This document shows positions 1-64,000 of a stretch of 64,000 nucleotides of DNA, one piece after another. Below the pieces are notes generated by a model that was not told the origin of the DNA, did not search any database, and was given only the letters and a program-made list of their open reading frames with translations. This DNA is from a virus. Numbering within the stretch: position 1 is the first letter of the stretch; each line of letters begins with the position of its first letter. The stretch is taken from the IMG/VR virus record IMGVR_UViG_3300035670_000030, positions 79,731-143,730 of that record; one strand, 5' to 3'. A program made the translations under genes and the position numbers.

Positions 1-116
1 CTATCCAGAAAAAAATGGAAGGTGCCGAAAATTGGTCTAGTATAAAAGATATATCTCCGTTATCGATGTTTACAATTATTAGCGGAATTAAAAATAAAAA
101 TAAAAAATCTATGTAA
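1..116 (+). CDS. 3' end of an unknown gene, truncated by the window edge
   Basis: Frame 3 is open from the window edge (IQKKMEGAENWSSIKDISPLSMFTIISGIKNKNKKSM) to TAA at 114-116, converging on the structural operon. Confidence 0.5.
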   Translation, partial: IQKKMEGAENWSSIKDISPLSMFTIISGIKNKNKKSM

Positions 117-1950
117 TTTTTGGTGGAAAGATATTATTTTTATCAAAATCATCTCTTTGCCACTCTAAGAGTTCAAAACTTGGCTGCTTAAGGTAACTAA
201 TTTTAAAAGTATTATTTATCTCTTTCTCAAAAGAGAGTTCTTTACAATCTTTATTGTCAAAGATAAATTCTTGTTCTTTTAGTCTAAATACTTCAATATC
301 AAATGAATTATTAGATAATTTTATTTGACATTTAGTTTTTTCAAATTCTAATTCTTTTTCTTCTTCTGCACAGTCACTAGTTTTATACTTTGGTGGATCA
401 ATCTGAATTGTATCACTAGTTGTTAAAATATAATTTATAGACATCGGATTAGTAGAACCTATTCTGTCATAATTATCGTTTGTTGTTGCTAATATGCTTG
501 CTGGACTCTCAGTATTTAGCATACTTACAATATCATCTTCTTCTAGTAATTTTAAAATATTCAACATTAATTCAGCATTTTGACCAACTGTATAAGAAGA
601 AGTTTGTGCGCTTGATGATGACGATGACGATGATGAACTACTTATATCTTCACATTCTGTATCTTCACAATTTTTATCTTTATCTATAATAGATCCGTAT
701 AAATATATTTCATGGTAAAGCTCAAAAAAACACATATATATTTTTTTACTTCTGATATAAAATAAGTCAGAAATGTAAAAATCTAAATATTGGTAAGTAG
801 AATCTACAATACTATTATTATTATTTATATTATATTTTGCAGATCCAAATTTAGTAAATTCTTTTTCAAAGTTTTTTTGTTTATCAACAATATCTGGTGT
901 TAAAGGGGATACTCCGCCAAGGTCATAAGTATGTTTATTAATTACAGATAAAACATTATCAATATTTCCAAAAATATCTGAAAAAGGATTTTGCGATATA
1001 ATGACAGGGTCATTTATAAATGTAGAGTTAAAATTAAATTTATTACTATTTTGAAAAATAGATTTAAATGCGTTTGAATCAAAAGCCCATTCATCTTTAA
1101 AGATCTTAGTATTTGAATTATAAAGTAATTCTTCTTTATTTTTATCTTCTTTAATATTAATAATGGTTTCATAATTTACAGAGTCAGCGCCTAATCTTTT
1201 TTGAAGCTCTTGAAAATCAAAAATTTTTGTAGAATTAAAATTTATATTATGTTTAATTTTTTGATTATATTCAATTGGTTTATACCATACTACTGTAGCT
1301 TCTATTCTAACATTTGCTCCTAATGTATCTACAGCTGTAAATGATAAGGTTGATAAAGGTGTTTTTGGAATTAAGTTCTGATTAAATGCTGATGCAGCAT
1401 TTCCATCTGTAATTTTTGTACCATTTAAATAGCCTATATCATCAGCCACACCAACTGCTTTAAAATATGTTGGACTACCATCTGGACTATTAAAAACTAT
1501 AGGCCCAGCAGTATCTCCAGCTTCCGCTCCACCATCTTTAAAATCTCTTTTACATTCCGGACATTCTGGTGAAAAATTATTTCCTTTTGATTCTATTTCT
1601 ATATCAGAATTAATTATAACACCTTTAATCATTTTATGAAATAGTCCTTTATATTTATAAAATTCTGTTTCTGGAATTATAAGATAATTTTTACAAAATT
1701 TATTTGGAAATTCTAATTTATCAAATAGTGTAGAACCATATTTATTTTTTTTATACCATTTAAAAACCTCTTCCTCAGTTTCAAATTCTTTCGGCTTTTC
1801 TACGCTTGAATCCGGATCTTTTTCTGCAAAAGACGCTCTAAAAAAATGAATTGGAACATCGCTTATACGCCTATCTATAGAAAATTCTGGACGATACCCA
1901 AAATTACTATAAATACCATGAAAAACATGTTTATTTATTTTTGTCGCCAT
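109..1950 (-). CDS. Putative tail-tip/virion protein with a poly-Ser tract
   Basis: 613 aa; last gene of the tail operon; shares a ~25-aa module with ORF 3593-6451. Confidence 0.55.
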   Translation of the reverse strand: MATKINKHVFHGIYSNFGYRPEFSIDRRISDVPIHFFRASFAEKDPDSSVEKPKEFETEEEVFKWYKKNKYGSTLFDKLEFPNKFCKNYLIIPETEFYKYKGLFHKMIKGVIINSDIEIESKGNNFSPECPECKRDFKDGGAEAGDTAGPIVFNSPDGSPTYFKAVGVADDIGYLNGTKITDGNAASAFNQNLIPKTPLSTLSFTAVDTLGANVRIEATVVWYKPIEYNQKIKHNINFNSTKIFDFQELQKRLGADSVNYETIINIKEDKNKEELLYNSNTKIFKDEWAFDSNAFKSIFQNSNKFNFNSTFINDPVIISQNPFSDIFGNIDNVLSVINKHTYDLGGVSPLTPDIVDKQKNFEKEFTKFGSAKYNINNNNSIVDSTYQYLDFYISDLFYIRSKKIYMCFFELYHEIYLYGSIIDKDKNCEDTECEDISSSSSSSSSSSAQTSSYTVGQNAELMLNILKLLEEDDIVSMLNTESPASILATTNDNYDRIGSTNPMSINYILTTSDTIQIDPPKYKTSDCAEEEKELEFEKTKCQIKLSNNSFDIEVFRLKEQEFIFDNKDCKELSFEKEINNTFKISYLKQPSFELLEWQRDDFDKNNIFPPKIT

Positions 1951-1954
1951 TTTA

Positions 1955-2530
1955 TTAAAAATTCAATCTGCCACCAGCAAATGGAACTGGATAAATAACT
2001 GGAACTCCGTCAAATACCATGTTACACATTAATAAATTCGTGTTAATATTTTGCATAATATAAGCAGTATTCACAGCACTTTCATTTCCAGGAAGACCAG
2101 CAACAGCTTCATCATCTGAGACAAAAACACCAATAATAATTCTTGCTTCAATTTGTCTTAAATTATCACCTGATTCAAAAGTTACTGGTTGTAGCTCGTT
2201 AACTGTTTTATCATCTGAAACCCAAATAATTCTGGCCTCTTGGGCTTGTAAATTATTAACAGATACTTTTAAAACACAATAATAATTTTCACCAGGAAAA
2301 GAACTTGGAACTTCTTGAGGAAAATCTAATCCTTCAATGGGAATTTTTAACCATTGTAAATATTTACTAGTTATTCCCATTCCAGTAAAAAGACGAGAAT
2401 GGTAATTAACTGCCAATGTATAAATAGGAGTTCCGTCTGAACGCGTGCCCTGTTTACCAATATCAATTTTAAACGGATGTGTTTGTCCAGCTGTAGGTCT
2501 AGTAATACCAATTTTATTATAATTCGACAT
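1955..2530 (-). CDS. Putative tail structural protein
   Basis: 191 aa, beta-rich, tightly packed in the tail operon. Confidence 0.5.
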   Translation of the reverse strand: MSNYNKIGITRPTAGQTHPFKIDIGKQGTRSDGTPIYTLAVNYHSRLFTGMGITSKYLQWLKIPIEGLDFPQEVPSSFPGENYYCVLKVSVNNLQAQEARIIWVSDDKTVNELQPVTFESGDNLRQIEARIIIGVFVSDDEAVAGLPGNESAVNTAYIMQNINTNLLMCNMVFDGVPVIYPVPFAGGRLNF

Positions 2531-2534
2531 AAAC

Positions 2535-3590
2535 TTATCCTTCTAAAATATCTGTGAAAAATATATTATTTCCACTAATAATATATTGGAATTTATTTCC
2601 AAAAATATTATATGGATTTGGTTTATATATTTCAATATTTAAGCCAGTATAGATTGTAGATTGATTTAATGGTATAATACCAGATCCTGAAAATTGACTA
2701 ATACCAGTATTAAAAGATATTGGAACGCCAGAATAATTTTGTGGGTTTCTCGGATCTTTAAACCCTGTTAATATTGTATAATTTCCACTAAAACTATCTT
2801 CCCAAAGAATACCTGATATATTTTTAAATAACTCTATAGGCTCTACTTGTTTAGTATAAAAACCAGAATTTTCAACAGTAATATTAAAAACGCCTGAAAA
2901 AGAACCAATCCAAGAATTAGCTCTTGGTCTATAACTTTCTCCGCCAGTAAAATATCTATTGTGAATTTTAATTGACTCTAAATTACTAGAGTCTCTATAA
3001 ATTCTAAGATCATTGCCATTTTCTCCTTCTCGTAAATAAGAAAATAAAAATAGTTTATTGTCTATTTGATAACCAGTAACCCCAACAATTGTTTGTAATA
3101 AAGTATATCCTTGATCATTAAATCCTCCTGTTGCTCCAGAATTTAAATTATTTAATAAATTTAAAGGAGAACTAAATTGACCTGGATTATCTGCTCCAGT
3201 ATTATAATAAAATAAGAAATCAGCTATACTTATATAATCTCCATTTTGAAGTCCAGACCCCGTATTATCTATAAATTCTATGATATTTTGAGCTGATTTA
3301 AAACCTGTAACATAATTAAGATAAACTCTTGTTTGTTGACCTGGATGAGTTAATTGTAAGTTTTGCCAAGTATATGAACCACTTCCATCTCCAATATAAC
3401 CATTTAAAACACCAGTTGTAAAATAAATAACTGGCTGTAATCCAGTTGGATTTAAAATAGTTCCAGTAAAAATTTGATTATCAAAAGAAGTAATATAACC
3501 ATGCCCACGATATGAATTGATTGTTGTATTTATACGGTTATCAATGGTATGATAAAAATCTACTTTTTTTATCCTAATAATCTCAGACAT
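2535..3590 (-). CDS. TG/SG-rich tail protein
   Basis: 351 aa with many TG/SG dipeptides, like neighbouring tail proteins. Confidence 0.55.
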   Translation of the reverse strand: MSEIIRIKKVDFYHTIDNRINTTINSYRGHGYITSFDNQIFTGTILNPTGLQPVIYFTTGVLNGYIGDGSGSYTWQNLQLTHPGQQTRVYLNYVTGFKSAQNIIEFIDNTGSGLQNGDYISIADFLFYYNTGADNPGQFSSPLNLLNNLNSGATGGFNDQGYTLLQTIVGVTGYQIDNKLFLFSYLREGENGNDLRIYRDSSNLESIKIHNRYFTGGESYRPRANSWIGSFSGVFNITVENSGFYTKQVEPIELFKNISGILWEDSFSGNYTILTGFKDPRNPQNYSGVPISFNTGISQFSGSGIIPLNQSTIYTGLNIEIYKPNPYNIFGNKFQYIISGNNIFFTDILEG

Positions 3591-3592
3591 AA

Positions 3593-6451
3593 TTATTTAT
3601 TAGTCAAGTTAATAATTTCGTCATCTTCTAAGAGTTTCAAAATATTTAACATCAATTCAGCGCTTTGCCCTACTGTGTAAGAAGAAAAAGATGAAGGTTC
3701 TTGAATTGACGAAGACGAAGATGAAGATGAGGACGATTGACAACATGGATCTAATTGGCATGGGCATGTTGGCGGATCTGATACTTTAACACACTGATAA
3801 CAAATATCATTACCTCCAGGACAATTAACAATTTGAGTTTGTGCTTTAAGATATCCTTTTTCAATAAATTTATCTAGTCTAAATGGAATTGGAGTTTTCC
3901 AAGCATTGACATCTGTACATTGTTTTGGATCACATACGAATAATTCAGCAGCCGGAAAGCTCATTTCTTCTTCGCAATTAAATGCTTGTTGCTGCCAACT
4001 AAATTCAGCTGGGTCAGCATCATTTGCGCAATTATAATTCAAACAACATACATCTCTATTATCATTAATTTCAGTACAGTCTGCATTTTTTTCTACATAT
4101 TGCCAACAAGGATTTTTAAAAACTACGTCTGGCAATCCTACTTCTTTTAAATTTTCACAGCAATCACAAATCGGGCATTTGCTCTCATTTTCTTTATAAT
4201 ATCTTCCACAAGATAGTTCTCTAAATGATTGCCATTCGGCTTCCATTGTGTAAGGTTCGCTAGATATGTTAAGTGTATAATTATTAAATTCTGACTGCCC
4301 ATCTTGACAACTACTCAACCTACTATTAATAGTACCATTTAATTTAGCAACTATAGATGGATTCAATGAGCTAGCACAAATTGTTCTAATAAAATCATCT
4401 GAAACCTCAATATCTGCAGTATTTTCAAGTAACCCCTGATTAATTCTACCACCTTGTCCTTGATAAGTTTTACCTAAAAATACAAATGACATTGTTAGAC
4501 TTGTATGGTCACATTCAATAGGACTACTTTTTCCAAGTACAGAAATTTTAACCTTATCTGTACTACAATAAGGAACTGCACTTACTATTTCTACAGTTGG
4601 GGGCATTTCACAACAACTATACTCTGGTGATGGTGTTGGGGTTGGAGTAGGTGTTGGGGTTGGAGTGGGTGTTGGGGTTGGAGTAGGTGTTGGGGTTGGA
4701 GTAGGTGTTGGGGAAGGTGACGGCGATGGTCCTGTAGTACAATCTGCTTGAGTAGTGCTATTATCAATAACAAAATCATTTTGAACAAGTTCTTCAACTT
4801 GAGCGATCTCATTGACAATATTAAAATTAACTTTTGAATCTACAAATAAAGCACAATCTGGAACTATGCTTGTGCAATAACATTGTCTAATTATAACAGA
4901 TGAAGTGCCTAATTGCGTTGGAGTTCCTTCTATTAAATTACTTTTTACTGTCGATAACGTTAATCCATTTGGTAAAGATCCACTTATAACACTCCAACTA
5001 TTTGGTAACAACCCAAAACTTCTCCACAAATTTTCTTCTAAATCAATTCCATGATCCACAAGACAGCCTGGGGTATTGATACTATTCACAATTAATAAAT
5101 TAGATGGAGTCCATCTAGGAGTATTTATTAAAAGATTTAATGTCTGTTCATTAGATAATCTTGCTAATGTTTGTAAATTAGGTGAGCTTGAACTAGAGCT
5201 CTCACCACCTCCACCGACACATTCAAATATTAATCTACTATTATCTACAGAATACAAATTTCCGGTAGAAGTAGGAGAATTTGTTATATTAATATTGACA
5301 AAAGAATCTCTATATATTAAGCATGGTGGATACAATCCAGTACAGTAACATTGACGTATTAATACTTTTCTACTTTCAGATTGTGTTGGTGTCCCTGTTA
5401 TAAGCCCAAATGCGCCAGTTGATAATGTTAAACCAGCAGGCAGGGAACCAGAAATTATATTCCAAGTATTTGGAACAAGACCAGTAGTTTGCCATAAATT
5501 ATTATTAGGAGCTATAAAACTAAAAAATACGTTACCAACTTGACCAGGTTGTAATACTGAAGGTAACTCATTTACCAACATTGGTTGATTTAAGACACCG
5601 CTTAAAGTTTGCTCATTTGTCAAAACAGAAACAAATGTTTTTAATGGGTCTATACTAGAACTCGAACTTGAGCTCGAACCCAAGCTCGAACTTGAACTCG
5701 AGCTACTTGAGCAAGTAGGACATATATCATTCAGGCCCCATTTATTATTTAAATATTCACATAATTGTAAACGTTCTTGACAAGTCATAGTTTTATTAAA
5801 AACCATTAACTCACCTAAATCATAACTATAACCTTCTTGAAAAATTCCCGATAAACCAATAGTACCACCAGGTTTTTGAGCATTAATTCTTTCATCATTA
5901 AGATATTGGAAATTATTTAAATTTTTTATCTGATTTAATTTTTTAAATGTGTTACCATTTCGGCCAAAGTAGTTGCTTCCACTATAAATCCATTGGTCAA
6001 CAATAAAATTTTCAGTACCCGTAAGACTTCCATAAGAATCAACAGCGAAACTAGGGCCTATAACCTTGTTACCAGAAGTATACATTCCTATAAAAACATT
6101 TGTTCCAGATCCGTTATCAATTGGCGTGTATACTGCTGCTAATTTTGATACGCCAGAAATACCAGAACATGGTAAAGAAAATGGTATTAATGGAATATCA
6201 TTTAATAGTTGAACATTATCCCATTTATGCACAAAAACTATATGTAATGGAATATTTAAATCAATTACTGGAAATTCTTCGTTAATTAATTCGCCACTAG
6301 AATTAATTCTAATAAAATCTATACCATTTCCAGAATAATAGCCAAATGATTGCGTGACACCAGCCATACCAGTTACGCCAGTCATTTTGAATAAGAAATT
6401 ATTCTCAGATTTATCTCTAATTCCTGAAATTGTACCAATAAAATTAACCAT
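3593..6451 (-). CDS. Multidomain tail fibre/adhesin-like protein (two Ig-like repeats, poly-Ser and Pro-Thr linkers, Cys-rich C-terminus)
   Basis: Duplicated W..ISGSLP.GLTLST...I.GTPTQ (putative-Ig/He_PIG-like) domains; (PT)n and Sn linkers; many Cys. Confidence 0.65.
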   Translation of the reverse strand: MVNFIGTISGIRDKSENNFLFKMTGVTGMAGVTQSFGYYSGNGIDFIRINSSGELINEEFPVIDLNIPLHIVFVHKWDNVQLLNDIPLIPFSLPCSGISGVSKLAAVYTPIDNGSGTNVFIGMYTSGNKVIGPSFAVDSYGSLTGTENFIVDQWIYSGSNYFGRNGNTFKKLNQIKNLNNFQYLNDERINAQKPGGTIGLSGIFQEGYSYDLGELMVFNKTMTCQERLQLCEYLNNKWGLNDICPTCSSSSSSSSSLGSSSSSSSSIDPLKTFVSVLTNEQTLSGVLNQPMLVNELPSVLQPGQVGNVFFSFIAPNNNLWQTTGLVPNTWNIISGSLPAGLTLSTGAFGLITGTPTQSESRKVLIRQCYCTGLYPPCLIYRDSFVNINITNSPTSTGNLYSVDNSRLIFECVGGGGESSSSSSPNLQTLARLSNEQTLNLLINTPRWTPSNLLIVNSINTPGCLVDHGIDLEENLWRSFGLLPNSWSVISGSLPNGLTLSTVKSNLIEGTPTQLGTSSVIIRQCYCTSIVPDCALFVDSKVNFNIVNEIAQVEELVQNDFVIDNSTTQADCTTGPSPSPSPTPTPTPTPTPTPTPTPTPTPTPTPTPSPEYSCCEMPPTVEIVSAVPYCSTDKVKISVLGKSSPIECDHTSLTMSFVFLGKTYQGQGGRINQGLLENTADIEVSDDFIRTICASSLNPSIVAKLNGTINSRLSSCQDGQSEFNNYTLNISSEPYTMEAEWQSFRELSCGRYYKENESKCPICDCCENLKEVGLPDVVFKNPCWQYVEKNADCTEINDNRDVCCLNYNCANDADPAEFSWQQQAFNCEEEMSFPAAELFVCDPKQCTDVNAWKTPIPFRLDKFIEKGYLKAQTQIVNCPGGNDICYQCVKVSDPPTCPCQLDPCCQSSSSSSSSSSIQEPSSFSSYTVGQSAELMLNILKLLEDDEIINLTNK
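4632..4713 (+). repeat. 18-bp tandem repeat (GGTGTTGGGGTTGGAGTR x ~4.5) encoding a Pro-Thr linker
   Basis: Units start at 4632, 4650, 4668, 4686, with a partial unit at 4704. Confidence 0.9.
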
Positions 6452-6523
6452 TTTTACCTTTTTCCTTATATATGTTACACTTAAAAAATATTATTATATA
6501 ATTTTAAAATTAAATATTTAATT

Positions 6524-9403
6524 TTATAAACTACTCGATGACGAAGTACTCGATAATGAGCTACTCGACGAATTTTCTAATATAATATCGTTATTTTCCG
6601 GATCTACCCATAAAGTATTTACGATTAAAGTCTCAGAACTTGACGAAGAACTACTCGATGACGAACTACTCGACAATGAACTGCTAGATGACGAACTACT
6701 CGAGGACGAACTAGAATTAAGATCTAAAAATAATATATTAGATGATCCTTCTGGATCTATCCATAAATTTGAACTAAATAATGATTCTGGTAAACTAGAA
6801 CTACTACTACTACTACTTGGGAATCCTGCGCAAGTAAAATAACGATTGTCACATTCGCTATCCCATTCAATTTCACAGCAAACAAAATCAGCATCAATAA
6901 CCTCCTGATAACAAATATTATTAGTGTCAATATAACTAGGAGGAATTACCGTGCAACCAAAAGAAGAACTAGAACTAGACGTAATATTTTTATTAAATAT
7001 AAATTTTAAAGATTTGCATCCAGTGATGATATCAAAATTTAAATTAAGATTACCAGTATTACTATAATTTTCATAAATTGTGTTATAATTATTATTATCT
7101 CTTGAAAATTGAAGTATTACTCCAGTTGGAATAAAACCACTCTCAAACTCAATATTAAACCCAGTAAAATCAAAAAATTTATTAGTAACAGAGTAACCTA
7201 AAAATAAATCATTATTTATATCTCCAGATATTTCTCCATAAGGATAAATATTTTTATTTTCATTAAAAGCATACCAAGCTGGATATGATAAAGAATCATT
7301 ACTATAAAAAACTTCCCCAGAAAAAGAATTATTATTTAAAATTCCCCCTGAAGGATTATTATATCCAGTTAAATTTGGAGCAACAGGATAAACAGAAAAA
7401 AATTCTGAATTATTTATAGTAACTGGTATTCCTGTGTATAACTCAATTTTTCTAAATCCTATTCCACTACTTGATTTTTGACCCGTAAAATTATGAGGCC
7501 AATTTTGTCCAGACTTAATTTCAATTCTAGCATAATTATAACTAGCATTATTATTAATTAATTGATCGGCATTATTACATTCTAGTATTATTTGTTGTGG
7601 ATATTCATAGAAATTTAAATCTTCACTTCTTAGAAAAAGCCCGTTACCAGACCGACTATCTATTGTTGTCCATGGGCCTTCTCTATTAATTGATAATTGT
7701 AAATCAAAATTATATGGATATTTTAAAGCATTAAAGTCTAACTCAAAAGAATAAAAAGATATTTTACTTTTTATTGATGGTTCATAAAATTTAAAGAATA
7801 TTCCTATATCGCCAGTATTTCCAGTTAAATAAAAATATTCATTACCAATAAATGCTTTATCTGACAAAGAGTTATTTTCAGATGCAAATCCACTTCCACC
7901 ATATATAAATAACCCCTCTTCTTGATTAATTATCGGATTTAACAAAACGCCAGTAGATTCGTTTATTATTATATTGCCTAAATTAATCTCTCCAGAATTA
8001 TTAGAAATTATATTTCCAAATAAAAGTCCTGTTAGTCCTACAATTTTATTTCCAGATCCAGTATAATTTAAACCAGTAATATTATTTGATTCCCAAAATA
8101 ATTTTTTATTATATAAAAAATAATCTCCAGTATAATAACCAGAACCAGTTAAACTTTGTAGTCCTGTTTTAATATTTATACTATTAAAATAAAAACCTGT
8201 TAGATTAATATTTCTTGTTTCTGAAAATAACCCGTACCCATAGACAAAACCAGTTAAGGGTGAATTTAAGAATCCTGTAGCTGTAATTAAAGTTCCTTCT
8301 GGAGAATTTCCTGTTCCACTAGCCCCAAGTAATGGCAAACGATATTGGTAATTAAGTTCTCCCGTGGCAAATTGTAGTTCTCTATAGCTTTCTGATAAAA
8401 TGCCTGTCGGAAATTGGTTATAGTAATCTCTTTCTAAAAAAGAAGTGCCTAAACCTGTTAAAACGCCAGTAATATAATCAAAACCATATATAAATCCAGA
8501 TGCGTTTCCACTTATAAAACCACTTGCGGCAAATTCTCCAAGAATTAATTCACCAGTATGCCCAGAAATATTTTTTATTAATATTGTTACGTTTAGTGGG
8601 TCTGGATATATCGTTCTTAATTCAAAATTATAATATTGCCCAAAAGTAAAATTATCAATAAGACCTGTTCCGCCAGTATAGCCTGTAAATAAATCAATAA
8701 AATAAACTGGCCCTGGAATCGAATCAAAAGAGATAGTATTTTGAATATTCCCAAAATTAGTATTTAAAAATAAAGTAGCTAAAGACGGAGTAACTTCATT
8801 AATACTAACTTGATCGTCAAATTCTGGTTTTAAAATTATTTGACCAGATTGATTTCCAGATATGATAAATAATGGTAAACTTTGGATTTCATAATCTGTA
8901 TTTTCATTAAATAAAGTGCCGCTAAAAATTCTAAAGGATTTTTGAGATTCATTTTCTAAATTCTTAATAACTCCAGTTAAGTTTTGTCCAAAAAAACCAC
9001 TTTTTGGAAAGATTATATTATAATTTGGCTTATCTCCTTGAATATAAAAATCGTATTCAATTTCAGAGCCAGTAGTTTTTACATAAAAATAATCATAGTA
9101 TGAATTGTCCAATTTCGGAGAAAATAAACATACTGGATTTTGATTTATAAAATAATTAATATATCCAGAACCAATATTTCCGGAAAAGCTTACTACTTCT
9201 CTTGGATTATAAGACCATACATATTTGTTATTAAAATCAAAAATATTTCCATCTTTAAAGGAGAAGATTTGTAATGTTTTTTCATCTCCTGAAAAACCAA
9301 TTTCTGAAACACCAGAACAAGTAGAATTTGTAGCATTAAATGAAAAAGAAAATTCATTTTGTGCTGCAAAATTTCTATACTGTATTCCAGAAGTAATAAT
9401 CAT
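6524..9403 (-). CDS. TG-rich tail protein with possible carbohydrate-binding (discoidin-like) domains and a Ser-rich tail
   Basis: 959 aa; P..F.LQ.S...WTTID motif typical of discoidin-like domains; C-terminal Ser tracts. Confidence 0.55.
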   Translation of the reverse strand: MIITSGIQYRNFAAQNEFSFSFNATNSTCSGVSEIGFSGDEKTLQIFSFKDGNIFDFNNKYVWSYNPREVVSFSGNIGSGYINYFINQNPVCLFSPKLDNSYYDYFYVKTTGSEIEYDFYIQGDKPNYNIIFPKSGFFGQNLTGVIKNLENESQKSFRIFSGTLFNENTDYEIQSLPLFIISGNQSGQIILKPEFDDQVSINEVTPSLATLFLNTNFGNIQNTISFDSIPGPVYFIDLFTGYTGGTGLIDNFTFGQYYNFELRTIYPDPLNVTILIKNISGHTGELILGEFAASGFISGNASGFIYGFDYITGVLTGLGTSFLERDYYNQFPTGILSESYRELQFATGELNYQYRLPLLGASGTGNSPEGTLITATGFLNSPLTGFVYGYGLFSETRNINLTGFYFNSINIKTGLQSLTGSGYYTGDYFLYNKKLFWESNNITGLNYTGSGNKIVGLTGLLFGNIISNNSGEINLGNIIINESTGVLLNPIINQEEGLFIYGGSGFASENNSLSDKAFIGNEYFYLTGNTGDIGIFFKFYEPSIKSKISFYSFELDFNALKYPYNFDLQLSINREGPWTTIDSRSGNGLFLRSEDLNFYEYPQQIILECNNADQLINNNASYNYARIEIKSGQNWPHNFTGQKSSSGIGFRKIELYTGIPVTINNSEFFSVYPVAPNLTGYNNPSGGILNNNSFSGEVFYSNDSLSYPAWYAFNENKNIYPYGEISGDINNDLFLGYSVTNKFFDFTGFNIEFESGFIPTGVILQFSRDNNNYNTIYENYSNTGNLNLNFDIITGCKSLKFIFNKNITSSSSSSFGCTVIPPSYIDTNNICYQEVIDADFVCCEIEWDSECDNRYFTCAGFPSSSSSSSSLPESLFSSNLWIDPEGSSNILFLDLNSSSSSSSSSSSSSLSSSSSSSSSSSSSETLIVNTLWVDPENNDIILENSSSSSLSSTSSSSSL

Positions 9404-9405
9404 AT

Positions 9406-11811
9406 TTAGGATGCGTTATAAGACGCTCTGTTAAATTGCGATTGAACATATCTAACTGTATTATTAGCTTTTGATAATTTTGGTGGTTTAGTTGAAAAAG
9501 TTGCGGTAGTTGTAAAACCATCAGACGATAAACTTATATCTAAATTTGATAATCCATTTTGAGGGCTAAGCGTTATATTTGATGGTTCGCCAGCAAATGT
9601 ATATTTAATTTCTTCTTGCGGTCTAGAACAAACCGCATCTGCTGGTTTAATTAAATTGCTAGGACGTCTCGATTGAAAAGAATCTTCGTCTGGATCTGTA
9701 ATATTTTCATTATTAATTCTAATTTCTGCGACATCATTTGCCACACCAGGATTTCCAGCAGACCATAAAAATTGTTCCGTTCCTACTGTACTAATTTTAT
9801 TGATATTAATATTGTATCTGCATACAACCTGTAAACTTCCATCAGATGGAGCGAAAATTCTAAGAGAGCCGCCTTTAAGAGAAATACTACAAGATTTTGC
9901 TGTTTTTGTTATCAAACCACTAACATAATCATCAGGGTTAGTCGTATCATTCGTAGTTCCCCCCGCTGCCTCTATAGCCTTATCTCTTGCAATTTCTTCG
10001 GCAGCTTTACAGGAACCTTTTTCTAAACTTTCATCATATTGAGGGCAATTTTTTTTACCAGATTGAATATTAGCATTTTTCTGATCATAATATGTTTGCT
10101 CAAGAGGGTTTAATCCCCTACTAGTTGAAGATCTAAATCCAATTTTATTTCTTACAAATTTTTCACTATTTGGAAAAATTATTAAAGTATTTACTTTTTT
10201 TGATTGTTCGCCAGTAAGTATTTTTGCAGTAACTAGCGCATCTGAGATTCCAGACTCTTTTAAATCAATATGAATAGGCGCACAATTTTGAATTTCATTT
10301 GCTAAATTTTCATAACCAAGAGCTTCTTGCGCGCTAGTTTCGTCATGGCTCATGGTACCACCCCTATCGATAATTCTTCTACCTGCAAAATTTTCACTAC
10401 CTTGTTCTTGGACTTGCCCCTCTGGATCTACAGAAATTTCTACTTCTATTGTATAATTAGAATTACAATAAAAAAATGAACCAGAAGAATCTGAAGCTCG
10501 ATAATATCTACCATGATATTGTAATAATTTTTGTTCAATTTCATGCCATTTATCAGCAATTGTCGGATCTCTGTTAATAAAATTAAAGTCATAGTTAGGA
10601 AGATCTTTTGCATCAAAAGCTTCTAAGTCAGAAATCATATCCTGAAAACCAAATTTTTTAAGAGCGCTTATAATTTTTAGTTTATTAGTTGTAATACCAC
10701 TATTTATTTTATATCCAAGAGCTTCCCAATGTTCATTTTGAAAACTGTATAAATCTCTTAAACTTCTTGATACATAACCTAAGAAAGCTGCGTGAACAAA
10801 ATTGTCTTGGTTTCTTTTCCCGCCCCATCTTCCTTTGTCTGCATTGATAGATTGGGGCGCACCAACTTTATTTATAAAATAACTAATTGGATATGGAGAT
10901 AACGAATATAAAACAACTCTCGATTTTGAAGCACTCAGAGCTTTAACTGCAGATCTCGGCATTGCCGTATATCCAATACCATATTGTCTAAATGTTCCCT
11001 GCATAGAAACAGATTTTTCTTTTGAAATAATGCTTGGGTGAGAAATATCTGGAATGGTAGCAACGCCAACAGAAACATCAAAAAATCTAAGCGTATTTGT
11101 TGAAAAATCCCAATAATAATCAAAACCTAGATCTGAGCACCAACTACTTAAAACTTCTCTTAGAGTTCCTTCATGAGTTGCTTTCCATTCATTATTATTT
11201 GGTGCAGATGACATATTTACAGGAATTTGGCCTTTTAAATCATTAAAAGTATAATAAGTATCTGGTATATCACATACAGAATTTGCGAATTTTTCATGCC
11301 CAACCAAAATAACATTTCCAACTTTTGTAGATCCCAAAGAATAAGATTTAGATGGAACTGTTATTCTACCTAATCTTTTCTCTACAAATTCCGTATAAGG
11401 AAAACCTGATAATTTTGTATTTCTTCTCGGTACTAATATAGACTCGTCACTAAAATCAAAAGTTTTATTTTTATTTTGCAGCGTCCCATTTTTTCCCAAC
11501 AACCCGCGTTTCCATAATAAAACATAGTATCTATCTAATATTATACTATTATCAATAAGAGTTACTTGTAATGTTTTTTCTCCAGCAGATTCTCGAAAAT
11601 TATAAGACCAAACAATTCCATTAAATTTAAAATTTCCAAAAGTTACTGAAGTTTGAGAATTTAAAGCTGGAGTTGAATAAATACCATTTTCATTCACAAT
11701 ATCTATTGTTAATTTAGATGGTTCAGCAGAGTATCCAATACTCATATTTAGTCCATATATTACCCCGCCATAATTTGGCCCTGATATTGTTGGTACATTT
11801 TTTATTGCCAT
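9406..11811 (-). CDS. Putative baseplate hub/Tal-like tail-tip protein
   Basis: 801 aa; position after the tape measure and distal-tail-like genes; hub-like segment TLREVLSSWCSDLGFDYYWD. Confidence 0.55.
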   Translation of the reverse strand: MAIKNVPTISGPNYGGVIYGLNMSIGYSAEPSKLTIDIVNENGIYSTPALNSQTSVTFGNFKFNGIVWSYNFRESAGEKTLQVTLIDNSIILDRYYVLLWKRGLLGKNGTLQNKNKTFDFSDESILVPRRNTKLSGFPYTEFVEKRLGRITVPSKSYSLGSTKVGNVILVGHEKFANSVCDIPDTYYTFNDLKGQIPVNMSSAPNNNEWKATHEGTLREVLSSWCSDLGFDYYWDFSTNTLRFFDVSVGVATIPDISHPSIISKEKSVSMQGTFRQYGIGYTAMPRSAVKALSASKSRVVLYSLSPYPISYFINKVGAPQSINADKGRWGGKRNQDNFVHAAFLGYVSRSLRDLYSFQNEHWEALGYKINSGITTNKLKIISALKKFGFQDMISDLEAFDAKDLPNYDFNFINRDPTIADKWHEIEQKLLQYHGRYYRASDSSGSFFYCNSNYTIEVEISVDPEGQVQEQGSENFAGRRIIDRGGTMSHDETSAQEALGYENLANEIQNCAPIHIDLKESGISDALVTAKILTGEQSKKVNTLIIFPNSEKFVRNKIGFRSSTSRGLNPLEQTYYDQKNANIQSGKKNCPQYDESLEKGSCKAAEEIARDKAIEAAGGTTNDTTNPDDYVSGLITKTAKSCSISLKGGSLRIFAPSDGSLQVVCRYNININKISTVGTEQFLWSAGNPGVANDVAEIRINNENITDPDEDSFQSRRPSNLIKPADAVCSRPQEEIKYTFAGEPSNITLSPQNGLSNLDISLSSDGFTTTATFSTKPPKLSKANNTVRYVQSQFNRASYNAS

Positions 11812-11840
11812 TTCCTTTTTCCTTTATATTCCTATTTAAT

Positions 11841-13835
11841 TTACACAAAAAAATCGTCTGTATTATTATAAATTACTTCTTTAAATACGCTTGGTTCTTT
11901 AAAAACTCCAGAAATTAAATCATAATTACTATTTTCAATATAATTGCTATTAATTTTTTGTTTAATACCATTATAATAAACTTGCGAACAGCCATGATTA
12001 AATGGGTAATTAAATTTTAATGTTCCAGAATTTCCTGATACATAATTATTATAATGGTTTATTTCTCTAACCATAAAATAATTTAAATCATTAGAAGGAT
12101 TTACGTTTAGAAAATATAAATTCATACCAGTTTCAATCCTCTCAACTGAGTAGTCAATACCACTAATTAATTTTTGACCATTTTTAAAAACAAAAGCATC
12201 AACACCACTGTTTGATGATTGATAAAAAATTTCTCCAAATATATTACCTGTTCTTTGTGAAAAACTTGATTTTCCACTAAAGTAGTCGTAAAATAAAAAA
12301 TCTTTTACACCAAAAAATTTATTTGTTTCAACTGTTGTCCCAGTTATAAAATAATCAAATTTTGGACTTCGTATTATTTCATATCCGCTTGGAATAAGTT
12401 CATAACCATCATCAATTAGCGCTTGTCCATTACCAAACATTAAAACTTCATTTGGGCCAAATTCTCTATCGATATAAAAATAATTTTCATTTAAAACATC
12501 GTATCCTAAATTTATATTATAATCTAAAACTTTACTTTGATTTTTTTCTGCATATATTTCTACTATATCATTATCTATTGGCTCTACACTAGCAGGGCCA
12601 ACCGCTGTTAATAAACTAATTTCTTTATAAGATAATGAGGCCAAGTAGTTATCATCATATGAGTACAAAACATCGCCAGTGTTATTAAAATAAGAATCAC
12701 ATATTAAACCAGTTACAAACACATTTTCGATACCAGTGTCTATTCCTATTAATTCGATCTCTGTAAATCCTGTCACGTATGTAATTCCAGTTAATGGTAC
12801 CGTCACTAAAACTTCGTTATATATTTCTCCAGATAAAGCAATTTGTTCTACAATATTAACACTGTTTCCACAGTTATCAATGTAAGATCCCAAAAATTTA
12901 CCACTATAGCCAGTAATACCAGTATATACATAACCAGAATTAATTTGTTGATATCCAGTGATACCAGTAATACCACTTTCGAATCCTGAAACTAAAACCC
13001 CAGTAACAGTAGAATAAGAATACCCAGATCCAGATAAAAATCCTGTCGTATAACAATATTCTTCTAAATCGCCCTCAAAACCCGTAGGTTCTGAAAAAAA
13101 TCCCCTAGCTAAAACATTTGCATAAACATAAGGTATATTATTAAATATATATAACCTATCCATATAACCACTAAAATTTGAAGGATTATTAGAATCCCAA
13201 GCGTATCCATTTGGATTTCCTCCTACATATAAATTAGAACTATTTATGAAATTGTTTTGATAAATTTCAAATTCTTGAGATGAAAATTGAAAATTATTAT
13301 TATTAAAATGTCCTAGAGTAATAACAGAATTTGTTCGATTGATGACCAAAATATTTTTATCTGACAGTATACCAGTATATGTAAAAGTAAATGATCCTTC
13401 TATATTATTCCAATATTTTAGATATAATTTATTGGCATCATTAATTCCGATATTAAATCCAGAATAAGTATTAAACGAATTTCCAGTGACTGAAGACAAT
13501 AGAACTTCATTGCCCATTCTTAGTTTTTCATATGAAATCAAAATAGTAGATTCATTTAAAGAATAGTCTTTACTTAATTTAAAATAATTTGTCGTGTTAA
13601 AATTTCCACTCCCAGAATAATCAAAAAACCCATTCCCACCGATAGTGTTTAGAATCCCAGATGAAGCGCCAGTTGCCCACGGATCACCATATACTATATC
13701 AGTATTCGTTGTGGGGTTAGATCTGAATGAAAATGCTGTGACAATATCTGCGTAGTTTATGTTTAACGCATCTACTAAAAAATTCATTCCTGAAATTATA
13801 TTTACCATATTATTATGAAATAAGTGGACCATCAA
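11841..13835 (-). CDS. Tail protein with an N-terminal LamG/concanavalin-like domain and a TG-rich segment
   Basis: LYVGG...FSGYMDRLYIFN is a LamG-type C-terminal motif; true start may be ~13808. Confidence 0.6.
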   Translation of the reverse strand: MMVHLFHNNMVNIISGMNFLVDALNINYADIVTAFSFRSNPTTNTDIVYGDPWATGASSGILNTIGGNGFFDYSGSGNFNTTNYFKLSKDYSLNESTILISYEKLRMGNEVLLSSVTGNSFNTYSGFNIGINDANKLYLKYWNNIEGSFTFTYTGILSDKNILVINRTNSVITLGHFNNNNFQFSSQEFEIYQNNFINSSNLYVGGNPNGYAWDSNNPSNFSGYMDRLYIFNNIPYVYANVLARGFFSEPTGFEGDLEEYCYTTGFLSGSGYSYSTVTGVLVSGFESGITGITGYQQINSGYVYTGITGYSGKFLGSYIDNCGNSVNIVEQIALSGEIYNEVLVTVPLTGITYVTGFTEIELIGIDTGIENVFVTGLICDSYFNNTGDVLYSYDDNYLASLSYKEISLLTAVGPASVEPIDNDIVEIYAEKNQSKVLDYNINLGYDVLNENYFYIDREFGPNEVLMFGNGQALIDDGYELIPSGYEIIRSPKFDYFITGTTVETNKFFGVKDFLFYDYFSGKSSFSQRTGNIFGEIFYQSSNSGVDAFVFKNGQKLISGIDYSVERIETGMNLYFLNVNPSNDLNYFMVREINHYNNYVSGNSGTLKFNYPFNHGCSQVYYNGIKQKINSNYIENSNYDLISGVFKEPSVFKEVIYNNTDDFFV

Positions 13836-15420
13836 AAGTCCATGTCTCGTTTATTGTTACAGTTTTAATATCATTATTCTTTGAAATATTTCTATCTTCT
13901 AATAATAAATTCGCTCTACCATTAGTATAGTTAGATTTCATTCTATTTACTTCACTAATTGCTGCGCTTTCCGCTGTAGAAATATTTTTATTCATCCTTG
14001 CGGTTGCTGTGACAGAAATTTGTATTCGGGACCTATTCGCGCATCTTAAATTTTGAACATTATGTTCTCTTGGCGTGAAAGCGGATGTATTTGGAACATG
14101 AATAAAAATAGACGGATTAAAAGTAATACTAGAACTGATATTTAAAATGTCAGCACTAAATACAACTGCTTTATTAGAATACTGGGCATTATAAGTAATT
14201 TGGGCATTAAATCTATCAAAACTTATAGATTCAGTTAAAGGAACAGGATTTAAATCAGAAGCTCCAAATTCTGATAAATATTCTTCTGATGCTAATGAGT
14301 ATGGAAAGAATCTATTTTGATAAAATTCATTAACTTTTTGCCATTTCGTTGCTAAATCTCCATATTTACAAGAAATTGTAGAACTTAAATTAACCGTTCG
14401 GATACATTTTAAAGAATCTTCATTAATATCAACAGTATAATTATTAATTAATTGATCTGAAAAATCGTTATTATATGAAGAACTAAAGCTTAATCTGTTT
14501 TCTTCCGATACCTCTTCTAATGATTGTGATATAGGACGATTAGAAATAGGTTCTTTAAAAACTCTACTACAAATTTGACTTGCGATACTATATAAATCTA
14601 AACTGTTATAATCATTTCTTAACACAGTAAGATTATTGCCTTGTAAATCGCCATTAATATTTACAGTAACAATACCATCATCAATTCCAGAATTTAAATC
14701 AACAGAATAATTTAAAATAGAATTGTTAGGATTTTCTAAGTTTGTTGATTTTTTGTAAGTTCCTTCCCACGAATAAGTTCCATTAAATCTATCTACGACT
14801 TCTTGGGTTGAATATAAAAGAAATGGGCGAGATGCTACAGCATTTCTATTTTTTATTAAAATAGGTGAAATTCCATTTATATTACCAGTTTTAGAGAGAA
14901 CCCATTCTTTTGCATTTTCTATTGCATTTTTATTTTTAGCAATTATACCTTTTGCGGAAATAGAGTGGATTACATTTAAAATATCCCCCTCTTCTTCATC
15001 AAAAGAAAAAGTTTCTTCTGGCTCAACAATGCCATAATAATCTTTAAATAAACCAGAATCATAAACAGTGATATCTATAGAATAAGGTAATAAACCATAC
15101 CAAGAAGACTGCTCAATATTAATTGAATTTATTACTGCATTAGCACCTGTATATAAACCAGACCCATTTTCAGTTATTAATAATGTTTTATAATTTTCAT
15201 TAAAATTTTCATGTAATTTCTGGGCAGCTTCTGCTAATAAATTATAAGAATTAGAACCCAAAAATTTACCAGTTAATTGACCTTCTAAAGTAATATTAGT
15301 AACTTGATTCCATTTTGTTCCAAAATCAATATAGTCATTAGAAATAGAAACAAATGGCACTGTTGAGATACCACTAAAAGCATCCTTATTGTTATATAAA
15401 ATTTTTACATTGTCACTCAT
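13813..15420 (-). CDS. Putative distal tail/baseplate protein
   Basis: 535 aa, beta-rich; resembles the adjacent 545-aa ORF. Confidence 0.5.
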   Translation of the reverse strand: MSDNVKILYNNKDAFSGISTVPFVSISNDYIDFGTKWNQVTNITLEGQLTGKFLGSNSYNLLAEAAQKLHENFNENYKTLLITENGSGLYTGANAVINSINIEQSSWYGLLPYSIDITVYDSGLFKDYYGIVEPEETFSFDEEEGDILNVIHSISAKGIIAKNKNAIENAKEWVLSKTGNINGISPILIKNRNAVASRPFLLYSTQEVVDRFNGTYSWEGTYKKSTNLENPNNSILNYSVDLNSGIDDGIVTVNINGDLQGNNLTVLRNDYNSLDLYSIASQICSRVFKEPISNRPISQSLEEVSEENRLSFSSSYNNDFSDQLINNYTVDINEDSLKCIRTVNLSSTISCKYGDLATKWQKVNEFYQNRFFPYSLASEEYLSEFGASDLNPVPLTESISFDRFNAQITYNAQYSNKAVVFSADILNISSSITFNPSIFIHVPNTSAFTPREHNVQNLRCANRSRIQISVTATARMNKNISTAESAAISEVNRMKSNYTNGRANLLLEDRNISKNNDIKTVTINETWTFDGPLIS

Positions 15421-15421
15421 T

Positions 15422-17059
15422 TTATGAATATTTATAAGTTGCTTCGTATGTTATTGTTTTGTCTGTTTCATTTGATGAATAATTAATAGATTCTAAATAT
15501 TCATCATTTCCTAATCCAGGTGTTCCACCAGCATAATTTTTAGCTTTTGTAAAATAATTCCAACTATTAAATGTGCTAACTGTGCAACCAACTTCCATAT
15601 TGACCTTAACAGTATATGTACCTTGTTTTTTTAGATCCCTATTTTGGTTTAAAGCAAATGTACGATTTGGTATAATAAAATCTTTAGTAATAGGTAGTAA
15701 ACCCGTATCTGTTTTTTCTATATCTATTTTTTTAATTCCAGCGTCTGATCCATCTTTAACTGTTGGGTCATCCGTATATGTAAAATTGTAATTAATAAAA
15801 CCTTCATATTTATTACGGTTAATAGTTTTATTGATTTCCTTTAAGGTTCCTCCTATTTTATTTGTGGCTTCGTCATTGTAAAAACTAGTAACTCGACCGA
15901 ATATTCCACCTTTAGCTGCATTCCATCCAATTTTAGCTTTATCATATTTATCATTTGAGCCAATTTTTCCATTACCTTTAACAGAGCCATTCTCAGAAGC
16001 GCTCCATACTCCGTTTTCGCTTCTATCTAAATTACTTACATATTCCCAAATATAAGAAGAATTTATTTTTTTAGGGTCGTTATCAAAAGTTATCGTAAAA
16101 TTTATAGTGCCATTAAACTTATTAACTTGAACAGATTTGCTAATAAATTGCTGGTTTAAGTCTGTGATAATATTAAATTTTGTTTTATAGTTTTGGAATA
16201 CGGCATTACATCTAGAATAAACACCAACTACTTGCTCGTCATATCCAGCCAGAGCATTTTCATATAGTGATGGGACATCATATTCAGCTTTTATCGAACA
16301 ATTTTCACTTGCTGTTGCGATACCATTTTCATCTATTTCAACCGAATGAGTTCTAACAAAAGAATAATTTTTATTATTATTTAATGTGCTATACGAAAAC
16401 GTTCTTCTAAATCCACACTTACCAGTAATAGTATTATAATTTTCACTATTTAATACTTTGTAATTATTTCTAGTTGTGTAATTTCCTTCTGCAATATTAG
16501 AACTCGATGGGATTGTTTTTAATAGTTCTGTAGCTAAAGATTGTGCTAAACTAATTAAATTTATATTTTTATTATCTGCATCATACTCTATATCAATAGA
16601 ATGTTCTCCACCAAGCACTTTATTTTGAGTATCGAAATCTAAAGAAAAACTTTCTGAAAAACTTTTAATTAAATTAAAACTTTTATTATTAATATCAATC
16701 CCATCAAACTCTTTTGAATTCAAATCTGCAATTGGTACTTCCATCAAAACTTCAATAGTTGCTTCGTACTGTGTATAACGAACCCAATTTCCAGAATCAA
16801 CAGAAAAAGATTTTACTTTTCCGACTCCGAAGTTTACACTATTAATTATTATTTCTTGAAATTCCTGCGTAAGTTTTATAATTTCTTTAGTATTTGTAAA
16901 AACGCCTTTAACACCATTATCATTTGTTAAATCTAGTATATAGCCACGAATAGATATAGTTCTTAAAGATGAGTAAAATAAAGATCTTTCACCAAAAAAA
17001 TTATTTTGATGATCATAGCCTAGAACTTCTACATTATTAAATAGTAGATTAGTTGCCAT
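15422..17059 (-). CDS. Putative distal tail/baseplate protein
   Basis: 545 aa, immediately downstream of the tape measure. Confidence 0.5.
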   Translation of the reverse strand: MATNLLFNNVEVLGYDHQNNFFGERSLFYSSLRTISIRGYILDLTNDNGVKGVFTNTKEIIKLTQEFQEIIINSVNFGVGKVKSFSVDSGNWVRYTQYEATIEVLMEVPIADLNSKEFDGIDINNKSFNLIKSFSESFSLDFDTQNKVLGGEHSIDIEYDADNKNINLISLAQSLATELLKTIPSSSNIAEGNYTTRNNYKVLNSENYNTITGKCGFRRTFSYSTLNNNKNYSFVRTHSVEIDENGIATASENCSIKAEYDVPSLYENALAGYDEQVVGVYSRCNAVFQNYKTKFNIITDLNQQFISKSVQVNKFNGTINFTITFDNDPKKINSSYIWEYVSNLDRSENGVWSASENGSVKGNGKIGSNDKYDKAKIGWNAAKGGIFGRVTSFYNDEATNKIGGTLKEINKTINRNKYEGFINYNFTYTDDPTVKDGSDAGIKKIDIEKTDTGLLPITKDFIIPNRTFALNQNRDLKKQGTYTVKVNMEVGCTVSTFNSWNYFTKAKNYAGGTPGLGNDEYLESINYSSNETDKTITYEATYKYS

Positions 17060-17064
17060 TTAAA

Positions 17065-20000
17065 TTAACCTCCCCTTGCCTCTCTTGGTGTTATATTTGA
17101 CGAGGCTTTAGGTGGAACTTTTTGACCAAGAGCAACTCTAACTTTTTCAATAATAGTTGGAATTGCATTTTGAACGGCCTCACCAACAGCGGCAGCGATA
17201 TCTCCACCACCCTGTGCTTGAACAGTTACATTTACTGGAGCGCTAGTTGTTGTTTGTATATTAGGTTGTGCACCAGTATTCGTATTTGCATTATTAGTTT
17301 GAGTTGCATTCGCAGTTTCAAAACTTGTTTGTAGATTAGCAATTATATTTCTTAAACTTTCAATTCCACCAGTTAAATTATTTAATGCTCCTGTATTAGT
17401 ATTTAAAGCCGCTTCTTGTTGAGCGAACATTTCAGGTTTTTCTTGTACTGGTTTATTAATATTTCCTGTCGTTGTTTGAGGATTTTTATTAAATAACCTA
17501 TCAAGGACAGCATCAACATCATTTGATCTTTTACCATTGATTCCTGGAGAAATTAATATGTCATTAAGTATACTATTCGTAGTATTAATTGCTTCAACTG
17601 TCGGCTCATTACCTTCAGTTGTAATTCTTTCTCTAGCAAGTTTAGCAACTTCATCAAGAATTATTTTTGCTTCTGGTGTTTGAGCGCCCATCTGAACAGC
17701 TCTTTCTTTTAAAGCTTGTAAAACAGGGTCTTGATATTTTTTAGTAATAGCTTCAAACTGTGTTTCGTCTAAAGCCCCAGTTTGTCTAGCAACTTGTAAT
17801 TGTGCAATAGTTTTAAGCCCACCAAGTTCTGGAATTGTTTGAAGTGCAGCATTAATTTCATCTCTAACAATTTGAGGTGTTTCACTTGATTTTGCTACAG
17901 TCTGCAATTCTGTAACCTGTCTTCTTAAAAATTCTTCAACACCAGCAATCCCAGCTTGATATGCTTTACCTGTGGGGTCGGGAGTATACCCAGTAAAAGA
18001 TTGTAAATTTCCGATAAGTTTTAAAGCTTCTCTACCAAATTCTGGAGCCATTTCTTGGCGCGCTCTTTGAGCCGCTCCATATTGATATCTAAAATCATTT
18101 GTCCCTTGTCTATAATCGAAACGAAAATCTACTTGTTGACCTTGAAATTGATCAAAAGCTTTTGTTGATTCTAGAACTTTATCAAAAACACCTTGTCCTG
18201 GTTCTTTTGGATTAAGAAATTCATCTATTCCCCCACCAAAAGCTTGTGCTTGACTTATTTTTTGTATTAAAATTCTTTGTAATTGCTCCTTAGCTAATTT
18301 CTTAAATGATTGAACAGATTCTTGTTTTAAAAGTTTAATTTCAGAATTAACTTTTGAAGATTCTTCTTTTAATTGTGTGCTAATTTTAGTTCTTGTTTCT
18401 GCATTAACATTCGCATCTGCTAATTTACTATCAATTTGTGCTAATAAAGTTTCTAAATTAATTGTACCAGAACTTTGTAGATATTGATTGAGAACAGATT
18501 GCACTTCTTTAAATGCTCGCGTCTGTTGAAAAGCTTGTACTGATAGTTGATCATTTGTTTTAGTTATATCTTTGGATGTTCCGTCTTGTCTTGCTCCACC
18601 AATTGTTTCTCCAGTAGCATCTTTAAAAGCATCATTAATAGAAGAATTGATTGTATCTACAAAACTAAATTTAATATTTTCAATTCCTTCAATCTGAGAT
18701 TGAGCGATACCCGCAATTTGCTCTCTCAATGCGAAAGCTTCTGCTAATGGGGCTTCCGGACCAACAATTGTAGCAGCTGTTTCAGTTTTTCTTGTAAACC
18801 TATCTGCAAAAATCTCTTGTCTAGCGAATTGTTCCCTAGATCTTGCTAATTTTCTTTCTGATTCTGCCGCGAATTGTGCGACTCTTATATTTCTTTCTAA
18901 GTTTTCTATAATTTTAGCGGTTGCTTCTGTAGCGGCTTTTTTCTTTACCGCTTCGTCTTGAGTTGCCGCTGCTAATTCATCAGCAGCTGTTTTAGCGTTT
19001 TTAGCTTTTTCTGTATTTTGTATAAAACTTTGTCCAAGATCACCTACCACATTTTGGAAATCTTGAGCATTATTATTAGCCTGAGCAATAAACTGAGCAA
19101 CAATATCAGCTTTGCCTTCTTGTTCGGGAATAACCTTATTTAATAATGCTTCTAATGCTCCAACATCTCCAGTTTGAATTTGATTAAGCTGTTTAACAAA
19201 ATCTATACCACCAGCTTTTTGTAAAGCATCAATAGCATCCTGTCCAGTTCTTCCTTGTGTAACCGCTTGTCCAAAAACAGACATATTTGTTCTACTAGCT
19301 TGTGTTCCAACACCAGTCTCGCTTGGTAAATAATAATCTATATAATCTTGCAATGATGGGCCATTTAGAGCCTTTGAAAATTCACTAATTGCTCCAATAC
19401 CAGTATAGTTTAATACACCAGCTGCATTTCTAAGAAAGTTTCTAGATTCTACATCTCCAGTTACTTGCCCTAAATCTGCAGCTGCTTCTCTTGATTGTAA
19501 TTCAGCAGTTTTTTCTGCAAGAACTTTTGCATACTCTGTTTCTAATTGTCCTGTTTTTGCTGCCGCAGATAAACGTTTTTGATCTTCGGCAGAAAGACCA
19601 GACAATATTTTAGCATATTCTTCTGAAGCTTTATTTATTACTTCTTGAGAAGTGCTTGGATCTTCAAGTCCTTGTTGTAATGTTTCAAAAGACGCTAATA
19701 ATTTTGCCCCAGAATCACTAAATTTTGTTAATTCTTCTCCAGCTTTTTTTGCTGATTGTGATAATTCTGGAAAATCTGAAGCAAATGAAGATACAATTTT
19801 TGGTATTGTTAATAATGACCCAACTACAGTACCCACTGCAGCTCCAACTGGTCCAAATACAGCACCTGTTCCAGCAAAACCAGCTATCTCACCAGCAGCA
19901 CTAACAACTTCTCCACCTCTTCTTGCTCCAGCTGTTTCTTGGCCAATTATATTTTTAAGTGTTTCAGCGATAATGGGACCGCCAAGAGCAAGGGCGAAGC

Positions 20001-23000
20001 CTCCTGCTTGACCAGCAGCCCCTAATCTTTGCCCAGCTGTTCCTGCTTGAGCTTTTTTGACTTGATTTCTAGCGGCTCGAATTTCATCTGCACTTTGTTT
20101 TCTAGAAGCTCTAAAAGCTGCTGGAGAATCGTAATTAATATTGGCTTTTGCTTGTTCTCTAGCATTTGCTAAATTAACTTTCGCACTATTAACATTAGAT
20201 CTTGTTAGTTCGGCTAAAGATTGTTTATACTGTTGACCAGCCCCTTGCAAACCAAAAGCTAGAAATCCTAATTGTGTTACTACTGCTGTTACAGCCGTAG
20301 CTAAATCTGAACCTTGAACGTCTTGATCTGCAAGTGCGAAATTAGGAATATAACCACTAGCAAAACCTTTACTACGCATTGCGCTTTTTCTTGCGCTTTT
20401 TGTTGGCTCATCACGTTTATTAAATACTCCAATACCCATTGGATTTACGCTTGTTAAGGCTTTTTCTTGTGCAAGATAAATTTGGTTTTTCGGAATACCA
20501 GCTGCTCGCTCTCGACTAACTGCGTCTTGAAGAGCCGCAAAATTTGGTATATAGCCAGAAGCTTTTCCACGAAAGCCTCTTGTTAAACCACGCTCACGTA
20601 ATTCTCTTCCAGTTAAACCTCTTTTTACTTTTGCTCCCCCAAACCCAAATTCTTCTCTTAATATTTTTTTTCTAAAACTTGTTACAGAATCTCCGCCAGT
20701 TGTTGCTTTAAAATCCGCTTTTACAATACCACCAATTCCAAATAAGCTTTGAATTTTTTCTATTCCTTTTCCAGCGCGAACATCAAAATCACCAGCTCCA
20801 GTATTAGATCTAGCAGCTTCATAACCTAGAGCTGTAGTTATTCCAACTTCAAAGGCCGCGCCAATTGCACTTAAAATAGCACCTTTAGCGCCTTTAGCAG
20901 ATTGAAATCCTTTTTCTAAATCAGATGGAGAAATTGGTTTTCCTGGGGGCGCTAATTTTTTAGTATAACTTGCGGTTCTATTTAAAACACTTTGATATAT
21001 TTGATTTTCTAATTTATTACTAGCTTCAGCTTCTCCAATTAATTTTGGCCCATAAGCTGTTTGTGGTGGAAATATATATTTAATGTTATTTGCTGTATCA
21101 GTAACTACGCCACCAGGAATTGGCTTATCAGGTGTTGATAATCTACCAGGAGCAGTAGAAGGAATTAGATATCCATATTTTTTAGCTCCCGATACTATTA
21201 CTTCTTTAGCAGTTTGAGTACCTTTTTGAAAATTAGGAATAAATCCTTTGCCGTAAGTTGGAATTACTGCCGAATCTCCGTTTTTACCAAAATTAGTAAT
21301 CTCAATCTCACGATTGTTTTTTATAAACTTTTTACCATCAATCGTTCCTTTGCTCATTTGAGCTTTAGGATTTTTTGCTCCTAAAGTTCTAGCTAATAGT
21401 TCTTCACGAGCAAAATCATCTTTGGCAAAATTTGGAATATAACCAGTAGCTCTTCCTGGTCTTCCAGTAGGTACAACTGGGACACCACCAGAAACACGAA
21501 CGCCAGCTCCAGCAAAAGCTTTTGAAATTTGTGTTGCGATAACAGCTTGTTTTTGTAGTTCAACAGTTTGTTGTTGCAAATTAGCTAATAATTGATTAGC
21601 GGCAGCATTTAGACCTTTTTCACCTTGTAAAGCAAGCTGTAATAATTTGGGATTATTCGATAAAATTTGGTTAATACTTGCTTGTAAATCTCTTTGCTGT
21701 GTTGCCGCAGTGTTTAAACCTAAAAGTTGTTTAACACTTCCAGTAGCAAAACTTGCTAAATCTTTAAATAATTTTAATAAAACGCCACCAATTAATACCA
21801 AACCTGGACCAGCAATAAATTGGCCTAATCCGTCTAGAATTCCTCTACCTAGTACAGTACCGAATCCTTGAGCATCACTTTCGTTAAATCCTGCAAGTAA
21901 TTGATTTGTCCCCCCAACCAATCTTTCAATAGATGGCCCAAATAATCTTTCACCGCCAACGGCAGCCAATTGTCTTGCATTTTCTTGAAGAGCATTTAAT
22001 TGAGCCGCATAAGTTTTATTTAATTCTTCATTTCTTCTAACAGCTTGGTCTGTAGCATTCGCAGAAACATTTAAGGCATTATTATAAATCGAATATTCTT
22101 TTCCTAAATCAGCTAAAGCAGCTTTTAAAATGTTAATTTGGAATACGCCACCGACCTGTTCTGCAACATATGCTTGTTGTTGTGATCCAAGAGTATCATA
22201 GACTCTACCCAAATCTTGAAGAAGTTGAATTGTTGATTTTATTTGTCCTCCAGCACCAACAGTCTCAACACCCAAACTTTCTAATAAGCTTACAACCTTA
22301 GTTCTTTGCAATCTAGTAAAAATTGTTTTAAAAGAGTTACCAATAACAGCACCGCCACGAGCAGTTGTTTGTTGTGCAGCTGTAACAATAGCTATTAATT
22401 CATTTAATGAGACTCCTGATTGAGCAGCGCTACTACCAACACGGGCAACTGCGTCCGCAAGATCTGCAGAACTAACAGCGAAAGCTGCATCTACAGTTGC
22501 AAATTTATTGACAACCTCAGTCGCACTAACAGCTTGGCTAGCAAATGAATTTACTGCCGCAGTAAGAGCTTCAACACTCTTAACCGTATCCAAACCACTC
22601 AAACGTGATAAAATAAGCGCTTCACTTGTTCTCTTAAGAGTTTCTTCTACACCAAGACCTTGACGAGAGAATTCTGTTGCAGCTTCTGCTACAGCTTGAA
22701 AAGTTTGTCCTGTATTTCTAGCAATATTAAAAAGTTCTCCACCAAATTTTTGCAACTCTTTTGTTGAAACATTAAGAATAACATTGATATCTTGTAAAGA
22801 CTTTTGGACTTCAACGACTGAAGTTAAAAGTGCTGTAAAAGCTCTTTCTACTCCAAATATAATACCAGCACTTGCTCCGAAGGCAATAACACGAGCATTT
22901 GAAGCATCTAATGATTTATTAAATTCATTAACCTGTCCTGTAATCCGACCAAGAGGTTGATCGCCCTTAGTTTTTAAATTAATATTATATACCTTATTGA

Positions 23001-23067
23001 CAGTCTTTTGTATATCCCTGTCTAAACGCCTAGTATCTCCACCAATATCTAAATTAATAGCAGCCAT
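17065..23067 (-). CDS. Tail tape measure protein
   Basis: 2000 aa, Ala/Gln-rich and helical; TP901-type N-terminal region (AAQSGVSLNELIAIVTAAQQTTARGGAVIGNSFKTIFTRL); follows tube and chaperone genes. Confidence 0.93.
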   Translation of the reverse strand: MAAINLDIGGDTRRLDRDIQKTVNKVYNINLKTKGDQPLGRITGQVNEFNKSLDASNARVIAFGASAGIIFGVERAFTALLTSVVEVQKSLQDINVILNVSTKELQKFGGELFNIARNTGQTFQAVAEAATEFSRQGLGVEETLKRTSEALILSRLSGLDTVKSVEALTAAVNSFASQAVSATEVVNKFATVDAAFAVSSADLADAVARVGSSAAQSGVSLNELIAIVTAAQQTTARGGAVIGNSFKTIFTRLQRTKVVSLLESLGVETVGAGGQIKSTIQLLQDLGRVYDTLGSQQQAYVAEQVGGVFQINILKAALADLGKEYSIYNNALNVSANATDQAVRRNEELNKTYAAQLNALQENARQLAAVGGERLFGPSIERLVGGTNQLLAGFNESDAQGFGTVLGRGILDGLGQFIAGPGLVLIGGVLLKLFKDLASFATGSVKQLLGLNTAATQQRDLQASINQILSNNPKLLQLALQGEKGLNAAANQLLANLQQQTVELQKQAVIATQISKAFAGAGVRVSGGVPVVPTGRPGRATGYIPNFAKDDFAREELLARTLGAKNPKAQMSKGTIDGKKFIKNNREIEITNFGKNGDSAVIPTYGKGFIPNFQKGTQTAKEVIVSGAKKYGYLIPSTAPGRLSTPDKPIPGGVVTDTANNIKYIFPPQTAYGPKLIGEAEASNKLENQIYQSVLNRTASYTKKLAPPGKPISPSDLEKGFQSAKGAKGAILSAIGAAFEVGITTALGYEAARSNTGAGDFDVRAGKGIEKIQSLFGIGGIVKADFKATTGGDSVTSFRKKILREEFGFGGAKVKRGLTGRELRERGLTRGFRGKASGYIPNFAALQDAVSRERAAGIPKNQIYLAQEKALTSVNPMGIGVFNKRDEPTKSARKSAMRSKGFASGYIPNFALADQDVQGSDLATAVTAVVTQLGFLAFGLQGAGQQYKQSLAELTRSNVNSAKVNLANAREQAKANINYDSPAAFRASRKQSADEIRAARNQVKKAQAGTAGQRLGAAGQAGGFALALGGPIIAETLKNIIGQETAGARRGGEVVSAAGEIAGFAGTGAVFGPVGAAVGTVVGSLLTIPKIVSSFASDFPELSQSAKKAGEELTKFSDSGAKLLASFETLQQGLEDPSTSQEVINKASEEYAKILSGLSAEDQKRLSAAAKTGQLETEYAKVLAEKTAELQSREAAADLGQVTGDVESRNFLRNAAGVLNYTGIGAISEFSKALNGPSLQDYIDYYLPSETGVGTQASRTNMSVFGQAVTQGRTGQDAIDALQKAGGIDFVKQLNQIQTGDVGALEALLNKVIPEQEGKADIVAQFIAQANNNAQDFQNVVGDLGQSFIQNTEKAKNAKTAADELAAATQDEAVKKKAATEATAKIIENLERNIRVAQFAAESERKLARSREQFARQEIFADRFTRKTETAATIVGPEAPLAEAFALREQIAGIAQSQIEGIENIKFSFVDTINSSINDAFKDATGETIGGARQDGTSKDITKTNDQLSVQAFQQTRAFKEVQSVLNQYLQSSGTINLETLLAQIDSKLADANVNAETRTKISTQLKEESSKVNSEIKLLKQESVQSFKKLAKEQLQRILIQKISQAQAFGGGIDEFLNPKEPGQGVFDKVLESTKAFDQFQGQQVDFRFDYRQGTNDFRYQYGAAQRARQEMAPEFGREALKLIGNLQSFTGYTPDPTGKAYQAGIAGVEEFLRRQVTELQTVAKSSETPQIVRDEINAALQTIPELGGLKTIAQLQVARQTGALDETQFEAITKKYQDPVLQALKERAVQMGAQTPEAKIILDEVAKLARERITTEGNEPTVEAINTTNSILNDILISPGINGKRSNDVDAVLDRLFNKNPQTTTGNINKPVQEKPEMFAQQEAALNTNTGALNNLTGGIESLRNIIANLQTSFETANATQTNNANTNTGAQPNIQTTTSAPVNVTVQAQGGGDIAAAVGEAVQNAIPTIIEKVRVALGQKVPPKASSNITPREARGG

Positions 23068-23106
23068 TATATTCCTTAATCCTTTATGTACAATTAATTA
23101 CACATT

Positions 23107-24129
23107 TTAATTATTTTCGCGCGCTTTGAAATATTCTGATTTTTCAAGAACTCCACCTTTTTCTTTAGCTAGTTCTAATAGACTTTTACCATGTAATTTT
23201 TCGACTTTTACTCCAATTTTATCTAAATCATCTTTTGTTGCCCCGACAGGGCTTGTAACTAAATTGGAGCTACTAGTTTTAGACCTTTTATTTTTTGATT
23301 TAATACTTGTATCTTTTGATTGGTTATCAATCCACATTACAAGCTTTTCAGGATCATTTAATATATCATCGGGAACTGATTTTCCAGACTCATTGTAATT
23401 TTTTACAATATTCTTATACATTTTCCCATACAATAAAATATCTATTTGATATTTAGTACAACCAGTGGTTGCTTTGCCCCAAAAACTATAAGCGTCATCA
23501 TTTAAATAAACTAAATTCTGAAAAAACCCTGTTGCAGCTACTTTCTTTATATTATCATGATTAAATATTTCTGAATACGTTTCAAAGGCATTTTTAATAT
23601 TTTTTAAAGACTCCTCATTTAAATCATAATATTCATCCCTAGTAACGAAAAGCTTTTCAGTAAAAGTGGGATTTTTATAAGTAAAAAATCTCAATAATTC
23701 TTCGGTCAATTTACTATTAGCATAATCTTCTAAAGAATAACCAACAATTTCTCGACGTTCTTTTGTATAAGTAATTAAAATAGATTCATTTTGTTTTATT
23801 TGTTTATCTATTTCTATTCTTTGAGATGGGTATAATAATTTATCTCTTGTTTTAAATAAATTTTGAATGGTCTTTTTAAGAAAATTTATTTTAGACTCGT
23901 TTTCTGATGACCACCAACCATTTTTAATGGCTTCATTTAATTTATCAGATTCTGATTCCAGACCTTTTTTACGTCCTTCTGATAAAAAAATATCGTAACT
24001 TGAATAAGTAGAAAAATGCTCTGCTAACGTTGGGTGTTTAAAATAAATTATAGAATTATTAACTATAGATTGTGAAAATCCTTTACATATTTCACTATAT
24101 ATTCTTCCATATTCAGATTGTTTGTCCAC
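23107..24129 (-). CDS. Putative tail assembly chaperone
   Basis: 340 aa, between the tail tube and tape measure genes. Confidence 0.5.
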   Translation of the reverse strand: MDKQSEYGRIYSEICKGFSQSIVNNSIIYFKHPTLAEHFSTYSSYDIFLSEGRKKGLESESDKLNEAIKNGWWSSENESKINFLKKTIQNLFKTRDKLLYPSQRIEIDKQIKQNESILITYTKERREIVGYSLEDYANSKLTEELLRFFTYKNPTFTEKLFVTRDEYYDLNEESLKNIKNAFETYSEIFNHDNIKKVAATGFFQNLVYLNDDAYSFWGKATTGCTKYQIDILLYGKMYKNIVKNYNESGKSVPDDILNDPEKLVMWIDNQSKDTSIKSKNKRSKTSSSNLVTSPVGATKDDLDKIGVKVEKLHGKSLLELAKEKGGVLEKSEYFKARENN

Positions 24130-24130
24130 A

Positions 24131-24937
24131 TTATTCGGATTTGATTTCTTCTATAATAGAAATTTTTTCTTCAACTTTAATTTCTTCTACTTCAGTTTTT
24201 TGTTCTTTTTTATCTTGTTCTTGCGGTTCAATTTTATTCTCTTTTATAAAATTTTCATCAAAGATTTTAAAATCATCTACAGAATCAGCGCGCCCCAAAA
24301 ACCAAAGAGTAATAAGATACATGAATCTACGAACAACACCTAGTAAAAACTCATATTTATTTTCTTCTTCTTCAAAACTATCATATTGAATTAATTTTTC
24401 TTCAAATGATTCACCTTTAAAAATAGGACTATATTCTTCAGCATTTTTTTCATAAGCTAAGTTCATTACCCACCATAAAATGGCTCTATTACGAGCTTTT
24501 GCTTCTGCGGTATTTTCAAAAATAGCAATTTGAGATGCTTCGAAATTTTGAATATCTTTTCTAATTTCATCTAATTGGTCAATTAATTCTTTTGAACGTA
24601 ATTTTTCAGCTTCAGTCCTATCTCCATCTCCTTTAATCAAAATAGATTGTAATTCAAATGATGAATCCCTAAATTTCAAAAGTAATTTACCATATTCTTC
24701 ACGCTCTTGATCGCTAATACTACCACCGCCATTAGATAAAATGGTTCCCCATGCTGCTTTTGGTAAAACACCAGCTTTAGCAAATCTTGAAGTTTCAGCC
24801 GCATAGAAAAGTTCGCCATCTTCACGTAAGCGACGATTTGGTTTTAATATTGCAAATTTTTTTGTGAGAGTATCTTGTGATCCGTCATCTTTTTTTATAA
24901 CATTTTTAGCATCAAATTCGTATAACCATTTATTCAT
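24131..24937 (-). CDS. Putative tail assembly chaperone
   Basis: 268 aa, acidic and helical, between the tail tube and tape measure genes. Confidence 0.5.
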   Translation of the reverse strand: MNKWLYEFDAKNVIKKDDGSQDTLTKKFAILKPNRRLREDGELFYAAETSRFAKAGVLPKAAWGTILSNGGGSISDQEREEYGKLLLKFRDSSFELQSILIKGDGDRTEAEKLRSKELIDQLDEIRKDIQNFEASQIAIFENTAEAKARNRAILWWVMNLAYEKNAEEYSPIFKGESFEEKLIQYDSFEEEENKYEFLLGVVRRFMYLITLWFLGRADSVDDFKIFDENFIKENKIEPQEQDKKEQKTEVEEIKVEEKISIIEEIKSE

Positions 24938-24946
24938 ATATTTATA

Positions 24947-25171
24947 TTATTTATCCTTTAATTTAAAATCAAAATTATCTAGTTCTTGTTCTATATTTCT
25001 ATAACAATTATTGCCATAATCAAGAACACGCTTTCTTAATCTTTGGAATTCATCTTCTGTAATTTTGTCTTCGCTTTTAAGGTCTTCAAGAGTATATAAA
25101 AAACTTAAATAGAGTTTTTTAACGTCTCTATAAACGAATCCTTTAACAAGATCATTTAAATCAATATTCAT
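24947..25171 (-). CDS. Small hypothetical protein
   Basis: 74 aa with AAGG upstream and its own GTGTAA motif. Confidence 0.6.
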   Translation of the reverse strand: MNIDLNDLVKGFVYRDVKKLYLSFLYTLEDLKSEDKITEDEFQRLRKRVLDYGNNCYRNIEQELDNFDFKLKDK

Positions 25172-25210
25172 CCTTTACAAACCTTTTGCCTATTTTAAAT
25201 TACACTTCAT

Positions 25211-25240
25211 AAAAAAAATGGGCACCCGAAGGTGCCCATT
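25211..25240 (-). terminator. Rho-independent terminator after the tail tube gene
   Basis: Minus strand reads AATGGGCACC-TTCG-GGTGCCCATT followed by a T run (cUUCGg tetraloop). Confidence 0.92.
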
Positions 25241-25263
25241 AAGTTTTATTTTTAATAAAATAA

Positions 25264-26367
25264 TTAAGCGGTAATGCTACCAGAGATAAAGATACCTTTT
25301 TCGATATCTTGAGGTCCAGAAAGCTGAACTTCATATGTTGCTGTCATTGTAGCATTATCACCAATTGCGCTTGAGAAGCTTTGTGAAACTAATTTAGCGC
25401 CTTTGAAAACATAAGCAATTGCTGTTGGTTTATTTACAGAACAACCTGGCTCTTTCATAAGAATTGTGAAATTCTTTAATGTTTCACTACAAAGGATATC
25501 GGCTAAGTTACCATTTTTAAGGTCTCCTACTTCGGCATTAACTTCTAAAGTTGCTGTAACTGGGAAGTCAATTTCACGAGAAAACGCAAAACGGTTTCCA
25601 AGTTTTTGAAGCGGGGTACGAGCGAGATCGAAAGAAAGTGTAAAATCTTGAACTTTCAAATCTGTTTCTTGGAAACCAATTGTACTATCAGCTGGAAGAT
25701 TAAATACAATATCTCCAGGTTGTAATGCCGTTGGGATTCCAGCCCCAGTAATTGCCGTAGCCTGTGGCAATTTGAAAAAGCTTCCTGTAATATTTAAGCC
25801 ATCAACTGGGTTTACTGCTGGAATTACTTCGTTACCAGTAGCATTACCATATATACGGATATTTAAACCTTCAATTTCGATATCTGCTGTAGCAATTTCA
25901 CCAACAGCAGCATTGACACTATATGAAGTTAAGAATCCGTTTCCGACACCAATAACACCAGTATTTGCGCCAGCATATAGAGCTGCATCATTACCTTCAT
26001 CAGCAATTAAAAGATAATAATTTTTTTCGTCAGTGGCTTTTGTAAGTAAACCAGAAATACAAGAACGAAGATTTGCTTCGGCAGTACCACTTGGATATAC
26101 GTTTAATCCTAAAAATTTTTCATTTTGACCATTAGTTACATAATAAGAAAAACTAGCTGTTACATCTGGATTTTCTGTTTCAATACGGTCAATAGCAGCT
26201 AAGTTACCAAACTGGTTAACGTCCGTGAAATTACGTGTAAAATCTTCGTCAAAATTTTGAACACGAGAAAGTTGTTTTACATCGTTTACACCAGTTTGCA
26301 TTCCAGTCGCAGAAACTTGGCTTGCATAAAGAGCTAATACTTGATAAATTGTTCTATTTCTTGCCAT
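25264..26367 (-). CDS. Major tail tube protein
   Basis: 367 aa, beta-rich; higher-GC codon usage like the capsid gene; own promoter motif and terminator; position before chaperones and tape measure. Confidence 0.8.
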   Translation of the reverse strand: MARNRTIYQVLALYASQVSATGMQTGVNDVKQLSRVQNFDEDFTRNFTDVNQFGNLAAIDRIETENPDVTASFSYYVTNGQNEKFLGLNVYPSGTAEANLRSCISGLLTKATDEKNYYLLIADEGNDAALYAGANTGVIGVGNGFLTSYSVNAAVGEIATADIEIEGLNIRIYGNATGNEVIPAVNPVDGLNITGSFFKLPQATAITGAGIPTALQPGDIVFNLPADSTIGFQETDLKVQDFTLSFDLARTPLQKLGNRFAFSREIDFPVTATLEVNAEVGDLKNGNLADILCSETLKNFTILMKEPGCSVNKPTAIAYVFKGAKLVSQSFSSAIGDNATMTATYEVQLSGPQDIEKGIFISGSITA

Positions 26368-26418
26368 ACTTATAATTACAGCTCATTTTTATTAAAGACA
26401 CTAGTTATTTATTATTAA

Positions 26419-27582
26419 TTAAATTATCTGATTAACTTTTGGAACAGGTAAATATTGACTATTAATAGTATACCAATTATTTACCATCCAAGGATATAAT
26501 ACATCCTCTGGACTCCAATAAATTGCATCTAATCCATTTTCCGCAAAATCAAAAATATTCCATTGATTTTCAAACCATGCTATAAACCAGTTTCCATTTC
26601 CATCTTTATTATAATAAGGTTTTCCTTGGAATTCTGTAGTGTATACAAATGTTCCATTTAGATTTGGCCATCCACCATTTTGAACATCAACGCTTGATAA
26701 TAACCCAGGAACAATTTGTGCTGGTTCTTGATCATAAACTCTAGGATATCTTAAATCAGATAATTCAAAATCAACGAGAGCCGCAACACATTTTTTATTA
26801 ATTTTTGCATTATCGATTTCATCTAATTTTGAAACAGTAACTTTATCAATATAAACAAGACTATTTGATGGTTGATTTTTACATAAATTAATATAATTAA
26901 AATTATTACTTAATTTAAAATCACCAAAATAATTAAATGGAAAATCATCAGGATTCAAGACAGGAAAAACTTTTCTTGCGCTATCACTTAAAATAGAAAT
27001 AAGACCATCTAATGAAAAACTATTTGAGGCTAATACAATACAACGTACCATTGTTTCTGTAGAATCTTCCCCACCGAAAGCAAAAGGAACATTTTCTCCC
27101 ATCCTATGCTTAATAAAAATACATGGATATGGTGTATCTAAATAACCTAAAGCACCTGTTACTTGTGTTACTTTTGGAGTGACATTATAAGCTTTTTCAA
27201 AAAGTAATTTTTCCTCACGTTCATCAGTATAATAAATATTATATTCTTTAAAACTATAAGTTGCAGTGACATTATTAGAATTTAATCCACTATTTAAAAT
27301 TGCACGTCCTTTATTAAAATCAATTTTTAGCCCACTTACCCCACGATCTATAAAATTACCATTAACAAAAATCCCAGAAGAAATATTCGCATTAGGAACA
27401 CTACTATCGTATACCCATTGACGGAATGGAGATCCATATATAGAATTATTTGGAAAATTTGGATCAGGAGAATTATAAAGTTTACCGCTATAATTTATAA
27501 AAGCCTCTCCCCTCGTTAGAATTTCATGATCTAACCATAAATAAAAACTGGACATTAGATTTGTAATATAACTAGCTTTCAT
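26419..27582 (-). CDS. Putative tail terminator/neck protein with a C-terminal Trp-rich accessory domain
   Basis: Directly before the tube gene; YPCIFI motif; appended ~100-aa NGTF..Y...KPYYNK..W..W domain. Confidence 0.5.
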   Translation of the reverse strand: MKASYITNLMSSFYLWLDHEILTRGEAFINYSGKLYNSPDPNFPNNSIYGSPFRQWVYDSSVPNANISSGIFVNGNFIDRGVSGLKIDFNKGRAILNSGLNSNNVTATYSFKEYNIYYTDEREEKLLFEKAYNVTPKVTQVTGALGYLDTPYPCIFIKHRMGENVPFAFGGEDSTETMVRCIVLASNSFSLDGLISILSDSARKVFPVLNPDDFPFNYFGDFKLSNNFNYINLCKNQPSNSLVYIDKVTVSKLDEIDNAKINKKCVAALVDFELSDLRYPRVYDQEPAQIVPGLLSSVDVQNGGWPNLNGTFVYTTEFQGKPYYNKDGNGNWFIAWFENQWNIFDFAENGLDAIYWSPEDVLYPWMVNNWYTINSQYLPVPKVNQII

Positions 27583-28160
27583 TATATAACCCCCAATCTT
27601 TTAAGAAATTTTGTATACATAGGACTAAAATATTTTACAGGACGAAATATACGATTTGAATAATTATATTTTATTTGAATACCACCGCCAGAACGAGACC
27701 CACTAAAACGTCCATATAAAAAAGAACCTAAACCAGAAATTCCGCGTTCAACATCTAATAGCCAACTACGACCACCTTCCCATGGTAATCTTGTGACAGC
27801 ACCAAATTCTTCTTTAGAGGGGATATTAACTTTTATTTCGAAACCATTTTGCGTATCTTTAACTTTACGATCTAATAAAATTTTTTGTATTAAACGTTTT
27901 ACTGGTAATGTTGGATTCGATCCTTTATTAAAACCTAAAAATGAAAATAAATTACCATAACCGCCAAGTGTTCCAGATATATTAGATGCATTTTCTCCAC
28001 CATCTAATTCTTGCGTAACAGGGTGTGATTCAAATTCTGCGCGAAATAAAGCCTTTTCTTTTTCTAGTTCTTGTTTAACTAAATTACGAACTAAAGTCTT
28101 TACGCTTTTACTTTGGAAGACCTCCTTTTTAATAAGTTTTTTATTAATTTTTCCAGCCAT
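27582..28160 (-). CDS. Putative neck/tail-completion protein
   Basis: 192 aa, basic, in the head-tail joining region. Confidence 0.5.
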   Translation of the reverse strand: MAGKINKKLIKKEVFQSKSVKTLVRNLVKQELEKEKALFRAEFESHPVTQELDGGENASNISGTLGGYGNLFSFLGFNKGSNPTLPVKRLIQKILLDRKVKDTQNGFEIKVNIPSKEEFGAVTRLPWEGGRSWLLDVERGISGLGSFLYGRFSGSRSGGGIQIKYNYSNRIFRPVKYFSPMYTKFLKRLGVI

Positions 28161-28591
28161 TATTCGCTCTCCCTAAAATATAAAGTATAAAAATCTATAT
28201 TGAAAAGTCCGTGTGGACGATTAGTTCCCAATGATTGGACCGGACGACCATCAATTTCAATTTTTTCAGCATCACTAATAAAATCTACAAAATCTTTTTT
28301 TGCTTTTATTCTGCAAATATTTCCACGTACTTCTTCACGAATTTCTGGCCAACCCATCATTTTAGATGGATCTTGCCATTGAATTCGACAATCAAAAGTA
28401 CCACTAATCGGAATATAAGTTACTTCTATAGACTCCTGATCGTTATATAAAAAATTATAATTTGGATCACTAGATACGACTACACGTTCAGGTGTTTTCC
28501 ATGCAGTAACAGGCCTTGCAAATGTATCATGTAAATTATTGAATTCATTTGCCCATGCTAATTTTTCTGCATCTGAAACAAAACTTGGCAT
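28160..28591 (-). CDS. Putative head-closure (stopper) protein
   Basis: 143 aa, beta-rich; synteny. Confidence 0.5.
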   Translation of the reverse strand: MPSFVSDAEKLAWANEFNNLHDTFARPVTAWKTPERVVVSSDPNYNFLYNDQESIEVTYIPISGTFDCRIQWQDPSKMMGWPEIREEVRGNICRIKAKKDFVDFISDAEKIEIDGRPVQSLGTNRPHGLFNIDFYTLYFRESE

Positions 28592-28592
28592 A

Positions 28593-29126
28593 TTAATTTA
28601 ATGTTCTTTGATATTCTTGAGTTATATAAATTGCAACACCTTCAGTATCATCTCCAACAACTTGATCAGGTATAGAATTATATTTAAGATACATTTTTAC
28701 AGATTTATCTAATTCCGCTTTGCAGTCTTGAGCAAGACCTCTAAAATTTTTAGAAATTTCATTTTTATTAATTTTAGTGATTGTACTGTCCCCTTCTCTT
28801 AAAGTTGTCCAATCATTACCAACAGTCATTGCACTAGATGCTGCGTTTCTGGCTTCATTTTTAAAATACTCACAATCAAATATCATTTTATAAATCGAAT
28901 ATTGATCAGAAGACGGCTCTGGTAATAAACCATAACCAGTAACGATTCCAGAAGAGTTTTGAAAACAAACCCCAGAAATATGCGTGCCTATTAAATTATT
29001 TAATTTTCCAGCATTTGAATTATCCAAAAACCATCCAGATAAACGACTTGGAGGATAAGATGCAGGATTTCCTAAATCATTATATACACTATCTATAAAT
29101 TGAGAAAAAGAATATGTACAGTTCAC
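28593..29126 (-). CDS. Putative head-tail adaptor
   Basis: 177 aa, GTG start; synteny after the capsid gene. Confidence 0.5.
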   Translation of the reverse strand: MNCTYSFSQFIDSVYNDLGNPASYPPSRLSGWFLDNSNAGKLNNLIGTHISGVCFQNSSGIVTGYGLLPEPSSDQYSIYKMIFDCEYFKNEARNAASSAMTVGNDWTTLREGDSTITKINKNEISKNFRGLAQDCKAELDKSVKMYLKYNSIPDQVVGDDTEGVAIYITQEYQRTLN

Positions 29127-29146
29127 ATACTATTTTACACAAAAAA

Positions 29147-29524
29147 TTAAGCACCTTCTCTTAAGATCTTTCGCGCTTTAGCGTCTAAATCATTAATTGA
29201 TTTAACTTGACCTTCTGCAACATTACTACCATATCTAGAATTCCATTTTATAAATTCCTGAACTAAACGGTCTGTAAGAACTTTTCTATCTGGAGTTGGA
29301 ACAAGACCAATTTTATATGCATGTGCTTGTAGATCCGTCATATTCATTTCAGCTAATTGTCCACGATATTGTTCAGAACTTGTTGCTGTGTATATTGAAA
29401 GAGTTTCGCCTAAAATTTCATCTAAAGAAGATGGCTGTTTAACAGTTTTTTCCTCTTTCCCGTGAATTTGTAACATATCTTTTTTTGATGGGCGACCTCT
29501 TTTCTTTTTAGTTTGAGTATTCAT
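29147..29524 (-). CDS. Small protein with an N-terminal AT-hook-like motif
   Basis: KKKRGRPSKK at the N-terminus. Confidence 0.6.
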   Translation of the reverse strand: MNTQTKKKRGRPSKKDMLQIHGKEEKTVKQPSSLDEILGETLSIYTATSSEQYRGQLAEMNMTDLQAHAYKIGLVPTPDRKVLTDRLVQEFIKWNSRYGSNVAEGQVKSINDLDAKARKILREGA

Positions 29525-29570
29525 CTTAAATATTATTACATTTAATGTAAAAATAATCTAATTTTTTTAT

Positions 29571-29600
29571 AAAAAAAGGGCCACCCTTTCGGATGGCCCT
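29571..29600 (-). terminator. Rho-independent terminator after the major capsid gene
   Basis: Minus strand reads AGGGCCATCC-GAAA-GGGTGGCCCT followed by a T run. Confidence 0.92.
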
Positions 29601-29623
29601 AATTTTTTAAACTATTTGTTTAA

Positions 29624-30748
29624 TTATACAATTAAACCAACAGCTGCGCGAGCGTCAACAGCTACGCGACCTTCTTCTACGAAGCTGTAGAAGCCAACTT
29701 TTTGGCTACGAGCCAAGAATTGGTCGTCAGGAAGAACTCTGACTTGGCCACGGCTTTCGCTTTGGATTGCGACTGGGCGCAAGAAAGCGTTACGTGTAGC
29801 ATCAACACCGATGATTAATTCATCAGTTGCGCTTGTGAATGTTGTTCCACCAGCTTGTCCGTATGTATTGAATTGTGTCGAACCAGCAAAGGTGTCGAAC
29901 AAGTCATTGTATTTACGGCCTTCGCCAAGTTCAAGCAATTCATGAATTGTTACTCCGAAGATTTCATTAGTACCAGCAGCACGATAGATTTCTTCACGAA
30001 CACTGTCAGGAAGAGGTACTGCAGTAGCACCACTTGTAGCAACAGCGCCAGAGCGTGTGTTCATTGGTTGATAAGCAAATGCACGGATTTGTTCTTTGAC
30101 TTCTGGGCTTACGAAGATGTCGGTTAAGCCACGGCTCTGAAGAGCTTGTGGTGTACCGCCAGTGTAAGCAGCGTTGAGTCTACGAACTAAAGTCCAGAGC
30201 TTGTTCATGTCGTCAAGTTGGAAAGTTCCAGCAGTACCAACACGGAAAACGTGTTTAGTGCTATTTGTGGAAGCTTCAGCTAAGAGTTTAAGGATAACAG
30301 CCCAAGCATTACGTTCTTGTTTTACAAGAATTTCATTGGCCATACGTTCCAAACCAGCAGCAACAACGTCGAGACGAGCCCTACGTACATAGCGTTTGTC
30401 CATGGAAATCGCACTATCAAGACGATAGGTATTGATTTTCATTTCTTGCATACCTTGTACGAAATTGGTTGGCAATCCGCCACCAACAGTTTGGCTCCAT
30501 ACGCTGATGTGCCCCTCATTAAGACCGTAGTAAAGATCAAGCGGAATCGAAGGAGAATCATCTTCATCAAATTCTACGTCTCTGTAAATCATAGGAGCAG
30601 TACCAGCTTGTAAGAGAACTTGCTGAACAACTTCACTGATGAAAGCTGCGAAAGCTTCTTGAGCTTCCATTGCTACAGTTTTATTGTCCGAAGCAAGAGC
30701 CTTGATAAGCTCGACTTGCTCTGGGTTTTTATCAAATTGAATTTTCAT
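29624..30748 (-). CDS. Major capsid protein (HK97 fold)
   Basis: 374 aa; follows protease/scaffold and decoration genes; distinct codon bias; strong terminator downstream. Confidence 0.85.
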   Translation of the reverse strand: MKIQFDKNPEQVELIKALASDNKTVAMEAQEAFAAFISEVVQQVLLQAGTAPMIYRDVEFDEDDSPSIPLDLYYGLNEGHISVWSQTVGGGLPTNFVQGMQEMKINTYRLDSAISMDKRYVRRARLDVVAAGLERMANEILVKQERNAWAVILKLLAEASTNSTKHVFRVGTAGTFQLDDMNKLWTLVRRLNAAYTGGTPQALQSRGLTDIFVSPEVKEQIRAFAYQPMNTRSGAVATSGATAVPLPDSVREEIYRAAGTNEIFGVTIHELLELGEGRKYNDLFDTFAGSTQFNTYGQAGGTTFTSATDELIIGVDATRNAFLRPVAIQSESRGQVRVLPDDQFLARSQKVGFYSFVEEGRVAVDARAAVGLIV

Positions 30749-30772
30749 ATTTTTCTTTCTTTATTTATTTTA

Positions 30773-31309
30773 TTAGAGTTCTACCTTTAAGAGGGCATAT
30801 CCTTCGTCATTTTTAGGACCGAGGAATTTGCCAACTGTTGCGCTAGCATAAGGTACAACTTTAAGATCTCCGTTACCAGCGTCGGAAACAGCTGCGCCGC
30901 TACCAACTCCTGGGGTTCCAACGATACCGCTAACAAGAACAAGCCCTTTTGTAAGAATTGGGCATGCTTGACCACTGATGATGACATCCATCTCAGCTGC
31001 CTTGCGTGGGTTGTAAATTAATTGTTCGCCGTTCTCATCTACTTTACGAACATCTTTAAGCAATAATCCAACGATTTGGCCTTTAGCGGCACCAGAAGGA
31101 GCGGCGCTAACAGTCCAAGGAACATTGAATTGTGCGGAAAGAGTGTTTCCGTATTGAGAAAGGTTGTCTAAACTAAGATTAGATTTGAGATCAACACCGT
31201 TTCCGTCTGCGACAACAACAGTTCCCTTATTTAAGGATTCTGCGTTAACAGCAAAAAGATTTACGACATCATGCTCATCATAATCTCTGAATGGTTTTAA
31301 ATTTGCCAT
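30773..31309 (-). CDS. Capsid decoration/cement protein
   Basis: 178 aa, Gly/Ala/Val-rich, between scaffold and capsid genes. Confidence 0.7.
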   Translation of the reverse strand: MANLKPFRDYDEHDVVNLFAVNAESLNKGTVVVADGNGVDLKSNLSLDNLSQYGNTLSAQFNVPWTVSAAPSGAAKGQIVGLLLKDVRKVDENGEQLIYNPRKAAEMDVIISGQACPILTKGLVLVSGIVGTPGVGSGAAVSDAGNGDLKVVPYASATVGKFLGPKNDEGYALLKVEL

Positions 31310-31328
31310 AATTTTATTTTCTTTCTAT

Positions 31329-31991
31329 TTATTTAATTTTTACGCTGTTTTTATTGAAAGCAGCACTGATTTTTTCAACCAATGATACCTCTTGAGGAGA
31401 GGAAGCGTTCGGAAGGACTTCTTCCTTTACCTCTGCACTCGAAATTACTTCTTCTACAGTTTTTTCTTCGCTAGCTACGACTTCAGAAGGTTCAGAAGCT
31501 TTTTCTTCTTTCATTTCTTCTTTTTTCATTTCAGCTTCTTTCTTCATCATTTCAGCTTTAGCCATTTTTTTCTTAGCTGCGGCAAATGTAGAAAACTTTT
31601 TATACCATTTTTCGAATTGTTCATCATTCTCGATGGCATTTAAATCTTCTGCGATGATACTACGATCTTCATCAGTAAGATCAAATTCTTCATCAAGCAA
31701 GGCCATACGGCGTTGGAAATTGGCTTCAATTTCTTTGGCTTTAAGATCTTCTTGAATTTTCGTGAATTCTTCTTTTACTTTTTCACTATCGGCTTTGATT
31801 GATTCAAGGCTGGTTTTTAATTCAGCGATTTGATCTTCAGCAGCTTTAAGTGCGGTTTCTTTTTCTTCAACTTTTGATTGCCATTCTTTAGCTAGATCTG
31901 CGATACGGTTCGAAATAAAATCACGAACTTCACTTGCAGCAACTTCCTTAATGGAATCATCCGTAATATCATCAATATTTTTTAGTTGCAT
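31329..31991 (-). CDS. Probable nested in-frame scaffold protein (internal start MQLKNIDD)
   Basis: In-frame ATG at 31991 preceded by the TGTAA motif (32000-32004); the coiled-coil region begins here. Confidence 0.5.
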   Translation of the reverse strand: MQLKNIDDITDDSIKEVAASEVRDFISNRIADLAKEWQSKVEEKETALKAAEDQIAELKTSLESIKADSEKVKEEFTKIQEDLKAKEIEANFQRRMALLDEEFDLTDEDRSIIAEDLNAIENDEQFEKWYKKFSTFAAAKKKMAKAEMMKKEAEMKKEEMKEEKASEPSEVVASEEKTVEEVISSAEVKEEVLPNASSPQEVSLVEKISAAFNKNSVKIK

Positions 31992-33203
31992 AATATTTTT
32001 TACATTTTTATTTTCTTCTTGGACACTTTTTTTATTCATTTTAATTTCAGAAGATTCTACCTCACTATATTTTTTATAATTTGATGAAGAGCATTGTGGA
32101 CAAATTTCAGCATACATACCTTTATAACCACAACCAGTACAAACATATTGATTATCTTTCATTTCGTCAGATTTTTTTTCATATTTGTCTGCATCTTCGT
32201 TCTCAACAATAGATAAAGTTTCTTCGGCGGCTGTTGACTCTTGATTTTCTTTTGGTTTATCATAAGAAATAACAACACCACTAACTTCAGCAGCTGGGGT
32301 ATTAGTAAAACCAATTCCTAGTGGAAGAACATTTCCCTGAAGATTTAAAAGAACTAATTCTCCATCTTCTGTAAACCCATTGCCTCCAAAAACTTTAAGA
32401 CGATCTTTTAATTCTATAATTTCTTCTTCTTTTTCTATAATAGTTGCTTCAGCTAAATTTTTGCTTCCTTTCGCAACATTAAATTCATTAAACCCAAGTT
32501 CCCAACTTGCACTAACTGACAAGTATCTATCAGAAGACGGATCACTGCTAGTAACCAATTCAGCTGCAAATTCTGGATTTACAATTTTCCATACGTAACC
32601 AGAAAGAACAACATTAAATGGGCCTTTCATTCCCTTTACTTCTTCTAAAGTCAAAGGTTTACTACTACCAAACTCACTAAATCCATAACCAGTACAAACA
32701 CCAACAACCACTTTACGATTATGTTCAATATTAAATGGTTTATTAATAAAATTCTCAACCATTGCTAAAGCAACATCTGTGCTGATTATATGTCCATTTT
32801 TATTTCCACGATTAACAACGAAAGCATCAAAAGCAACTCCCATTAAATCACGATTAACATCAAGATCAACATTTTGTGGAAGATATTGTTTTAACTGGTC
32901 AATTGAAGCTACTGCTAAATATTTATCATCATCAAAAGGAACCATCGCTTGAACGATAATTCCATCAAATTTAATTGAGTATTTAAAATCTTTCATTGTA
33001 TCCATTTGTAAATTTACACTTTCTTCTTTTAATAGGGCAACATTTTTGAGTTTACTACCTACAATAATTTTATCTTGATTTGTTTTTGTTAATTCTAACG
33101 CGCACAATGATATTGGACGGGTAAATGAAATTGATAAATCTGATAAATCAAATCCTGTTTTTGGATCGATATTATTAATAACAGCTTCTTCGTATGTAGG
33201 CAT
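31329..33203 (-). CDS. Prohead protease fused to a C-terminal scaffold coiled coil
   Basis: KPFNIEH (His) and SVSASWEL (Ser) protease-like motifs; CxxC...CxxC insert; E/K-rich coiled-coil C-terminus. Confidence 0.75.
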   Translation of the reverse strand: MPTYEEAVINNIDPKTGFDLSDLSISFTRPISLCALELTKTNQDKIIVGSKLKNVALLKEESVNLQMDTMKDFKYSIKFDGIIVQAMVPFDDDKYLAVASIDQLKQYLPQNVDLDVNRDLMGVAFDAFVVNRGNKNGHIISTDVALAMVENFINKPFNIEHNRKVVVGVCTGYGFSEFGSSKPLTLEEVKGMKGPFNVVLSGYVWKIVNPEFAAELVTSSDPSSDRYLSVSASWELGFNEFNVAKGSKNLAEATIIEKEEEIIELKDRLKVFGGNGFTEDGELVLLNLQGNVLPLGIGFTNTPAAEVSGVVISYDKPKENQESTAAEETLSIVENEDADKYEKKSDEMKDNQYVCTGCGYKGMYAEICPQCSSSNYKKYSEVESSEIKMNKKSVQEENKNVKNIMQLKNIDDITDDSIKEVAASEVRDFISNRIADLAKEWQSKVEEKETALKAAEDQIAELKTSLESIKADSEKVKEEFTKIQEDLKAKEIEANFQRRMALLDEEFDLTDEDRSIIAEDLNAIENDEQFEKWYKKFSTFAAAKKKMAKAEMMKKEAEMKKEEMKEEKASEPSEVVASEEKTVEEVISSAEVKEEVLPNASSPQEVSLVEKISAAFNKNSVKIK

Positions 33204-33246
33204 TTTATTATTATAGATTACTTACACTTATTTTTATAATTTATTA

Positions 33247-33945
33247 TTATAATCTTGCAAATTGCCAATGTTGATAATCCATATTTCTATAACGACCTAA
33301 ACTAATCCCGCCCTCTTCTTCGACAAATTTCCAATAGTTATTATAATCTGGATGGGCCATTTTTGCACGATCTTTTCCCCATTTTAATTGATTTCGATCA
33401 GGATCGATATCTACAGCACATCCCCAGGAATGAGTGCTAAAAGCATTGCCGCCACGCATTTTTCTAACATTCAAAATACCACCAAATAAATTTAAACCGA
33501 GCCTATCAATTTCTTTTTCTCCATATGTTTTTAATACTTTTTCAAAAACATTATAAAAACTTTTTGCGCATTTTTCATGACATGTAAATTTTTTAATAGT
33601 TATATTTTTAGCCCAAGCAAGTTTCATGGGATATGGTATTTCTAAACTAGTTTGATTTTCTCCAACTGGGCCATAAAAATTAACCATACTATTATAGTCT
33701 TGTTTTGGCCAGCGTTGAGAAATCGGTGTATTTTCACTAACAGTAGTAATAAATTTCCAAGTTTTTGGACCAACAATTCCATCAGGTTTAAGACCATTTT
33801 TAGTTTGAAATTTTAAAGTTTCTCTTTCTGTCATTGGGCCGAATGCTCCATCAACATATGGTATTTTATAACCAGCGCTTTGTAAAAACAACTGCCATTG
33901 TTTTACATCTTGTCCAAAATCACCTTTTTTTAAAACTTTATTCAT
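33247..33945 (-). CDS. Endolysin: peptidoglycan-binding domain plus M15-type peptidase
   Basis: LKKGDFGQDVKQWQ...DGAFGP..T...FQ...GL.PDGIVGPKTW; R..RGG..STHSWGCAVD...QHWQ zinc-peptidase motif. Confidence 0.9.
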   Translation of the reverse strand: MNKVLKKGDFGQDVKQWQLFLQSAGYKIPYVDGAFGPMTERETLKFQTKNGLKPDGIVGPKTWKFITTVSENTPISQRWPKQDYNSMVNFYGPVGENQTSLEIPYPMKLAWAKNITIKKFTCHEKCAKSFYNVFEKVLKTYGEKEIDRLGLNLFGGILNVRKMRGGNAFSTHSWGCAVDIDPDRNQLKWGKDRAKMAHPDYNNYWKFVEEEGGISLGRYRNMDYQHWQFARL

Positions 33946-34408
33946 ATTTCATTACCCATTCAAGTGGGGCATAAGATGGATCATTTTTATATTTTTCAGC
34001 ATATACAATCGTTTCTTCATATATAATATTTTCTTCTCTTTGTTCTGATGTTAAAGTAGAATTTAAATTTGTATTAGAAGAGCTACCATATTTAAGATCA
34101 ATAGCCGCTTGTACACCAATATAAGAGGCAACAATAATTGCTACAATTTCAATTGTCTTTGTAAAAATAGTAACATAACCAGAAATCAATTCATTTTTAC
34201 TTGGTAATAAAAATAATATTGCTACTGACAATAAATAAAAAAATAGCAAACCAATAAAAGAAGAAAATGCTAGAAAAAATTTTTTTGATTTAAAGTGGTT
34301 TTCTTTTCTTAATGAATTTTGTAGCTCAATTGGCGTTCCAGGTGGTACGCGATTAGAACTTAAAAAAGAAGCGGCACTGCTTACAATATTTTTTAAATTA
34401 GTCCACAT
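33938..34408 (-). CDS. Putative holin
   Basis: Two hydrophobic segments; overlaps the endolysin start. Confidence 0.65.
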   Translation of the reverse strand: MWTNLKNIVSSAASFLSSNRVPPGTPIELQNSLRKENHFKSKKFFLAFSSFIGLLFFYLLSVAILFLLPSKNELISGYVTIFTKTIEIVAIIVASYIGVQAAIDLKYGSSSNTNLNSTLTSEQREENIIYEETIVYAEKYKNDPSYAPLEWVMKYE

Positions 34409-34409
34409 A

Positions 34410-34925
34410 TTATAAAAAGATCCAAACTAATGATGCAAATAATCCAGCCCCACCAATTGGAGCTAATAAATTATAAGGCGGTGGCACAAAACCCATAATT
34501 TGTAAACCTAGTAATACCCCACCAGCAGCTGCAATAATTGCAGCAATCCATTTTAAACGATGATAACGTTTAATTGCATTAGTATATTTTTCAAGCCATT
34601 TTTGAGCTTCTGCTTGTTGTACTATACCCCACTCTTTTAGAGTCTCAATATCTTTTTTAAGTTTATCTATTTGAGTGAAACTGTCTTTCAAATTCATGTT
34701 TGCTTTGCTCAAATTATCTTTAAGTTTCACATTTTCAGATTTAGCAATTTTTAATTCTGATTGTAACTCTTTAACAATTTGTTTTGCATCTTGTATTGGG
34801 GCTTTTGGTGTTACAACTACAGCTGGCGTTGTATCTACTTTTGATTTTGATTTAAACCAGTTAAATTGACTATACCCAGTATTTATAAAAATTAATAATA
34901 AAATAAATGGAATAAATTTTTTCAT
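34410..34925 (-). CDS. Putative spanin-like membrane protein (signal sequence, coiled coil, C-terminal TM)
   Basis: N-terminal hydrophobic helix, coiled coil and C-terminal hydrophobic stretch; in the lysis cassette. Confidence 0.55.
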   Translation of the reverse strand: MKKFIPFILLLIFINTGYSQFNWFKSKSKVDTTPAVVVTPKAPIQDAKQIVKELQSELKIAKSENVKLKDNLSKANMNLKDSFTQIDKLKKDIETLKEWGIVQQAEAQKWLEKYTNAIKRYHRLKWIAAIIAAAGGVLLGLQIMGFVPPPYNLLAPIGGAGLFASLVWIFL

Positions 34926-35197
34926 ATAATTGGTTCTTTAATTAATTTAGAATTAGATTCTTCTTCTATTTGTTCAAGAAGCCTCTCTAATCTATCTGCT
35001 AATGTTAAAGCTTTCTCAACTTTTTCTCCAACAATAGTATTTGATTCTCCAGCTTTATCTAATTCACTTTTTGTTTTTTCAAGTGACTGAATAACTTCTT
35101 CGGTATTTGCAATTGGTGGTCCAGATTTTTTATGCGCTGGATCTAAGCATACACATCCAGTAAAAAATAGAATAAATATTAACGATAAATACTTCAT
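34922..35197 (-). CDS. Lipoprotein, putative outer spanin
   Basis: MKYLSLIFILFFTG-C lipobox; coiled coil; start re-called at 35197. Confidence 0.6.
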   Translation of the reverse strand: MKYLSLIFILFFTGCVCLDPAHKKSGPPIANTEEVIQSLEKTKSELDKAGESNTIVGEKVEKALTLADRLERLLEQIEEESNSKLIKEPII

Positions 35198-35230
35198 ATT
35201 ATATATGTACACACAAAATAAATTATAAAA

Positions 35231-37447
35231 TTAATTTATCCACAATTGAGAAGGATAAGATTTTGTTTTTATTGCGCCTTGGGCGCTTGCGCAACTATTA
35301 ACACAAAGTATTACATAATATGTATGTAAGCCCTGTCCAATTCCACATTGTGCAAACGTTAAGCCTGGAATAATTTGTCTTTCGCCTCCGCCAGCTAATA
35401 ATGCTTTATAATAAGGTTTGCCAATATTAGCTAAACTTCCACACCTACTTGGATCAGCTAAATAAGAACCTTCAATTGCTGCACCACATAAAGAAGTTGG
35501 GTAAATCATATAACTACTTGGTGTATAGTTACAGTCGAAATTCGCAGGCACAATGTCACTACTATTAAAAGATAAATCTGGAACTCCAATACAAACCGTC
35601 CCACCGCCGTCGTTTATTAAAGTAGCAGTCCCACCACATTCAGGACATATAGCTAAGGTAGATTGAGTTAATGTTGGTGAACTCCGACTAGGGCTACTAG
35701 TAACATTTGCGGATCTTACGCGTATATAATAAGTAGTGTTGGCAGATAACCCAGTTACAATTTCACTATTTGTATAGATAGCTTTATCATTATAGCCAAC
35801 TACAAAATTTGTAAAGCTAGAATTCGTAGCAATATCAAGACGATATTGATTCGCATTTGGGACAACATTCCAACTTAATGTAAATCCATTAGAAGTGACA
35901 TTAGAACTTGTTGGCTGATTAGGCATTGCAGTCGCAGTCACTCTACCAATATATTGTGAATTATTACTTATACCATCTTCATTCGCCGCACGAACTCTTA
36001 TCCAGTATGTTGTAAAAGCTGATAAATTATTTACAATTTGACTTGTTCCATTTACTGTAAGATTATTATAACCAATCACATAATTTGTAAAATTATTATC
36101 CGTAGCTACATCAAGACGATAATTTATTGCTGTTGGAACGCTATTCCAATTTGCCGTAAAACTTATATCATTTACATTAGTTGTTGTGGGTTGACTTGGG
36201 GCAGCTGGAATTGCAATACTTTTTCGACTAATCGCTATATCCATCCAATCTCTTAATGAATCTCTTTGTGACCAAGTGTTTCCATAATCATTAGATCCGT
36301 ATAATTCTGATACACCATTAGCGATTTGGTATTTTCCATCTCCATTCATAGCTATATTGTACCATTTTTTTGGAAAATCTAATATTGGACCTTTTGGAGC
36401 CCAAGAGTTTTGGAGACCATAATTATTTGAAACCCATATTCTTCCATTATCTGCTACATCAACAATACTTTGATATTTACCATCATTACTTACGGATACA
36501 TCATGCATAGCTGAATTTGGTGAAATTGATAAAATATTAAAAGAAATACCTGAATTATTAGAAATAACAACTCCTCCTTCGGTAAAGAAAGCGGATAAAG
36601 TTATGTATTTACCATCCGCGCTCATACCAACACTAGTATATGTGCCAGGTCCGATATTCGCGCCAGACCATGTTTCCCCATAATCTTTTGAAATATATAA
36701 TCCGGAAAATAACCCTTCAGAACCTGGGCCTCCAACATATGTATTTGTAACCTGAAATTTACCATCAGAAGAAACACAAAGATTTACTAAATTACCATTA
36801 TTTGGTACTGAAAATTTTGGATTCCATGTTTCTCCATAATCATTAGAAACATAAATATTATTAGGAAGAAGATCTTCATATGTAAAATTATTCCTAGATA
36901 CTATGGCTGTTTGGTATTTACCATTACTACTCATCGCTACACGATACCATGCTCTCGGAGTGCTTATTTTTTCAATAAAATTTTGACCAGAATTGTTAGA
37001 TACAAATATACCACCACTATTAACAACAGCCGTTTGATATTTAGCATCATGACTAATAGCTACCCCACGCCACCCTGATACTTCTCCAGTCGCTACCCAT
37101 GTCTGTCCATAATCTTTTGATAAATAAATTCTACTTTCAGCTTGTTTACTTGCTGCTATTTGGTATTTTCCATCATTCAATATATAATCATCATCTAATG
37201 GTCTCTCACCCCATGTGTAATTATAATTTGTATTAGAAACTATATTTGTACTTGAATTTGGCTCCCAATTAGCAATTACATTTCCACTTGTGTAAATAAC
37301 TTTAAAATTTGATAAAGTTTTGCCAAAAGGATTATCAAAAAATTGCCAAAAATCCCCCCCAGGGAAAGGCCAAAGTAAGGTATTCCCCAAATATAAGCGG
37401 CTAACAATTCCAGTACCTAGATAAAAATTATCAGCTTCTTGCAACAT
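35231..37447 (-). CDS. Fibre/receptor-binding protein: adaptor domain, BNR/Asp-box propeller, two FN3 domains, Cys-rich tip
   Basis: Repeated S.DYG.TW Asp-boxes; two W..V..A..YRLD.AT...Y.IRVR.AN FN3 motifs. Confidence 0.75.
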   Translation of the reverse strand: MLQEADNFYLGTGIVSRLYLGNTLLWPFPGGDFWQFFDNPFGKTLSNFKVIYTSGNVIANWEPNSSTNIVSNTNYNYTWGERPLDDDYILNDGKYQIAASKQAESRIYLSKDYGQTWVATGEVSGWRGVAISHDAKYQTAVVNSGGIFVSNNSGQNFIEKISTPRAWYRVAMSSNGKYQTAIVSRNNFTYEDLLPNNIYVSNDYGETWNPKFSVPNNGNLVNLCVSSDGKFQVTNTYVGGPGSEGLFSGLYISKDYGETWSGANIGPGTYTSVGMSADGKYITLSAFFTEGGVVISNNSGISFNILSISPNSAMHDVSVSNDGKYQSIVDVADNGRIWVSNNYGLQNSWAPKGPILDFPKKWYNIAMNGDGKYQIANGVSELYGSNDYGNTWSQRDSLRDWMDIAISRKSIAIPAAPSQPTTTNVNDISFTANWNSVPTAINYRLDVATDNNFTNYVIGYNNLTVNGTSQIVNNLSAFTTYWIRVRAANEDGISNNSQYIGRVTATAMPNQPTSSNVTSNGFTLSWNVVPNANQYRLDIATNSSFTNFVVGYNDKAIYTNSEIVTGLSANTTYYIRVRSANVTSSPSRSSPTLTQSTLAICPECGGTATLINDGGGTVCIGVPDLSFNSSDIVPANFDCNYTPSSYMIYPTSLCGAAIEGSYLADPSRCGSLANIGKPYYKALLAGGGERQIIPGLTFAQCGIGQGLHTYYVILCVNSCASAQGAIKTKSYPSQLWIN

Positions 37448-37448
37448 A

Positions 37449-39353
37449 TCAATCGACTATTACATAAAAAGTAGCTGGATCTTTTACTGATAGCGCATTA
37501 TATTCAGCCTGTGTTAGCTTAATCATATTATTAATAGTACCGTTACTTCTAACTGCTTCACCGCTTAAAAGAACGCCAGTACCCTGAACATTTGGCCTAT
37601 TTTCAAAAGAAACGGTTCCGAGTAGCGATACAAGCACGTTTGATGGTCCGAACTGGCTAAAATATACTATTGGTTGATTATTACTAGCCTTTATCACCAA
37701 AGAATCTGTACCATCCTGGTTATCTTCTGAAGTAAAATATGGAACTGTATTAATCTCAAGCGATGGTATTATCTGAATTCTTTCAAATGATTTAATACCA
37801 CTAATATTTTGATCACCAGTCGTATAAACTACATTATTTAAAGATACATCCGCAGCTTCTCCCTGTAATAAAACACCAGTCCCATTAACAGTTGGACGAG
37901 AAATAAAATTTTTAGTACCACTAATAGTTTGTTCTCCAGTATTATATACTAAATTATTACCATAAAATTCTTCTGCAATAATATTACCTTCACTTTCAAC
38001 ATTACTTTGAGTGGTTAAAGATGCTTTTGATATATATATACCGAAATCGTTAACTCCTATGCATTGAACTCTACCATCACTAGACATGCCAACGCTATAT
38101 GAAAGGCCTGCTGCTGGTAATGGTGAATTAATAATCGTGTCACCATAATTGTTGGAAGTATAAAGGCTAGAAAGGGCAGCAAATAATAAAATTTTACCAT
38201 TAGATGAGTTTGCCATATCAAATGCGGAAGTAGTATTATTTATTATTTGCCAATTTTGCCCATAATCGATAGATTTGGCAAATATACCTCCCACGGTTGT
38301 TACAGCTACTTGAATTCTACCATCATTAGACATTTTAATGGATCGCCAAGCTCTACTCGTGTCTTTATTAGTCCAAAAATTACCGTAATCATATGAAACA
38401 GCAAGTGACTGACTATCTCTACAAGCAGCTTGAATCCTTCCATCGCTAGACATGCTGATACCATTCCATTTAATAGATCCAATAGAGTCGAATGTTTTTT
38501 GAACCCATGTGTTTCCATAATCTGTGGATACATAAATATTGCCATTATATTGAACGGCGGTTTGAATTCTGCCATCACTAGACATAGATACGTAGGGAGC
38601 CCCAACTGAGAACGTGTTAAGACGATTTACCCATGTATTTCCATAATCTGTCGATACAAAAAGTCTACTTTCCGTAGGACTACTTAATACAGCTCCAATT
38701 GTTATAAATTTTCCATCAACTGACATTGCTATTGATAAAATATTTGGAGATCTAGTAGAACTTAAGCCTAGTTCGAATTTTGTAGACCATGTTTTCCCAT
38801 AGTCTTCAGATATATTTATAATTGAGTTTTTAGAGATGCTGTTTTGAGTATATTGAATTGAAGTCGCTATAAGATTACCTTTGCTAGATATTGCTATGGC
38901 ATTATATATTTTATTTGTACCAGATGTATTTGCTGCAGGTAATGCTAGTTCCCATCCCGTTCCAATTGTTGATGTTTTTAAATCCCACGGATTTTCTTCA
39001 ATTCGAGTTCTTCCTAAATATAAGCTATTATTATTTTGGCCTATTAAAATATTTCCAGCTGAAAATGAGCCACCACCTGAAGGCTCATTCGTTATATTTT
39101 TAATCCCACTAATTAATTGATTTCCAGTTGTATAAACAACATTACTTGGAGCAACAGAATTAAATTCAACCCATTGATTACCAGTATTATAATAATAATG
39201 TTTATTTTCTCCAGTTACATATACAATTATTCCAGCATAAGCTTTATTACTTGTGACTAATGCATTTCGTTCAGTTTGATTAGAAACGACAATTCTTGAA
39301 TCTAATGGTACTGATGATGCTAAATCAAAATTTGTAGATACTTGTATTCCCAT
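37449..39353 (-). CDS. Fibre protein with a BNR/Asp-box propeller and VYTTG.Q.ISG.K repeats
   Basis: S.DYG.TW repeats; three fibre-shaft repeats; C-terminal LTQAEYNAL..KDP.TFYVI. Confidence 0.75.
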   Translation of the reverse strand: MGIQVSTNFDLASSVPLDSRIVVSNQTERNALVTSNKAYAGIIVYVTGENKHYYYNTGNQWVEFNSVAPSNVVYTTGNQLISGIKNITNEPSGGGSFSAGNILIGQNNNSLYLGRTRIEENPWDLKTSTIGTGWELALPAANTSGTNKIYNAIAISSKGNLIATSIQYTQNSISKNSIINISEDYGKTWSTKFELGLSSTRSPNILSIAMSVDGKFITIGAVLSSPTESRLFVSTDYGNTWVNRLNTFSVGAPYVSMSSDGRIQTAVQYNGNIYVSTDYGNTWVQKTFDSIGSIKWNGISMSSDGRIQAACRDSQSLAVSYDYGNFWTNKDTSRAWRSIKMSNDGRIQVAVTTVGGIFAKSIDYGQNWQIINNTTSAFDMANSSNGKILLFAALSSLYTSNNYGDTIINSPLPAAGLSYSVGMSSDGRVQCIGVNDFGIYISKASLTTQSNVESEGNIIAEEFYGNNLVYNTGEQTISGTKNFISRPTVNGTGVLLQGEAADVSLNNVVYTTGDQNISGIKSFERIQIIPSLEINTVPYFTSEDNQDGTDSLVIKASNNQPIVYFSQFGPSNVLVSLLGTVSFENRPNVQGTGVLLSGEAVRSNGTINNMIKLTQAEYNALSVKDPATFYVIVD

Positions 39354-39356
39354 AAA

Positions 39357-40355
39357 TTAAAAATTAAATCTAATTTGAAAATTAGAGTTTGTTGAATTGA
39401 CTAAAGATTTATATACTAAATATGGATGTGTAGACCCATTTACTAAATTTAATAACATTCCCGAACCAGTAAAACTAGATGTTATATTAAAATTATTTTG
39501 ATCTATTATTGAAGTTAAAGGTCCCCATCCCGAAGGATACGCTAACCAAAAACGGCTATTAACTGTATTATATGTTAATGTAATAGGGTTTGGTTTACTT
39601 GAAACAACTTTAGTTCTTGGTGCGCCAGTAATTTGAGAAGCTGTTAAATTATCTTGTCCAGAGCCCCAGTAATAAGGAGCTTCAAAAATAATACTTCGCG
39701 TGTTACTTTGTATTTCAATTGGGCTGTTATTTTGATTTACGCCGCTAGCTTTTATATAAACATTATTAGATGTATTACTTAAATTTATACCAACTGACCA
39801 ATTAAAATTTTGAACTACTGGAATAAGCAGCGGTAAACGTCCAACATTATTTACATAGCCCTCTACATTTGTAAATGTATTTAAATTTAAACTACCAGTA
39901 TTAATTGTACCTACAAAATTTATATTAGTAACCGTTCTTCCCAATTCTTGTACAGCAAAACTATTTAGAGAAATAGATCCAGAAACAAATGGATAAAAAA
40001 CATTGTTAAGGAAAGAAACAACATCATTGCCACCAGGCGTTATTCCTTGAAAACCCTGAACATCAGCAGTGATTTCCCTATTTCCATCGAATAATGTTGA
40101 ACCACCTAATTCGCCAGTTGTGGCCAGGCCAGACCCATTAAAAAATGGTCTATTATCAAATGTTTTTATTCCACTAATTGTCTGATTACCAGTTGTGTAA
40201 ACAACATTTTGTCCAGTTAATTCAACTTCTGGATTGAATTCACTTAATATAAAATCTAACTCACCAAATGTAACAAAATATCCAGAACCGTAGCCGCTAA
40301 CTAAATCGCCTACGTCTGGATGTAATTGATTTTTTCTGATTAAACTTTTCGCCAT
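39357..40355 (-). CDS. Fibre/collar-associated structural protein
   Basis: NVVYTTGNQTISGIKTF repeat; directly after the portal gene. Confidence 0.6.
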   Translation of the reverse strand: MAKSLIRKNQLHPDVGDLVSGYGSGYFVTFGELDFILSEFNPEVELTGQNVVYTTGNQTISGIKTFDNRPFFNGSGLATTGELGGSTLFDGNREITADVQGFQGITPGGNDVVSFLNNVFYPFVSGSISLNSFAVQELGRTVTNINFVGTINTGSLNLNTFTNVEGYVNNVGRLPLLIPVVQNFNWSVGINLSNTSNNVYIKASGVNQNNSPIEIQSNTRSIIFEAPYYWGSGQDNLTASQITGAPRTKVVSSKPNPITLTYNTVNSRFWLAYPSGWGPLTSIIDQNNFNITSSFTGSGMLLNLVNGSTHPYLVYKSLVNSTNSNFQIRFNF

Positions 40356-40356
40356 A

Positions 40357-42261
40357 TTAATCTAATTTGCTGTGATATAATAAAATTGCTGTTTTATAAT
40401 CTAAACCATACTCAGCCGCAATTTCATTAATCTTTTCCATATTGACATTTAATTGAACTGGCGCATTAAGATAATCATTAATTTTGTTAACCCAGTCTTT
40501 CGGATTTTCATTTGTAGCAATTGTTTCTGCAATTGTTTGAATTATTTCTTTTTGTTCTTTTGTTAATCTTTTACGATTATATTTTTCTTTTAAAGTGGTT
40601 TCTACGGCTTCAACTAAATTATCAAATTTAACTAAATTTTTTGCAACTAGATCAGCATTAATTTTAGGTTTAATTTCTGAAGCTTGAACAGTTGGAGCCG
40701 TTCTTGGTGCTTTTGTTGTTTGTGGCGTTCCAGTTCCAGTTGGACGACCAGATTGTTGCTGTTGAGGTTTATTTAAAAGTGGTTGATATAAACCTTCTTC
40801 CTGTAATTGTTTAAAATCTTTTTGAGATTCTACACTTTCATCTGGAAGTGGTAAACGTCCGGTTTCAATTGCTGTAATACCTTCTTCTGGAGTTAATACG
40901 CCAAGCTCAATTAAACGAGAATAAATTCTTGTTAAATTCATATCATTTTTAAAGTCTGCATCTTTAAAACGAGCTACTGGTAAATTTTTAAATCCAAGAT
41001 TTTTACCAATTTTTTTCATTTCTGGTAAAAGAAAATCATTCATAAAAGTTTCTCTGGCATGTTTTAAACGAGAAAGAAATACTTCTATTTTAGTATTTGT
41101 ATTTGCATATTTTTCTTCACCAAAGAGTACATTATTTAAACCATAACGAATATCACGATCTACAACTTCATATTTCTTAGGATCTAGAATATTACTAATT
41201 TCCGGAATGATAAATTTAATATTAGTTGTATAGTCAGTAACAAGAATACGTCCAACACTTTCATTTTCAAAAATTTTTCTTAATGTACTGATTTGTTCTT
41301 TGGTTGGCATACCAACTTCATCATTTCCCATTGTAACCAAAAGGACTGCTTGCTGTATGGTACGACTAATTGCCATATCCATATTTTTAAGTTCTTGCTT
41401 CCAGTTAATATCTTCGAGAACTGGGAAGCCCATTGGGACGCTAAATGGTTCATAATCTTGTTTTTTATAAAATACAGGAACAAATCTTTCAGGATCTAAT
41501 TCAAATATCATATATTGATTAGATTGGGTAATATTACTTGATGTTTTTAAATCTTTTACATTCTTAACCCTTTCTGCAAGTTGCTGGTCTTGTTCATTAG
41601 TAGGATTAGTTAAAACTTGCATTTCAAAATCATTTAAAACTTTAACATATTGAGGGGTAATAAATGATGCAGAGCCAATAGCTTGAACATCTGCTGGATT
41701 TAAAATAATATATCTAACTGGAATTTCACCAGTACGAGCCTCTGTGGTAATTAAATCCGTAAGCACTCGCATATCTTGTTTTGTAAATTGCGCATTTAAT
41801 TTGTAAAGAAATACATTACCGCTACGGAAAAACTCACGGAAAAACATATCTTGTAATTTCCATAAATTAACACGATCCCCCCAAGCTTGGAAGAATTTGC
41901 GAGATTGCTCATTGCCACCAGTAAAATATATAGGAGAGCAACTAAATTCGGTCATTAAATCAATGGTATTTCTAAAAATAGAAAAATTGTAATAAGCTTT
42001 TTGACACAAGATAATAGTATCTTTTATACTTATATTAGAAGTATATTTACCATAACCGCCACCATAAATAAAAGGAATAACGCCACCTTCAATATTTTTA
42101 TATTTATCAGTTCTAGAAATTGTAGAAGCTCTATTCCTTCTTACGGAAGTATTGACTTCGCCGCGACTGGCCTTGACTTCTATATTATCTTTTGATTTTA
42201 TAGATCCTTCAATTACCTGTGGCTCTGGGAATTTAATATTTTTATTATTATTTCGTGCCAT
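40357..42261 (-). CDS. Portal protein
   Basis: 634 aa directly after TerL; FRNTIDLMTEF..., REFFRSGNVFLY and KKQDYEPFSVP portal-like segments. Confidence 0.85.
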   Translation of the reverse strand: MARNNNKNIKFPEPQVIEGSIKSKDNIEVKASRGEVNTSVRRNRASTISRTDKYKNIEGGVIPFIYGGGYGKYTSNISIKDTIILCQKAYYNFSIFRNTIDLMTEFSCSPIYFTGGNEQSRKFFQAWGDRVNLWKLQDMFFREFFRSGNVFLYKLNAQFTKQDMRVLTDLITTEARTGEIPVRYIILNPADVQAIGSASFITPQYVKVLNDFEMQVLTNPTNEQDQQLAERVKNVKDLKTSSNITQSNQYMIFELDPERFVPVFYKKQDYEPFSVPMGFPVLEDINWKQELKNMDMAISRTIQQAVLLVTMGNDEVGMPTKEQISTLRKIFENESVGRILVTDYTTNIKFIIPEISNILDPKKYEVVDRDIRYGLNNVLFGEEKYANTNTKIEVFLSRLKHARETFMNDFLLPEMKKIGKNLGFKNLPVARFKDADFKNDMNLTRIYSRLIELGVLTPEEGITAIETGRLPLPDESVESQKDFKQLQEEGLYQPLLNKPQQQQSGRPTGTGTPQTTKAPRTAPTVQASEIKPKINADLVAKNLVKFDNLVEAVETTLKEKYNRKRLTKEQKEIIQTIAETIATNENPKDWVNKINDYLNAPVQLNVNMEKINEIAAEYGLDYKTAILLYHSKLD

Positions 42262-42280
42262 AATTTATTATAACAGTTTA

Positions 42281-42286
42281 TTACAC
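42281..42286 (-). promoter_or_regulatory. Late-promoter-like motif GTGTAA (example copy upstream of the portal gene)
   Basis: (G)TGTAA recurs ~8-32 nt upstream of many structural-gene starts; positions listed in findings. Confidence 0.7.
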
Positions 42287-42302
42287 TAAAATCTGATATT
42301 TA

Positions 42303-44204
42303 TTAGATTAATTCTGCTACAAAGGTTGTATTCTTTTTTACAAAATTTTCTGGAGCCATTATATCAAAATAAGCTTTAACACCCCAATTCCCTAACATAA
42401 GAGTAGTATAATTATCTTTTCTTGCCCTGTTTACACTTGTAGATTTTCTTAAATGTGATGGTAGGTCAAAACTTTGGGTACCCCTAGATGTTGTAGTTAC
42501 TTCTACATTCGCACATTGGTCTTTAGTATCTTGAATAATAAAATCTTGTTCTTCTATAAATTCTCTAACAGTTAATTTTTTAGTTTCAAATTCATTATCA
42601 GCTTTGTCACCAATGCCTCTAGGATAAATATACTCCATAGGAAGATTCATTGTAAAAATATTTTCTAAAATATCAGGATGGTTGCTAGCGCGCGATGCAA
42701 ACCATATCTTTTTATGATCAATACAAGTTTGTAAATAAGAATTGGCGCGACCCAAGAAGAAACTAGTAAAATATTGTTTAATACATATATTCCCGAAATC
42801 TTTATTATACTGACGAGCACAATCTTTTAACATCTTACTATAATCTTCATTTTCTTTATCAGATTCAAAATCGACAAATCCAATTTTGCGATTCATGTCT
42901 TTAAAAAATTGAGAATTATTAACCGCATCAATAAATGTATCTGCACCCGCATGGTCAATTATAATTAAAGCAATATTAAAATTTTTATACAAATAATAAA
43001 AATACTTAATATGGTCTTGTAATGAAGACCCCGCAGCTTGATAACCATGAACAAGAACCCCTTGTTTTTTTTCTTCATCTAGTTCAATAAGACTCATAGC
43101 AAAATAGTCAGCAACCTTAGATGATGAAAAGTTCGGGTCAATTGCTAAAATATATTTTTTATCGCTATCGCCAATGACTTTAGTAGTAGGATATTCTCCA
43201 TCTGGAATAGTACATTCATGCATTTTTTTGGGTGAGAAATAACTATCTCCACCATCAATAAAACGCGCGCAATATTCTCGTAAAAACGAATGATGTGAAC
43301 TTCCGCCACTTTTAGCTACTTGAATTGCGGCTTGATCCACCATATGAGAAGGCAATGCTTCATAACCTAATTGCGAAACAAAATAAGTTCCAGGCAATTC
43401 TCCTTCTTTAGTTTCTTGTTCTTCTGGATGTTCGATTAAATGCGACCATTGTTGGTAAACACGAAATAAATGTTCAAATGTATAACTTGCAGAACTAAGA
43501 GCTAACATCTGAGAAGTATTCTCAAATATTTGTTTATTATCAGGATGTAACAATCCTTTTTTTATTAATTCATCTTCTAATTTTCTAATACGAATTCTTT
43601 CTCCTACGTCACGAGGAGAGCTTAAGAACGGAATGAGAACATTATCAATAATATCAGGAGGTAATAATAAAAACTCATCAAGAATTAGTACGTTAGCACG
43701 AATACCACGAATCTTTTCTCCAGTTAATGGAATAGCTGTAATACTTCCACCATTAACTTCCCATTCGTATTGGTCATTACGCTTACTTTTTAAACCAAAA
43801 CATTGACGTGCTAAAGCTGCTTGTGGAGAGCTTAAAAATTTTTCAATTTCATTAAAAACACGGCGACTCGTACGAAAGTTAATAGAAGCGATAAGAATTT
43901 TAGTTCCAGGTTCGAATATACATTTTAAAATACAATAAATTGCAGCACAAAAACTTTTTGCACATCCACGACCCCAAACAAGCATACAATAATTTCTATT
44001 GAAAAAAGAATTTATTGTTAATTCTTGATATGATTCTAAATTTAAACCTAGAGCTAAGTCTGTTGTAAATCCAAGATTATAACGAAGAAATTTCGCAAGG
44101 GAAATCCTTGCCTCTTGATCCGTTAAATCTCCTTTTAATTTTAAAAGTTCTTGATTAACAGGAACAATAGATTTTTTATTTTGACTACCAACTATAAGGG
44201 CCAT
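42303..44204 (-). CDS. terL: Terminase large subunit
   Basis: Walker A variant GRGCAKS; KIRGIRANVLILDEF Walker B; SSA motif III; RNaseH-like LAIDP...D...KDNY. Confidence 0.92.
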   Translation of the reverse strand: MALIVGSQNKKSIVPVNQELLKLKGDLTDQEARISLAKFLRYNLGFTTDLALGLNLESYQELTINSFFNRNYCMLVWGRGCAKSFCAAIYCILKCIFEPGTKILIASINFRTSRRVFNEIEKFLSSPQAALARQCFGLKSKRNDQYEWEVNGGSITAIPLTGEKIRGIRANVLILDEFLLLPPDIIDNVLIPFLSSPRDVGERIRIRKLEDELIKKGLLHPDNKQIFENTSQMLALSSASYTFEHLFRVYQQWSHLIEHPEEQETKEGELPGTYFVSQLGYEALPSHMVDQAAIQVAKSGGSSHHSFLREYCARFIDGGDSYFSPKKMHECTIPDGEYPTTKVIGDSDKKYILAIDPNFSSSKVADYFAMSLIELDEEKKQGVLVHGYQAAGSSLQDHIKYFYYLYKNFNIALIIIDHAGADTFIDAVNNSQFFKDMNRKIGFVDFESDKENEDYSKMLKDCARQYNKDFGNICIKQYFTSFFLGRANSYLQTCIDHKKIWFASRASNHPDILENIFTMNLPMEYIYPRGIGDKADNEFETKKLTVREFIEEQDFIIQDTKDQCANVEVTTTSRGTQSFDLPSHLRKSTSVNRARKDNYTTLMLGNWGVKAYFDIMAPENFVKKNTTFVAELI

Positions 44205-45124
44205 TTTGTATCAAAGTAATATTGTAAATCTATTTTACAGGCTTCATTGTCCATTTTTAAAATATATAAAGTTTTGTCTCTAGCTTCTTCACGCCCATCA
44301 CAAAAAACAAATTGTAAATTATCATATTTTCTTAATAGTTGTCTCATATTATGGGCTATAAATTCACCAGATGCTTTACCAAATTTTTGTTTTTGATACA
44401 TCATATTATTTAAGGTAGACTCAACTACAACCACAATATAACCTTCTAATTTTTTAGCTTTTTGGATCTCACGTTCGAATCTTTCACGACCACCACTTAA
44501 AGTTCCATATAAATCAGATAAACTTTTTCTTTCTATAGCTAATTTGTTATTAGGGTGAAGTGAGTAATCTCCATACTCTAATTTTGATTCAATTAAAGTA
44601 AGCTCTTCAAAATGAAATGGCTTTTGTTCACGACTATCTACAATAATTTGCGGAGTAGGGGTGAATTGAATTTCTTCAGGAATTTGATAATTAAATCTGG
44701 AATGCAATCCAATTTTTTTACATAAATTATTGTAATCCATTCCAGAAAAAACTTCTATTGTGCTTACTGGTAATAAACAATTTATACTTTGAGCTTCTAC
44801 TTGACCAGGAGCACTTTCTAAGTTTTTTAAATCGCAATATTGTTTTAATTTACTTTTAAAGTAATCAGCGCACTCTTCTTTAGAAAGCGTCTTCAACCAA
44901 TTTTTATAGTTTTTCTTATCAACAAAATCACAAGTAATATATTGATCAAAGGACTTATATTCTAGTTTTTTACCATCAAAACGATCAATACGTTTCCAAT
45001 AAGTTTCAAAATAAGTCTTACAAGAAAGTTTATGATAACTTCTTAAATGCTTTTGTAACTCAGCGAAATAATTAAATTCTTCGCCACAAACTTTACATTT
45101 TAAGTATATTTTGTTATTATTCAT
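44192..45124 (-). CDS. C2H2 zinc finger plus ERCC4 (XPF/Mus81-type) nuclease
   Basis: CKVC..HLRSYH; IIVDSREQ...GDY...IERKSLSDL...RFERE. Confidence 0.88.
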   Translation of the reverse strand: MNNNKIYLKCKVCGEEFNYFAELQKHLRSYHKLSCKTYFETYWKRIDRFDGKKLEYKSFDQYITCDFVDKKNYKNWLKTLSKEECADYFKSKLKQYCDLKNLESAPGQVEAQSINCLLPVSTIEVFSGMDYNNLCKKIGLHSRFNYQIPEEIQFTPTPQIIVDSREQKPFHFEELTLIESKLEYGDYSLHPNNKLAIERKSLSDLYGTLSGGRERFEREIQKAKKLEGYIVVVVESTLNNMMYQKQKFGKASGEFIAHNMRQLLRKYDNLQFVFCDGREEARDKTLYILKMDNEACKIDLQYYFDTKWPL

Positions 45125-45135
45125 AATATATTATA

Positions 45136-46248
45136 TTAGCCTTGCACCATTTCATCAATATCAATTCCACGAATTACTGCTTTTAATTCATCCATAGAAG
45201 ATAAACGTTTAGCCTCTTCTTCGAGATTCTGCTTCTGAGCTTCAGCCAAATTGATAATACTTTTTCGACGTTCTTCGTCTTTCCATGCTTGCACTAAATT
45301 AAGAATACTTGCGTTTTCTTGTTTTCTTTCTTGTAATTTTTTAGAACGATCATCTACGAGAGATTTATATAATTTATTTTGTCTTGTGCGACATTGATTA
45401 TATTCTGTTTGCAAACTACTAATAGCTTCATTCAAGCTCATTTTAATATTGCGGCCCTCATCCTCTTCAGATGCTTGTCTTAATAATTGACGCAAGTCTT
45501 CTACTTGCTGTAAAATAGTGGAAGCCGTTACAACTTCTGTACAAAGGGTAATAAATTGGTCTAATTCTTCTTGTGTCAAATCATCTTTATCATAAGTATA
45601 ACGAATAAAAGCATCTTCAAAGAGTTTTCTATCATCTTCACGACGATACGTATTAATTTGGTAACAAAAACTAAAAGTATTTAAATATCTTTGAAGCATT
45701 TCCACTTGTTTGAGTTGCATTGCTTTGAGTTTCTTTTCCTCCCAACCCAAATTAAGATATTTATTAATTCTATATAAAGTTTGATCCATACGACGCGGCG
45801 GGAAATATTCCCCAAGAGGACTTGGGGTGGTATTCTCTGTTTCTTTTGGGGTGTAAACTGTCATGTCCAAATATGTAGGATCTGCTTTTTGTAGTTTATT
45901 AACATATTTGTTGACTTCACGAGATTCGAGACTTAAATGCGTTAAATTATTATTTTTAAATAAAATTTTTGCCATATCAAGATAGTGCTGATTTTTATAA
46001 TTATTTTTTATAAATTCTTCTTGATCTTTTGTAAGTGAAACGCGATCTCTTTGAAAAACAGAACGATTTTTATATTCAATATTATTGTCTAATAAATATT
46101 TTTTTAAAATTCGCCCTTCTTTGCTACGACTATCTATATTTTCATTATTATACGTATAAGCTGTAATTTCTGTAAGAGTTGCTTCTGGATTTTTTTGTAA
46201 AATTTCTGTTAATCGATTTTTTTGTTCTAATGTTAAAATATCATCCAT
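45136..46248 (-). CDS. Helical protein, possible terminase small subunit
   Basis: 370 aa, coiled-coil C-terminus, upstream of the nuclease and TerL; assigned by synteny only. Confidence 0.4.
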   Translation of the reverse strand: MDDILTLEQKNRLTEILQKNPEATLTEITAYTYNNENIDSRSKEGRILKKYLLDNNIEYKNRSVFQRDRVSLTKDQEEFIKNNYKNQHYLDMAKILFKNNNLTHLSLESREVNKYVNKLQKADPTYLDMTVYTPKETENTTPSPLGEYFPPRRMDQTLYRINKYLNLGWEEKKLKAMQLKQVEMLQRYLNTFSFCYQINTYRREDDRKLFEDAFIRYTYDKDDLTQEELDQFITLCTEVVTASTILQQVEDLRQLLRQASEEDEGRNIKMSLNEAISSLQTEYNQCRTRQNKLYKSLVDDRSKKLQERKQENASILNLVQAWKDEERRKSIINLAEAQKQNLEEEAKRLSSMDELKAVIRGIDIDEMVQG

Positions 46249-46958
46249 TATAATACCTCCCTTACTACTTCACGCGCCTTTTGTAAAATTTTTGATTTAA
46301 TTTTACTAATTTGTCTGTATGCTGGACGACCTTCTTTTAAACTTAATTTATAACCCATTTTTTTAGCAACCTCTGCTTCTTCAAGGTGCTGTAAGAACAT
46401 ATAATCATATACTTTCCATTCTATTATACTTAAATGTTTTTTCATAATTTCATGAAAAAGTGGCATTAAATTTTCTATATCTAATGAATTTTCTGTATCA
46501 TGTAAAACATTTTCTAATGTTGTTTCTGGGTTATCATGATTAGGACTATGAATACTCAACGGAAATTTTACATCATAAGCAGATTTTTTACCCTTTTCCC
46601 ATTTGGCGTAATCTTTACATGAATTATTTTGCGTTCCATATATCGAGCAACCATAATCACCAGTATTAAATGGGCATTTTAAACACGGTCTAGAAAAATT
46701 AGAATAATGATTTCTGAGCATGTTAGTCATTTGGTGATTGATTACTTGATTAAGCCATGGGCGCATAGGTCTTTCTGGATCCCATTTCTCCCATTTTTTA
46801 TAAATATGTATTCTTAATCTTTGAGCAACATCTTCAAAATCCATCCAAGCTATGGCCGTCAAATGCCAACGATGTTTACGCTTCTGAATTTCAGAATTGA
46901 TAATTTCTATCGATTCTTCAAATGAAGGTCTATTAACGCCTTTTTTCTTTCGTGGCAT
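46248..46958 (-). CDS. Phage sigma-factor-like protein (candidate late sigma) with a Cys-rich insert
   Basis: DFEDVAQ.LRIHIYKKWEKWDP..P..PWL region-2-like motif; C-terminal HTH (EAEVAKKMGY...ISKIK). Confidence 0.75.
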   Translation of the reverse strand: MPRKKKGVNRPSFEESIEIINSEIQKRKHRWHLTAIAWMDFEDVAQRLRIHIYKKWEKWDPERPMRPWLNQVINHQMTNMLRNHYSNFSRPCLKCPFNTGDYGCSIYGTQNNSCKDYAKWEKGKKSAYDVKFPLSIHSPNHDNPETTLENVLHDTENSLDIENLMPLFHEIMKKHLSIIEWKVYDYMFLQHLEEAEVAKKMGYKLSLKEGRPAYRQISKIKSKILQKAREVVREVL

Positions 46959-46959
46959 A

Positions 46960-47370
46960 TTACTTAGATCTTAATGAGCCAGCTTCCTTTTGAAATTCTG
47001 CTAAAATTTCTTCTTTAGTTTTTGTTTGTATATTATCTTGAGTATTTTCTTTAATAGGGCTGGAAGGGTTTTCAATTAAACTTCCAAAAGATTCGCCTTT
47101 CGACTGGTAAACATCTACTTTAAAAGATGGTTTAATTTTTTTAAAATTAATATTACTTTCTACTTCAACTGTATCGTCACTGTCATCATTAATTACTATA
47201 GGGTTTATATTTTTCTTTAATTTTAATTCATTTAAAAATTTATTCCTATTATCTTCAGTTTGTACTGAAGATGATTTACTAGCAAACGATTGGCCGCAAA
47301 AAGCACAAAACTTTGGTAGCTCAAAATTATATTGAGTGGTTTTACCACATTTAGAACAAAAATATTTCAT
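46960..47370 (-). CDS. Zinc-ribbon protein
   Basis: CSKC...CAFC at the N-terminus. Confidence 0.7.
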   Translation of the reverse strand: MKYFCSKCGKTTQYNFELPKFCAFCGQSFASKSSSVQTEDNRNKFLNELKLKKNINPIVINDDSDDTVEVESNINFKKIKPSFKVDVYQSKGESFGSLIENPSSPIKENTQDNIQTKTKEEILAEFQKEAGSLRSK

Positions 47371-47454
47371 ACACTAGTATTTTATAGGTTTACACAAAAA
47401 AATTCTAAAATCTCTTCTATAAACTTTATATAAAAATATAAGTGTAAATAACTA

Positions 47455-48045
47455 TTGATGTCGTCTTTAATTAATTCACGAGTGTTCGATATCATCAAGG
47501 AAGATATCGAATTGCTTGATGGTCGTATTATATTATTAAAAGGAAATTACTGCGGAGGTAAGAGTAAATGCTCTGGTCTTTTTTATTTAGATTCAAATGA
47601 TAATCCACTTATTAAAGTAGCCAAAGGTAATCTAATAGAGGAAGAATGGTTTGGCGTTCTTTTGCATGAATACTGTCATTTCTTACAATGGCGTGATGAT
47701 TCTCGATTATGGAATAATTTTTGTGATTATGATATTACCTATTCAGAAATTATATTAAAACCACAAAAATATAAAAAAGAATTACAAGCCCTAATGGAGT
47801 TAGAAATTGACTGTGAAAAATGCGCAGCTAATATAATCAAAAATAATCAACTTTTTGATCACAAAAAATATATCCAAAGTGCAAATGCTATTTTATATAA
47901 ATATGCGATGCTTTATAAATATAATAAATGGCCAGAAAATAATAGAAAATATAAAAATGTGCAAGATTTTTGCCCAACGAAAGTTTTAAAATCTTATAAA
48001 GACTATCTAAAAATACCAGAAAAAATTATTAAATATTATCAATAG
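47455..48045 (+). CDS. Zincin-like metallopeptidase
   Basis: LLHEYCH (HExxH) plus a downstream Glu (ELEIDC). Confidence 0.65.
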   Translation: MMSSLINSRVFDIIKEDIELLDGRIILLKGNYCGGKSKCSGLFYLDSNDNPLIKVAKGNLIEEEWFGVLLHEYCHFLQWRDDSRLWNNFCDYDITYSEIILKPQKYKKELQALMELEIDCEKCAANIIKNNQLFDHKKYIQSANAILYKYAMLYKYNKWPENNRKYKNVQDFCPTKVLKSYKDYLKIPEKIIKYYQ

Positions 48046-48288
48046 AATCGGAACCATTAAATGGAAGAATTAGATTGTTATCAATAATGTATTGATTTAG
48101 TTCTTCTTCTGTGTCCGCAATGACCATTGTATATGGACTAGATGTTCCACCAGCACATTGAAGAGGTGGGATAATTACCTTATTAGTTTCGGCGTCATAA
48201 ATCATCCACCACTCTGTTTCGTTAGTCATGATACTCTCCACGCTAGAAACTACATCTGGCTTTTCTTGGTTTGAATATATTTTAATCA
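48029..48288 (-). CDS. Small acidic protein downstream of the LRR gene
   Basis: Likely start MIKIYSN near the LRR stop; start coordinate approximate. Confidence 0.5.
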
Positions 48289-49449
48289 TGGCGTATTTGT
48301 TCCTGTAGTTACAGACCAACCGCGACTTCGAAGAGTCGCTACATCAGTAATACCTTGTCCGGTTGGTTGAGAATTTGTTGCACCTCCTAGATTTAATACA
48401 CATGTCCCGCTAGCTGTAGTTCGACCAGCTGCAACAAAAGATGAAAGAATACTATTAACTGCTGTTGCGACAAGATTATTATTATCAGCTCTAAAAAATC
48501 CAAGAGTGCTAGGAAGAGAACCTCCAGCAAAACTTGTTAATTGATTGTTTTGACAGAAGAAAAACTGAAGCCCAGTAATAGTACTAAAACTAGGAATAGA
48601 TCCTGTTAATTGGTTGCTATTGCAATAAAAATCTCTAAGTGGTATATTATTATTTAAACTTGGAATCGGTCCTGTTAATTGGTTGTTATTACAATAAAAA
48701 AACTGAAGCCCCGTATTAGCACTGAGATTTGGAATCTGTCCTGTTAATTGATTTAATTCACAATGAAAATCTTGAAGTAGTGTATTATTACTTAAATTAG
48801 GAATAGGTCCTGTAAGCTTGGTTGTTCCTGATTGATTTTCACAACGAAAAGCTTCAAGTTTTGTGTGTGTTGCAAGACTTGGAATAGGCCCTGTTAACCT
48901 GTTTGATCCACAACGAAAATCCACAAGTTCTAAATTATTCGTAAAATTTGGAATTTGACCTGTTAGAAAATTACTATAACAATAAAAAGTTTTAAGATCT
49001 GTATTAAAGGACAAATTTGGAATACTCCCCGTTAGTTGATTTGTATAGCACCGAAAATCTAAAAGATTCACATTATTATCCAAATTTGGAATTGTTCCTG
49101 ATAACAAATTTCTATCACAATAAAAATCCTCAAGCTGTGTGTTAGCACTTAGACTTGGGATAGATCCAGTCAGCAGATTGAAAAAACAAAAGAATTCAAC
49201 TAATCCAGTATTTGAATTAATATTAGGAATACTTCCAGTAATACTATTTCTTGAATAATTCATGCTCACTAAATTTGGATTATTTTCAAATCCACTAATT
49301 GCAGTAATAGCATTATTAATACATGTAAAAGTTTTTAAATTAGGAAATGCAGATAAATTAACAGTTCCTCCTAATTTTGGAGAACTTGCACCACAATTAA
49401 TTTCTGTAATTATTGGGTTATTTTGTAATATTAAACTAATTCCAGCCAT
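48286..49449 (-). CDS. Leucine-rich-repeat protein (plant-type-like LTGxIP repeats)
   Basis: ~11 repeats of L..F.C..N.LTG.IP.L..N. Confidence 0.9.
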   Translation of the reverse strand: MAGISLILQNNPIITEINCGASSPKLGGTVNLSAFPNLKTFTCINNAITAISGFENNPNLVSMNYSRNSITGSIPNINSNTGLVEFFCFFNLLTGSIPSLSANTQLEDFYCDRNLLSGTIPNLDNNVNLLDFRCYTNQLTGSIPNLSFNTDLKTFYCYSNFLTGQIPNFTNNLELVDFRCGSNRLTGPIPSLATHTKLEAFRCENQSGTTKLTGPIPNLSNNTLLQDFHCELNQLTGQIPNLSANTGLQFFYCNNNQLTGPIPSLNNNIPLRDFYCNSNQLTGSIPSFSTITGLQFFFCQNNQLTSFAGGSLPSTLGFFRADNNNLVATAVNSILSSFVAAGRTTASGTCVLNLGGATNSQPTGQGITDVATLRSRGWSVTTGTNTP

Positions 49450-49452
49450 ATA

Positions 49453-49707
49453 TTAAGAAAATGTTTTGTTATAGCTTACACCTGAAGTTAAAATTTGAGA
49501 ACTTCCATCATTCCAATCGGCGGTAACTTGACCACCTATAAAACCAACGCTAAAAGCAGTTAATGTTTTACCAGATGGATTGTTAAAATCCCAAAAAAGA
49601 CCCGAAAGCGGAATTTCAATTTGTGGCCAAATTAATTTATTATTATAATAAACCTGTTTGGCTGATAAACCATTATATTTAACATCAACTGCATCGTTGA
49701 ATTTCAT
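49453..49707 (-). CDS. Stand-alone fibre adaptor domain
   Basis: Aligns with the N-terminal ~80 aa of 35231-37447 (Y..N.L.WP...FW.F.NP.GKTL..F.V....G.V.A.W). Confidence 0.7.
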   Translation of the reverse strand: MKFNDAVDVKYNGLSAKQVYYNNKLIWPQIEIPLSGLFWDFNNPSGKTLTAFSVGFIGGQVTADWNDGSSQILTSGVSYNKTFS

Positions 49708-50804
49708 TATATTAAAATATATACTACTCCACTGATAGGAGTAATAGCATTATATTGCCCCGTGGTCATTACTTGCATTCCGCTAACACCACCAAGATTT
49801 TTAACGATACCGCTCGTTACAACATTTCCAGTTTCAATAGATAATTTGCTTGCACCAACAATTGAAATATTTGCACCAGAAAATATATAACTATCAGCTT
49901 CAAATGTTTTATCTCCGCTTATAGTTTGGCTACCAGTTGTAAATAGAACATTTTCACTAGTAATAAATCCACTTGGATTACTTGCTTGATAATAATTACT
50001 AATGCCAGAAACATCACCAGTAGTAAGCTGTTTATTTTCCCAATATCCACTAGCTAAATTATATTTGATAAAATCATTATTTTTTAAAGCAGAAAATTTA
50101 ACATTATTGTCTGTGCCTCCAAGTTCGCTACCAGCTGTGACACGAGCGAAAACAATACCATTGTTGCCCGATGTAGTGTTAAGACCTACTATAACTTTAG
50201 CATTAGGAGCCTGCGGTGGAATATTTGTAAAACCACCAGTTGTCGCAGGATCATAATAAAGTATAGAATCTACAGGGAAATTATTTGTGTCAATTCCGCG
50301 TATAGCACCAAAAGCAACAACATCACCATAATCATTAGCGGCAATTTCTTCTGCGGAAATACCCATAATCAATTGACCACTATTTCCAATATTTTGCGCT
50401 TCTCTTGCGAGCAGATATTCACTGTTTCCAATGCCACCTAAGGCCATAACTACTTTGCCTTTTCTTATGGTTTGTGCGGCTTTGACGCGATAAAATGATT
50501 TAAAGCCAATTGGATTAATAACGTCGCCATTATTCATTCCAATTTGCAAAGTCCCATAGTCAGCATTCCAATTCATCTGACCGTCTAAAACTTCTCCAGT
50601 GTTTGCGGTGTTAAAATTTAATATTCCACTAAAATTAGTGTTATTTATAAACGTTTTATTACCACTAATAGTTTGATTTCCAGTAATAGAAACTCCTGAA
50701 AGATTTAAAAGCGCCTGTCCAGCATTAGACGCATTCGTACCGCCGCCAGCAATAGTTCTAACGCCACTAGTTTCTACAATATTGGTACGAAATAATCTAT
50801 TCAT
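49707..50804 (-). CDS. Fibre/decoration protein
   Basis: TG.QTISG.KTF repeats; decoration-like middle domain; C-terminal MTTGQYNAI....VVYILI. Confidence 0.65.
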   Translation of the reverse strand: MNRLFRTNIVETSGVRTIAGGGTNASNAGQALLNLSGVSITGNQTISGNKTFINNTNFSGILNFNTANTGEVLDGQMNWNADYGTLQIGMNNGDVINPIGFKSFYRVKAAQTIRKGKVVMALGGIGNSEYLLAREAQNIGNSGQLIMGISAEEIAANDYGDVVAFGAIRGIDTNNFPVDSILYYDPATTGGFTNIPPQAPNAKVIVGLNTTSGNNGIVFARVTAGSELGGTDNNVKFSALKNNDFIKYNLASGYWENKQLTTGDVSGISNYYQASNPSGFITSENVLFTTGSQTISGDKTFEADSYIFSGANISIVGASKLSIETGNVVTSGIVKNLGGVSGMQVMTTGQYNAITPISGVVYILI

Positions 50805-50806
50805 AA

Positions 50807-51112
50807 TTAAAATCTAATTTGTTTATGTTCTCCATTTACACGGCAATTGATGATGCCGCTTCCTGCTGGCAAAATAACGTCCACGCTAATCAATTGAGAG
50901 CCTTCAATTTTGTTGGCATCATAGATTGCTTGTGCGGAAGCAACGTCTTCAGAGGATGGTGTTTCAAACATCCTCTCTTTTACAGCGTCCAGCACGGCTT
51001 TGCGCTCTTCTGCGGGAGCTTCCCTGTTTTCAATAACAGCCTTTTCAGCCTCTGTTATGTTGGGATTAACTCTTTGTTTCCACTCGTTATTAATTAAGGT
51101 TAAATTTTTCAT
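50807..51112 (-). CDS. Hypothetical protein
   Basis: 101 aa, in operon with its neighbours. Confidence 0.6.
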   Translation of the reverse strand: MKNLTLINNEWKQRVNPNITEAEKAVIENREAPAEERKAVLDAVKERMFETPSSEDVASAQAIYDANKIEGSQLISVDVILPAGSGIINCRVNGEHKQIRF

Positions 51113-51120
51113 GGGATAAT

Positions 51121-52359
51121 TTATTGATCTATAATGTCATTGTTTCCGTCGATGCAGTTACGCATCAATCCCCCGCCACTGACGGGTTCAAATGTTCCAG
51201 AAGTCAGGCGACATTCAAAAAATTTACCAGTAAGGAAACCGCTAAGACCTCCGAAGCCATATAGGCCAGCTATACAATTTGTAAATGTTCCGCTAGCCGT
51301 GCCGCCATTACCGCCGAAGTTTCCATCACCACCGATGCAATCTATAAATGTTCCGCTTGCATTTCCAATAGTATCACCAAAGCTGTTAGTGCCAGCAATA
51401 CAGCGTATAAATATTCCGCTAGCAGCTCCAAGACTTCCGAAGCTAATATCACCAGCCCTGCAATCTGTAAATGTTCCGCTAGCTATACCACCATCACCAC
51501 CAAACGAAGCAAGACCACCTATGCAATTAGTAAATATGCCATTAGCAATACCAGCATTGCCACCAAAGCTGTAATTACCTGCAATGCAATCTGTAAATGT
51601 TCCACTTGCTACTCCGGAAGAACCACTAAACGAGTTAGAAGATCCAATACAACCCGTAAATGTACCACTAGATGTAATCCCAAAACACTCATCCCCACCT
51701 AGGCAATTAATGAATGTCCCACTAGCTAATCCGTACCCACCAAATGAACTATATTGTGCAATACAATTCGTAAATATACCGCTAGCTATTCCCGTAAATC
51801 CCCCACCAAAACTGTAATTACCTCCAATGCAATTTGTAAAAGTTCCACTTGATTGCCCTCCGTTACCGCCAAAACTTTCATCGCCCCCAACGCAATCTTC
51901 AAATCTTTGAAGTGGCAAATCGTTACCTATCTTAAAAGCCTGAGAACCAACACTAATACCCTGAACGCGTACATCATTTGCGGTTACATTGAAGGTGTTG
52001 CCCGTAATGGTGACGGCAGGAATTGCCCCTTTTTCTAGCTTTTGCGCTCCGAGGCCAATGATATCCACATACTGCGCGTCAATTGCAAGTTCAGATGATA
52101 AAGAATAATTACCTGGCATTATAATTAAACATGCCCTATTTGTAGAACTTTTAGCCTGACCATTTGGAGTTAAAGCCTTTGCTTCATTATATTTTGTTGC
52201 TAAATTATCTTCAGGTTCTGCTACTATATAAGTATCAGTACTTTTAATTACAGCCTGTTGAGATATCAATTCTTCAATTGTAGATAAATCTATATCTCCA
52301 GGTGTTGTTGTAGAAGGATACTCCTGTTCTGCCTTTCTAATTATATTTCTAATAGCCAT
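51121..52359 (-). CDS. Beta-solenoid repeat protein (ASGTFTNCIGG..SFGG repeats)
   Basis: ~11-12 tandem 18-22-aa repeats after a pectin-lyase-like N-cap (IMPGNY...IIGLG). Confidence 0.75.
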   Translation of the reverse strand: MAIRNIIRKAEQEYPSTTTPGDIDLSTIEELISQQAVIKSTDTYIVAEPEDNLATKYNEAKALTPNGQAKSSTNRACLIIMPGNYSLSSELAIDAQYVDIIGLGAQKLEKGAIPAVTITGNTFNVTANDVRVQGISVGSQAFKIGNDLPLQRFEDCVGGDESFGGNGGQSSGTFTNCIGGNYSFGGGFTGIASGIFTNCIAQYSSFGGYGLASGTFINCLGGDECFGITSSGTFTGCIGSSNSFSGSSGVASGTFTDCIAGNYSFGGNAGIANGIFTNCIGGLASFGGDGGIASGTFTDCRAGDISFGSLGAASGIFIRCIAGTNSFGDTIGNASGTFIDCIGGDGNFGGNGGTASGTFTNCIAGLYGFGGLSGFLTGKFFECRLTSGTFEPVSGGGLMRNCIDGNNDIIDQ

Positions 52360-52375
52360 TAATTATTAATTACAC

Positions 52376-53101
52376 TTATTTTTTTATATTTTCAAATCTT
52401 TCTATGATATAAGACAATATTTCAGATCTTACAATATCTTCCTTGCCAAATTCAAAAGTATAAATACCATGTTTTCTAGATTCTTCTGTATCAAACATAT
52501 CAAATACTTTACTAAATCCACTTTGTTTAATATCTGATTGTTGAGCATCTCCACATATAAATAATGTTGAAAATTTCGCCATTCTTGTCATTACTAATAG
52601 AAAGTCTTCTACACGACAATTTTGAGCTTCATCCATAATAAAAGCAGCGTTAGAAATATTTAAACCACGCAAGAAACCCAACGGAATCCCAACAATTCTT
52701 TCATCGGCCATCAGTGCTTTAACATGTGGTTCTATTAATAATTCATTTAATTTATCTACCATTGGATGAGTATAAGGAGACATTTTTTCTTCCGATGTCC
52801 CTTTAATATATCCAATACCATGCACAGAAGCCTCGACTGGAACGCGGCTGTAATATATTTCACTAATTTTTTTATCTTTAATTTTTTGTAGTGAGCAGTA
52901 TACGGCAAGAAGAGTTTTACTAGTACCAGCCACACCTTTAGTAATAATTACTTTTGTATGTTTATCACTGGCTAATTTAATAAACTCTTTTTGTTTATCT
53001 GTCCATGGTAATTCTCTTATATTGAGTTCAATGTTTGATTTAGTTTTTTTCTTCTCCGTATACGGAGAAACGTCACGAGATTTTTCTTTTTTTGACTTCA
53101 T
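52376..53101 (-). CDS. phoH: PhoH-family ATPase
   Basis: GVAGTSKT P-loop, LRGLN, DEAQN, TRM, GD.QQSD and DIVRS motifs; start re-called at 53101. Confidence 0.93.
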   Translation of the reverse strand: MKSKKEKSRDVSPYTEKKKTKSNIELNIRELPWTDKQKEFIKLASDKHTKVIITKGVAGTSKTLLAVYCSLQKIKDKKISEIYYSRVPVEASVHGIGYIKGTSEEKMSPYTHPMVDKLNELLIEPHVKALMADERIVGIPLGFLRGLNISNAAFIMDEAQNCRVEDFLLVMTRMAKFSTLFICGDAQQSDIKQSGFSKVFDMFDTEESRKHGIYTFEFGKEDIVRSEILSYIIERFENIKK

Positions 53102-53207
53102 GAAAGAACATATATATTTACACACTATACAATTGAGACACTTTTTATTTTATTTTTCTTTATTTTTTTTTGAACATTTTAATATACAATGAGTCTAATA
53201 TCACACT

Positions 53208-53615
53208 ATGAATATTAACGCAAGCCTCGTACCTAAAACTTATAGTGGTTCTAACACATGGGAAATTGTAGATCTGATTGATCAAAGTTGGCCCAAATGG
53301 GCATCAATGTTTGATGTTGTGACAAGTCCGTCATATAGTTTTTCAAATAGGGTTGGATTTAAAGAAAGCGATAAAGATTCTTTCAATTTAGAGATAGAAC
53401 TCCCACGTTTTCGCAAAGAAAATATTAAACTCTCTGCTGAAAATAATGTTTTACATATTAGTGCAGAACAAGATAATCTTAAATTCTATCATTCGGTTAG
53501 TATCCCCACAACTTTAGATACAAATACAATTGAAGCTAAACTTGATCATGGTGTACTCACGATCTCCGCCCAAAAAGCCGAGCAAGCTAAAACAAAATTA
53601 ATTGAAATTAAATAA
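53208..53615 (+). CDS. Small heat-shock protein (HSP20/alpha-crystallin)
   Basis: ELPRF.KENI.L...NNVLHI...IEAKLDHGVLTI motif. Confidence 0.9.
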   Translation: MNINASLVPKTYSGSNTWEIVDLIDQSWPKWASMFDVVTSPSYSFSNRVGFKESDKDSFNLEIELPRFRKENIKLSAENNVLHISAEQDNLKFYHSVSIPTTLDTNTIEAKLDHGVLTISAQKAEQAKTKLIEIK

Positions 53616-53655
53616 AACTTTACATAAGAATAAATTATCGTTATAATTAACGATA

Positions 53656-54693
53656 ATGGAAAATATTTATTTTTTTCACTGGCCATCTGATTTAGGTGGC
53701 GCGGATACCAGACTAAAAGATCTTATACAACTTTTTTCAGAATCGAATAAATATAATTTATTCTGCATCCCAAATGATGATTTTAGATTAAAAGAAAAAA
53801 ATAATATCGATTTCCTAACAAAGAATAACGTAAAAATTCTAACTTGGGATACTTTACCAATTCATACAAAAGGTTATGCCATAGCTTTTTGTAATTTTAG
53901 ATTATTTCAAGAATCTTGGCGACTAGAAAAAATAAAAAATATTGGCCTAAAATTTATTTGGTCAAATGATATGATGTGGTCTTCACAAGAAGAAGCCAGT
54001 GCTTTTGAAAAAAATTTAGTTTCGGCCGCTATATTCACAAGCGATTTTCATCAAAACCGTTTAATTAAAGTTAACCCCTCATTTAATAAAGTTAAAAATT
54101 ATATTGTTCCTAATTATTTTAATTCTGATAAATACAAAAAAAATAATAAAAAATCATATTTAGATGATAAATTTGTTATTGGGAAATTATCAAGAGCAGA
54201 ATGGACTAAATATGGTGAAAATTTTCCACTGTTTTATAGTAAAATAAAAATACCAAATGCTCATTTTAGATTTATGGGCTGGAATGAAAAGTTGGAGCAA
54301 AAATACAGTTGGTTTAAATTTGGAAATAATTTTGAGCTTTTAAAAGAAAACCAAGAAAGTATTGTTGAATTTTTATCACAACTTGATTTATATGTTTTTA
54401 CTTGTCATCATAATTATACAGAAAATCAATCTAGATCTATTATTGAAGCACAATTATTGGGAATTCCATGTATCGTACCTAATGAAGGAAATTTTCCTAA
54501 TATGATTTGGCATGAAAGAACTGGATTTGTATATAACAATATTGAAGAATGTTATAGTTATATTAATAAATTATATAATGATAAAATGTTATTAAATACT
54601 ATGAGTTATAATTCAAAAGAAATTATAAAATTTATTTGGGGTAATAAACATTCCCAATTACAAACTTGGGAAAAAATCTTTGCGTCGATATGA
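53656..54693 (+). CDS. GT-B (GT4-like) glycosyltransferase
   Basis: GGAD N-terminal loop; ENQSRSIIEA (E-x7-E) followed by GIPCI. Confidence 0.85.
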   Translation: MENIYFFHWPSDLGGADTRLKDLIQLFSESNKYNLFCIPNDDFRLKEKNNIDFLTKNNVKILTWDTLPIHTKGYAIAFCNFRLFQESWRLEKIKNIGLKFIWSNDMMWSSQEEASAFEKNLVSAAIFTSDFHQNRLIKVNPSFNKVKNYIVPNYFNSDKYKKNNKKSYLDDKFVIGKLSRAEWTKYGENFPLFYSKIKIPNAHFRFMGWNEKLEQKYSWFKFGNNFELLKENQESIVEFLSQLDLYVFTCHHNYTENQSRSIIEAQLLGIPCIVPNEGNFPNMIWHERTGFVYNNIEECYSYINKLYNDKMLLNTMSYNSKEIIKFIWGNKHSQLQTWEKIFASI

Positions 54694-55490
54694 GTAAAAA
54701 ATTCTGTTATTGGACAATCAGTTGGGGCGATTATGATTATATATCACAATCCATGGTTAACTCAGCTAGAGAAGTTGGTATCGATGAAGATTTTTATGCT
54801 TTTACAGAAAAACCAATTAAAAATTGCTACAATACAAGTTTAAATAAAAATATAAAATTAGACTCTTTACAATTTTTTAAATTTGAATATTTGAAACACG
54901 AAATTCAAAAATTAGATTATGATTATTTTGTATTTATTGATGCTGATCATTATTTTGTCAGAAAACCAGACATTACACCTTTAGATATAATTAAAGATAG
55001 TCCATGGCATTCGTTTTTAGAAAGCCCGATTAATACTGAAAAGACAAAAAGACCAGATTGGTGGCAAGTACCTAATATTGTAATGACAACATTTATGAAA
55101 AAAAATGGTGTGATGTCTCATGAAATCAGAAATAGTAACGGAGGTTTTTGGATATGTAAAAAACAATTTATTGAACAGGCTTGTAATTTAGCTTATGAGT
55201 TTCATAATAAATTAAGAAATTATAATATAACAGTTCCAGAGGAAGTCTCTATCGCCTATCTTTCTCATTTAATGTCTCCCATCATTCAAGATAGGTATTT
55301 AGAAAATTTTACAAATTATTGGGCTTCTGATTGGACTGAAAATTTTAAAGATCAAGTACCTGAAAATCGACAATGGGAGTATACTTCTTACATGACTTAT
55401 GAAAAAATACAGGTTAGCCCTGCGATTGTTCATGCCATGAGAAGTAAGAAAGCTTTAATTGAATTAGGTAAAAAATATGTTAATTATTAA
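54690..55490 (+). CDS. GT-A-like glycosyltransferase
   Basis: YFVFIDADH (DxD) and NGGFW motifs; ATGA coupling with the upstream stop. Confidence 0.7.
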   Translation: MSKKFCYWTISWGDYDYISQSMVNSAREVGIDEDFYAFTEKPIKNCYNTSLNKNIKLDSLQFFKFEYLKHEIQKLDYDYFVFIDADHYFVRKPDITPLDIIKDSPWHSFLESPINTEKTKRPDWWQVPNIVMTTFMKKNGVMSHEIRNSNGGFWICKKQFIEQACNLAYEFHNKLRNYNITVPEEVSIAYLSHLMSPIIQDRYLENFTNYWASDWTENFKDQVPENRQWEYTSYMTYEKIQVSPAIVHAMRSKKALIELGKKYVNY

Positions 55491-55510
55491 TAAATAATGT
55501 AAATTTATAG

Positions 55511-55909
55511 GTGGCAAGACTATTTTACTTATTATTAATTTTAATAATCATATTGGGCATTTTGCCTAATTATTCGACTAAGCCGCCACAAGAAGATATT
55601 ATTCTTAATAATGGGTGTTTAATTTATGCCATTCAGTATCAACATGCAATAGAGGCTAAAAATATTCTAAATGAGTCCGATGTTTGGGCAAAAATATTAT
55701 TATATAGATTAGTAGGGAATAAATCTGGACATGCTGTTACCTTATATGTTTATAAAAATAAAACATATGTGTATGATCCAGCTTTCGCCAGTTATCAATT
55801 AACAGAATTCCCAGTTTATAATCCTTATAAAATAGTAAGTCTTATGCACCCAATGAGCAAAATTGCTTGGGCTGAATATGCTGAAAATGTTTTGTTGTAT
55901 AACCCCTAG
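55511..55909 (+). CDS. Exported/membrane protein with a papain-like Cys-His-Asp triad
   Basis: N-terminal hydrophobic segment; NGCLIYA...GHAV...YVYDP. Confidence 0.55.
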   Translation: MARLFYLLLILIIILGILPNYSTKPPQEDIILNNGCLIYAIQYQHAIEAKNILNESDVWAKILLYRLVGNKSGHAVTLYVYKNKTYVYDPAFASYQLTEFPVYNPYKIVSLMHPMSKIAWAEYAENVLLYNP

Positions 55910-55945
55910 TTTAGCCTGTTCAAAATTATTGCCTAGCCCCATTCA

Positions 55946-56047
55946 TTAACGAGTGCGGCTGGGAAAAAATTCTGCAAGCATTGCTATATATCCAACACAT
56001 GTAACGCCTAAATTGACCATAGTCATTATAGTAGCAAATAATATCAT
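55946..56047 (-). CDS. 33-aa hydrophobic peptide (not in the ORF track)
   Basis: MILFATIMTMVNLGVTCVGYIAMLAEFFPSRTR*; perfect SD AAAGGAGGTG (56054-56063); TGTAA motif at 56077-56081. Confidence 0.5.
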   Translation of the reverse strand: MILFATIMTMVNLGVTCVGYIAMLAEFFPSRTR

Positions 56048-56137
56048 TCGAAACACCTCCTTTCATATACTATATATTACAGCAATTTAAATGCCAGAAA
56101 AGTTACAATATTGTTTCATTATGAATTAACAACATAT

Positions 56138-57001
56138 CTATTTAATTCTATATTCTTTGCAAATTTTTTTATATAGTGCATACGTATTTTTACGAATTTC
56201 TTTTACCTTTTTTCCATCCCACAAATGGAGTACGCCTACTTTTAAACCATAAGAATAACTAAATTGTGAATATTTAATTGGTATTAAGGTAGTATATGTT
56301 TTTAATTTCTTTTTCATCATTATCAGAAATAAAACTTGCTCAATTATGACTGGGATTGTTGCATAGGCAAGTTCATCGAATGTGGTTTTAAATTTTGTTA
56401 TTAATTCATCGCCATCTAAAAAATCTTTATGTTCTATAATACAATCAATCATTTTTTGCGCGGTTTCATTTATTATTGGAATATTATTTTCTATACAGGA
56501 TCCAAATATAGCAAAATTGACAGACATGAATTTTTGGTCTAAATCTAAATTTAATGATTTATTTAGAACATCTAAGATGACCGCGACCCCATTTTTATAA
56601 AAATCGCATCCCTTTCCAAAGTTTGAACTCCAAGGTTCATCATGGTAGGTAAAAAATGGTGCATTCTTAATTTTTTCTAAAAAAGAGTTATTTAATATAA
56701 AGAAATCAAAATCAATATGTATAAATGGACGTTTTTCCATGCTCATTGTCAAAATTTTACCAGCACTCCATACACTTCTAGGTAATTTATTAGTTATTTT
56801 ATCATCCAATAAAATTATTTCATCGTAAGGAATATTTTTTAAAAGTTCGGCTCCTATTTTATCTGTATATAATACTGTTTTCAATCCCGTATTCTTTTTG
56901 GCGTAATACTGCGAGCAAGTAGCAAATATTTTTGTATCTTCATCAGTAGCATTACTTCCAATTCTATTCCCCAAAAAACTAAATATAATAACTGGTTCCA
57001 T
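56138..57001 (-). CDS. Putative nucleotide-sugar transferase (GT-A-like)
   Basis: LYTD..G, W..GKI, PFIHIDFD (DxD) and IEQ motifs. Confidence 0.6.
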   Translation of the reverse strand: MEPVIIFSFLGNRIGSNATDEDTKIFATCSQYYAKKNTGLKTVLYTDKIGAELLKNIPYDEIILLDDKITNKLPRSVWSAGKILTMSMEKRPFIHIDFDFFILNNSFLEKIKNAPFFTYHDEPWSSNFGKGCDFYKNGVAVILDVLNKSLNLDLDQKFMSVNFAIFGSCIENNIPIINETAQKMIDCIIEHKDFLDGDELITKFKTTFDELAYATIPVIIEQVLFLIMMKKKLKTYTTLIPIKYSQFSYSYGLKVGVLHLWDGKKVKEIRKNTYALYKKICKEYRIK

Positions 57002-57044
57002 TATTTATCCTATATATTACATAAATATTCTTAAATTGTTACGG

Positions 57045-57245
57045 TTAAATTAAATTAATTAAAACAAAATACCCCGACCAAATTTCCAGATTGATTTGTT
57101 TCTTGATTAGTACAATTAGTCTATTTTTTTAAAAAAAGGTAGGGGGTACATATATATAGAAATACCCACTCTTCTATACATAAGAATAAGGATATGTATA
57201 GGAATATAAGAGAGATGGATTAAATTAAATTAATTAAAATAAAAT
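57045..57245. repeat. 26-bp AT-rich direct repeat (TTAAATTAAATTAATTAAAAYAAAAT) at the late/early junction
   Basis: Copies at 57045-57070 and 57220-57245, one mismatch. Confidence 0.85.
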
Positions 57246-57363
57246 GTCTAGAGATTGAAATTTCACCCCCCCGCCACCTAAAATTAAAACGAACGTTCGA
57301 ATTTTTTCAAAAATGGGGAGGGGTTATCAACAAAAATAATTTGCAGAATCTTAAAAAAATCGC

Positions 57364-57391
57364 TTGCTTTTCTGCCGTCCTGTGGTAGAGT
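57364..57391 (+). promoter_or_regulatory. First early sigma70-type promoter (TTGCTT-16-TAGAGT, extended -10), leaderless
   Basis: ATG lies 6 nt after the -10; upstream A-tracts. Confidence 0.75.
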
Positions 57392-57397
57392 GTAGAC

Positions 57398-57580
57398 ATG
57401 AAGAAGAAATACTACACCAGCACAGAGATCATCGAATACGCCGAACAGACTGGCGCGGTCTGCACGTTCGCCAGCCTCAACCTCCGCATCTTCAAGGGAT
57501 GGACTGCGAAGGGTAGCTATGAGGTCAAGTTCCACAGGATCGAGCCTTGCGTGTGGCAGAAAAAAATCGTCAAAAAATAA
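57398..57580 (+). CDS. Small early protein
   Basis: 60 aa, leaderless promoter. Confidence 0.7.
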   Translation: MKKKYYTSTEIIEYAEQTGAVCTFASLNLRIFKGWTAKGSYEVKFHRIEPCVWQKKIVKK

Positions 57581-57615
57581 CTTGACTTTTTAAGGATCTC
57601 TGATAGATTAAAGAC

Positions 57616-57846
57616 ATGAACACATACGATAACGAAATCATCCACAAAGGCAAAGAATACTACCTTTCGACGGAGTATGACTTTGATCACACTGATACCC
57701 TGCAACTCTCTGGCTTTGTCTTGACTGATGAAGACGGCGAAGAAATCTCGCAAGAGGCCTTCGAAGCAAACGAAGATCTTTATGATCACGTTTGCACTAT
57801 CCTTGCAAACGAAAGCGCCGTCTGCTATGGCGGCGCACCTTGCTAA
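57616..57846 (+). CDS. Small, very acidic early protein
   Basis: 76 aa with 18 D/E vs 2 K; promoter TTGACT(57582)-16-TAGATT. Confidence 0.75.
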   Translation: MNTYDNEIIHKGKEYYLSTEYDFDHTDTLQLSGFVLTDEDGEEISQEAFEANEDLYDHVCTILANESAVCYGGAPC

Positions 57847-57850
57847 CACT

Positions 57851-57937
57851 ATGACACACATCATTATGACATACATCGCAGAAGCACTCGCCGTGGTGCT
57901 CATCCTCCTGCTTGGCGTTGCGATCCTGTCGATCTAA
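57851..57937 (+). CDS. 28-aa single-TM peptide
   Basis: MTHIIMTYIAEALAVVLILLLGVAILSI*; stop codon lies inside repeat element 1. Confidence 0.55.
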   Translation: MTHIIMTYIAEALAVVLILLLGVAILSI

Positions 57938-58010
57938 GTTGTTGTAAATCAACAGCTTACACAGGCGCGCCCCGCCGCGCGCCGTAAGTCCTTGATAATG
58001 AAGCACTTAC
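57934..58010. repeat. 77-bp cassette-boundary element, copy 1
   Basis: 27-bp palindrome, 23-bp GC core, 27-bp palindrome. Confidence 0.93.
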
Positions 58011-58097
58011 AAATGTCAAGCAAAAAAGATAAAAAAAATTTTACACAATCGCAAAAAAATCCCTTGCTTTTTTCGTGCGCTGTGCTATTCTATAAAC

Positions 58098-58445
58098 ATG
58101 AAAGATAAAAAACTATTCAACGTCAACGGAACCCTCTGCAAGCTCGTCATCTCGGAGGATCACGAGGATGACTGCATCAAGCTCTGGCACGAACTCGTCA
58201 GCGTAGAGACTGGCAAAACCATCCACACCCTCTCGTGGTCGCCTTACTCCATCCCTTCAGATGAAGAAGTGCAACAGATCATCGACCTCGGTTTGCCAGA
58301 TGGATTGCGTTGGCACAACTCTCATCCCATGTCTGGGATGAACTTCTGCTCTGACATTCTCGCCATGTTCCTCGCTGGTGAGGAGCATCCCCAAGGCGGC
58401 AAGCTGGAGCTTGTGTTCCGTGTGCGTCATGCGAATGCCGCATAA
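58098..58445 (+). CDS. Early hypothetical protein
   Basis: 115 aa; promoter TTGCTT(58064)-16-TATTCT, leaderless. Confidence 0.8.
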   Translation: MKDKKLFNVNGTLCKLVISEDHEDDCIKLWHELVSVETGKTIHTLSWSPYSIPSDEEVQQIIDLGLPDGLRWHNSHPMSGMNFCSDILAMFLAGEEHPQGGKLELVFRVRHANAA

Positions 58446-58488
58446 AAAATCTCTTGCAATAAACCTCAACATCCCATATCCTAACAAT

Positions 58489-58707
58489 ATGAACATCACC
58501 AACGACCACTTCAACACGCAACCGCAATCCGACGAATATGCCAGCGAGCACGAGGAAGTGCGCGGCACGTTTGCGGCTGAACCAGCCGCAGAGCAGGAGC
58601 CGCAACCCTACGATGGGTGGGAAGGCTGCTGGCCTGGGGATGGATCGGGCATGGACGACCTCGCGGACATGCACGCGAACGAAGCCAATGACTACTACGA
58701 CGAGTAG
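58489..58707 (+). CDS. Small, very acidic early protein
   Basis: Start re-called from promoter TTGCAA(58454)-17-TATCCT; 72 aa with 19 D/E. Confidence 0.75.
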   Translation: MNITNDHFNTQPQSDEYASEHEEVRGTFAAEPAAEQEPQPYDGWEGCWPGDGSGMDDLADMHANEANDYYDE

Positions 58708-58833
58708 TGTCATAGTCGTGTCATAATTTTCCGAACGTTTCGATGCGTGTCTCCATGGCGCGGGAATAAACGAAGAGGAAACGAAGCGCCCGTGTTCAAA
58801 CGGGCGTTTCAATTTGCTGAAATTCAATGTTGC

Positions 58834-58910
58834 GTAAACCATTGATATTCAACCACTTACATGGGCGCGCGGGGCGTGCGCGCGTAAGTCCTTGATATTC
58901 AACGACTTAA
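58834..58910. repeat. 77-bp element, copy 2 (core inverted)
   Basis: Same 27/23/27 geometry; core reads GGGGCG instead of CGCCCC. Confidence 0.92.
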
Positions 58911-59034
58911 GTAGTGCCTTACGAACCCGCATGAATACTGGCTTCGCGGGTGTCAAGCTTTTTTTTGCAAAAAAATTTTCATCGAATCGAAAAAAACTGG
59001 TTGCTTTCTGCGCGTTCTGTGGTATTCTGTATAC

Positions 59035-59134
59035 ATTGATAGGACAAGAGGTTTTCCACCGAGAAGGGTTGATCGCCGGAAAAAAGGTGGAAACGTAAGC
59101 GTCCGACCGTAATGGCAAGGCCTACTCCTATCAA
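59035..59134 (+). ncRNA. Candidate structured ~100-nt ncRNA
   Basis: Promoter TTGCTT(59001)-16-TATTCT has no ATG at +1; terminal stem TTGATAGGA/TCCTATCAA; internal stem TTTCCACC/GGTGGAAA. Confidence 0.6.
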
Positions 59135-59178
59135 AACTTTTTCTTGACTCTCACCCTTAACCTGCTAAAATAATCACT

Positions 59179-59370
59179 ATGAATAGAAACTACAGAAGCT
59201 GGCGCGACGAAGAACGCGAAGCAACCCTCGACTACCCGCTGGCCGTGGATCGTGAAGATCCCGCCTACCAGCACAACCCGAACGCCTACGAGCGTGAACT
59301 TGAGCGGTTGAACCGCTTGGAGGGTTGGGAGCGTAGCCGTGGCGGTTACTACCGCCGCAGCTACCGCTGA
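59179..59370 (+). CDS. Small charged early protein
   Basis: 63 aa; promoter TTGACT(59144)-16-TAAAAT. Confidence 0.75.
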   Translation: MNRNYRSWRDEEREATLDYPLAVDREDPAYQHNPNAYERELERLNRLEGWERSRGGYYRRSYR

Positions 59371-59415
59371 AAAAAGTCGCTTGACTTTCAGCCCCATTTC
59401 AACGATACTTTTAAC

Positions 59416-59574
59416 ATGACAGAAAACACCACAACTGGCTGGCCCGAAGTCTGGAACTTCGACGAACCCCAAGACGATAACCTCACGCCCGAACAAGCGT
59501 TCGACATCCTTTTCGGCTATGCCGAAGAACGTCACCGCAACGATCCGTGCGCTCATCCCGAACCCAAACACTAA
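59416..59574 (+). CDS. 52-aa acidic early protein (not in the ORF track)
   Basis: MTENTTTGWPEVWNFDEPQDD...; promoter TTGACT(59381)-17-GATACT. Confidence 0.65.
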   Translation: MTENTTTGWPEVWNFDEPQDDNLTPEQAFDILFGYAEERHRNDPCAHPEPKH

Positions 59575-59578
59575 CACT

Positions 59579-59809
59579 ATGACACAACAAGACGGCATCA
59601 TCAAGTCGCTTGAAACCCTCATCAAGCACGAAAAAACAATCCAAGCTCAAGAGGCTTGCATCGTAGAACTGCGCGACATTCTCGCAAAAGCTCTCCACAC
59701 CATCACCATGCACGAACACAAGCTAAACCTCTTGTGTGGCGTGTCCACCACTCTCGCCGTCGAACTGACTGCGGTGAAAAACAAACAGGTTTCTTTCGGA
59801 GTCAACTAA
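59579..59809 (+). CDS. Small coiled-coil early protein
   Basis: Start re-called at MTQQDG, 4 nt after the upstream stop. Confidence 0.65.
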   Translation: MTQQDGIIKSLETLIKHEKTIQAQEACIVELRDILAKALHTITMHEHKLNLLCGVSTTLAVELTAVKNKQVSFGVN

Positions 59810-59810
59810 C

Positions 59811-59966
59811 ATGAGCAAAATCATTATGACAATCGACACGCGCCCTCTTGCGAGGGCGATTGAACGTAGCGTTCGCAAGACCACTTGCAAGCCGTCCTTC
59901 GCCATGCGTGTCAAGAAAAAATTCGCGCGCAGGGCTAAGTTTTTTCGCGGTTGGTCTGAAGAGTAA
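59811..59966 (+). CDS. 51-aa basic early protein (not in the ORF track)
   Basis: MSKIIMTIDTRPLARAIERSVRK...GWSEE*; stop codon lies inside element 3. Confidence 0.6.
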   Translation: MSKIIMTIDTRPLARAIERSVRKTTCKPSFAMRVKKKFARRAKFFRGWSEE

Positions 59967-60039
59967 AGCGTTGTAAATCAATGACTTACGGCGGCGCGCC
60001 CCGCCGCGCGGCGTAACCCATTGTAAATCAACGACTTAC
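59963..60039. repeat. 77-bp element, copy 3
   Basis: 27/23/27 geometry. Confidence 0.93.
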
Positions 60040-60051
60040 AGAATCATCTAC

Positions 60052-60067
60052 GCAAGTGCCGTGCCAA
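60052..60067 (-). promoter_or_regulatory. sigma54 (RpoN) -24/-12 consensus facing element 3
   Basis: Minus strand reads TTGGCACG-GCAC-TTGC. Confidence 0.6.
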
Positions 60068-60140
60068 GTGTGACTGTGTCATAAAAATAAAAAATAAAAA
60101 AATCTCTTGCTTTTCTGTGGCTCTGTGCTATTCTTTAAGC

Positions 60141-60320
60141 ATGAAAGATAAAGCACCACAAAAAGGCCAACTCTTCGCGGTTGGAACAAAAGTCTATCGC
60201 GTGATCCGCAACGAAGGGGACAAGACCCACGTTCACCATCACGGGCAAATGGCCCTGTTCTACACGCGTCATCTCAAACCTGTCAGCCGTGACCGAGTCG
60301 CGGAATACTTGGGAAAATAG
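60141..60320 (+). CDS. Small basic early protein (possible SH3/KOW-like barrel)
   Basis: Start re-called from promoter TTGCTT(60107)-16-TATTCT. Confidence 0.7.
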   Translation: MKDKAPQKGQLFAVGTKVYRVIRNEGDKTHVHHHGQMALFYTRHLKPVSRDRVAEYLGK

Positions 60321-60356
60321 TTTGACAATCACCACAAAACCTAACAGAATCATAAC

Positions 60357-60545
60357 ATGACTAAAAAACACTTCACCGCCATCGCTGAAATCGTAGGGAA
60401 ACGCTTGCGCGAAAAAATCACCGCGCCAATCGGAGAATACGAGGCAATCGAGTTTGTAGCTAATGACTTGGCCGCATACTTCAAAACTCAAAACTCCAGC
60501 TTTGACAAAAATCGCTTTTTGGAAGCTGTCTATACCCAGAAATAA
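60357..60545 (+). CDS. Small early protein (MTKKHF.AIA...N..FD..RFL.A type)
   Basis: Promoter TTGACA(60322)-17-CAGAAT; helical pattern seen in small phage early proteins. Confidence 0.75.
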   Translation: MTKKHFTAIAEIVGKRLREKITAPIGEYEAIEFVANDLAAYFKTQNSSFDKNRFLEAVYTQK

Positions 60546-60549
60546 TCAC

Positions 60550-60729
60550 ATGAAAAAATACATCACATTCGACCGCATTGCCTATGCAATGTCTCTCGCA
60601 ACCTTCATCTTCATCGCTTGCACACTCTGTGCCGCTTGCGTGAACCTCCACAACAGAACAACCCAAAACCAAAAACAAATGCACGAAGAAGTTCGCGCCA
60701 TGTTTGCTCACGTTGAAAAACCTCTATGA
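60550..60729 (+). CDS. Small single-TM early protein
   Basis: MKKYITFDRIAYAMSLATFIFIACTLCAAC... Confidence 0.6.
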   Translation: MKKYITFDRIAYAMSLATFIFIACTLCAACVNLHNRTTQNQKQMHEEVRAMFAHVEKPL

Positions 60730-60926
60730 TCACGCCCAACATACAAAAAGCCCTCGAATCAAACGGAGTCCGCTTCTATGCAAAAGACTTTCTCATGGAA
60801 GGCTTGCGGAAAGACTGCGTTGACGCCGTGCATGATGCTCAACTTGTTTATGAGTTGCTGAAAGAACGCATGGAAATAATCCTTGACCTTAAACCCAAAT
60901 TCCCCGAAAATCAAAACAATGAGTAA
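60726..60926 (+). CDS. Small early protein
   Basis: 66 aa; ATGA overlap with the upstream gene. Confidence 0.65.
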   Translation: MITPNIQKALESNGVRFYAKDFLMEGLRKDCVDAVHDAQLVYELLKERMEIILDLKPKFPENQNNE

Positions 60927-61110
60927 AGAACAAGTCAAAGCCGTGTGCGACTTCTCGCACGATGTCATAATGAAAGTCAAGAAGCTCGTCGGCATCAAGC
61001 CGCGCCAAGAGTCGCTTCTGTGTCATAGTCTGTGGCACCTCAACACCTCCAACTGGGTTGAGCGCATCACGGCAAATGGCATCATTGATCGCTACATCGT
61101 AAAGCACTAA
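60919..61110 (+). CDS. Small early protein
   Basis: Start re-called from promoter TTGACC(60883)-17-GAAAAT; stop codon lies inside element 4. Confidence 0.65.
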   Translation: MSKEQVKAVCDFSHDVIMKVKKLVGIKPRQESLLCHSLWHLNTSNWVERITANGIIDRYIVKH

Positions 61111-61175
61111 TAATTAAGCACTTAGGGCGGCGCGCCCCCCGTGCGAATGTAAGTCGTTGTAAATCAAACACTTAT
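61099..61175. repeat. 77-bp element, copy 4
   Basis: 27/23/27 geometry, more degenerate. Confidence 0.88.
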
Positions 61176-61293
61176 GAATAGGTGCAAATACTATCATACC
61201 AGTGAGAGAATGTCAAGAATAAAAATGCAAAAAATAAAAATAATTTTCTAAAAAATCTCTTGCGTTTTTTCATATGTGTGCTATCTTGTATTC

Positions 61294-61515
61294 ATGTTAA
61301 GTAAAACACCACAAGTGGGAGATAAGATCATGTATCGGTTCTCCCAAGGCAAAAAGAAATACCCCGCAACAATCATCGCCATCGAGGGCGAACACTGCGT
61401 GTTCACGCTGGATGGTGACTCTTACGATCCTACGCCCACCAAGTGGCCTATGTGGCATGGCCTCCTCTACGACTACGACGAGACCCTTGTCAAGAAAAAA
61501 AGAAAGTGGTGCTAA
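61294..61515 (+). CDS. Small early protein (SH3/Tudor-like pattern)
   Basis: Start re-called from promoter TTGCGT(61260)-16-TATCTT; stop codon lies inside element 5. Confidence 0.7.
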   Translation: MLSKTPQVGDKIMYRFSQGKKKYPATIIAIEGEHCVFTLDGDSYDPTPTKWPMWHGLLYDYDETLVKKKRKWC

Positions 61516-61588
61516 ACCACTAATAATCAAACACTTACGCTAGCGCGCCCCGCCGCGCGGCGTAACTCGTTGAAAATCAACAACTTAG
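61512..61588. repeat. 77-bp element, copy 5
   Basis: 27/23/27 geometry. Confidence 0.92.
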
Positions 61589-61600
61589 GCATTATGACAT

Positions 61601-61616
61601 TCAGAAAGCGTGCCAA
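61601..61616 (-). promoter_or_regulatory. sigma54-like motif facing element 5 (degenerate -12)
   Basis: Minus strand reads TTGGCACG-CTTT-CTGA. Confidence 0.4.
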
Positions 61617-61699
61617 GTGTGACTACCAAGCACAAAAAAATATTTTTTAAATCGCAAAAAATTCCTTGCATTTTTGGGAACCTGTGGTATTCTTACAAC

Positions 61700-61939
61700 A
61701 TGAACATCACCAAAGAAGAACTCCGTGACTCTCTCGTTAACGCTCGCGCCGCCTTGGCTCTGCAAGTCCGCGACCATTACAAACACCGCAACGGCTTTTG
61801 CGGAAAATCTTTTCGCGGTATGATCCGCGAAAATCTCCGCGCTTTGCGCTTGTTGGGTAATCTCGAAACCATCGACGCGAAAGTCTACACGTTCGACGCT
61901 CGCATCTTGGGTCGTGTCAAAAAAGCTCTTGCCAAGTAA
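61700..61939 (+). CDS. Small basic early protein
   Basis: Start re-called from promoter TTGCAT(61666)-16-TATTCT. Confidence 0.7.
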   Translation: MNITKEELRDSLVNARAALALQVRDHYKHRNGFCGKSFRGMIRENLRALRLLGNLETIDAKVYTFDARILGRVKKALAK

Positions 61940-61963
61940 AGCAAACTCTGACAAAATCACCAC

Positions 61964-62647
61964 ATGAAACTACTAAGCACCAATAACACCAAAATCAAAA
62001 AAGGCGAAAAACTCGGCTGGCGCACCTACGGCTTGTCGCTTTCTCCCGCTGGCAAGTCTGGAAAACAATTCTGTCCGCATCGTTCGGCTGGCTGTGAGTT
62101 TGCCTGTCTCGACACTTCGGGCATGGGCATTTTCTCAAACGTGCAAGACGCTCGCCTTGCAAAGTCGCGTTTCTTCATTGATAGCCGCAACGATTTTCTC
62201 GCACAGTTGCATAAAGAATTGCACAACGCTGAAAAGTGGAGCGCAAAAAATCAAATGCCCGTTGCTTGCCGTCCGAATGTCCTTTCTGACCTTCCTTTCC
62301 ATAAGCTCATCGACATGGCACGCTTTCCATCAATCCAGTTTTACGATTACACGCCGAACCTTCAACGCATGATGCAGTTTCTGAATGGCGAACTACCGAA
62401 AAATTACCATCTGACTTTTTCGCGCAAAGAGGATAATCAGCATCGTGTTCATGCGGTTGTTGCCGCTGGTGGCAACGTGGCGGTTGTCTTTAATGAGTTG
62501 CCCGAAACCTATCTCGGCAAGCCTGTCATAAACGGAGACGAAAGCGACTTGCGTTTTCTCGACCCGCAAGGCGTCATCGTCGGACTCAAAGCAAAGGGCA
62601 AAGCTCTAAAAGATCAGTCTGGATTCGTGGTGCAAGTTGGTGTATAA
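61964..62647 (+). CDS. Gp88-like phage protein (Cys-containing)
   Basis: C....S.GC...CL..SG.G, R.NVLSD, QFYDYT, NYHLTFS and GDESDLRF.D motifs; promoter TTGCCA(61929)-17-CAAAAT. Confidence 0.75.
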   Translation: MKLLSTNNTKIKKGEKLGWRTYGLSLSPAGKSGKQFCPHRSAGCEFACLDTSGMGIFSNVQDARLAKSRFFIDSRNDFLAQLHKELHNAEKWSAKNQMPVACRPNVLSDLPFHKLIDMARFPSIQFYDYTPNLQRMMQFLNGELPKNYHLTFSRKEDNQHRVHAVVAAGGNVAVVFNELPETYLGKPVINGDESDLRFLDPQGVIVGLKAKGKALKDQSGFVVQVGV

Positions 62648-62656
62648 TGAGCAACT

Positions 62657-62728
62657 ATGACAATCCTAACCTTGCTCGCTGTGTGTGGCTTGTGTGCTTT
62701 TGCAATTTATAACAACGAAAAAAAATGA
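62657..62728 (+). CDS. 23-aa hydrophobic peptide
   Basis: MTILTLLAVCGLCAFAIYNNEKK*; ATGA-coupled to the next ORF. Confidence 0.4.
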   Translation: MTILTLLAVCGLCAFAIYNNEKK

Positions 62729-62883
62729 CCTTCAATCTAATCGCACGAAAAAATCTGTTTCGCTTGTCTGAATACTTTTTCCACTTGGCTCTGTGGTGGG
62801 AACGCGCTGGCGTTATGACACTCTCTAACGGGTTTGTCATAGCGTGGGAGTATTGCCTCGACGCACGCGATAAGTTGAGATAA
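62725..62883 (+). CDS. 52-aa early protein (not in the ORF track)
   Basis: MTFNLIARKNLFRLSEYFFHLALWW...DKLR*; stop codon ends 1 nt before element 6. Confidence 0.6.
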   Translation: MTFNLIARKNLFRLSEYFFHLALWWERAGVMTLSNGFVIAWEYCLDARDKLR

Positions 62884-62884
62884 C

Positions 62885-62961
62885 GTAAAGCGTTGATAAT
62901 CAACGACTTACGGCGGCGCGCCCCGCCGCGCTGCGCAAGTGCTTGATATTCAATGACTTAC
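62885..62961. repeat. 77-bp element, copy 6
   Basis: 27/23/27 geometry. Confidence 0.93.
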
Positions 62962-62973
62962 GCAATATGCTAC

Positions 62974-62989
62974 GCAGGAAGCGTGCCAA
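62974..62989 (-). promoter_or_regulatory. sigma54 -24/-12-like motif facing element 6
   Basis: Minus strand reads TTGGCACG-CTTC-CTGC. Confidence 0.55.
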
Positions 62990-63090
62990 CATAGGCTTAA
63001 ACGAGCGTTTGAAAATTCGTCAACAAAAATAGTTTCTAAAAATGCAAAAAAAATCGTTGCACTCTCATGCCCTGCTGCTATTCTTTACCC

Positions 63091-63225
63091 ATGCAAGCGA
63101 ACTCCATCATCAACGACGACTTCAACACGCAAATCCAAAGCGACGAATTCGCTTCGGAATATAATGCTTGGCTCGACGAGCAGGAACTGCAATACTGGCG
63201 CGAAATCGAAGCGAAAGGAAACTAG
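63091..63225 (+). CDS. 44-aa acidic protein, paralogous to the N-terminus of 58489-58707
   Basis: NDDFNTQIQSDEFASE vs NDHFNTQPQSDEYASE; promoter TTGCAC(63057)-16-TATTCT. Confidence 0.7.
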   Translation: MQANSIINDDFNTQIQSDEFASEYNAWLDEQELQYWREIEAKGN

Positions 63226-63229
63226 TTTT

Positions 63230-63421
63230 ATGACAAACACAAACCCACTGGAAGGCTTCGTCTCCGTTTGCTGCGGAGCCGAACACGACATCAACGCCGA
63301 ATACCATATGCTCAACGAAAGCATCGTGGGCGGCTGCTCGGTCTGCGGACGTTACTCGGAGTTTGACATCTTTGAGAACTTCGTAGAAAATTCTCTTGAC
63401 CTCGAAACCTCTAACCTCTAA
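63230..63421 (+). CDS. Small acidic Zn-finger-like protein
   Basis: SVCCGA...GCSVCG; start re-called at MTNTNP. Confidence 0.65.
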   Translation: MTNTNPLEGFVSVCCGAEHDINAEYHMLNESIVGGCSVCGRYSEFDIFENFVENSLDLETSNL

Positions 63422-63433
63422 TCTCTCAACTCT

Positions 63434-63880
63434 ATGAACCAAGCAAACATCGTAATCAGCGCATACGGCAACGGCATCGCTGTCGGACTCAACGGAACCA
63501 AAGAAGAAATCGAACGCACGTTCAATCGCTTCTTTAACTGGGGCGCAACTGGCATCGGTGAACTCGGCAGTTACTTGCACGAACTCTCTGACAACTTCGC
63601 TTACTTCCTCTCGACGGAAGCGGATATGCTTCGCGCTATGACATACGAAACTATGACACGCTGGCAAGACTCACCTGTGAGCGAACAATACAAAGCGCGT
63701 CCGCGCTTCCACAAGAAACCGAACGGCAAAAAGTTTCGCGCTGACGCAGAGCAAGCTGCGCGTGACGAATACGACTCGTTCCCACGCGAGAGCTTCATGC
63801 TGTTCGCTAAAACTCCCACTCATATCTATCAGCAACTCGATGGAGGCGCGCCCGATTGGGTGAGCGAGACAGAGGACTAA
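63434..63880 (+). CDS. Early hypothetical protein
   Basis: 148 aa; promoter TTGACC(63396)-17-TAATCT. Confidence 0.75.
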   Translation: MNQANIVISAYGNGIAVGLNGTKEEIERTFNRFFNWGATGIGELGSYLHELSDNFAYFLSTEADMLRAMTYETMTRWQDSPVSEQYKARPRFHKKPNGKKFRADAEQAARDEYDSFPRESFMLFAKTPTHIYQQLDGGAPDWVSETED

Positions 63881-63953
63881 TCTCTGTCATAGTCGTGTCA
63901 TAGTAAACGCTCGTGCAAACGGGCGTTTTACTTTTGCCCAAAATGAATGTGTT

Positions 63954-64000
63954 GTAAAGCGTTGAAGATCAAGCACTTACGGGCGCGCGCCCCGCCGCCC
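63954..64000. repeat. 77-bp element, copy 7 (truncated by the window end)
   Basis: Left palindrome 63954-63980 plus GC core. Confidence 0.9.

Follow-up and report, generated by a model that had tools for sequence, protein, structure and literature searches.

Little is known about how large lytic phages arrange batteries of strong early promoters and insulate them, or about how their early gene sets, which often serve host takeover or anti-defence, turn over so fast. We know of only one described model for early-gene-set turnover and early promoter batteries, the PeSL of T4-type phages. The same question is raised by a 64,000-nt stretch of DNA (in the following called the window) at the end of the 143.7-kb IMG/VR contig of an uncultured phage of ~170 kb. 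A 77-bp element recurs between its early genes, and we asked what is conserved in this element and what function it might have.

Results

The early block and its elements

All elements are confined to the final 6.7 kb of the 143.7-kb contig, where the GC content is 48% compared to 30% elsewhere (Table 1). A chimeric assembly at this GC step was rejected, because contigs from three runs span position 57,300 without differences and because relatives share the GC-rich block. GP88 (PF17338), encoded at 61964–62647, is the sole family match among the proteins of the block. No DNA relative of the source phage was found among the INPHARED phages. The phage is not T4-like: its polymerase is of the DnaE type with a top cultured match of 28% identity, and no cultured relative exceeds this value. 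The tmRNA is of the generic one-piece type (RF00023) and gives no clue to the host. The search of the window against Rfam yielded no matches at or above the gathering thresholds, and a candidate structured leader at 59030–59145 is not significant (z = −1.6).

Table 1. Positions of the early-gene block, the 77-bp elements with their tails, the promoters and the variable cassette in the window
Feature	Position	Strand	Remarks
GC-rich early-gene block	57300..64000	+	GC ~48%, holds every element; genes small, all on + strand
Element 1	57934..58010	+	68.6 bits; arm 27 bp, GC core 23 bp, arm 27 bp; the upstream ORF stops at the TAA of columns 2–4
Element 2	58834..58910	-	64.7 bits on -, 51.9 on +
Element 3	59963..60039	+	73.8 bits; upstream ORF terminates at the element's own TAA (columns 2–4)
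Element 4	61099..61175	+	54.7 bits, the lowest; most degenerate copy; upstream ORF ends in columns 10–12
Element 5	61512..61588	+	from sequence, alignment and family model; TAA in columns 2–4 serves the upstream ORF as stop codon
Element 6	62885..62961	+	77.3 bits, nearest to family consensus; three exact IHF-consensus boxes
Element 7	63954..64000	+	40 bits, model positions 1–46; cut by contig end at column 47
Tail of element 3	60040..60068	+	conserved; in reverse complement sigma54-type −24/−12 motif TGGCACG-N4-TTGC at 60052, - strand
Tail of element 5	61589..61617	+	−24-like box kept; −12 box TGA, not TGC
Tail of element 6	62962..62990	+	sigma54-like motif at 62974, - strand
Early promoter after element 1	58064..58091	+	TTGCTT, 16-nt spacer, TG, TATTCT; A/T-rich upstream
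Same-type promoters	57364, 59001, 60107, 61260, 61666, 63057	+	same type as the promoter after element 1
One-gene cassette	61176..61511	+	promoter 61260–61287, ORF 61294–61515; between elements 4 and 5

A preceding sequence-only reading had reported seven copies of the element, each complete copy consisting of two 27-bp palindromes around a 23-bp GC core. Both statements were borne out: the sequence itself, a repeat finder and the alignment yield the same seven copies, and every complete copy fits the layout without indel. The core pattern occurs five times in the window and not once in 100 shuffles. With the family sequence model the six complete copies score 55–77 bits (E 1e-15 to 1e-22), and no copies beyond these seven were found across the 143.7-kb genome. 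The copies follow each other at 413–1373 bp from start to start. The earlier description has to be corrected, as element 2 is inverted, judged from its core (GGGG on the + strand) and from the start of the tail, and as element 4 is the most degenerate copy. A conserved tail of ~28 bp often extends the element on one side; in the window this is the case for copies 3, 5, and 6.

Conservation of the family

We could collect 97 distinct copies from viral contigs and 236, in 98 public loci, when metagenomes (freshwater, subsurface, and others) were added. The 27 + 23 + 27 layout is present without indel in all 236 copies, that is, the length is fixed at 77 bp. Complete relatives have 11–14 copies each, always inside one GC-rich early block of ~15 kb, and the orientation of the elements is ~85–90% uniform, as is expected for an asymmetric functional site. 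Copies within one genome share just 52–56 of the 77 bases (~70%), and concerted evolution or homogenisation among them was not seen. Thus, the copies are old and diverged, and their fixed positions have been kept by selection and do not reflect recent duplication. In a second phage clade the elements are 75 bp long; their 21-bp core differs and the arm consensus is unchanged, and this arm consensus is also found in AT-rich phages devoid of the GC core. When 185,579 species genomes were scanned, real copies were detected only in four bacterial contigs of 1.2–1.9 kb, which are probably mis-binned.

Base pairing

Each of the complete window copies is able to fold, with z-scores between −1.5 and −6.2. 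The minimum-energy folds, however, vary among the six copies, and copy 4 does not fold better than 12 of its 200 shuffles. The single long bulged hairpin that had been proposed for the whole element is the minimum-energy fold in three of the six copies, whereas the other copies fold differently. Moreover, the alignment of the family does not bear any mark of a conserved structure. A model with three hairpins pairs 73.1% of the cells (73.6% in shuffles), and the model with one hairpin pairs 69.5% (72.6% in shuffles), which is lower than all 500 shuffles. RNAalifold returned no pairs for the family alignment, and the core hairpin, tried in two registers, did not pair better than shuffles. In the set of 236 copies, the central, the right-arm and the outer pairings each fall below every one of 1000 shuffles. 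All these shuffle statistics overstate independence, because the copies share descent. At columns 23 and 55 there are 62 one-sided changes and no compensation, and the inner arms are identical at the variable positions in only two of the 236 copies, where 48.6 would be expected. Base pairing is not the conserved property of the element. The initial suggestion of selection on structure or binding instead of recent duplication therefore stands as far as duplication is concerned, which the low identity of the copies excludes, but selection on structure is not seen, as covariation is absent and pairing is below chance.

IHF-type sites and the GC box

Each arm's conserved columns read as a head-to-head pair of matches to the IHF consensus WATCAANNNNTTR, which they follow even at the degenerate positions. 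Between the arms lies an asymmetric GC box with a near-invariant centre, GCGCGCCCCGCC. This box is sequence-specific inside the 77-bp clade and different in the 75-bp clade. The fit to the consensus was evaluated on the 236 copies, which had been ascertained without the consensus columns: 159 copies have an exact match at the left inner site, and 227 deviate there by one mismatch at most. All 236 copies have A or G at the R position in both arms, and 93% have A or T at the W position. In the GC-rich end of the window there are 12 exact matches to WATCAANNNNTTR, all of them within elements, which amounts to 1.8 per kb, against 0.21 per kb over the remainder of the window. Conservation is best at the two inner sites, whose TTR ends point toward the 23-bp GC box. 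In the outer arms, the consensus positions are 95–100% conserved and the neighbouring positions are relaxed. Four arm positions, G1, A22, C23, and C27, are conserved beyond the IHF consensus; judged from this pattern, a different or additional protein could be involved. A gene for HU or IHF (PF00216) was not found in the genomes G000–G004. As these phages encode no homologue of their own, the IHF of the host is the likeliest candidate binder.

Stop codons, terminators, and promoters

Every element is located after the stop codon that closes an early unit and before the next strong sigma70-type promoter, and the upstream ORFs end within the element or 1–2 nt short of its start. The promoters of the window have a TTGC-type −35 box, a 16-nt spacer, an extended −10 box and an A/T-rich stretch upstream. 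The claim that a strong promoter follows each complete element at ~50–100 bp holds true, as the −35 box begins 53–95 bp past the element end; in relatives the promoter lies 17–140 bp downstream. The gaps between element and promoter fall into classes of 17–20, 53, 67–68, 76–78, 82–85, and 95–97 bp without a single helical register across the classes, a pattern not expected from a simple upstream activator. The 77-bp element itself does not contain a promoter. Canonical hairpin-plus-T terminators lie just before element 2, at ~58787–58815, and before element 7, at 63905–63928. A terminator scan flagged both, the first of them at 58787–58806, but not the elements as a class, most of which are devoid of a U-tract. 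The other five window copies are not accompanied by a terminator of their own.

Cassette turnover

Comparison of the relatives agrees with the earlier prediction that gain and loss of cassettes fall on the elements: whole cassettes are present or absent between two elements. Of 383 ends of long alignments, 26 are no more than 3 bp away from the edge of an element in each of the two genomes compared (0.07 in shifted controls). For example, the one-gene cassette between elements 4 and 5 is found here and in L006 and is missing from G001, G002, and G003; in G001 homology restarts at base 1 or 2 of element 5. Many other breakpoints fall inside cassettes, so that the elements are not the sole crossover points, and the order of the cassettes is mostly collinear between phages. 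Some relatives show "empty" intervals and clusters of two or three elements that are spaced at 170 bp and alternate in orientation, which suggests that elements may multiply without genes. Target duplications are not visible in the sequence. Contig joints from 61586 to 57966 and from 61586 to 59977 span 31–34 nt on the shorter side and were seen in contigs only. Given that they are so short and that loose ends match paralogous elements, these joints represent repeat ambiguity and are not evidence of circles. The dedicated recombinase for which a search had been advised was not detected, neither of the tyrosine (PF00589) or serine (PF00239) type nor as a Y1/HUH transposase (PF01797), in G000–G004, three of which are complete. 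Thus, the elements are indeed cassette boundaries with breakpoints, as had been supposed, but a recombination system dedicated to shuffling was not seen in these genomes.

Discussion

The alternative of a nucleoprotein scaffold, already considered in the sequence-only reading, fits best with arms that follow the IHF consensus and with the lack of a pairing constraint. We give about even credence to the proposal that the element is an IHF-type nucleoprotein boundary module on double-stranded DNA and that recombination at the repeats is a consequence. The 77-bp element would be read as duplex DNA, each 27-bp arm offering two overlapping head-to-head IHF-type sites, and two molecules of a DNA-bending protein would bind 50 bp apart. 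The IHF of the host appears to be the likeliest candidate. Footprints of ~35 bp each would together leave only the central ~13 bp of the element free, and binding would fold the DNA sharply on either side of the GC box. With one such module at the 3′ end of each early unit, 17–100 bp before the next host-type promoter, its role would most likely be that of an architectural boundary that insulates adjacent strongly transcribed units, as a roadblock or as a supercoil barrier. In addition or instead, the module might shape the DNA upstream of the next promoter. As the same module is repeated 11–14 times in a 15-kb block, general recombination between copies would add and remove whole cassettes, and the modules would then be the seams of cassette turnover. 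We infer the binding of a protein, be it IHF or another one, as well as its effect from the sequence.

A broader version of this proposal is tentative and rather doubtful. The twin palindromes might be a general device of many clades of large uncultured phages, in a 77-bp and a 75-bp version, in which two U-turns by host IHF clamp a clade-specific GC box and to which half of the copies add a fixed tail of ~28 bp with a sigma54-like motif facing the element; the device would serve as a topological and transcriptional insulator for a dozen very strong tandem promoters of the host type. The strict avoidance of arm complementarity in the 77-bp clade would then be selection for the duplex form.

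The arms could also be operators of a phage-encoded dimeric regulator that, for example, shuts off or coordinates the early units, the likeness to IHF sites being partly coincidence. Some phages and plasmids have dispersed repressor operators. The arms form palindromes with four conserved positions beyond the IHF consensus, their 50-bp spacing is strict, the elements are restricted to phage DNA apart from the four contigs mentioned, and a regulator could hide among the early proteins, most of which have no known family. Nevertheless, we consider it unlikely, since the W, the R and the four free positions coincide exactly with the IHF consensus, the inner half of each palindrome is better kept than the outer half, unlike in a symmetric dimer site, and the sites lie 17–100 bp upstream of the −35 box without promoter overlap. 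Furthermore, the same arm consensus is found next to a different core in the other clade and without GC core in AT-rich phages, and its recurrence across clades suggests a widely conserved reader. A role in RNA, as 3′-end hairpins that terminate or attenuate transcription, stabilise the mRNA or direct RNase III cutting in the manner of REP, the PeSL stem–loop and the R-sites of T7, appears quite improbable to us. It would agree with the location at the 3′ ends of the units, often right at the stop codon, with the five window copies that have no other terminator, with the ability of each copy to fold, and with a short T run after the right arm in the promoter-proximal class. On the contrary, there is neither covariation nor a consensus structure, pairing stays below chance without any compensation for one-sided changes, complementarity of the inner arms at the variable positions is very rare, the folds differ among copies with copy 4 folding poorly, and most copies have no U-tract and are not singled out by the terminator scan. 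Two copies directly behind canonical terminators would even be redundant.

Finally, recombination or mobility could be the primary function, with the elements acting as integron-like recombinase sites or as cassette ends resembling MITEs or PeSL mini-circles that are selected for shuffling. Whole-cassette indels bounded by elements with breakpoints exactly at their edges, the empty intervals and element clusters, and the ORFs which run into the element and borrow its stop codons are all in line with this idea. We regard it as very unlikely, however, as three complete relatives have neither a tyrosine or serine recombinase nor a Y1 transposase, cassettes own their promoters and stay largely collinear, copies are only ~70% identical per genome without homogenisation, many breakpoints are within cassettes, and target duplications are not visible. 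In fact, exchange driven by homology alone does not explain strict positions in 236 diverged copies; such conservation requires a function that reads the sequence.

The element adds to PeSL a second module that is sharply defined and very common, with at least 236 distinct copies, and it provides a practical marker for early-gene islands and cassette boundaries in uncultured phage genomes. If the arms recruit host IHF, phages would have in this family an equivalent of the RIB/RIP repeats of E. coli, which have long lacked an explanation, and the idea of an IHF-based topological insulator would become directly testable.

Comparison with known systems

The RNase III sites between the early genes of T7 are RNA hairpins that rely on pairing. 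Our elements similarly look structured and separate early genes as repeats, but they do not conserve pairing, and each unit comes with its own promoter. IHF-assisted promoters and IHF-flanked complexes are represented by lambda pL, Mu Pe, lambda attP, and cos, which are single loci with asymmetric single sites. Likewise, our arms match the IHF consensus before strong early promoters, and two predicted bends surround a central specific site. Unlike in the lambda and Mu cases, each arm has two sites set head to head, the two arms are spaced by exactly 50 bp, and the whole arrangement is found 11–14 times per genome.

Like the attC sites of integrons, the element is an imperfect inverted repeat that marks the 3′ end of a small cassette and in which the upstream ORF often ends. 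However, attC acts as a folded single strand with the IntI tyrosine recombinase, has a variable length and extrahelical bases, and belongs to promoterless cassettes, whereas our element is fixed at 77 bp without pairing constraint, each cassette has a promoter, and an integrase (PF00589) was not found in G000–G004.

A PeSL comprises a promoter and a stem–loop terminator which overlaps or abuts it at variable positions in T4-type phages (Arbiol et al. 2010, PMC2839356; Comeau et al. 2014, PMC4122927). Both PeSL and our element are repeated intergenic regulatory modules among small early genes in which a strong sigma70-type promoter, preceded by an A/T-rich stretch, comes after the upstream gene's stop codon, both have a G/C-rich motif, and in both cases indels or replacements between relatives are bounded by the repeats. 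In contrast to PeSL, which contains the promoter, our element is a rigid 77-bp unit with a separate promoter, its conserved letters are four IHF-type boxes without pairing constraint, and the source phage differs from the T4-type myoviruses that carry PeSL in hyperplastic regions. With regard to the stem–loop of PeSL, the GC core is present, pairing is not conserved and the U-tract is absent, which for termination activity is a view at the sequence level.

BIME-1 (RIB/RIP) of E. coli is a composite of two REPs around one IHF site (Boccard and Prentki 1993, as cited in PMC3333891), and BIMEs have been proposed to be terminators, mRNA stabilisers, gyrase or IHF binding sites, and topological insulators. 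Our element is also a composite of IHF-type sites and GC-rich palindromic DNA at the 3′ ends of transcription units. The order, however, is reversed, with a single GC box enclosed by IHF-type double sites. Our element also has a constant length and shares no sequence similarity with BIME-1, no match to a Y1 protein (RAYT, PF01797) was found, and the element is borne by phages and not by bacterial chromosomes. Thus, it resembles both PeSL and RIB/RIP and is a member of neither.

The repeat family

The sequence-only reading had placed seven copies of a 77-bp element in the window, and the sequence, a repeat finder and an alignment confirm all seven positions as well as the layout of a 27-bp palindromic arm, a 23-bp GC core and a second 27-bp arm without any indel (see table). 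Element 7 is cut short where the contig ends, suggesting an assembly break at this repeat. Searched in full, the contig has no copy outside its GC-rich tail. An exact-pattern scan of IMG/VR returned 118 copies (97 distinct) at 25 loci on ~17 contigs, and at least 120 stretches with the element were found in a metagenome scan. IMG/VR and the metagenomes hold at least 236 distinct copies at no fewer than 98 loci, and the 77-bp geometry is kept in all copies listed. With a sequence model, 11–14 copies each were found in three complete relatives (166–178 kb) and in one nearly complete relative, always within one contiguous GC-rich block of ~15 kb. Genuine copies in 185,579 species genomes of bacteria and archaea are confined to four MAG contigs of 1.2–1.9 kb, which are probably mis-binned phage fragments. 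The element family is large and phage-specific.

Copies within one genome agree at only 52–56 of the 77 bases, whereas orthologous copies agree at 60–70; thus the copies are not homogenised. The orientation as judged from the core is ~85–90% uniform, with element 2 and its orthologous copies in the relatives being inverted.

Positions of the elements and of associated features (L-numbers are loci in other phages)
Feature	Location	Description
Elements 1–7	window, starts at 57934, 58834, 59963, 61099, 61512, 62885, 63954	77 bp (27+23+27); element 7 incomplete
Conserved tails	window 60040–60068, 61589–61617, 62962–62990	~28 bp
One-gene cassette	window 61176–61511	common to L006, absent from G001–G003 (related genomes)
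A/T-only direct repeats	window 57045–57070, 57220–57245	26 bp, 96% identical, 149 bp between; just left of GC step
TGTCATA-type direct repeats	window 58706–58724, 63866–63890	just before the terminators upstream of elements 2 and 7; motifs of ATGACA type are found at other places in the early block (repeat family D12)
Further sigma54-type motifs	genome position 45274 (+); window 56082 (−)	away from elements
Non-coding stretch	window 59030–59145	~110 nt, between promoters at 59001 and 59144
Clustered elements	L007 12244–12660; L011 2684–3100; L016 3369–3615	2–3 elements, exactly 170-bp spacing, alternating orientation, geneless
tRNA-like sequence (T-arm motif)	L003 ~845; L016 ~11742	adjoins an inverted element within the early block
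Sister family	L259 8–2554, IMGVR_UViG_3300042868_011620	75 bp (27+21+27); near-perfect palindromic arms, other core

The phage contig and its early-gene block

The source contig is linear, 143,730 bp long and 82% complete according to CheckV; the window covers its final 64 kb. Its GC content is ~30% except for the last ~6.7 kb (from window position ~57,300) with ~48%; the step is sharp and lies at 57250–57320, where the early-gene block begins. This tail contains small ORFs only, all on the plus strand, one of which could be assigned to a known family (GP88, PF17338). The remaining genome is phage-like, encoding baseplate and LRR proteins, glycosyltransferases, a DnaE-type polymerase, a ribonucleotide reductase, 11 tRNAs and a tmRNA; a close cultured relative of the phage was not found. 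In the relatives the element arrays likewise sit in a GC-rich block. An assembly chimera at the step is ruled out, as contigs from three sequencing runs of subsurface metagenome span it without differences. One possibility is a host-like composition of the early genes, which are read at a time when the phage has yet to make tRNAs of its own. In three runs (X1–X3; window 55000–64000) contigs of the GC-rich block are ~1.5–1.6 times as deep as those of the AT-rich part, which could be due to GC bias, co-occurring relatives or terminal redundancy.

Position of the elements relative to genes and promoters

Every element of the window is located between the last stop codon of one unit and the promoter that follows. 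Elements 1, 3 and 5 themselves supply the stop codon of the upstream ORF (TAA at columns 2–4), and the ORF before element 4 terminates at columns 10–12 of that element. In the relatives 14 stops are found at columns 2–4, six at columns 10–12 and ten 1–2 nt upstream of the element. Promoters of one type, with a −35 box of the TTGC type, a spacer of 16 nt, an extended −10 box and an A/T-rich upstream region, start 53–95 bp past the element. The relatives have an additional class whose −35 box is just 17–20 bp from the element; a single helical register between element and promoter is absent. In the arrays L030–L033 of the related genomes G001–G003, the first half has the TTGC-type promoter with 16-nt spacer and extended −10 box at 53–97 bp and the second half a TTGAC-type −35 box with a 17-nt spacer at 17–20 bp, and these may be two temporal classes. 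Canonical terminators precede elements 2 and 7 only.

In 51 of 96 copies the element is extended on one side by a conserved tail. The reverse complement of this tail matches TGGCACG-N4-YTGC, a sigma54-type −24/−12 motif directed into the element, at a fixed offset in 23–25 copies; the strict motif occurs three times in the contig, twice at elements (3 and 6). The non-coding stretch between two promoters (see table) has a 9-bp closing stem and its DNA is conserved in the relatives, but its fold z-score of only −1.6 makes a poor case for a structured RNA.

Base pairing within the element

A three-hairpin model pairs 73.1% of cells in 97 copies versus 73.6% after column shuffling, and a single long hairpin pairs 69.5% versus 72.6%, below all 500 shuffles. 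RNAalifold predicts zero pairs. Among the 236 copies listed, the central hairpin formed by the inner arms, the right arm and the outer arms each pair below all 1000 shuffles, and the left arm is marginally above (72.5% versus 72.0%, with 50 of 1000 shuffles as high). At columns 23/55 there are 62 one-sided changes and no compensation in these copies, and a core stem, in two registers, pairs no better than chance. The variable positions of the inner arms read GTCG and GTGC, in either order, in 104 of the 236 copies listed and are identical in only two, where 48.6 would be expected. Thus, the palindromic look reflects conserved letters and not conserved pairing, and complementarity between the arms is avoided in this clade. 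The pairing results point to recognition of duplex DNA.

The arms as putative IHF-type sites

When each arm is read as two IHF boxes set head to head, its conserved, degenerate and free columns coincide with the IHF consensus WATCAANNNNTTR (PMC9452768, PMC10380432). The core and four AA/TT dinucleotides were the sole criteria for assembling the set of 236 listed copies. In this set the left inner site, next to the core, agrees exactly with the consensus in 159 copies and has at most one mismatch in 227. Both arms have A or G at the R position in every copy; A or T occupies the W position in 93%, and conservation is 94–100% at T16, C17, A18 and A19. All 12 exact matches in the GC-rich tail of the window fall within elements; the density is 1.8 per kb for this tail versus 0.21 per kb for the rest of the window, which is AT-rich. 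The two inner sites are best kept and have their TTR ends toward the core; in the outer arms, at the element ends, the consensus positions are 95–100% conserved and the adjacent positions relaxed. The footprint of IHF is ~35 bp. Two such footprints would cover the element save for the central ~13 bp, which are the most conserved, asymmetric part of the core (GCGCGCCCCGCC, with C37–C39 invariant).

The sister family in L259, from a second phage clade, has a different 21-bp core and the same arm consensus, and its arm complementarity is not avoided. Similar 27-bp palindromes are also present in AT-rich phages without the GC core, and modules of this kind may be common among large uncultured phages. 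Comparison with these phages favours a reader of the arms that would be widely conserved and a clade-specific role of the core.

Mechanistic readings and cassette turnover

We suggest, with about even confidence, that the element is an IHF-type boundary module of duplex DNA. No HU or IHF gene is present in the contig or in the four searched relatives, of which three are complete, and this makes a host protein the candidate reader. The same arms might also be read by a phage-encoded regulator, which we consider unlikely. A role at the RNA level appears rather improbable: minimum-energy RNA folds differ between the six window copies, being three hairpins, one long hairpin or partial forms with z-scores of −1.5 to −6.2, and selection on structure, one of the options originally given, finds no support in the shuffle, RNAalifold and compensation tests. 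The nucleoprotein scaffold, initially an alternative, is the better mechanistic reading.

As an evolutionary pattern, the cassette boundary is supported by whole-cassette indels and by breakpoints at element edges. An ORF-cluster map of nine arrays comprises ~14 cassettes in largely collinear order, with entire cassettes present or absent between two elements, for example the one-gene cassette listed in the table; elsewhere in the arrays, further phages carry additional cassettes at a junction or have an interval that is empty. In several pairwise alignments homology restarts exactly at the first base of the element. Long alignments gave 383 ends, of which 26 are no more than 3 bp away from an element edge in both genomes (0.07 in shifted controls); many other breakpoints fall within cassettes. 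Genes for a tyrosine or serine recombinase or for a Y1 transposase are missing from the contig and from the four related genomes, three of them complete. The turnover pattern together with the absence of homogenisation and of such enzymes thus fits general recombination among dispersed repeats and does not fit a dedicated site-specific system. That recombination is the primary function of the element we regard as very unlikely, and we prefer the IHF-type module.

Comparison with known systems

In a literature search we found no description of a twin-palindrome module. Among the closest known systems are the PeSLs, for which general recombination between dispersed repeats has been described; their genomic role is that of the element and their anatomy is different. 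The RIB/RIP/BIME-1 repeats contain the same ingredients, but in reversed order and on chromosomes, and the 170-bp-spaced clusters of the relatives recall the alternating REPs of BIMEs. The element belongs to neither group, sharing its genomic role with the former and its ingredients with the latter.

Follow-up and report, generated by a model that had tools for sequence, protein, structure and literature searches.

The closest known analogues of the elements described here are, as far as such likenesses go, the PeSL cassettes of T4-type phages and the IHF-binding BIME-1/RIB repeats of E. coli. Like our elements, PeSLs are repeated intergenic modules of a plastic early region (PMC2839356, PMC4122927); in both, an upstream stop codon is followed by a GC-rich element, an AT-rich region and a strong sigma70-like promoter, and both are sited at rearrangement or indel junctions between relatives. 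A PeSL, however, is a simple stem-loop without paired 27-bp palindromes and has a Shine-Dalgarno sequence before the start codon, whereas the elements are associated with leaderless starts and have a GC core that is not demonstrably a hairpin. In BIME-1 (RIB-RIP), found where transcription units have their 3′ ends, two REP palindromes enclose an IHF site (PMC3333891 and its ref. 6). These repeats and our elements are both extragenic and stand at 3′ ends, both join an IHF consensus to palindromic, GC-rich DNA, and for each a role as insulator or terminator has been suggested. The elements are nevertheless inside-out relative to BIME-1/RIB, with IHF-like sites flanking the GC segment, and they belong to a phage rather than a bacterial chromosome and show no RAYT/REP relationship. 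The first-step-transfer DNA of phage T5 likewise has, in an early region dense in host-polymerase promoters, conserved arrays in which palindromes occur with host-factor-like boxes (bioRxiv 10.1101/866236), but these repeats are DnaA-box pairs in one untranslated block while the elements are dispersed between cassettes, and the likeness concerns array layout, not first entry of DNA.

We analysed a 64,000-nucleotide stretch (the window) from an uncultured ~170-kb phage, whose early-gene region contains seven repeated 77-bp modules with two 27-bp palindromic arms each. The arms fit the site of the bacterial DNA-bending protein IHF unusually closely. None of the modules is assigned a strand:

57934..58010, element 1: arms 57934-57960 and 57984-58010, GC core 57961-57983
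58834..58910, element 2: arms 58834-58860 and 58884-58910, core 58861-58883
59963..60039, element 3: arms 59963-59989 and 60013-60039, core 59990-60012
61099..61175, element 4: left arm 61099-61125, right arm 61149-61175
61512..61588, element 5: arms 61512-61538 and 61562-61588, core 61539-61561
62885..62961, element 6: arms 62885-62911 (consensus on both strands) and 62935-62961, core 62912-62934
63954..64000, element 7: left arm 63954-63980 and the start of the core, the rest being cut off by the contig end

The core of element 2 is inverted (G-rich) relative to the remaining copies, as it is at the orthologous site in the relatives L033 and L023, and element 4 has a partly decayed core and a degenerate left arm without a perfect consensus. 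The phage itself is little like cultured phages, given that a search of 50,697 phage records with one of its structural proteins gave no match and that no PHROG family was found for 8 of 10 large proteins; no relatives of the element were found in cultured phages either.

In published IHF sites, the hexamer WATCAR lies between two kinks 9 bp apart, each made by an IHF proline, and TTR follows in the flank (PMC1874591; bioRxiv 10.1101/382655). The initial annotation had read each arm as a head-to-head pair of IHF consensus boxes, and its counts were reproduced: WATCAANNNNTTR is found without mismatch in 11 of 13 arms, the quoted match AATCAACGACTTA is present at 60026-60038, and both strands match in the left arm of copy 6. 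In element 1, the perfect consensus is on the top strand of the left arm and the bottom strand of the right arm. Among the 26 half-sites in the window, 12 are perfect and the others carry one (7) or two (7) mismatches, again as described. The window holds 24 perfect copies of WATCAANNNNTTR against 10.9 ± 3.2 expected, 12 of them inside arms, and the 11 arms with a match compare with 0.023 after base shuffling of the arms. This enrichment is real, but it arises because the arms all belong to a single repeat family and the consensus of that family fits the IHF motif.

That consensus, GTAA-N4-TTGA-WAW-TCAA-ssAC-TTAC, places WATCAR at arm positions 14-19, mirrored at 14-9, with TTR 4 bp downstream and kinkable steps 9 bp apart, TT at 9-10 and AA at 18-19. 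The arms thus share with canonical IHF sites of the lambda H′/H1 type the WATCAR and TTR blocks, the 9-bp TT/AA spacing and the degeneracy at W and R, and a ~35-bp footprint fits the arm length (27 bp plus flanks). Canonical sites, by contrast, are asymmetric and have an A-tract half, a point against an IHF assignment; in the arms this half is missing and the mirrored consensus takes its place, with extra A22, C23 and C27, and the arms are paired round a GC spacer. Given this 9-bp step spacing and the mirroring of WATCAR-N4-TTR about the dyad, the symmetrised arm would accept one dimer in either orientation. Two IHF molecules cannot bind one arm, since both boxes share the kink steps and the ~35-bp footprint. 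The head-to-head description was thus supported in part: the consensus fit stood, degenerate positions included, but not the two separate boxes, and the arm is better taken as one putative symmetrised IHF/HU-type site.

To follow the family beyond this phage we used 109 non-redundant elements (218 arms) from about 40 related viral contigs; the family is widespread among uncultured ~170-kb phages. Arm sequence is conserved across very divergent lineages while core sequence and length are lineage-specific, the core types comprising GC-rich kinds, a 15-bp GGGGCCCWGGGCCCG and an AT-rich kind, with arms constant throughout. Some arms occur in tandem without a core, part of them 34-35 bp apart, about one IHF footprint. 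Constant arms beside differing cores, together with these coreless tandems, fit a conserved trans-acting factor on single arms. The 50-bp spacing of arm centres claimed earlier holds in all six complete window copies, but across the family the spacing runs from 42 to 60 bp (42, 44, 49, 51, 53 and 60 bp), and this, with the coreless tandems, means that the proposed looping-out of the core is not a conserved geometry. Differing arm-arm spacing between lineages is itself an observation against an IHF-type arrangement.

At least one perfect WATCARNNNNTTR is present in 150/218 arms, and TT..AA steps 9 bp apart are also found in 150/218. Degeneracy lies where an IHF site would have it: position 14 is A or T in 103/109 elements, positions 26 and 76 are exclusively A or G, position 69 is A/G, and T24 and T25 are invariant, with position 26 being A in 97 elements and G in 12. 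Half-sites hold 12-18 bits each, the inner ones about 4-5 bits more than the outer, and perfect WATCARNNNNTTR occurs inner-left in 73/109, outer-right in 45/109, inner-right in 31/109 and outer-left in 20/109. Such an inner excess is not predicted by a simple symmetric dimer and runs against an IHF-type site. So does a second feature: the inner ‘ss’ dinucleotides (20-21/57-58) are identical in only 4/109 elements, where 21.9 would be expected, an enforced mismatch that suggests some constraint on secondary structure.

Our preferred reading, to which we give a probability of roughly 40%, is that each arm is bound, as double-stranded DNA, by a single dimeric, minor-groove-bending protein of the IHF/HU (DNABII) type, most likely supplied by the host, and that the modules are insulating boundaries. 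The anatomy of the sequence, its pattern of conservation, the distribution of the elements and the breakpoints are observed; from them we infer which protein binds, that it bends the DNA and that the modules insulate. A search for HU/IHF-family genes (PF00216) in the phage's own record and three complete relatives found none, which leaves the host as the source of any DNABII-type binder. Weak evidence on the host comes from two proteobacterial MAGs that co-bin short element contigs and encode IHF-alpha. In bacterial genomes, true elements occurred solely on short MAG-binned contigs, longer MAG contigs being without arms, and these short contigs are probably phage fragments; a match in Fulvivirga looks like chance.

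The initial annotation had allowed that another dimeric protein might read the palindrome through bases outside the IHF consensus. The consensus fit holds, but A22, C23 and C27/G1, which IHF leaves free, carry 1.4-1.7 bits across the 109 elements, an observation against the IHF reading that keeps such a protein a live rival. The arms would then be operators recognised over the full palindrome, including ACTTAC/GTAAGT, by a phage regulator (made after infection or virion-carried) or a host transcription factor, the IHF match being coincidental, and bound dimers would serve as roadblocks or as shut-off and boundary factors of the early region. Dyad symmetry with 12-18 bits per half-site is typical of a homodimer operator, and the constancy of arms beside lineage-specific cores and their occurrence singly and in tandem suit this proposal too. 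We nonetheless consider it doubtful. No recognisable DNA-binding domain was found against Pfam in 20 early-region ORFs (17 small and three larger), and conserved 4-bp blocks 7-8 bp apart suit minor-groove/DNABII contacts better than paired helix-turn-helix contacts. It is also unlikely that the fit to a 16-bit motif, correct in both degeneracies and kink spacing, arose by chance; we estimate the probability at about 5e-4 when IHF alone is considered and at a few per cent over all well-known motifs. The FNR, Fur, DnaA-box, Ter and CtrA consensus sequences appear not to fit the arms, either in spacing or at variable positions. GP88 (PF17338) was rejected as a co-occurring binder, its homologues being present where arms are absent, in pelagiphage-like contigs and in a 47% GC contig (L032).

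We then considered where the modules stand. The elements are confined to a ~16-kb early region of 48% GC in a genome of 30% GC. A scan of the own record with an 18-bp arm pattern (at most 1 mismatch), the check proposed in the initial annotation, placed all matches in the early region except one, at G000:C1:16183-16200, and in the three complete relatives all matches fell in the ~16-kb early region while a control pattern gave 0 matches. A chimeric assembly does not explain the GC jump from 30% to 48%, as the three complete relatives have the same ~16-kb high-GC block, elements included, in their interior. The region also contains promoters:

58064..58100, + strand: sigma70-like promoter (TTGCTT, TGnTATTCT), predicted start at the A of the ATG at 58098
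57364-57400, 59001-59028, 60107-60143, 61260-61296, 61666-61702 and 63057-63093: equivalent sigma70-like promoters

Promoter-plus-ATG arrangements number 14 on the + strand against 0.65 in shuffles, and the upstream region of the promoter is AT-rich. The ATG lies 5-7 nt (mostly 6) past the -10 hexamer, so near that starts must be leaderless. Shine-Dalgarno sequences are almost missing from the phage (13% versus 5% background) and many genes are leaderless; such features suit several phyla as host, some of them without classical IHF, and so weigh against the IHF reading. Each element in the window is followed by a promoter 52-95 bp past its right arm. Fixed arm-promoter phasing was rejected on these distances, whose variability argues against activator-like phasing and is a further observation against the IHF reading.

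Under the preferred DNABII reading, two sites around a GC-rich spacer would form a boundary module between early units, placed directly behind the stop codon or tRNA 3′ end that closes one and 50-100 bp ahead of the strong sigma70-type promoter of the next. Judged by their sequence, the modules are probably protein-bound boundary markers between gene cassettes. Two sharp bends round a stiff, hard-to-melt GC segment would insulate adjacent, very active early units; the module could keep supercoiling from spreading or stop read-through, and perhaps also shapes the DNA upstream of the following promoter. A bolder version, which we regard as quite unlikely, would make the modules a new class of phage ‘chromatin boundary’, in which paired high-affinity symmetric DNABII sites round a GC clamp, repeated about 15 times, recruit a host bending protein to the first-expressed 16 kb and topologically insulate leaderless cassettes, possibly sequestering that protein and depriving host processes of IHF. 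The titration of IHF and the CRISPR and sigma54 roles suggested in the initial annotation found no support. If the arms do bind IHF-type proteins, they would give a clear example, in nature, of a DNABII site made symmetric and a phage counterpart of the IHF-binding extragenic repeats of bacteria, the function of which is still unsettled, and ~15 near-identical modules between defined promoters make a tractable case.

In 52 of 61 cases the left arm contains the upstream stop codon or is at most 4 nt away from it. In the window, the left arm of element 1 contains the TAA (57935-57937) of the upstream ORF, GTAA of the element 3 arm provides the stop of the ORF at 59811-59966, and the ORF at 61276-61515 stops within CTAA of the element 5 arm; in relatives, elements overlap the 3′ ends of tRNA-Cys and tRNA-Met. 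Such placement also favours an element acting as RNA, through a transcript hairpin (ACUUAC, core and GUAAGU, or a longer imperfect two-arm stem) that terminates transcription, stabilises the upstream mRNA or is cut in an RNase III-like manner to free mRNAs and tRNA 3′ ends. PeSL stem-loops do terminate transcription (PMC2839356), the 15-nt and AT-rich cores are clear hairpins, conservation is highest in the inner half-sites, and the enforced 2-nt mismatch resembles the internal loop of a processing site. The arms themselves, however, showed no base-pair covariation over the 109 elements, Watson-Crick frequency at variable positions matching the composition expectation within and between arms, and a hairpin of the arm or the whole element was rejected for want of this support. 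The common 23-nt GC cores were likewise dropped as proven hairpins, since they fold (at about -9 kcal/mol) like shuffles, with a mean z of -0.28. The elements do not form an intrinsic terminator of GC hairpin and U-tract, positions 51-60 being GTAAGTssTT and 78-85 not T-rich; canonical terminators stand separately ahead of elements 2 and 7:

63905-63928: canonical terminator, just 5′ of element 7

A terminator scan of element 6 gave short stems at its left arm (-) and at 62928-62942 (+, the core/right-arm junction), neither being the core hairpin, and no known RNA family was detected within 57000-64000. Core orientation can moreover be inverted and yet maintained, and variable loops (13-15) on sequence-conserved stems are the reverse of a protein-recognised RNA hairpin. 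We therefore judge an RNA role unlikely.

Comparison with the relative G001 showed a permuted cassette order, with breakpoints at 57620/60140, 61174 (the end of the element 4 right arm) and 58022; breakpoints between genomes fall at element ends and promoter-ATG junctions. Being repeated, the DNABII-type modules proposed above may also serve as recombination joints for cassette exchange among relatives. The family marks exchange points of early host-takeover cassettes and so may help explain how such regions remain modular. This shuffling at element boundaries, the inverted-repeat build of the arms and the homogenisation of cores within lineages, with concerted evolution inside genomes, could also come from repeats that are chiefly selfish or recombinational (MITE-, REPIN- or attC-like), persisting by spread or cassette exchange without a host-factor function. 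That reading seems to us very improbable, because specific arm positions are under strong purifying selection across highly divergent lineages and the fetched relatives held 0 spanning empty sites for the 109 elements. Flanks are not duplicated, and with no empty site and no target-site duplication, MITE-like or Correia-like mobility was rejected. A tyrosine recombinase (PF00589), the partner of integron attC sites, was absent from the four genomes in a search whose control matched 14/14 reference genomes.

A further box follows some elements at a fixed offset of +13:

60052..60067, 61601-61616 and 62974-62989, - strand: GCAA-N5-GTGCCAA box

Read on the minus strand it is a sigma54-like TGGCAC-N5-TTGC directed into the element, and a search for a phage-encoded sigma54 activator gave only weak generic AAA+ matches. 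In the family, GTGCCAA occurs at +22..+28 in 52/109 elements and the fuller motif at offset 12 in 23/107.

The window forms the final 64 kb of an IMG/VR virus record 143.7 kb long, and its GC content jumps from ~30% to ~48% near 57,300 (boundary 57250–57400) and holds to the window end. Within this high-GC block lie all seven copies of a 77-bp module in which two 27-bp arms flank a 23-bp GC core; the seventh copy is cut by the contig end:

57934 and 57984: arm starts, element 1
58834 and 58884: arm starts, element 2
59963 and 60013: arm starts, element 3
61099 and 61149: arm starts, element 4
61512 and 61562: arm starts, element 5
62885 and 62935: arm starts, element 6
63954: arm start, element 7 (incomplete)

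The initial annotation described each arm as a head-to-head pair of IHF consensus boxes, with arms a constant 50 bp apart. We found this spacing in all complete copies of the window, and a recount agreed that 11 of 13 arms hold a perfect consensus (per-arm shuffles give 0.023 matching arms). The example match cited at 60026–60038 is correct, the left arm of element 6 is perfect on both strands as claimed, and each of the remaining 14 half-sites departs from the consensus at one or two positions. The window as a whole contains 24 matches to WATCAANNNNTTR versus 10.9 ± 3.2 expected, with 12 of the 24 inside arms.

Through relatives of the early-region GP88 gene (PF17338, 61964–62647) and pattern scans we gathered ~40 related viral contigs, giving a family set of 109 non-redundant elements. 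Confinement to the early region held in a genome-wide scan of the own record with an 18-bp arm pattern (≤1 mismatch), apart from one match at 16183–16200 of the full record. In three complete genomes (166.5, 170.5 and 178.5 kb), every such match (≤1 mismatch) fell in one ~16-kb block of 43–53% GC, and a control pattern gave no matches. This block is internal, flanked by an AT-rich repeat region and, at its opposite end, by a tRNA cluster; because it is present with its elements in three complete genomes, the element block is not an assembly artefact. None of the cultured phages searched carries an element. Other lineages have tandem arm arrays instead of a simple arm-core-arm (L075:2972-3120, L083:12192-12650 and L088:2699-3100, all fetched contigs), spaced at 34–35 bp or repeating every 170 bp with hairpin spacers of 33 bp. 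Several 1–4-kb element-bearing contigs (L068, L071 and L069), assigned to MAGs of Alphaproteobacteria, Thiobacillus and Oscillospiraceae, probably represent mis-binned phage fragments that broke at the repeats.

The family arm consensus is GTAA-N4-TTGA-WAW-TCAA-ssAC-TTAC. Within and between arms, variable positions form Watson–Crick pairs as often as composition alone predicts; the arms are thus constrained as sequence and not as pairing, an indication that a protein reads this DNA. The two inner 'ss' dinucleotides hardly ever complement each other (identical in 4/109 versus 21.9 expected), which limits arm-to-arm pairing. Neither the lack of covariation in the arms nor the folding of the common 23-nt cores, no better than that of shuffles (mean z −0.28), favors action of the element at the RNA level, which we consider quite unlikely; clear hairpins occur only in the 15-nt and AT-rich core types.

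The most likely reading, at a probability of roughly 0.4, is that a host protein binds the arms as symmetrised IHF/HU-type sites. In published work, the two proline-induced kinks of an IHF site are 9 bp apart with WATCAR between them, and TTR lies in the flank (PMC1874591; bioRxiv 10.1101/382655). The TT step (9–10) and AA step (18–19) of the arm are also 9 bp apart, matching the IHF kinks, so that the arm dyad would coincide with the dimer pseudo-dyad. Degeneracy is IHF-like, with W at element position 14, only A or G at 26 and 76, and A/G at 69. The two boxes of an arm rely on common kinks and a common ~35-bp footprint, and the proposed box pair did not stand: judged by sequence, the arm is better read as a single symmetrised site that one dimer would occupy than as a pair able to hold two. 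Perfect consensus was found in 73 inner-left, 45 outer-right, 31 inner-right and 20 outer-left half-sites (n=109 each), and inner, core-facing half-sites exceed outer ones by ~4–5 bits. The A-tract half, the expected partner in an IHF site, is absent from the arms. Conservation of A22, C23 and C27 (1.4–1.7 bits each), although IHF leaves these positions free, speaks for binding by another dimeric protein, a somewhat unlikely alternative.

As to an IHF/HU-type binder, no HU/IHF-family protein is encoded in four phage genomes, and a domain search left most early ORFs without a recognisable domain. Two proteobacterial MAGs with short element-bearing contigs encode IHF-alpha, binning being a weak link to host, and among cultured phages the closest GP88 homologues belong mostly to phages of Proteobacteria. 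Shine-Dalgarno sequences are near nil (13% versus 5% background) upstream of 119 long ORFs in positions 1–137000 of the full record, where A is enriched at −3; together these give a hint of host type.

Cores are uniform within one genome and differ from lineage to lineage, the types including GCGCGCCCCGCCGCGC, CCGGGCCGGGCCGCCGGGC, CCGGGCCTGGCC, the 15-bp GGGGCCCWGGGCCCG and an AT-rich 23-mer. Their sense strand is mostly C-rich; inverted cores also exist and are stably inherited. Family-wide, arms are 50 bp apart in 129 distinct pairs, with 42, 44, 49, 51, 53 and 60 bp also found and only 34–35 bp in one tandem-arm lineage.

The upstream ORF stops inside the left arm in 30/61 cases, often at the arm's own TAA, and ≤4 nt from it in a further 22/61. 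In relatives, tRNA-Cys and tRNA-Met run with their 3′ acceptor ends into the outer half of the left arm:

L062:9322-9410 (fetched relative): tRNA/element overlap
L062:13209-13310: tRNA/element overlap
L064:8348-8440 (fetched relative): tRNA/element overlap

An AT-rich stretch and a sigma70-like promoter lie 52–95 bp after each window element, with an ATG 5–7 nt (mostly 6) past the −10 hexamer. The + strand (57364–63093) has 14 such promoter-plus-ATG arrangements versus 0.65 in shuffles, and by this spacing ~13 of ~21 early genes appear leaderless. The closest known systems are T4-type PeSL (promoter-early stem-loop) cassettes and E. coli BIME-1/RIB elements; unlike either, the module here combines leaderless promoters with palindromes that come in pairs. 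Cassettes are ordered differently in this phage than in its relatives, and homology breakpoints lie at element ends and promoter-ATG junctions. Under the IHF/HU-type reading, the modules would act as boundaries or insulators between early cassettes, and also as recombination joints between them. That they are selfish or recombinational repeats is highly improbable, given no element-free empty site among the fetched relatives and no tyrosine recombinase in four phage genomes.

About half of the elements in the family are followed, at a fixed distance, by a GTGCCAA box, in the window at:

60052–60067, minus-strand reading: GTGCCAA box
61601–61616, minus-strand reading: GTGCCAA box
62974–62989, minus-strand reading: GTGCCAA box

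A full minus-strand TGGCAC-N5-TTGC, sigma54-like and aimed into the element, accompanies ~22% of family elements; the arms would be downstream of such a promoter, unlike the usual IHF position. The promoter after element 2 is followed not by an ATG but by a ~100-nt stretch (59036–59135), closed by UUGAUAGGA/UCCUAUCAA, that is 91% conserved in the relative L035 versus ~78% for neighboring genes. No Rfam family matches this stretch, its fold z-score is only −1.0, and it may be a small RNA.

Possible causes of the GC island include adaptation of the early genes to a ~47% GC gene pool (contig L032), their acquisition from it, and escape from silencing of AT-rich DNA. GP88 has an 87%-identical copy in L032, an unrelated contig that lacks arms and has 47% GC throughout, and pelagiphage genomes carry 40–48% homologues at their left ends, which suggests horizontal transfer of early genes. 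AT-only 26-bp direct repeats (TTAAATTAAATTAATTAAAA...), at 57045–57070 and 57220–57245 and 175 bp apart, sit in a non-coding stretch just ahead of the first early promoter.

Follow-up and report, generated by a model that had tools for sequence, protein, structure and literature searches.

The window, as we call the whole 64-kb stretch of DNA that was analysed, is the final 64 kb of a 143.7-kb uncultivated virus record whose completeness was put at 82% by CheckV. Positions 1-57000 have a G+C content of ~30%; the structural genes found there, among them that of a 2000-aa tape-measure protein, lie on the minus strand. Between 57000 and 64000, short genes occupy the plus strand and the G+C content is 40-51%, as compared with ~30% in the rest of the genome. 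Many genes of this early region are leaderless, each with a sigma-70-type promoter and an ATG 6-7 nt past the -10 box. A G+C-rich hairpin with a T-rich tail, terminator-like in appearance, lies at 58787-58806, just before a palindromic 77-bp element (58834-58910) that precedes the promoter considered below. Blast matches showed such 77-bp elements to be repeated throughout the early regions of all relatives.

A scripted promoter listing revealed a recurring promoter class in the window, consisting of TTGCNN, a 16-nt spacer and TGnTATTCT, with an ATG 6 nt further on; transcripts from this class are leaderless mRNAs. Promoters of the class begin at 57364, 58064, 60107, 61260, 61666 and 63057, and their ATG lies 4-6 nt past the -10 hexamer as positioned by the script. 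A second class in the window has TTGAC-type -35 boxes. The promoter at 59001 is a perfect member of the first class except that ATT replaces the ATG (Table 1). A previous sequence-only reading of this DNA had described it as a promoter without an ATG near +1, and the listing agrees, since all of the listed sister promoters have one. The 59001 promoter was not listed by a generic sigma-70 scan, because TTGCTT matches TTGACA at only three of six positions. Its reality rests on the recurrence of the class in the window and on the presence of the same promoter in relatives; an identical site of this class was found in L002-L006 (loci and phage records are cited by L and G numbers, respectively).

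Table 1. Positions of the type A RNA, its helices and loops, and the flanking transcription signals in the window.
Feature	Position	Strand	Details and basis
Early cassette-leading promoter	59001..59028	+	-35 TTGCTT 59001-59006, 16-nt spacer, extended -10 TGgTATTCT 59020-59028
ATT at the position of the sisters' leaderless ATG; likely transcription start region	59035..59037	+	Promoter listing, relatives
Structured RNA, type A, first to last base of P1	59036..59134	+	Covariance model R1
P1 outer helix, 5' strand TTGATAGGA	59036..59044	+	Pairs with 59126-59134 TCCTATCAA
P1 inner helix AGG	59049..59051	+	Pairs with 59121-59123 CCT; outermost pair AU, CG, UA
P2, 5' strand TTTCCACC	59053..59060	+	Pairs with 59086-59093 GGTGGAAA
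L2, purine-rich 25-nt loop, nearly invariant across type A	59061..59085	+	Alignment columns
C-GNAA-G, GNRA-type tetraloop and closing pair	59094..59099	+	Alignments
P3 hairpin, pentaloop GUAAU	59105..59116	+	G59105-C59116, C59107-G59115, C59108-G59114
T-run 3 nt past P1; possible transcript end	59138..59142	+	Sequence; termination inferred
Next promoter	59144..59171	+	TTGACT, 16-nt spacer, TAAAAT with TG; promoter listing, sigma-70 scan

Pattern scans of viral, metagenome and genome collections yielded 17 distinct homologues of the RNA between these two promoters, designated type A, in uncultivated phage and metagenome contigs; the neighbouring 63-aa ORF, used as a query, led to five related phages. 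Three groups are distinguished below: group 1, the phage group of the window; group 2, comprising L009, L012, L019, L023, L024, L027 and L032; and group 3, comprising L008/L015 and L030, from a G+C-rich phage with a gpA-type terminase. The window copy scored 104.6 bits against covariance model R1 (E about 1e-22) and is the single type A copy of the 143.7-kb record. Each of six phage records (G000-G005) likewise holds one copy. In five of the six the RNA lies 0.4-7 kb from a contig end, so the early region may lie next to the end of the genome or to a repeat at which assemblies break.

The fold is a three-way junction. The sequence-only reading had proposed a perfect 9-bp closing stem and an 8-bp internal stem, and both were recovered exactly as it had placed them, as the outer part of P1 and as P2. 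P1 was found in all 17 homologues, in unrelated sequences and with the register of its outer part varying by lineage. Both sides had changed in five of the eight P2 pairs, with 98.4% of alignment cells paired. In P3 one pair is CG or UA and the next CG or GC, and pairing was complete (100% of cells). Some 45 positions are invariant, including nearly all of L2, C-GNAA-G except for its N, and the GUAAY loop of P3. The sole change seen in L2 of type A was a G to A at one position in L037; an internal mini-hairpin of the loop (59067-59069 with 59075-59077) displays GAUC. Only the N of C-GNAA-G varies in the family (U, C or A), and the second type of the RNA described below, type B, has CGCAAG or CGUAAG. 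With its three-way junction, covarying stems, L2, C-GNAA-G and GUAAY, the window copy qualifies as type A.

Covariation was counted over 16 distinct sequences on a structure that we specified after alignment and RNAalifold. The specified partners paired in 98.7% of cells, as compared with 29-50% when partners were slid by 1-3 columns, and 8 of 19 pairs had changed on both sides. None of 500 shuffles reached the observed covariation score. Comparison with homologues, suggested as a check in the sequence-only reading, thus found P1, P2 and P3 to keep their pairing through compensatory changes. The single-sequence fold differed only modestly from shuffles (z = -2.0), which is suggestive only. The alignment contained 22 G-U cells, including one invariant U-G pair. 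Because these would be A-C mismatches on the opposite strand, the alignment supports the plus strand as the functional one.

The same homologues bear on coding potential. The sequence-only reading had counted a 20-codon TTG-start frame (59037-59099) as the only ORF in the element; that frame is present, and a further one of 25 codons runs from the ATT at 59035. Translation of the 17 homologues in three frames revealed no conserved start or stop codon in any frame. The TTG start is confined to the closest relatives, its stop shifts or vanishes, and the codons that vary are exactly the stem positions, altered in pairs. Conservation of the peptide rather than of the base pairing would have refuted the RNA proposal; the opposite was found. 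A small protein gene was rejected, as start, stop and frame were all unconserved across the homologues, and the 20-codon ORF, judged by its lack of any conserved start or stop codon, is not a gene. That either frame encodes a micro-protein is scarcely credible, even though the ATT stands exactly where sister promoters carry their ATG and two of the three changes between the window and L005 in the 20-codon frame are synonymous. One frame is interrupted by an invariant internal stop, the frame extends to 127 codons in L008, and in L005-type copies it would lie 95 nt into the transcript without a ribosome-binding site.

The ends of the RNA are inferred, as no expression data are available. In each of the seven group-2 homologues a -10 box lies 6-9 nt 5' of the first base of P1. 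In group 1 every homologue shows 5-8 T at a distance of 0-3 nt from P1; in group 2 no T-run follows P1. A-runs, not T-runs, precede the window's other promoters with TTGAC-type -35 boxes. A transcript ending before the next -35 box, as the sequence-only reading had it, is plausible given the T-run after P1, although it has not been shown. Termination there is uncertain, since the T-run comes after a long-range helix and not a compact hairpin, and a terminator scan of the window did not call it.

We consider it very probable that 59036-59134 is a real structured RNA gene. The earlier proposal of a promoter-driven structured small RNA, not a protein gene, is supported by the covariation, the unconserved peptide and the -10 boxes.

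Comparison with relatives indicated how the RNA came to its present position. Five relatives have this promoter too, with identity extending through the -10 box and six further bases, and the ATG of the 63-aa ORF then comes at once. As the promoter leads directly into this ORF in the relatives, ~144 bp, made up of the RNA, the T-run and a new promoter, have been inserted between the two in the window. The TTGACT promoter now drives the displaced ORF at 59179-59370. A copy 92% identical to the element lies in another cassette of L005, the shared segment running from P1 to the next -35 box. The RNA is therefore mobile. It is also accessory in this phage group, because complete relatives lack type A and their promoter drives the 63-aa ORF directly. 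G006 (complete, 170 kb) has neither type A nor type B, and type B is the only one present in G009 (178 kb, with terminal repeats). Both types occur in G004 and L025, and type A alone in the phage of the window.

The surroundings of type A vary. In group 1 the element lies among leaderless early cassettes and is followed by the T-run and a new promoter; upstream is either the promoter directly, as in the window, or a 95-nt leader, as in L005 and L037. The leader of these L005-type phages (L005:9636-9730, L037:6408-6485) begins with a two-codon leaderless mini-ORF, ATG ATT TAA (ATG AGA TAA in L037), and continues with a hairpin whose stem covaries between L005 and L037. The downstream gene is not fixed. 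It is the 63-aa ORF in the window and a 64-aa zinc-ribbon ORF in L005, L011, L014 and L025; in L037 the zinc-ribbon ORF lies ~570 nt downstream and a different ORF comes first. The zinc-ribbon protein was rejected as a partner of the RNA in group 1, being absent from the record of this phage and from groups 2 and 3. Elsewhere, the element lies directly upstream of tRNA-Thr, where a tRNA cluster begins (L010), or has tRNA-Leu ~100 nt upstream (L023). In group 3 it lies ~100 nt upstream of genes for a 75-aa ubiquitin-like protein, a Prok-E2_D protein and a ThiF-like E1. A B-like copy stands directly 5' of type A in L030, and this tandem starts 4 nt past the stop codon of a clamp-like gene. The local G+C content of the RNA is 0.47-0.64, and the contigs that carry it differ widely in composition and gene content.

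Two further features were seen beside type A copies. About 750 nt without a credible ORF lie directly downstream of the RNA in L009 (L009:9617-10375) and also in L012; its parts are distributed in a mosaic fashion across the contigs of group 2, and it has a short motif in common with the G009 island described below. In L008 the region immediately upstream of the RNA holds the 3' end of a transposase-like ORF of IS type (2780-2959, minus strand), and L030 has the sliding-clamp-like gene in its place.

A second type of the RNA was found through the ubiquitin-like/E2/E1 operon. A search of viral contigs with a single E2 protein gave no match; a large protein search gave homologues, which led to five more operon loci, one of them (L046) cut off at its 5' end. 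At those with upstream DNA the best R1 match was intergenic, before the first ubiquitin-like gene (E 0.1-0.3, filters off). These copies, type B, have the P1-P2-GNRA-P3 plan of type A and a completely different L2. Model R2, built from the operon-locus copies, detected stand-alone type B in the group-1 phages G004, G009 and L025; with E values up to 0.1 admitted, it found none in either the window or G000. Cross-matches between the types were weak (R1 on type B, E 0.05-0.3; R2 on type A in L008, E 0.07). In a model-fitted alignment, 16 of 19 pairs showed double changes and 90.5% of cells were paired, as compared with 25-47% with slid partners; fitting type B to a model favours the structure by construction. 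Within L2, type B copies have UUCUAGAA or UCUAGA, and UUGCAA occupies this position in the B-like copy of L030. Each of these palindromes was matched by 2-10% of shuffles; the GAUC of type A is not unusual. Differing palindromes at one site would fit loop-loop homodimers, an idea not yet applicable to the window copy.

In G009, type B lies within a ~960-nt ORF-free stretch that ends with a tRNA. Such an 'RNA island', of up to nearly 1 kb, was observed at L006:10220-11180 (G009), L037:11400-12000 and L025:3900-4490. Several conserved GNRA-loop hairpins flank type B on both sides, a tRNA gene stands at the end, and the island matched no Rfam family. Other small RNAs, or a single large one, may be encoded there.

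The operon loci (L045:1208-5441, L044, L047, L048, L049, L015:3152-5779 and L030:1577-3021) have genes for ubiquitin-like protein(s), Prok-E2_D, an 81-aa protein, a ThiF-like E1 and several further proteins without a Pfam match. There are two ubiquitin-like proteins in L044-L049 and one in L008/L015 and L030; they terminate in ...SKAA, not GG. At every operon locus with upstream DNA (L008/L015, L030, L044, L045 and L047-L049) a type A or B RNA comes first, 100-250 nt upstream of the first gene. In this lineage no promoter can be discerned from the RNA to the first gene, and downstream of the RNA come a C-rich, G-poor tract and conserved hairpins. Operator-like inverted repeats overlap the promoter just upstream of type B in L048 (2110-2150) and L044 (2262-2290), which suggests that this early promoter may be under repressor control. 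The first operon gene of L049 is separated from the type B RNA by a tRNA. At L049:4737-4873 (minus strand) the Rfam tRNA model aligns end to end over 137 nt, and this is therefore a tRNA gene bearing a ~60-nt insertion; ARAGORN did not call it. No E2 or E1 genes were found in the RNA-carrying phages G000-G004, so the link to the operon is confined to one lineage. A recurrent class of downstream gene, expected of a riboswitch together with an aptamer coupled to an expression platform, is present in that lineage only and in neither group 1 nor group 2, where the next genes have their own promoters. No link between ubiquitin-like operons and non-coding RNA was found in the literature.

The family was found only in phage and metagenome contigs. 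An invariant 20-mer of the RNA had only two matches in 185,579 bacterial and archaeal species genomes, both protein-coding; besides the homologues, the pattern scans with this 20-mer picked up nine coding sequences in all, which the covariance model rejects. The Rfam search named as a check in the sequence-only reading was run and assigned the element to no family: Rfam 15 (4227 models) gave no element match at gathering threshold in the whole window, nor did any appear in 58600-59400 or at eight homologue loci when E values up to 10 were admitted. Blastn of GenBank phages was negative with a 721-nt query and, at E up to 10, with the 83-nt core, and no match to the core motif was found in the literature. 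ARAGORN found no tRNA or tmRNA in the window, and the tRNAs at homologue loci lie beside the element, not on it; this identity was rejected. The family appears undescribed, as judged from Rfam 15, the literature and cultured GenBank phages, with the candidates of PMC10690425 unchecked; it may sit among the 10,006 unnamed candidates of that study.

Several specific identities and partners were examined and rejected. Pairing of L2 with the 3' end of 16S rRNA, as in a sponge, reached -10.7 kcal/mol, which 23% of shuffles of the same composition equalled, and no anti-Shine-Dalgarno pairing with that end was shown by type B; such a sponge would have favoured leaderless phage mRNAs. By eye, the GGA motifs expected of a CsrA-type sponge are unconserved in the window copy and type B, and the L2 hairpin does not fit the consensus positions of an anticodon loop or T-loop. 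An antisense target of L2 in the window was not apparent, the only matches being the element itself and one site with three mismatches, as expected by chance. A type III antitoxin-like RNA, which would have tandem direct repeats of about 36 nt beside an endoribonuclease toxin gene, was ruled out on the basis of the single copy and the lack of internal repeats, a toxin gene not being part of the test. A resemblance of the AGAAG and GUAAU loops to the L11-binding region of 23S rRNA was likewise discarded, since no ribosomal RNA model match supports it.

The main rival to a free RNA is a leader acting in cis, either as a put-like nascent-RNA antiterminator that modifies polymerase or as a riboswitch-like sensor of the downstream genes. 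At the operon loci, the fixed place of the RNA before the first gene, the lack of an evident promoter after it, the C-rich tract with its hairpins and, in L044 and L048, the inverted-repeat operator over the promoter just upstream all speak for such a leader, and this arrangement suits it as well as it suits a free RNA. The start of the RNA at the transcription start in seven homologues and its invariant unpaired bases, typical of polymerase- or ligand-binding RNAs, point the same way. Against this, the next gene in the window's group is leaderless and has its own promoter, and read-through transcripts would present it with an internal AUG lacking a Shine-Dalgarno sequence. The downstream gene varies, the element is dispensable in complete relatives, a tRNA gene separates it from the operon in L049, a tandem sits in mid-operon right after a stop codon in L030, and one genome may carry two types at separate places. 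We regard a leader as unlikely, without dismissing it, and as a poor fit for this window in particular, because of the leaderless promoters of the neighbouring genes, the variable downstream genes, the mid-operon tandem of L030 and the tRNA of L049.

Two other readings assign the element a different kind of activity. A self-cleaving or self-processing ribozyme that trims tRNA-bearing transcripts or operon mRNAs would account for the positions next to tRNA genes in L010, L023, L049 and L006 and inside a polycistronic unit in L030, and the size, three-way junction and many invariant unpaired bases of the RNA resemble those of small ribozymes. It is nevertheless improbable: no Rfam 15 ribozyme matched at E up to 10 in the window or the eight homologue loci, a conserved cleavage-site context was not seen, and in many copies the 5' end is the transcription start, which leaves nothing there to remove. 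An element acting as DNA, whether a recombination or insertion site, an origin-related hairpin or a protein-binding operator, is more improbable still. The module has moved between cassettes, the L2 of type B and of the B-like copy contains palindromic hexamers or octamers, and the early region is full of palindromic 77-bp elements. On the other side, G-U pairs are tolerated only on the plus strand, the orientation is always that of transcription, the promoter is positioned for a start at P1, and GNRA-type loops are meaningful only in RNA; neither flanking direct repeats nor a recombinase gene accompany the module. A stable RNA gene is the simplest and most likely reading across all of the contexts, its mechanism being inferred.

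Comparison with known systems places this RNA close to several and within none. The put RNA of phage HK022 is a cis-acting antiterminator; RNAs of this kind act in cis only, on their own polymerase, and suppress downstream terminators. Like put, the present RNA has a conserved fold just past a phage early promoter, with conserved unpaired bases and no need for a dedicated protein gene alongside, no homology to put in sequence or structure having been seen. It is promoter-proximal in many copies, in mid-operon in L030 and absent from complete relatives. Unlike put, it is dispensable in relatives, can directly precede a T-run and a fresh promoter, and occurs in tandem, beside tRNAs and as two or three types per genome. 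The pRNA of phi29-like phages is a packaging RNA of roughly 120 nt made from an early promoter; it is essential, lacks strong sequence conservation and is found only in small protein-primed podoviruses. Both are phage RNAs from early promoters with paired 5' and 3' ends, a three-way junction and loops suited to RNA-RNA contacts, whereas the RNA described here is accessory, heads ubiquitin-like operons, is strongly conserved in sequence and belongs to large tailed phages, as indicated by the tape-measure gene of the window and the gpA-type terminase of G005.

Three-way-junction riboswitches such as the purine and c-di-GMP-I classes share the size (~80-100 nt), the GNRA-type loops and the combination of freely covarying stems with fixed junction and loop bases. 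The present RNA differs from them in matching no riboswitch model, in being its own transcription unit and, in this phage group, in lacking both an expression platform and a constant gene downstream. Phage-encoded RNAs directed against host defences include a pseudo-ToxI antitoxin RNA, repeat-mimic anti-CRISPR RNAs and tRNAs that replace cleaved host tRNAs. The present RNA is similarly accessory, putatively early-expressed, non-coding and located among hypervariable early genes and tRNA genes, but it has no tandem short repeats, has no likeness to a CRISPR repeat, is not a tRNA, and has not been linked to any defence system. To our knowledge, structured phage RNAs with the conservation of riboswitches are rare, and almost none has a known job. 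GOLLD and ROOL are large orphan phage-associated RNAs in Rfam, whose self-assembly is the subject of bioRxiv 10.1101/2024.12.08.627333. They and the present RNA are phage-carried, often beside tRNA genes, of unknown function and possibly self-associating through loops. GOLLD and ROOL are several-fold longer, this RNA has no Rfam match at any threshold, and a palindromic loop is statistically supported for type B only, not for the type A of the window. The RNA appears to be the first described member of a phage-only family; orphan structured phage RNAs are already known as a kind.

With little more than even confidence, we favour as the overall explanation a stand-alone small RNA, expressed from an early promoter, acting in trans and carried as an accessory cassette. 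Host sigma-70 RNA polymerase would transcribe an RNA of ~100 nt (59036-59134) from the early promoter at 59001-59028, starting at or beside the first base of P1 and probably ending at the T-run after it. The transcript folds into the three-way junction, with P1 closing, P2 and L2 forming the long arm, and the GNRA-type mini-hairpin and P3 with its GUAAU loop completing it. The cassette would have arrived as the ~144-bp insertion between a cassette promoter and its leaderless ORF. Where the RNA stands alone it would have its own promoter; beside tRNAs or within operons it would probably be cut from longer transcripts. The RNA itself would be the product, made in bulk at the start of infection and acting in trans; that it works as a free trans-acting product is inferred, and is at best slightly favoured. 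The comparisons above establish the fold, the family, the contexts and the accessory, mobile character of the RNA; its ends, its action in trans and its partner are matters of inference. Its invariant loops and junction may bind a partner conserved in hosts, be it a host protein, an RNA machine or a small molecule. A conserved partner is inferred because single-stranded bases are invariant across phages of very different composition. Types A and B have entirely different L2 sequences, so the constancy of this loop among type A copies may mean a partner specific to the type and not universal.

Such an RNA might be a decoy, a sponge or an aptamer. The sequence-only reading had offered a decoy, an antitoxin mimic or an anti-defence RNA as possible examples, and no repeat structure like that of an antitoxin was seen. 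A decoy or sponge specifically is only a tentative possibility. Its accessory, exchangeable and multi-type behaviour in hypervariable early regions is, by inference, typical of host takeover or counter-defence. A narrower version, in which an aptamer-like decoy or sponge, produced as infection begins, neutralizes a conserved host factor or immune signal with L2 as its specificity loop, is doubtful. Were it correct, L2 would have diversified into A, B and B-like forms, stacked in tandem or held at separate sites; the RNA might work as a loop-loop homodimer; and its place before the ubiquitin-like operon would mark a counter-defence module of RNA plus protein.

The family occurs in several unrelated uncultivated phage lineages, in interchangeable types, with ties to tRNA clusters as well as to an operon for ubiquitin-like conjugation carried by phages. 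Its clear fold, and a size small enough for synthesis and probing, make it a tractable entry to the roles of non-coding RNA in the first minutes of infection. It also indicates that hypervariable early cassette regions exchange RNA genes besides small protein genes.

What the first reader, a model, noticed from the sequence alone, without database searches (positions are those of the whole stretch)
60040..62989. Inward-facing sigma54 motifs at an identical distance from three elements
Seen on the minus strand: TTGGCACG-GCAC-TTGC (60067-60052), TTGGCACG-CTTT-CTGA (61616-61601) and TTGGCACG-CTTC-CTGC (62989-62974). Each is separated from the element's right end by exactly 12 bp. Established: the RpoN consensus is YTGGCACG-N4-TTGC with +1 about 12 nt after the -12 GC, so +1 would fall on the element boundary. 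Element 4 instead has a leftward sigma70-like TTGACA(61216)-17-TAGTAT starting just outside it. Inference: the elements may be transcribed as a family of antisense or structured RNAs, or RpoN holoenzyme is parked there as a roadblock or decoy. Caveat: two of the sites share a 16-bp identical flank (CGTGCCAAGTGTGACT) and may not be independent.
Basis: partly seen in the sequence, partly recalled or inferred. Interest (0 to 1): 0.8.

Follow-up and report, generated by a model that had tools for sequence, protein, structure and literature searches.

The report
Conserved sigma54-type sites beside phage repeats
Three backward-facing sequence motifs that look like binding sites for the bacterial sigma-54 RNA polymerase sit at a fixed distance from repeated elements in a phage's early genes. 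The same arrangement is strictly conserved across a whole lineage of large uncultured phages, so it is almost certainly functional, but nobody has yet shown what binds it.

Summary
TTGGCACG occurs exactly three times in the 64-kb window. All three are on the minus strand, each 12 bp from the right arm of an intergenic 'arm - GC core - arm' element.

The window is the end of a 143.7-kb uncultured phage. The sites lie in a 48%-GC block of tiny plus-strand early genes, each starting right at its own sigma70-type promoter (leaderless).

Related phage contigs gave 96 elements. In 47 of them TTGGCA sits at the identical offset. None has a one-mismatch version. All 47 keep TG at -14/-13, while the 4 nt between the two blocks and the 12-bp spacer vary.

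The family consensus is TTGGCAYG-N4-YTG(C/A). It fits the sigma54 -24/-12 consensus everywhere except -12, which is C in 24 copies and A in 23.

Five related genomes carry 2-8 sites each, always on one strand.

Six elements, including element 4 here, instead carry TTGACA-17-TA(G/T)TAT facing the arm at the same distance.

No phage sigma54 or enhancer-binding activator was found. The host is unknown.

The arms show no compensatory changes, so a structured RNA is not supported.

Best reading (about 0.45): host sigma54-polymerase sites acting as activator-gated antisense promoters that start at the arm edge.

This is a new variant of a known kind.

The parts
60052..60067 (-). Sigma54-type -24/-12 site beside element 3: TTGGCACG-GCAC-TTGC. 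It matches the full consensus. The predicted +1 is near 60040, the base before the arm.
   Evidence: (zero mismatches to TGGCAC-N5-TTGC)
61601..61616 (-). Sigma54-type site beside element 5: TTGGCACG-CTTT-CTGA, with A at -12. The predicted +1 is near 61589.
   Evidence: An A at -12 also occurs in the confirmed E. coli hydN promoter (PMC4591121).
62974..62989 (-). Sigma54-type site beside element 6: TTGGCACG-CTTC-CTGC. The predicted +1 is near 62962.
61188..61216 (-). Sigma70-type leftward promoter beside element 4: TTGACA, 17-bp spacer, TAGTAT, with TG before the -10. It occupies the place of the sigma54-type site.
   Evidence: 10 of 12 matches, TG present. The same promoter sits at the same distance in five related flanks, and three of the copies read have different spacers.
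59962..60039 (.). Element 3: 27-bp palindromic arm, GC-rich core, second arm. The arm starts are 50 bp apart.
   Evidence: (50-bp spacing in 184 of 192 flank readings)
61511..61588 (.). Element 5, same architecture.
62884..62961 (.). Element 6, same architecture.
61098..61175 (.). Element 4, same architecture. It is partnered by the sigma70-type leftward promoter.
61495..61521 (-). Minus-strand terminator-like hairpin followed by a T run, just past element 5. It would end a leftward RNA of roughly 90 nt started at 61589.
   Evidence: Pattern match only; seen for this copy only.
60107..60143 (+). Forward early promoter of the next cassette: TTGC at -35, TGnTATTCT extended -10, and the ATG 6 nt after the -10 (leaderless). 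It lies 40 nt from the sigma54-type site. At elements 5 and 6 the gap is 50 and 68 nt, so the site is tied to the element and not to this promoter.
   Evidence: Plus-strand coding is confirmed by the third-codon-position substitution excess.

Best explanation
The three sites are copies of a conserved sigma54-class (-24/-12) promoter module. It is a fixed-geometry appendage of the 'arm - GC core - arm' elements that separate the leaderless early-gene cassettes of this lineage of roughly 120-180 kb phages.

Shown:
- A bipartite motif, TTGGCAYG-N4-YTG(C/A), is kept exactly while its surroundings drift and recombine.
- It is always 12 bp from the arm, always on the strand opposite the genes, and always on the promoter-proximal side of the element.
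- A sigma70-type promoter replaces it at the same distance in some copies.

Inferred:
- Host sigma54 RNA polymerase binds here.
- It would start leftward transcription within a base or two of the arm edge (about 60040, 61589 and 62962).
- The RNA would run through the element and into the 3' end of the upstream cassette as an antisense transcript, in the manner of lambda oop RNA.
- Sigma54 promoters are silent until an ATPase activator acts, so this would make early-gene counter-transcription conditional on a host activator. The sigma70-type copies would be the constitutive form.
- The palindromic arm just downstream of the start (an IHF-consensus palindrome) would serve as a protein-bound operator or bend, not as an RNA hairpin.
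For: - Match to the sigma54 consensus at every defined position except -12. TGGCA, Y at -21 and G at -20 (44 of 47), a 4-nt gap, then Y at -15, T at -14 and G at -13 in 47 of 47. The three window sites resemble ChIP-verified E. coli sites such as zraP, pspA, astC and hydN (PMC4591121).
- Purifying selection. Among 192 element flanks, 47 have exact TTGGCA at the same offset and none has a one-mismatch version. TG at -14/-13 was not used for selection and is 47 of 47, against 8 of 145 in other flanks. Pairwise identity is 0.47 in N4, 0.52 in the 12-bp spacer, 0.40 upstream and 1.0 for TG. Unselected BLAST-based conservation shows the same two islands.
- The copies sit in 36 different combinations of upstream gene end and right flank.
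- In five related genomes, all 27 matches lie on one strand per genome and the reversed control pattern gives 0. All but 2 in each of G002 and G004 lie inside the early block.
- Six flanks carry TTGACA-17-TA(G/T)TAT facing the arm, with the -10 ending 13-14 nt from the arm. Three copies read in full have different spacers between identical hexamers.
- The distance to the forward promoter varies (40, 50, 68 nt) while the distance to the arm is constant.
- A minus-strand hairpin plus T run follows element 5.
- There is a precedent for a sigma54-like promoter in a phage: Pseudomonas phage YuA (bioRxiv 10.1101/2023.10.13.562163).
Against: - The -12 base is C in only 24 of 47 copies and A in 23. 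In the 50 intergenic E. coli ChIP sites read, it is C in 43 and A in 3.
- The T before TGG is invariant here but variable in E. coli sites.
- There is no leftward gene. The plus-strand genes are the real ones, so the product could only be non-coding or antisense.
- No sigma54 gene and no enhancer-binding activator exists in this phage or in five relatives. The Sigma54_activat hits are RuvB-like AAA+ proteins.
- The host is unknown, so rpoN cannot be checked. Only 17 of 144 genes have a Shine-Dalgarno-like sequence.
- No conserved enhancer-like sites were identified upstream of the motif.
- No expression or binding data exist.
Confidence: 0.45

Rival explanations
1. The motif is the binding site of another DNA-binding protein, from the phage or the host. 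This protein would dock next to the arm-bound protein to build a nucleoprotein boundary at the end of each cassette. The likeness to sigma54 promoters would be coincidental.
For: - The strict 12-bp register with the arm suggests protein-protein contact on DNA.
- The arms behave as protein-site palindromes, not hairpins.
- -12 is A as often as C, and the T before TGG is invariant, both unlike E. coli sigma54 sites.
- There is no phage sigma54 or activator.
Against: - Every one of the 11 defined sigma54 consensus positions, and the one-turn spacing, is compatible with the family consensus. By my own rough estimate, that is below about 1 in 100,000 for an unrelated 16-bp motif.
- A bona fide promoter type (sigma70) occupies the same place and orientation in six copies. 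This points to polymerase rather than to a plain architectural factor.
Confidence: 0.25
2. Host sigma54 holoenzyme binds but never fires. The stable closed complex would serve as a boundary against read-through from the upstream cassette. Alternatively, the multiplied sites on replicating phage DNA would soak up sigma54 and blunt sigma54-dependent host stress responses.
For: - Sigma54 holoenzyme binds most E. coli sites in a transcriptionally inactive state (PMC4591121).
- The elements have no U tract, so they are not classical terminators.
- There are 2-8 sites per genome.
- There is no phage activator.
Against: - Roadblock repression by bound sigma54 holoenzyme was tested genome-wide in E. 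coli and effectively ruled out under those conditions (PMC4591121).
- A pure decoy needs neither fixed orientation nor an exact 12-bp register with the arm, yet both are invariant.
- The sigma70-type substitute at the same place is an active-type promoter.
Confidence: 0.18
3. The motif has no function of its own. It is carried along by descent or gene conversion, as part of a repeat unit that spreads by recombination between cassettes.
For: - The whole intergenic unit is repeated: a 105-nt repeat family in the window.
- Two window copies share a 16-bp flank.
- Cassettes are clearly shuffled among relatives.
Against: - The adjacent positions (N4, spacer, upstream) have drifted to about 40-52% pairwise identity. 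TTGGCA and TG remain invariant, and there are no one-mismatch copies in 192 flanks.
- There are 33 distinct 16-mers.
Confidence: 0.07

Closest known systems
Sigma54 (RpoN) -24/-12 promoters, e.g. E. coli pspA, zraP, astC, hydN
   Same: TGGCA at -24, T-G at -14/-13 one helical turn away, Y at -21, G at -20 and a 4-nt variable gap. Site 60052-60067 matches the full consensus. An A at -12 has a confirmed precedent in hydN (PMC4591121).
   Different: - -12 is A in half of the family copies.
- The sites face away from any gene, into a repeat element and antisense to the upstream cassette.
- No enhancer sites were identified.
- The activator and sigma factor must come from an unknown host.
Sigma54-like promoter of Pseudomonas phage YuA
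   Same: A phage that relies partly on host sigma54 for transcription. One start site there was matched to a sigma54-like promoter (bioRxiv 10.1101/2023.10.13.562163).
   Different: YuA has a single sense promoter. Here there are 2-8 antisense copies per genome, welded at a fixed distance to a repeat element.
PeSL (promoter-early stem-loop) cassettes of T4-type phages
   Same: Composite, repeated intergenic regulatory units (palindrome plus early sigma70 promoter). They bound small variable early ORFs and act as recombination points for modular shuffling (PMC2839356, PMC4122927). Here 47 copies sit in 36 flank combinations.
   Different: - There is no sequence relation.
- PeSLs have a simple terminator hairpin and no backward-facing promoter.
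- Here the palindromes show no hairpin covariation and carry a -24/-12-type site.
Lambda oop RNA (pO) and P22 sar RNA (from general knowledge)
   Same: A promoter placed downstream of a gene and facing back. It makes a short antisense RNA over the gene's 3' end or neighbouring start. For element 5, a roughly 90-nt RNA ending at a hairpin plus T run is possible.
   Different: Those promoters are sigma70-type, single-copy and experimentally shown. Here the RNA is only predicted.
BIME/RIP elements of enterobacteria and Correia elements of Neisseria (from general knowledge)
   Same: Repeated intergenic palindromic units that combine GC-rich palindromes with IHF consensus sites and can carry promoters. 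Each arm here holds TCAA-N4-TTA in both orientations.
   Different: Those are chromosomal elements, not phage elements, with a different order of parts. None is known to carry a sigma54-type site at a fixed distance.

Membership tests
Sigma54-dependent promoter | GG at -25/-24 within TGGCAC | tested here: met
   TTGGCA(C/T) is present in all 3 window sites and all 47 family copies. No one-mismatch variants occur among 192 flanks.
Sigma54-dependent promoter | GC at -13/-12 within TTGC | tested here: inconclusive
   T at -14 and G at -13 are invariant (47 of 47). -12 is C in 24 and A in 23. In the window it is C, A, C. In the E. coli ChIP sites read, -12 is C in 43 of 50 and A in 3 of 50, including the confirmed hydN promoter.
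Sigma54-dependent promoter | Fixed one-turn spacing (GG-N10-GC) | tested here: met
   The 47-sequence alignment is gap-free and has no spacing variant.
Sigma54-dependent promoter | The organism supplies sigma54 (rpoN) | not testable with these tools
   The host is unknown. No Sigma54_DBD is present in the phage or in five relatives. Two MAGs that hold 1.2- and 1.6-kb phage-like contigs do encode rpoN, but binning of such short contigs is not evidence of a host.
Sigma54-dependent promoter | A AAA+ enhancer-binding activator and its binding sites | tested here: not met
   This was tested for the phage only. The Sigma54_activat matches belong to RuvB-like proteins (RuvB_N plus RuvB_C) or to a generic AAA+ protein. 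Host activators cannot be examined, and no conserved enhancer was identified.
Sigma54-dependent promoter | Drives a downstream gene or RNA from a start about 12 nt after -12 | not testable with these tools
   There is no leftward gene; the plus-strand genes are the real ones. The predicted starts fall on the arm edge. No transcript data are available.
   Three-hairpin model: 79.1% of cells paired against 80.3% in shuffles, with 500 of 500 shuffles at least as high. Long-hairpin model: 75.7% against 78.6%. Rfam gives no credible match.
PeSL-type composite regulatory cassette | Repeated palindrome plus early promoter bounding small variable ORFs, found at recombination junctions | tested here: inconclusive
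   The architecture and the shuffled contexts fit. There is no sequence homology, no U-tract terminator, and recombination junctions were not mapped.

The most novel reading that the evidence does not exclude
A lineage of large uncultured phages has built host sigma54-polymerase sites into the repeat elements that close each early-gene cassette. Each site gives an activator-gated antisense promoter whose start is locked to a protein-bound palindrome. This would be a previously undescribed way for a virus to couple shut-off (or insulation) of its leaderless early genes to a host stress-signalling pathway. The -12 A variants might allow initiation that depends less on an activator.
Probability: 0.3. 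Interest if true: 0.8.

Novelty: new variant of a known kind. Interest (0 to 1): 0.62.

Why it matters
Sigma54 promoters are almost unknown in phages. Where they are known, they drive genes in the sense direction. Here a -24/-12-type site is multi-copy, antisense, and held at single-base register to a palindromic repeat across many uncultured phage genomes. That is the signature of a working part.

If host sigma54 polymerase binds it, three things follow:
- It would show a new route by which phages tap an activator-dependent host transcription system.
- It would give a concrete case of functional antisense or intergenic sigma54 sites, whose role in bacteria is still debated.
- It would explain how cassettes of leaderless early genes that lack classical terminators are delimited or switched off.

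The motif is also a handy marker for finding the early regions of this phage lineage in metagenomes.

Tried and rejected
- **TTGGCA as a sigma70 -35.** The hexamers 16-18 bp downstream read T(A/T)TTGC or similar and lack the -7 T. The TTGACA box that lies 6 nt upstream in some copies has no usable -10 either. Rejected.
- **Structured RNA.** There is no covariation for either fold. My own pair test on 93 elements gave pairing at or below shuffled levels. The only Rfam hit is a chance one (snR75, 22 bits, E 0.31).
- **Phage-encoded sigma54, activator, HU/IHF or T7-like polymerase.** None was found. For the T7-like polymerase family, the control genomes also gave nothing, so that search is uninformative. 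Two sigma70-family genes are present, but such factors need a spacer of about 17 bp, not 4.
- **Host identification.**
  - No close DNA match among isolated phages.
  - The large terminase subunit is only 22.5-25.4% identical to those of Bacillus and Clostridium siphophages.
  - The 227-aa early protein has 42.5-47.8% identity to proteins of many unrelated phages.
  - The genome-collection scan returned only two short true matches, in an Alphaproteobacteria MAG and a Thiobacillus MAG.
  - The window has no tRNA.
  - The Bacteroidota-type TAnnTTTG box is not enriched: 10 of 144 upstream regions, against about 8 expected by my own estimate.
- **Other strict-consensus sigma54 sites in relatives.** They are few, and none outside the early block was seen in more than the G002/G004 pair.
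- **Direct-repeat (response-regulator type) reading.** In this reading TTGACA, TTGGCA and YTGM would form a 12-bp periodic array. It holds in only a subset of copies. Rejected.
- **Clustering of spacer sequences by single linkage.** The clusters chained into one, so it was uninformative for subfamilies.
Full report
**What the window is.** The window is the last 64 kb of a 143,730-bp linear virus record, estimated 82% complete. It is a tailed phage with a 2000-aa tape-measure protein, a large terminase subunit and two sigma70-family genes. GC content is about 30% throughout, except for the last 7 kb or so (window 57300-64000), where it is 45-50%.

That block holds many small plus-strand genes. 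Each has an A-rich tract, a TTGC-type -35, a TGnTATTCT extended -10, and an ATG exactly 6 nt after the -10. The mRNAs would therefore be leaderless. The plus-strand frames are real: substitutions against relatives pile up at third codon positions, for example 0.07/0.05/0.29 for 61964-62647. That gene also matches phrog_1617 at 2.9e-62.

**The elements.** Seven intergenic elements divide the block. Each consists of a 27-bp palindromic arm (consensus GTAAGT-NN-TTGA-NNN-TCAA-NN-ACTTAC), a GC-rich core and a second arm, with arm starts 50 bp apart. They begin at 57934, 58833, 59962, 61098, 61511, 62884 and 63953. The last is cut by the contig end.

TTGGCACG occurs three times in 64 kb (0.70 expected). 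All three are on the minus strand, each 12 bp from the right arm of elements 3, 5 and 6. The bipartite pattern occurs 3 times in the block against 0.024 in shuffles. Element 4 has TTGACA-17-TAGTAT with an upstream TG in the same place. It is the only strong minus-strand sigma70-type match in the block. The distance from the motif to the next forward promoter varies (40, 50, 68 nt), while the distance to the arm does not. The motif therefore belongs to the element.

**Relatives.**
- A scan of viral contigs with an arm-plus-core pattern found the same elements in many contigs. Several come from records of 104-178 kb. Two short true copies also turned up in genome bins.
- I made a census that did not use the motif for selection. 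It covered 96 elements read on both sides, giving 192 flanks. TGCCAA (the complement of TTGGCA) sits at exactly offset 23 after the arm in 47 flanks. No flank has a one-mismatch version there. All 47 also carry CA at offset 14-15, which is TG at -14/-13; only 8 of the other 145 flanks do.
- The 47 copies align without a gap. They comprise 33 different 16-mers. Pairwise identity is 0.47 in the 4-nt gap, 0.52 in the 12-bp spacer and 0.40 upstream, but 1.0 for TG. Conservation computed from unselected BLAST alignments shows the same two islands.
- The copies lie next to 21 kinds of upstream gene end and 15 kinds of right flank, in 36 combinations.
- In five related genomes, three of them complete, all 27 matches lie on one strand per genome, and a reversed control pattern gives none. 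All but two per genome in G002 and G004 cluster in the GC-rich early block.
- In 45 of 47 copies the core has the same orientation relative to the motif.

This is purifying selection on the motif itself, not hitch-hiking.

**What the motif resembles.** The family consensus, read on the motif strand, is TTGGCA-Y-G, four variable bases, Y-T-G, then C or A. Every defined position of the sigma54 consensus (TGGCACG-N4-TTGC) and its one-turn spacing is compatible with it. The one departure is -12, which is C in 24 copies and A in 23.

I read the 50 intergenic ChIP-verified E. coli sites in PMC4591121. There, -12 is C in 43, T in 4 and A in 3. The A cases include the experimentally confirmed hydN promoter. 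So each phage site is individually within the range of bound sites, but the A frequency is unusual. Site 60052-60067 is a perfect consensus match.

No sigma70-type reading works, because there is no usable -10 at 16-18 bp. The two conserved blocks are too close together for any sigma70-family factor.

**A second promoter type at the same place.** Six flanks, including element 4 of the window, carry TTGACA, a 17-bp spacer and TA(G/T)TAT facing the arm. The -10 ends 13-14 nt from the arm. Three copies that I read in full have different spacers between identical hexamers. Two unrelated promoter types in the same orientation and register argue that leftward initiation into the element is the selected feature. 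Predicted starts fall 1-7 nt before the arm: about 60040, 61589 and 62962 for the sigma54-type sites, and about 61181 for element 4.

**What the transcript would be.** It would not be a structured RNA. Neither three separate hairpins nor one long hairpin is supported by compensatory change, and observed pairing is lower than in every shuffle (my own test). The inner 'stem' positions vary freely, while the symmetric TAAG/TTGA/TCAA/CTTA blocks stay fixed. That pattern fits a dimeric protein site on double-stranded DNA.

Each arm contains the IHF core TCAA-N4-TTA in both orientations. Rfam finds nothing credible. A leftward RNA would be antisense to the 3' end of the upstream cassette. For element 5, a minus-strand hairpin plus T run at 61521-61495 would end it after roughly 90 nt, much like lambda oop RNA. 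I did not find an equivalent terminator for elements 3 and 6.

**What is missing.**
- Neither this phage nor five relatives encode sigma54.
- None encodes an enhancer-binding activator. The Sigma54_activat hits are RuvB-like or generic AAA+ proteins.
- The host is unknown, and no cultured relative exists.
- Shine-Dalgarno-like sequences precede only 17 of 144 genes.
- The two MAGs that contain short phage-like contigs do have rpoN, but that is weak evidence.
- The parked-roadblock idea is weakened. Roadblock repression by bound sigma54 holoenzyme was tested in E. coli and effectively ruled out under those conditions (PMC4591121).

**Known comparisons.** A sigma54-like promoter in a phage has a precedent in Pseudomonas phage YuA. 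The overall layout of repeated composite intergenic units bounding small variable early ORFs recalls the PeSL cassettes of T4-type phages.

**Verdict.** The best reading is a host sigma54-polymerase site acting as a gated antisense promoter locked to the arm (about 0.45). The rivals are a different docking protein (0.25), silent sigma54 binding as a boundary or sink (0.18), and descent alone (0.07). This is a new variant of a known kind. It stays untested until binding or transcript data exist.

Noticed in passing
window 57300-64000: This block is 45-50% GC in a phage that is otherwise 30% GC. It holds about 20 tiny plus-strand genes, nearly all with their own sigma70-type promoter and an ATG 6-7 nt after the -10 (leaderless). 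The same block spans about 12-17 kb in complete relatives.
   Followed up: partly
window 57934-63993 (arms of all seven elements): Each 27-bp arm holds the IHF core TCAA-N4-TTA in both orientations. The arm starts are exactly 50 bp apart in 184 of 192 flank readings. The variable inner positions pair less often than chance, as if hairpin or cruciform formation were avoided.
   Followed up: partly
window 58833-58910: Element 2 has its GC core inverted relative to the others. It has no sigma54-type site on either side. Its right flank holds TGTCAAGC (a minus-strand TTGACA) 41 nt from the arm.
   Followed up: partly
window 56082-56096 (-): TGGCATTTAAATTGC is a one-mismatch match to the strict sigma54 consensus. 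It lies in the AT-rich region just past the 3' end of the minus-strand gene 56138-57001. No gene lies downstream of it, and no equivalent was seen in relatives.
   Followed up: partly
outside the window: G000 45274-45288 (+): A perfect TGGCAC-N5-TTGC match lies near the 3' end of a plus-strand gene that faces a convergent minus-strand block. It may be chance.
   Followed up: no
window 58794-58815, 62995-63016, 63913-63934 and 57283-57304: A small palindrome, AAACG-NN-CGTTT, recurs beside several elements. In relatives it often lies about 35-55 nt upstream of the sigma54-type site. Its function is unknown.
   Followed up: no
window 46248-46958 (-) and G000 74631-74840 (-): Two phage-encoded sigma70-family factors (Sigma70_r2 matches). 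They suggest that middle or late genes are read by host core polymerase with phage sigma factors.
   Followed up: partly
outside the window: G000 32179-32636 (+): A full-length one-piece tmRNA gene (RF00023, 133.8 bits) is encoded by the phage.
   Followed up: partly
L043 and L059 (related viral contigs): A variant element family with a shorter, different GC core (GGCCGGCGCGCCGGC type) and the same arms. In the copies read there is no sigma54-type site at the fixed offset; some have TTGC/TTGACG boxes instead.
   Followed up: no
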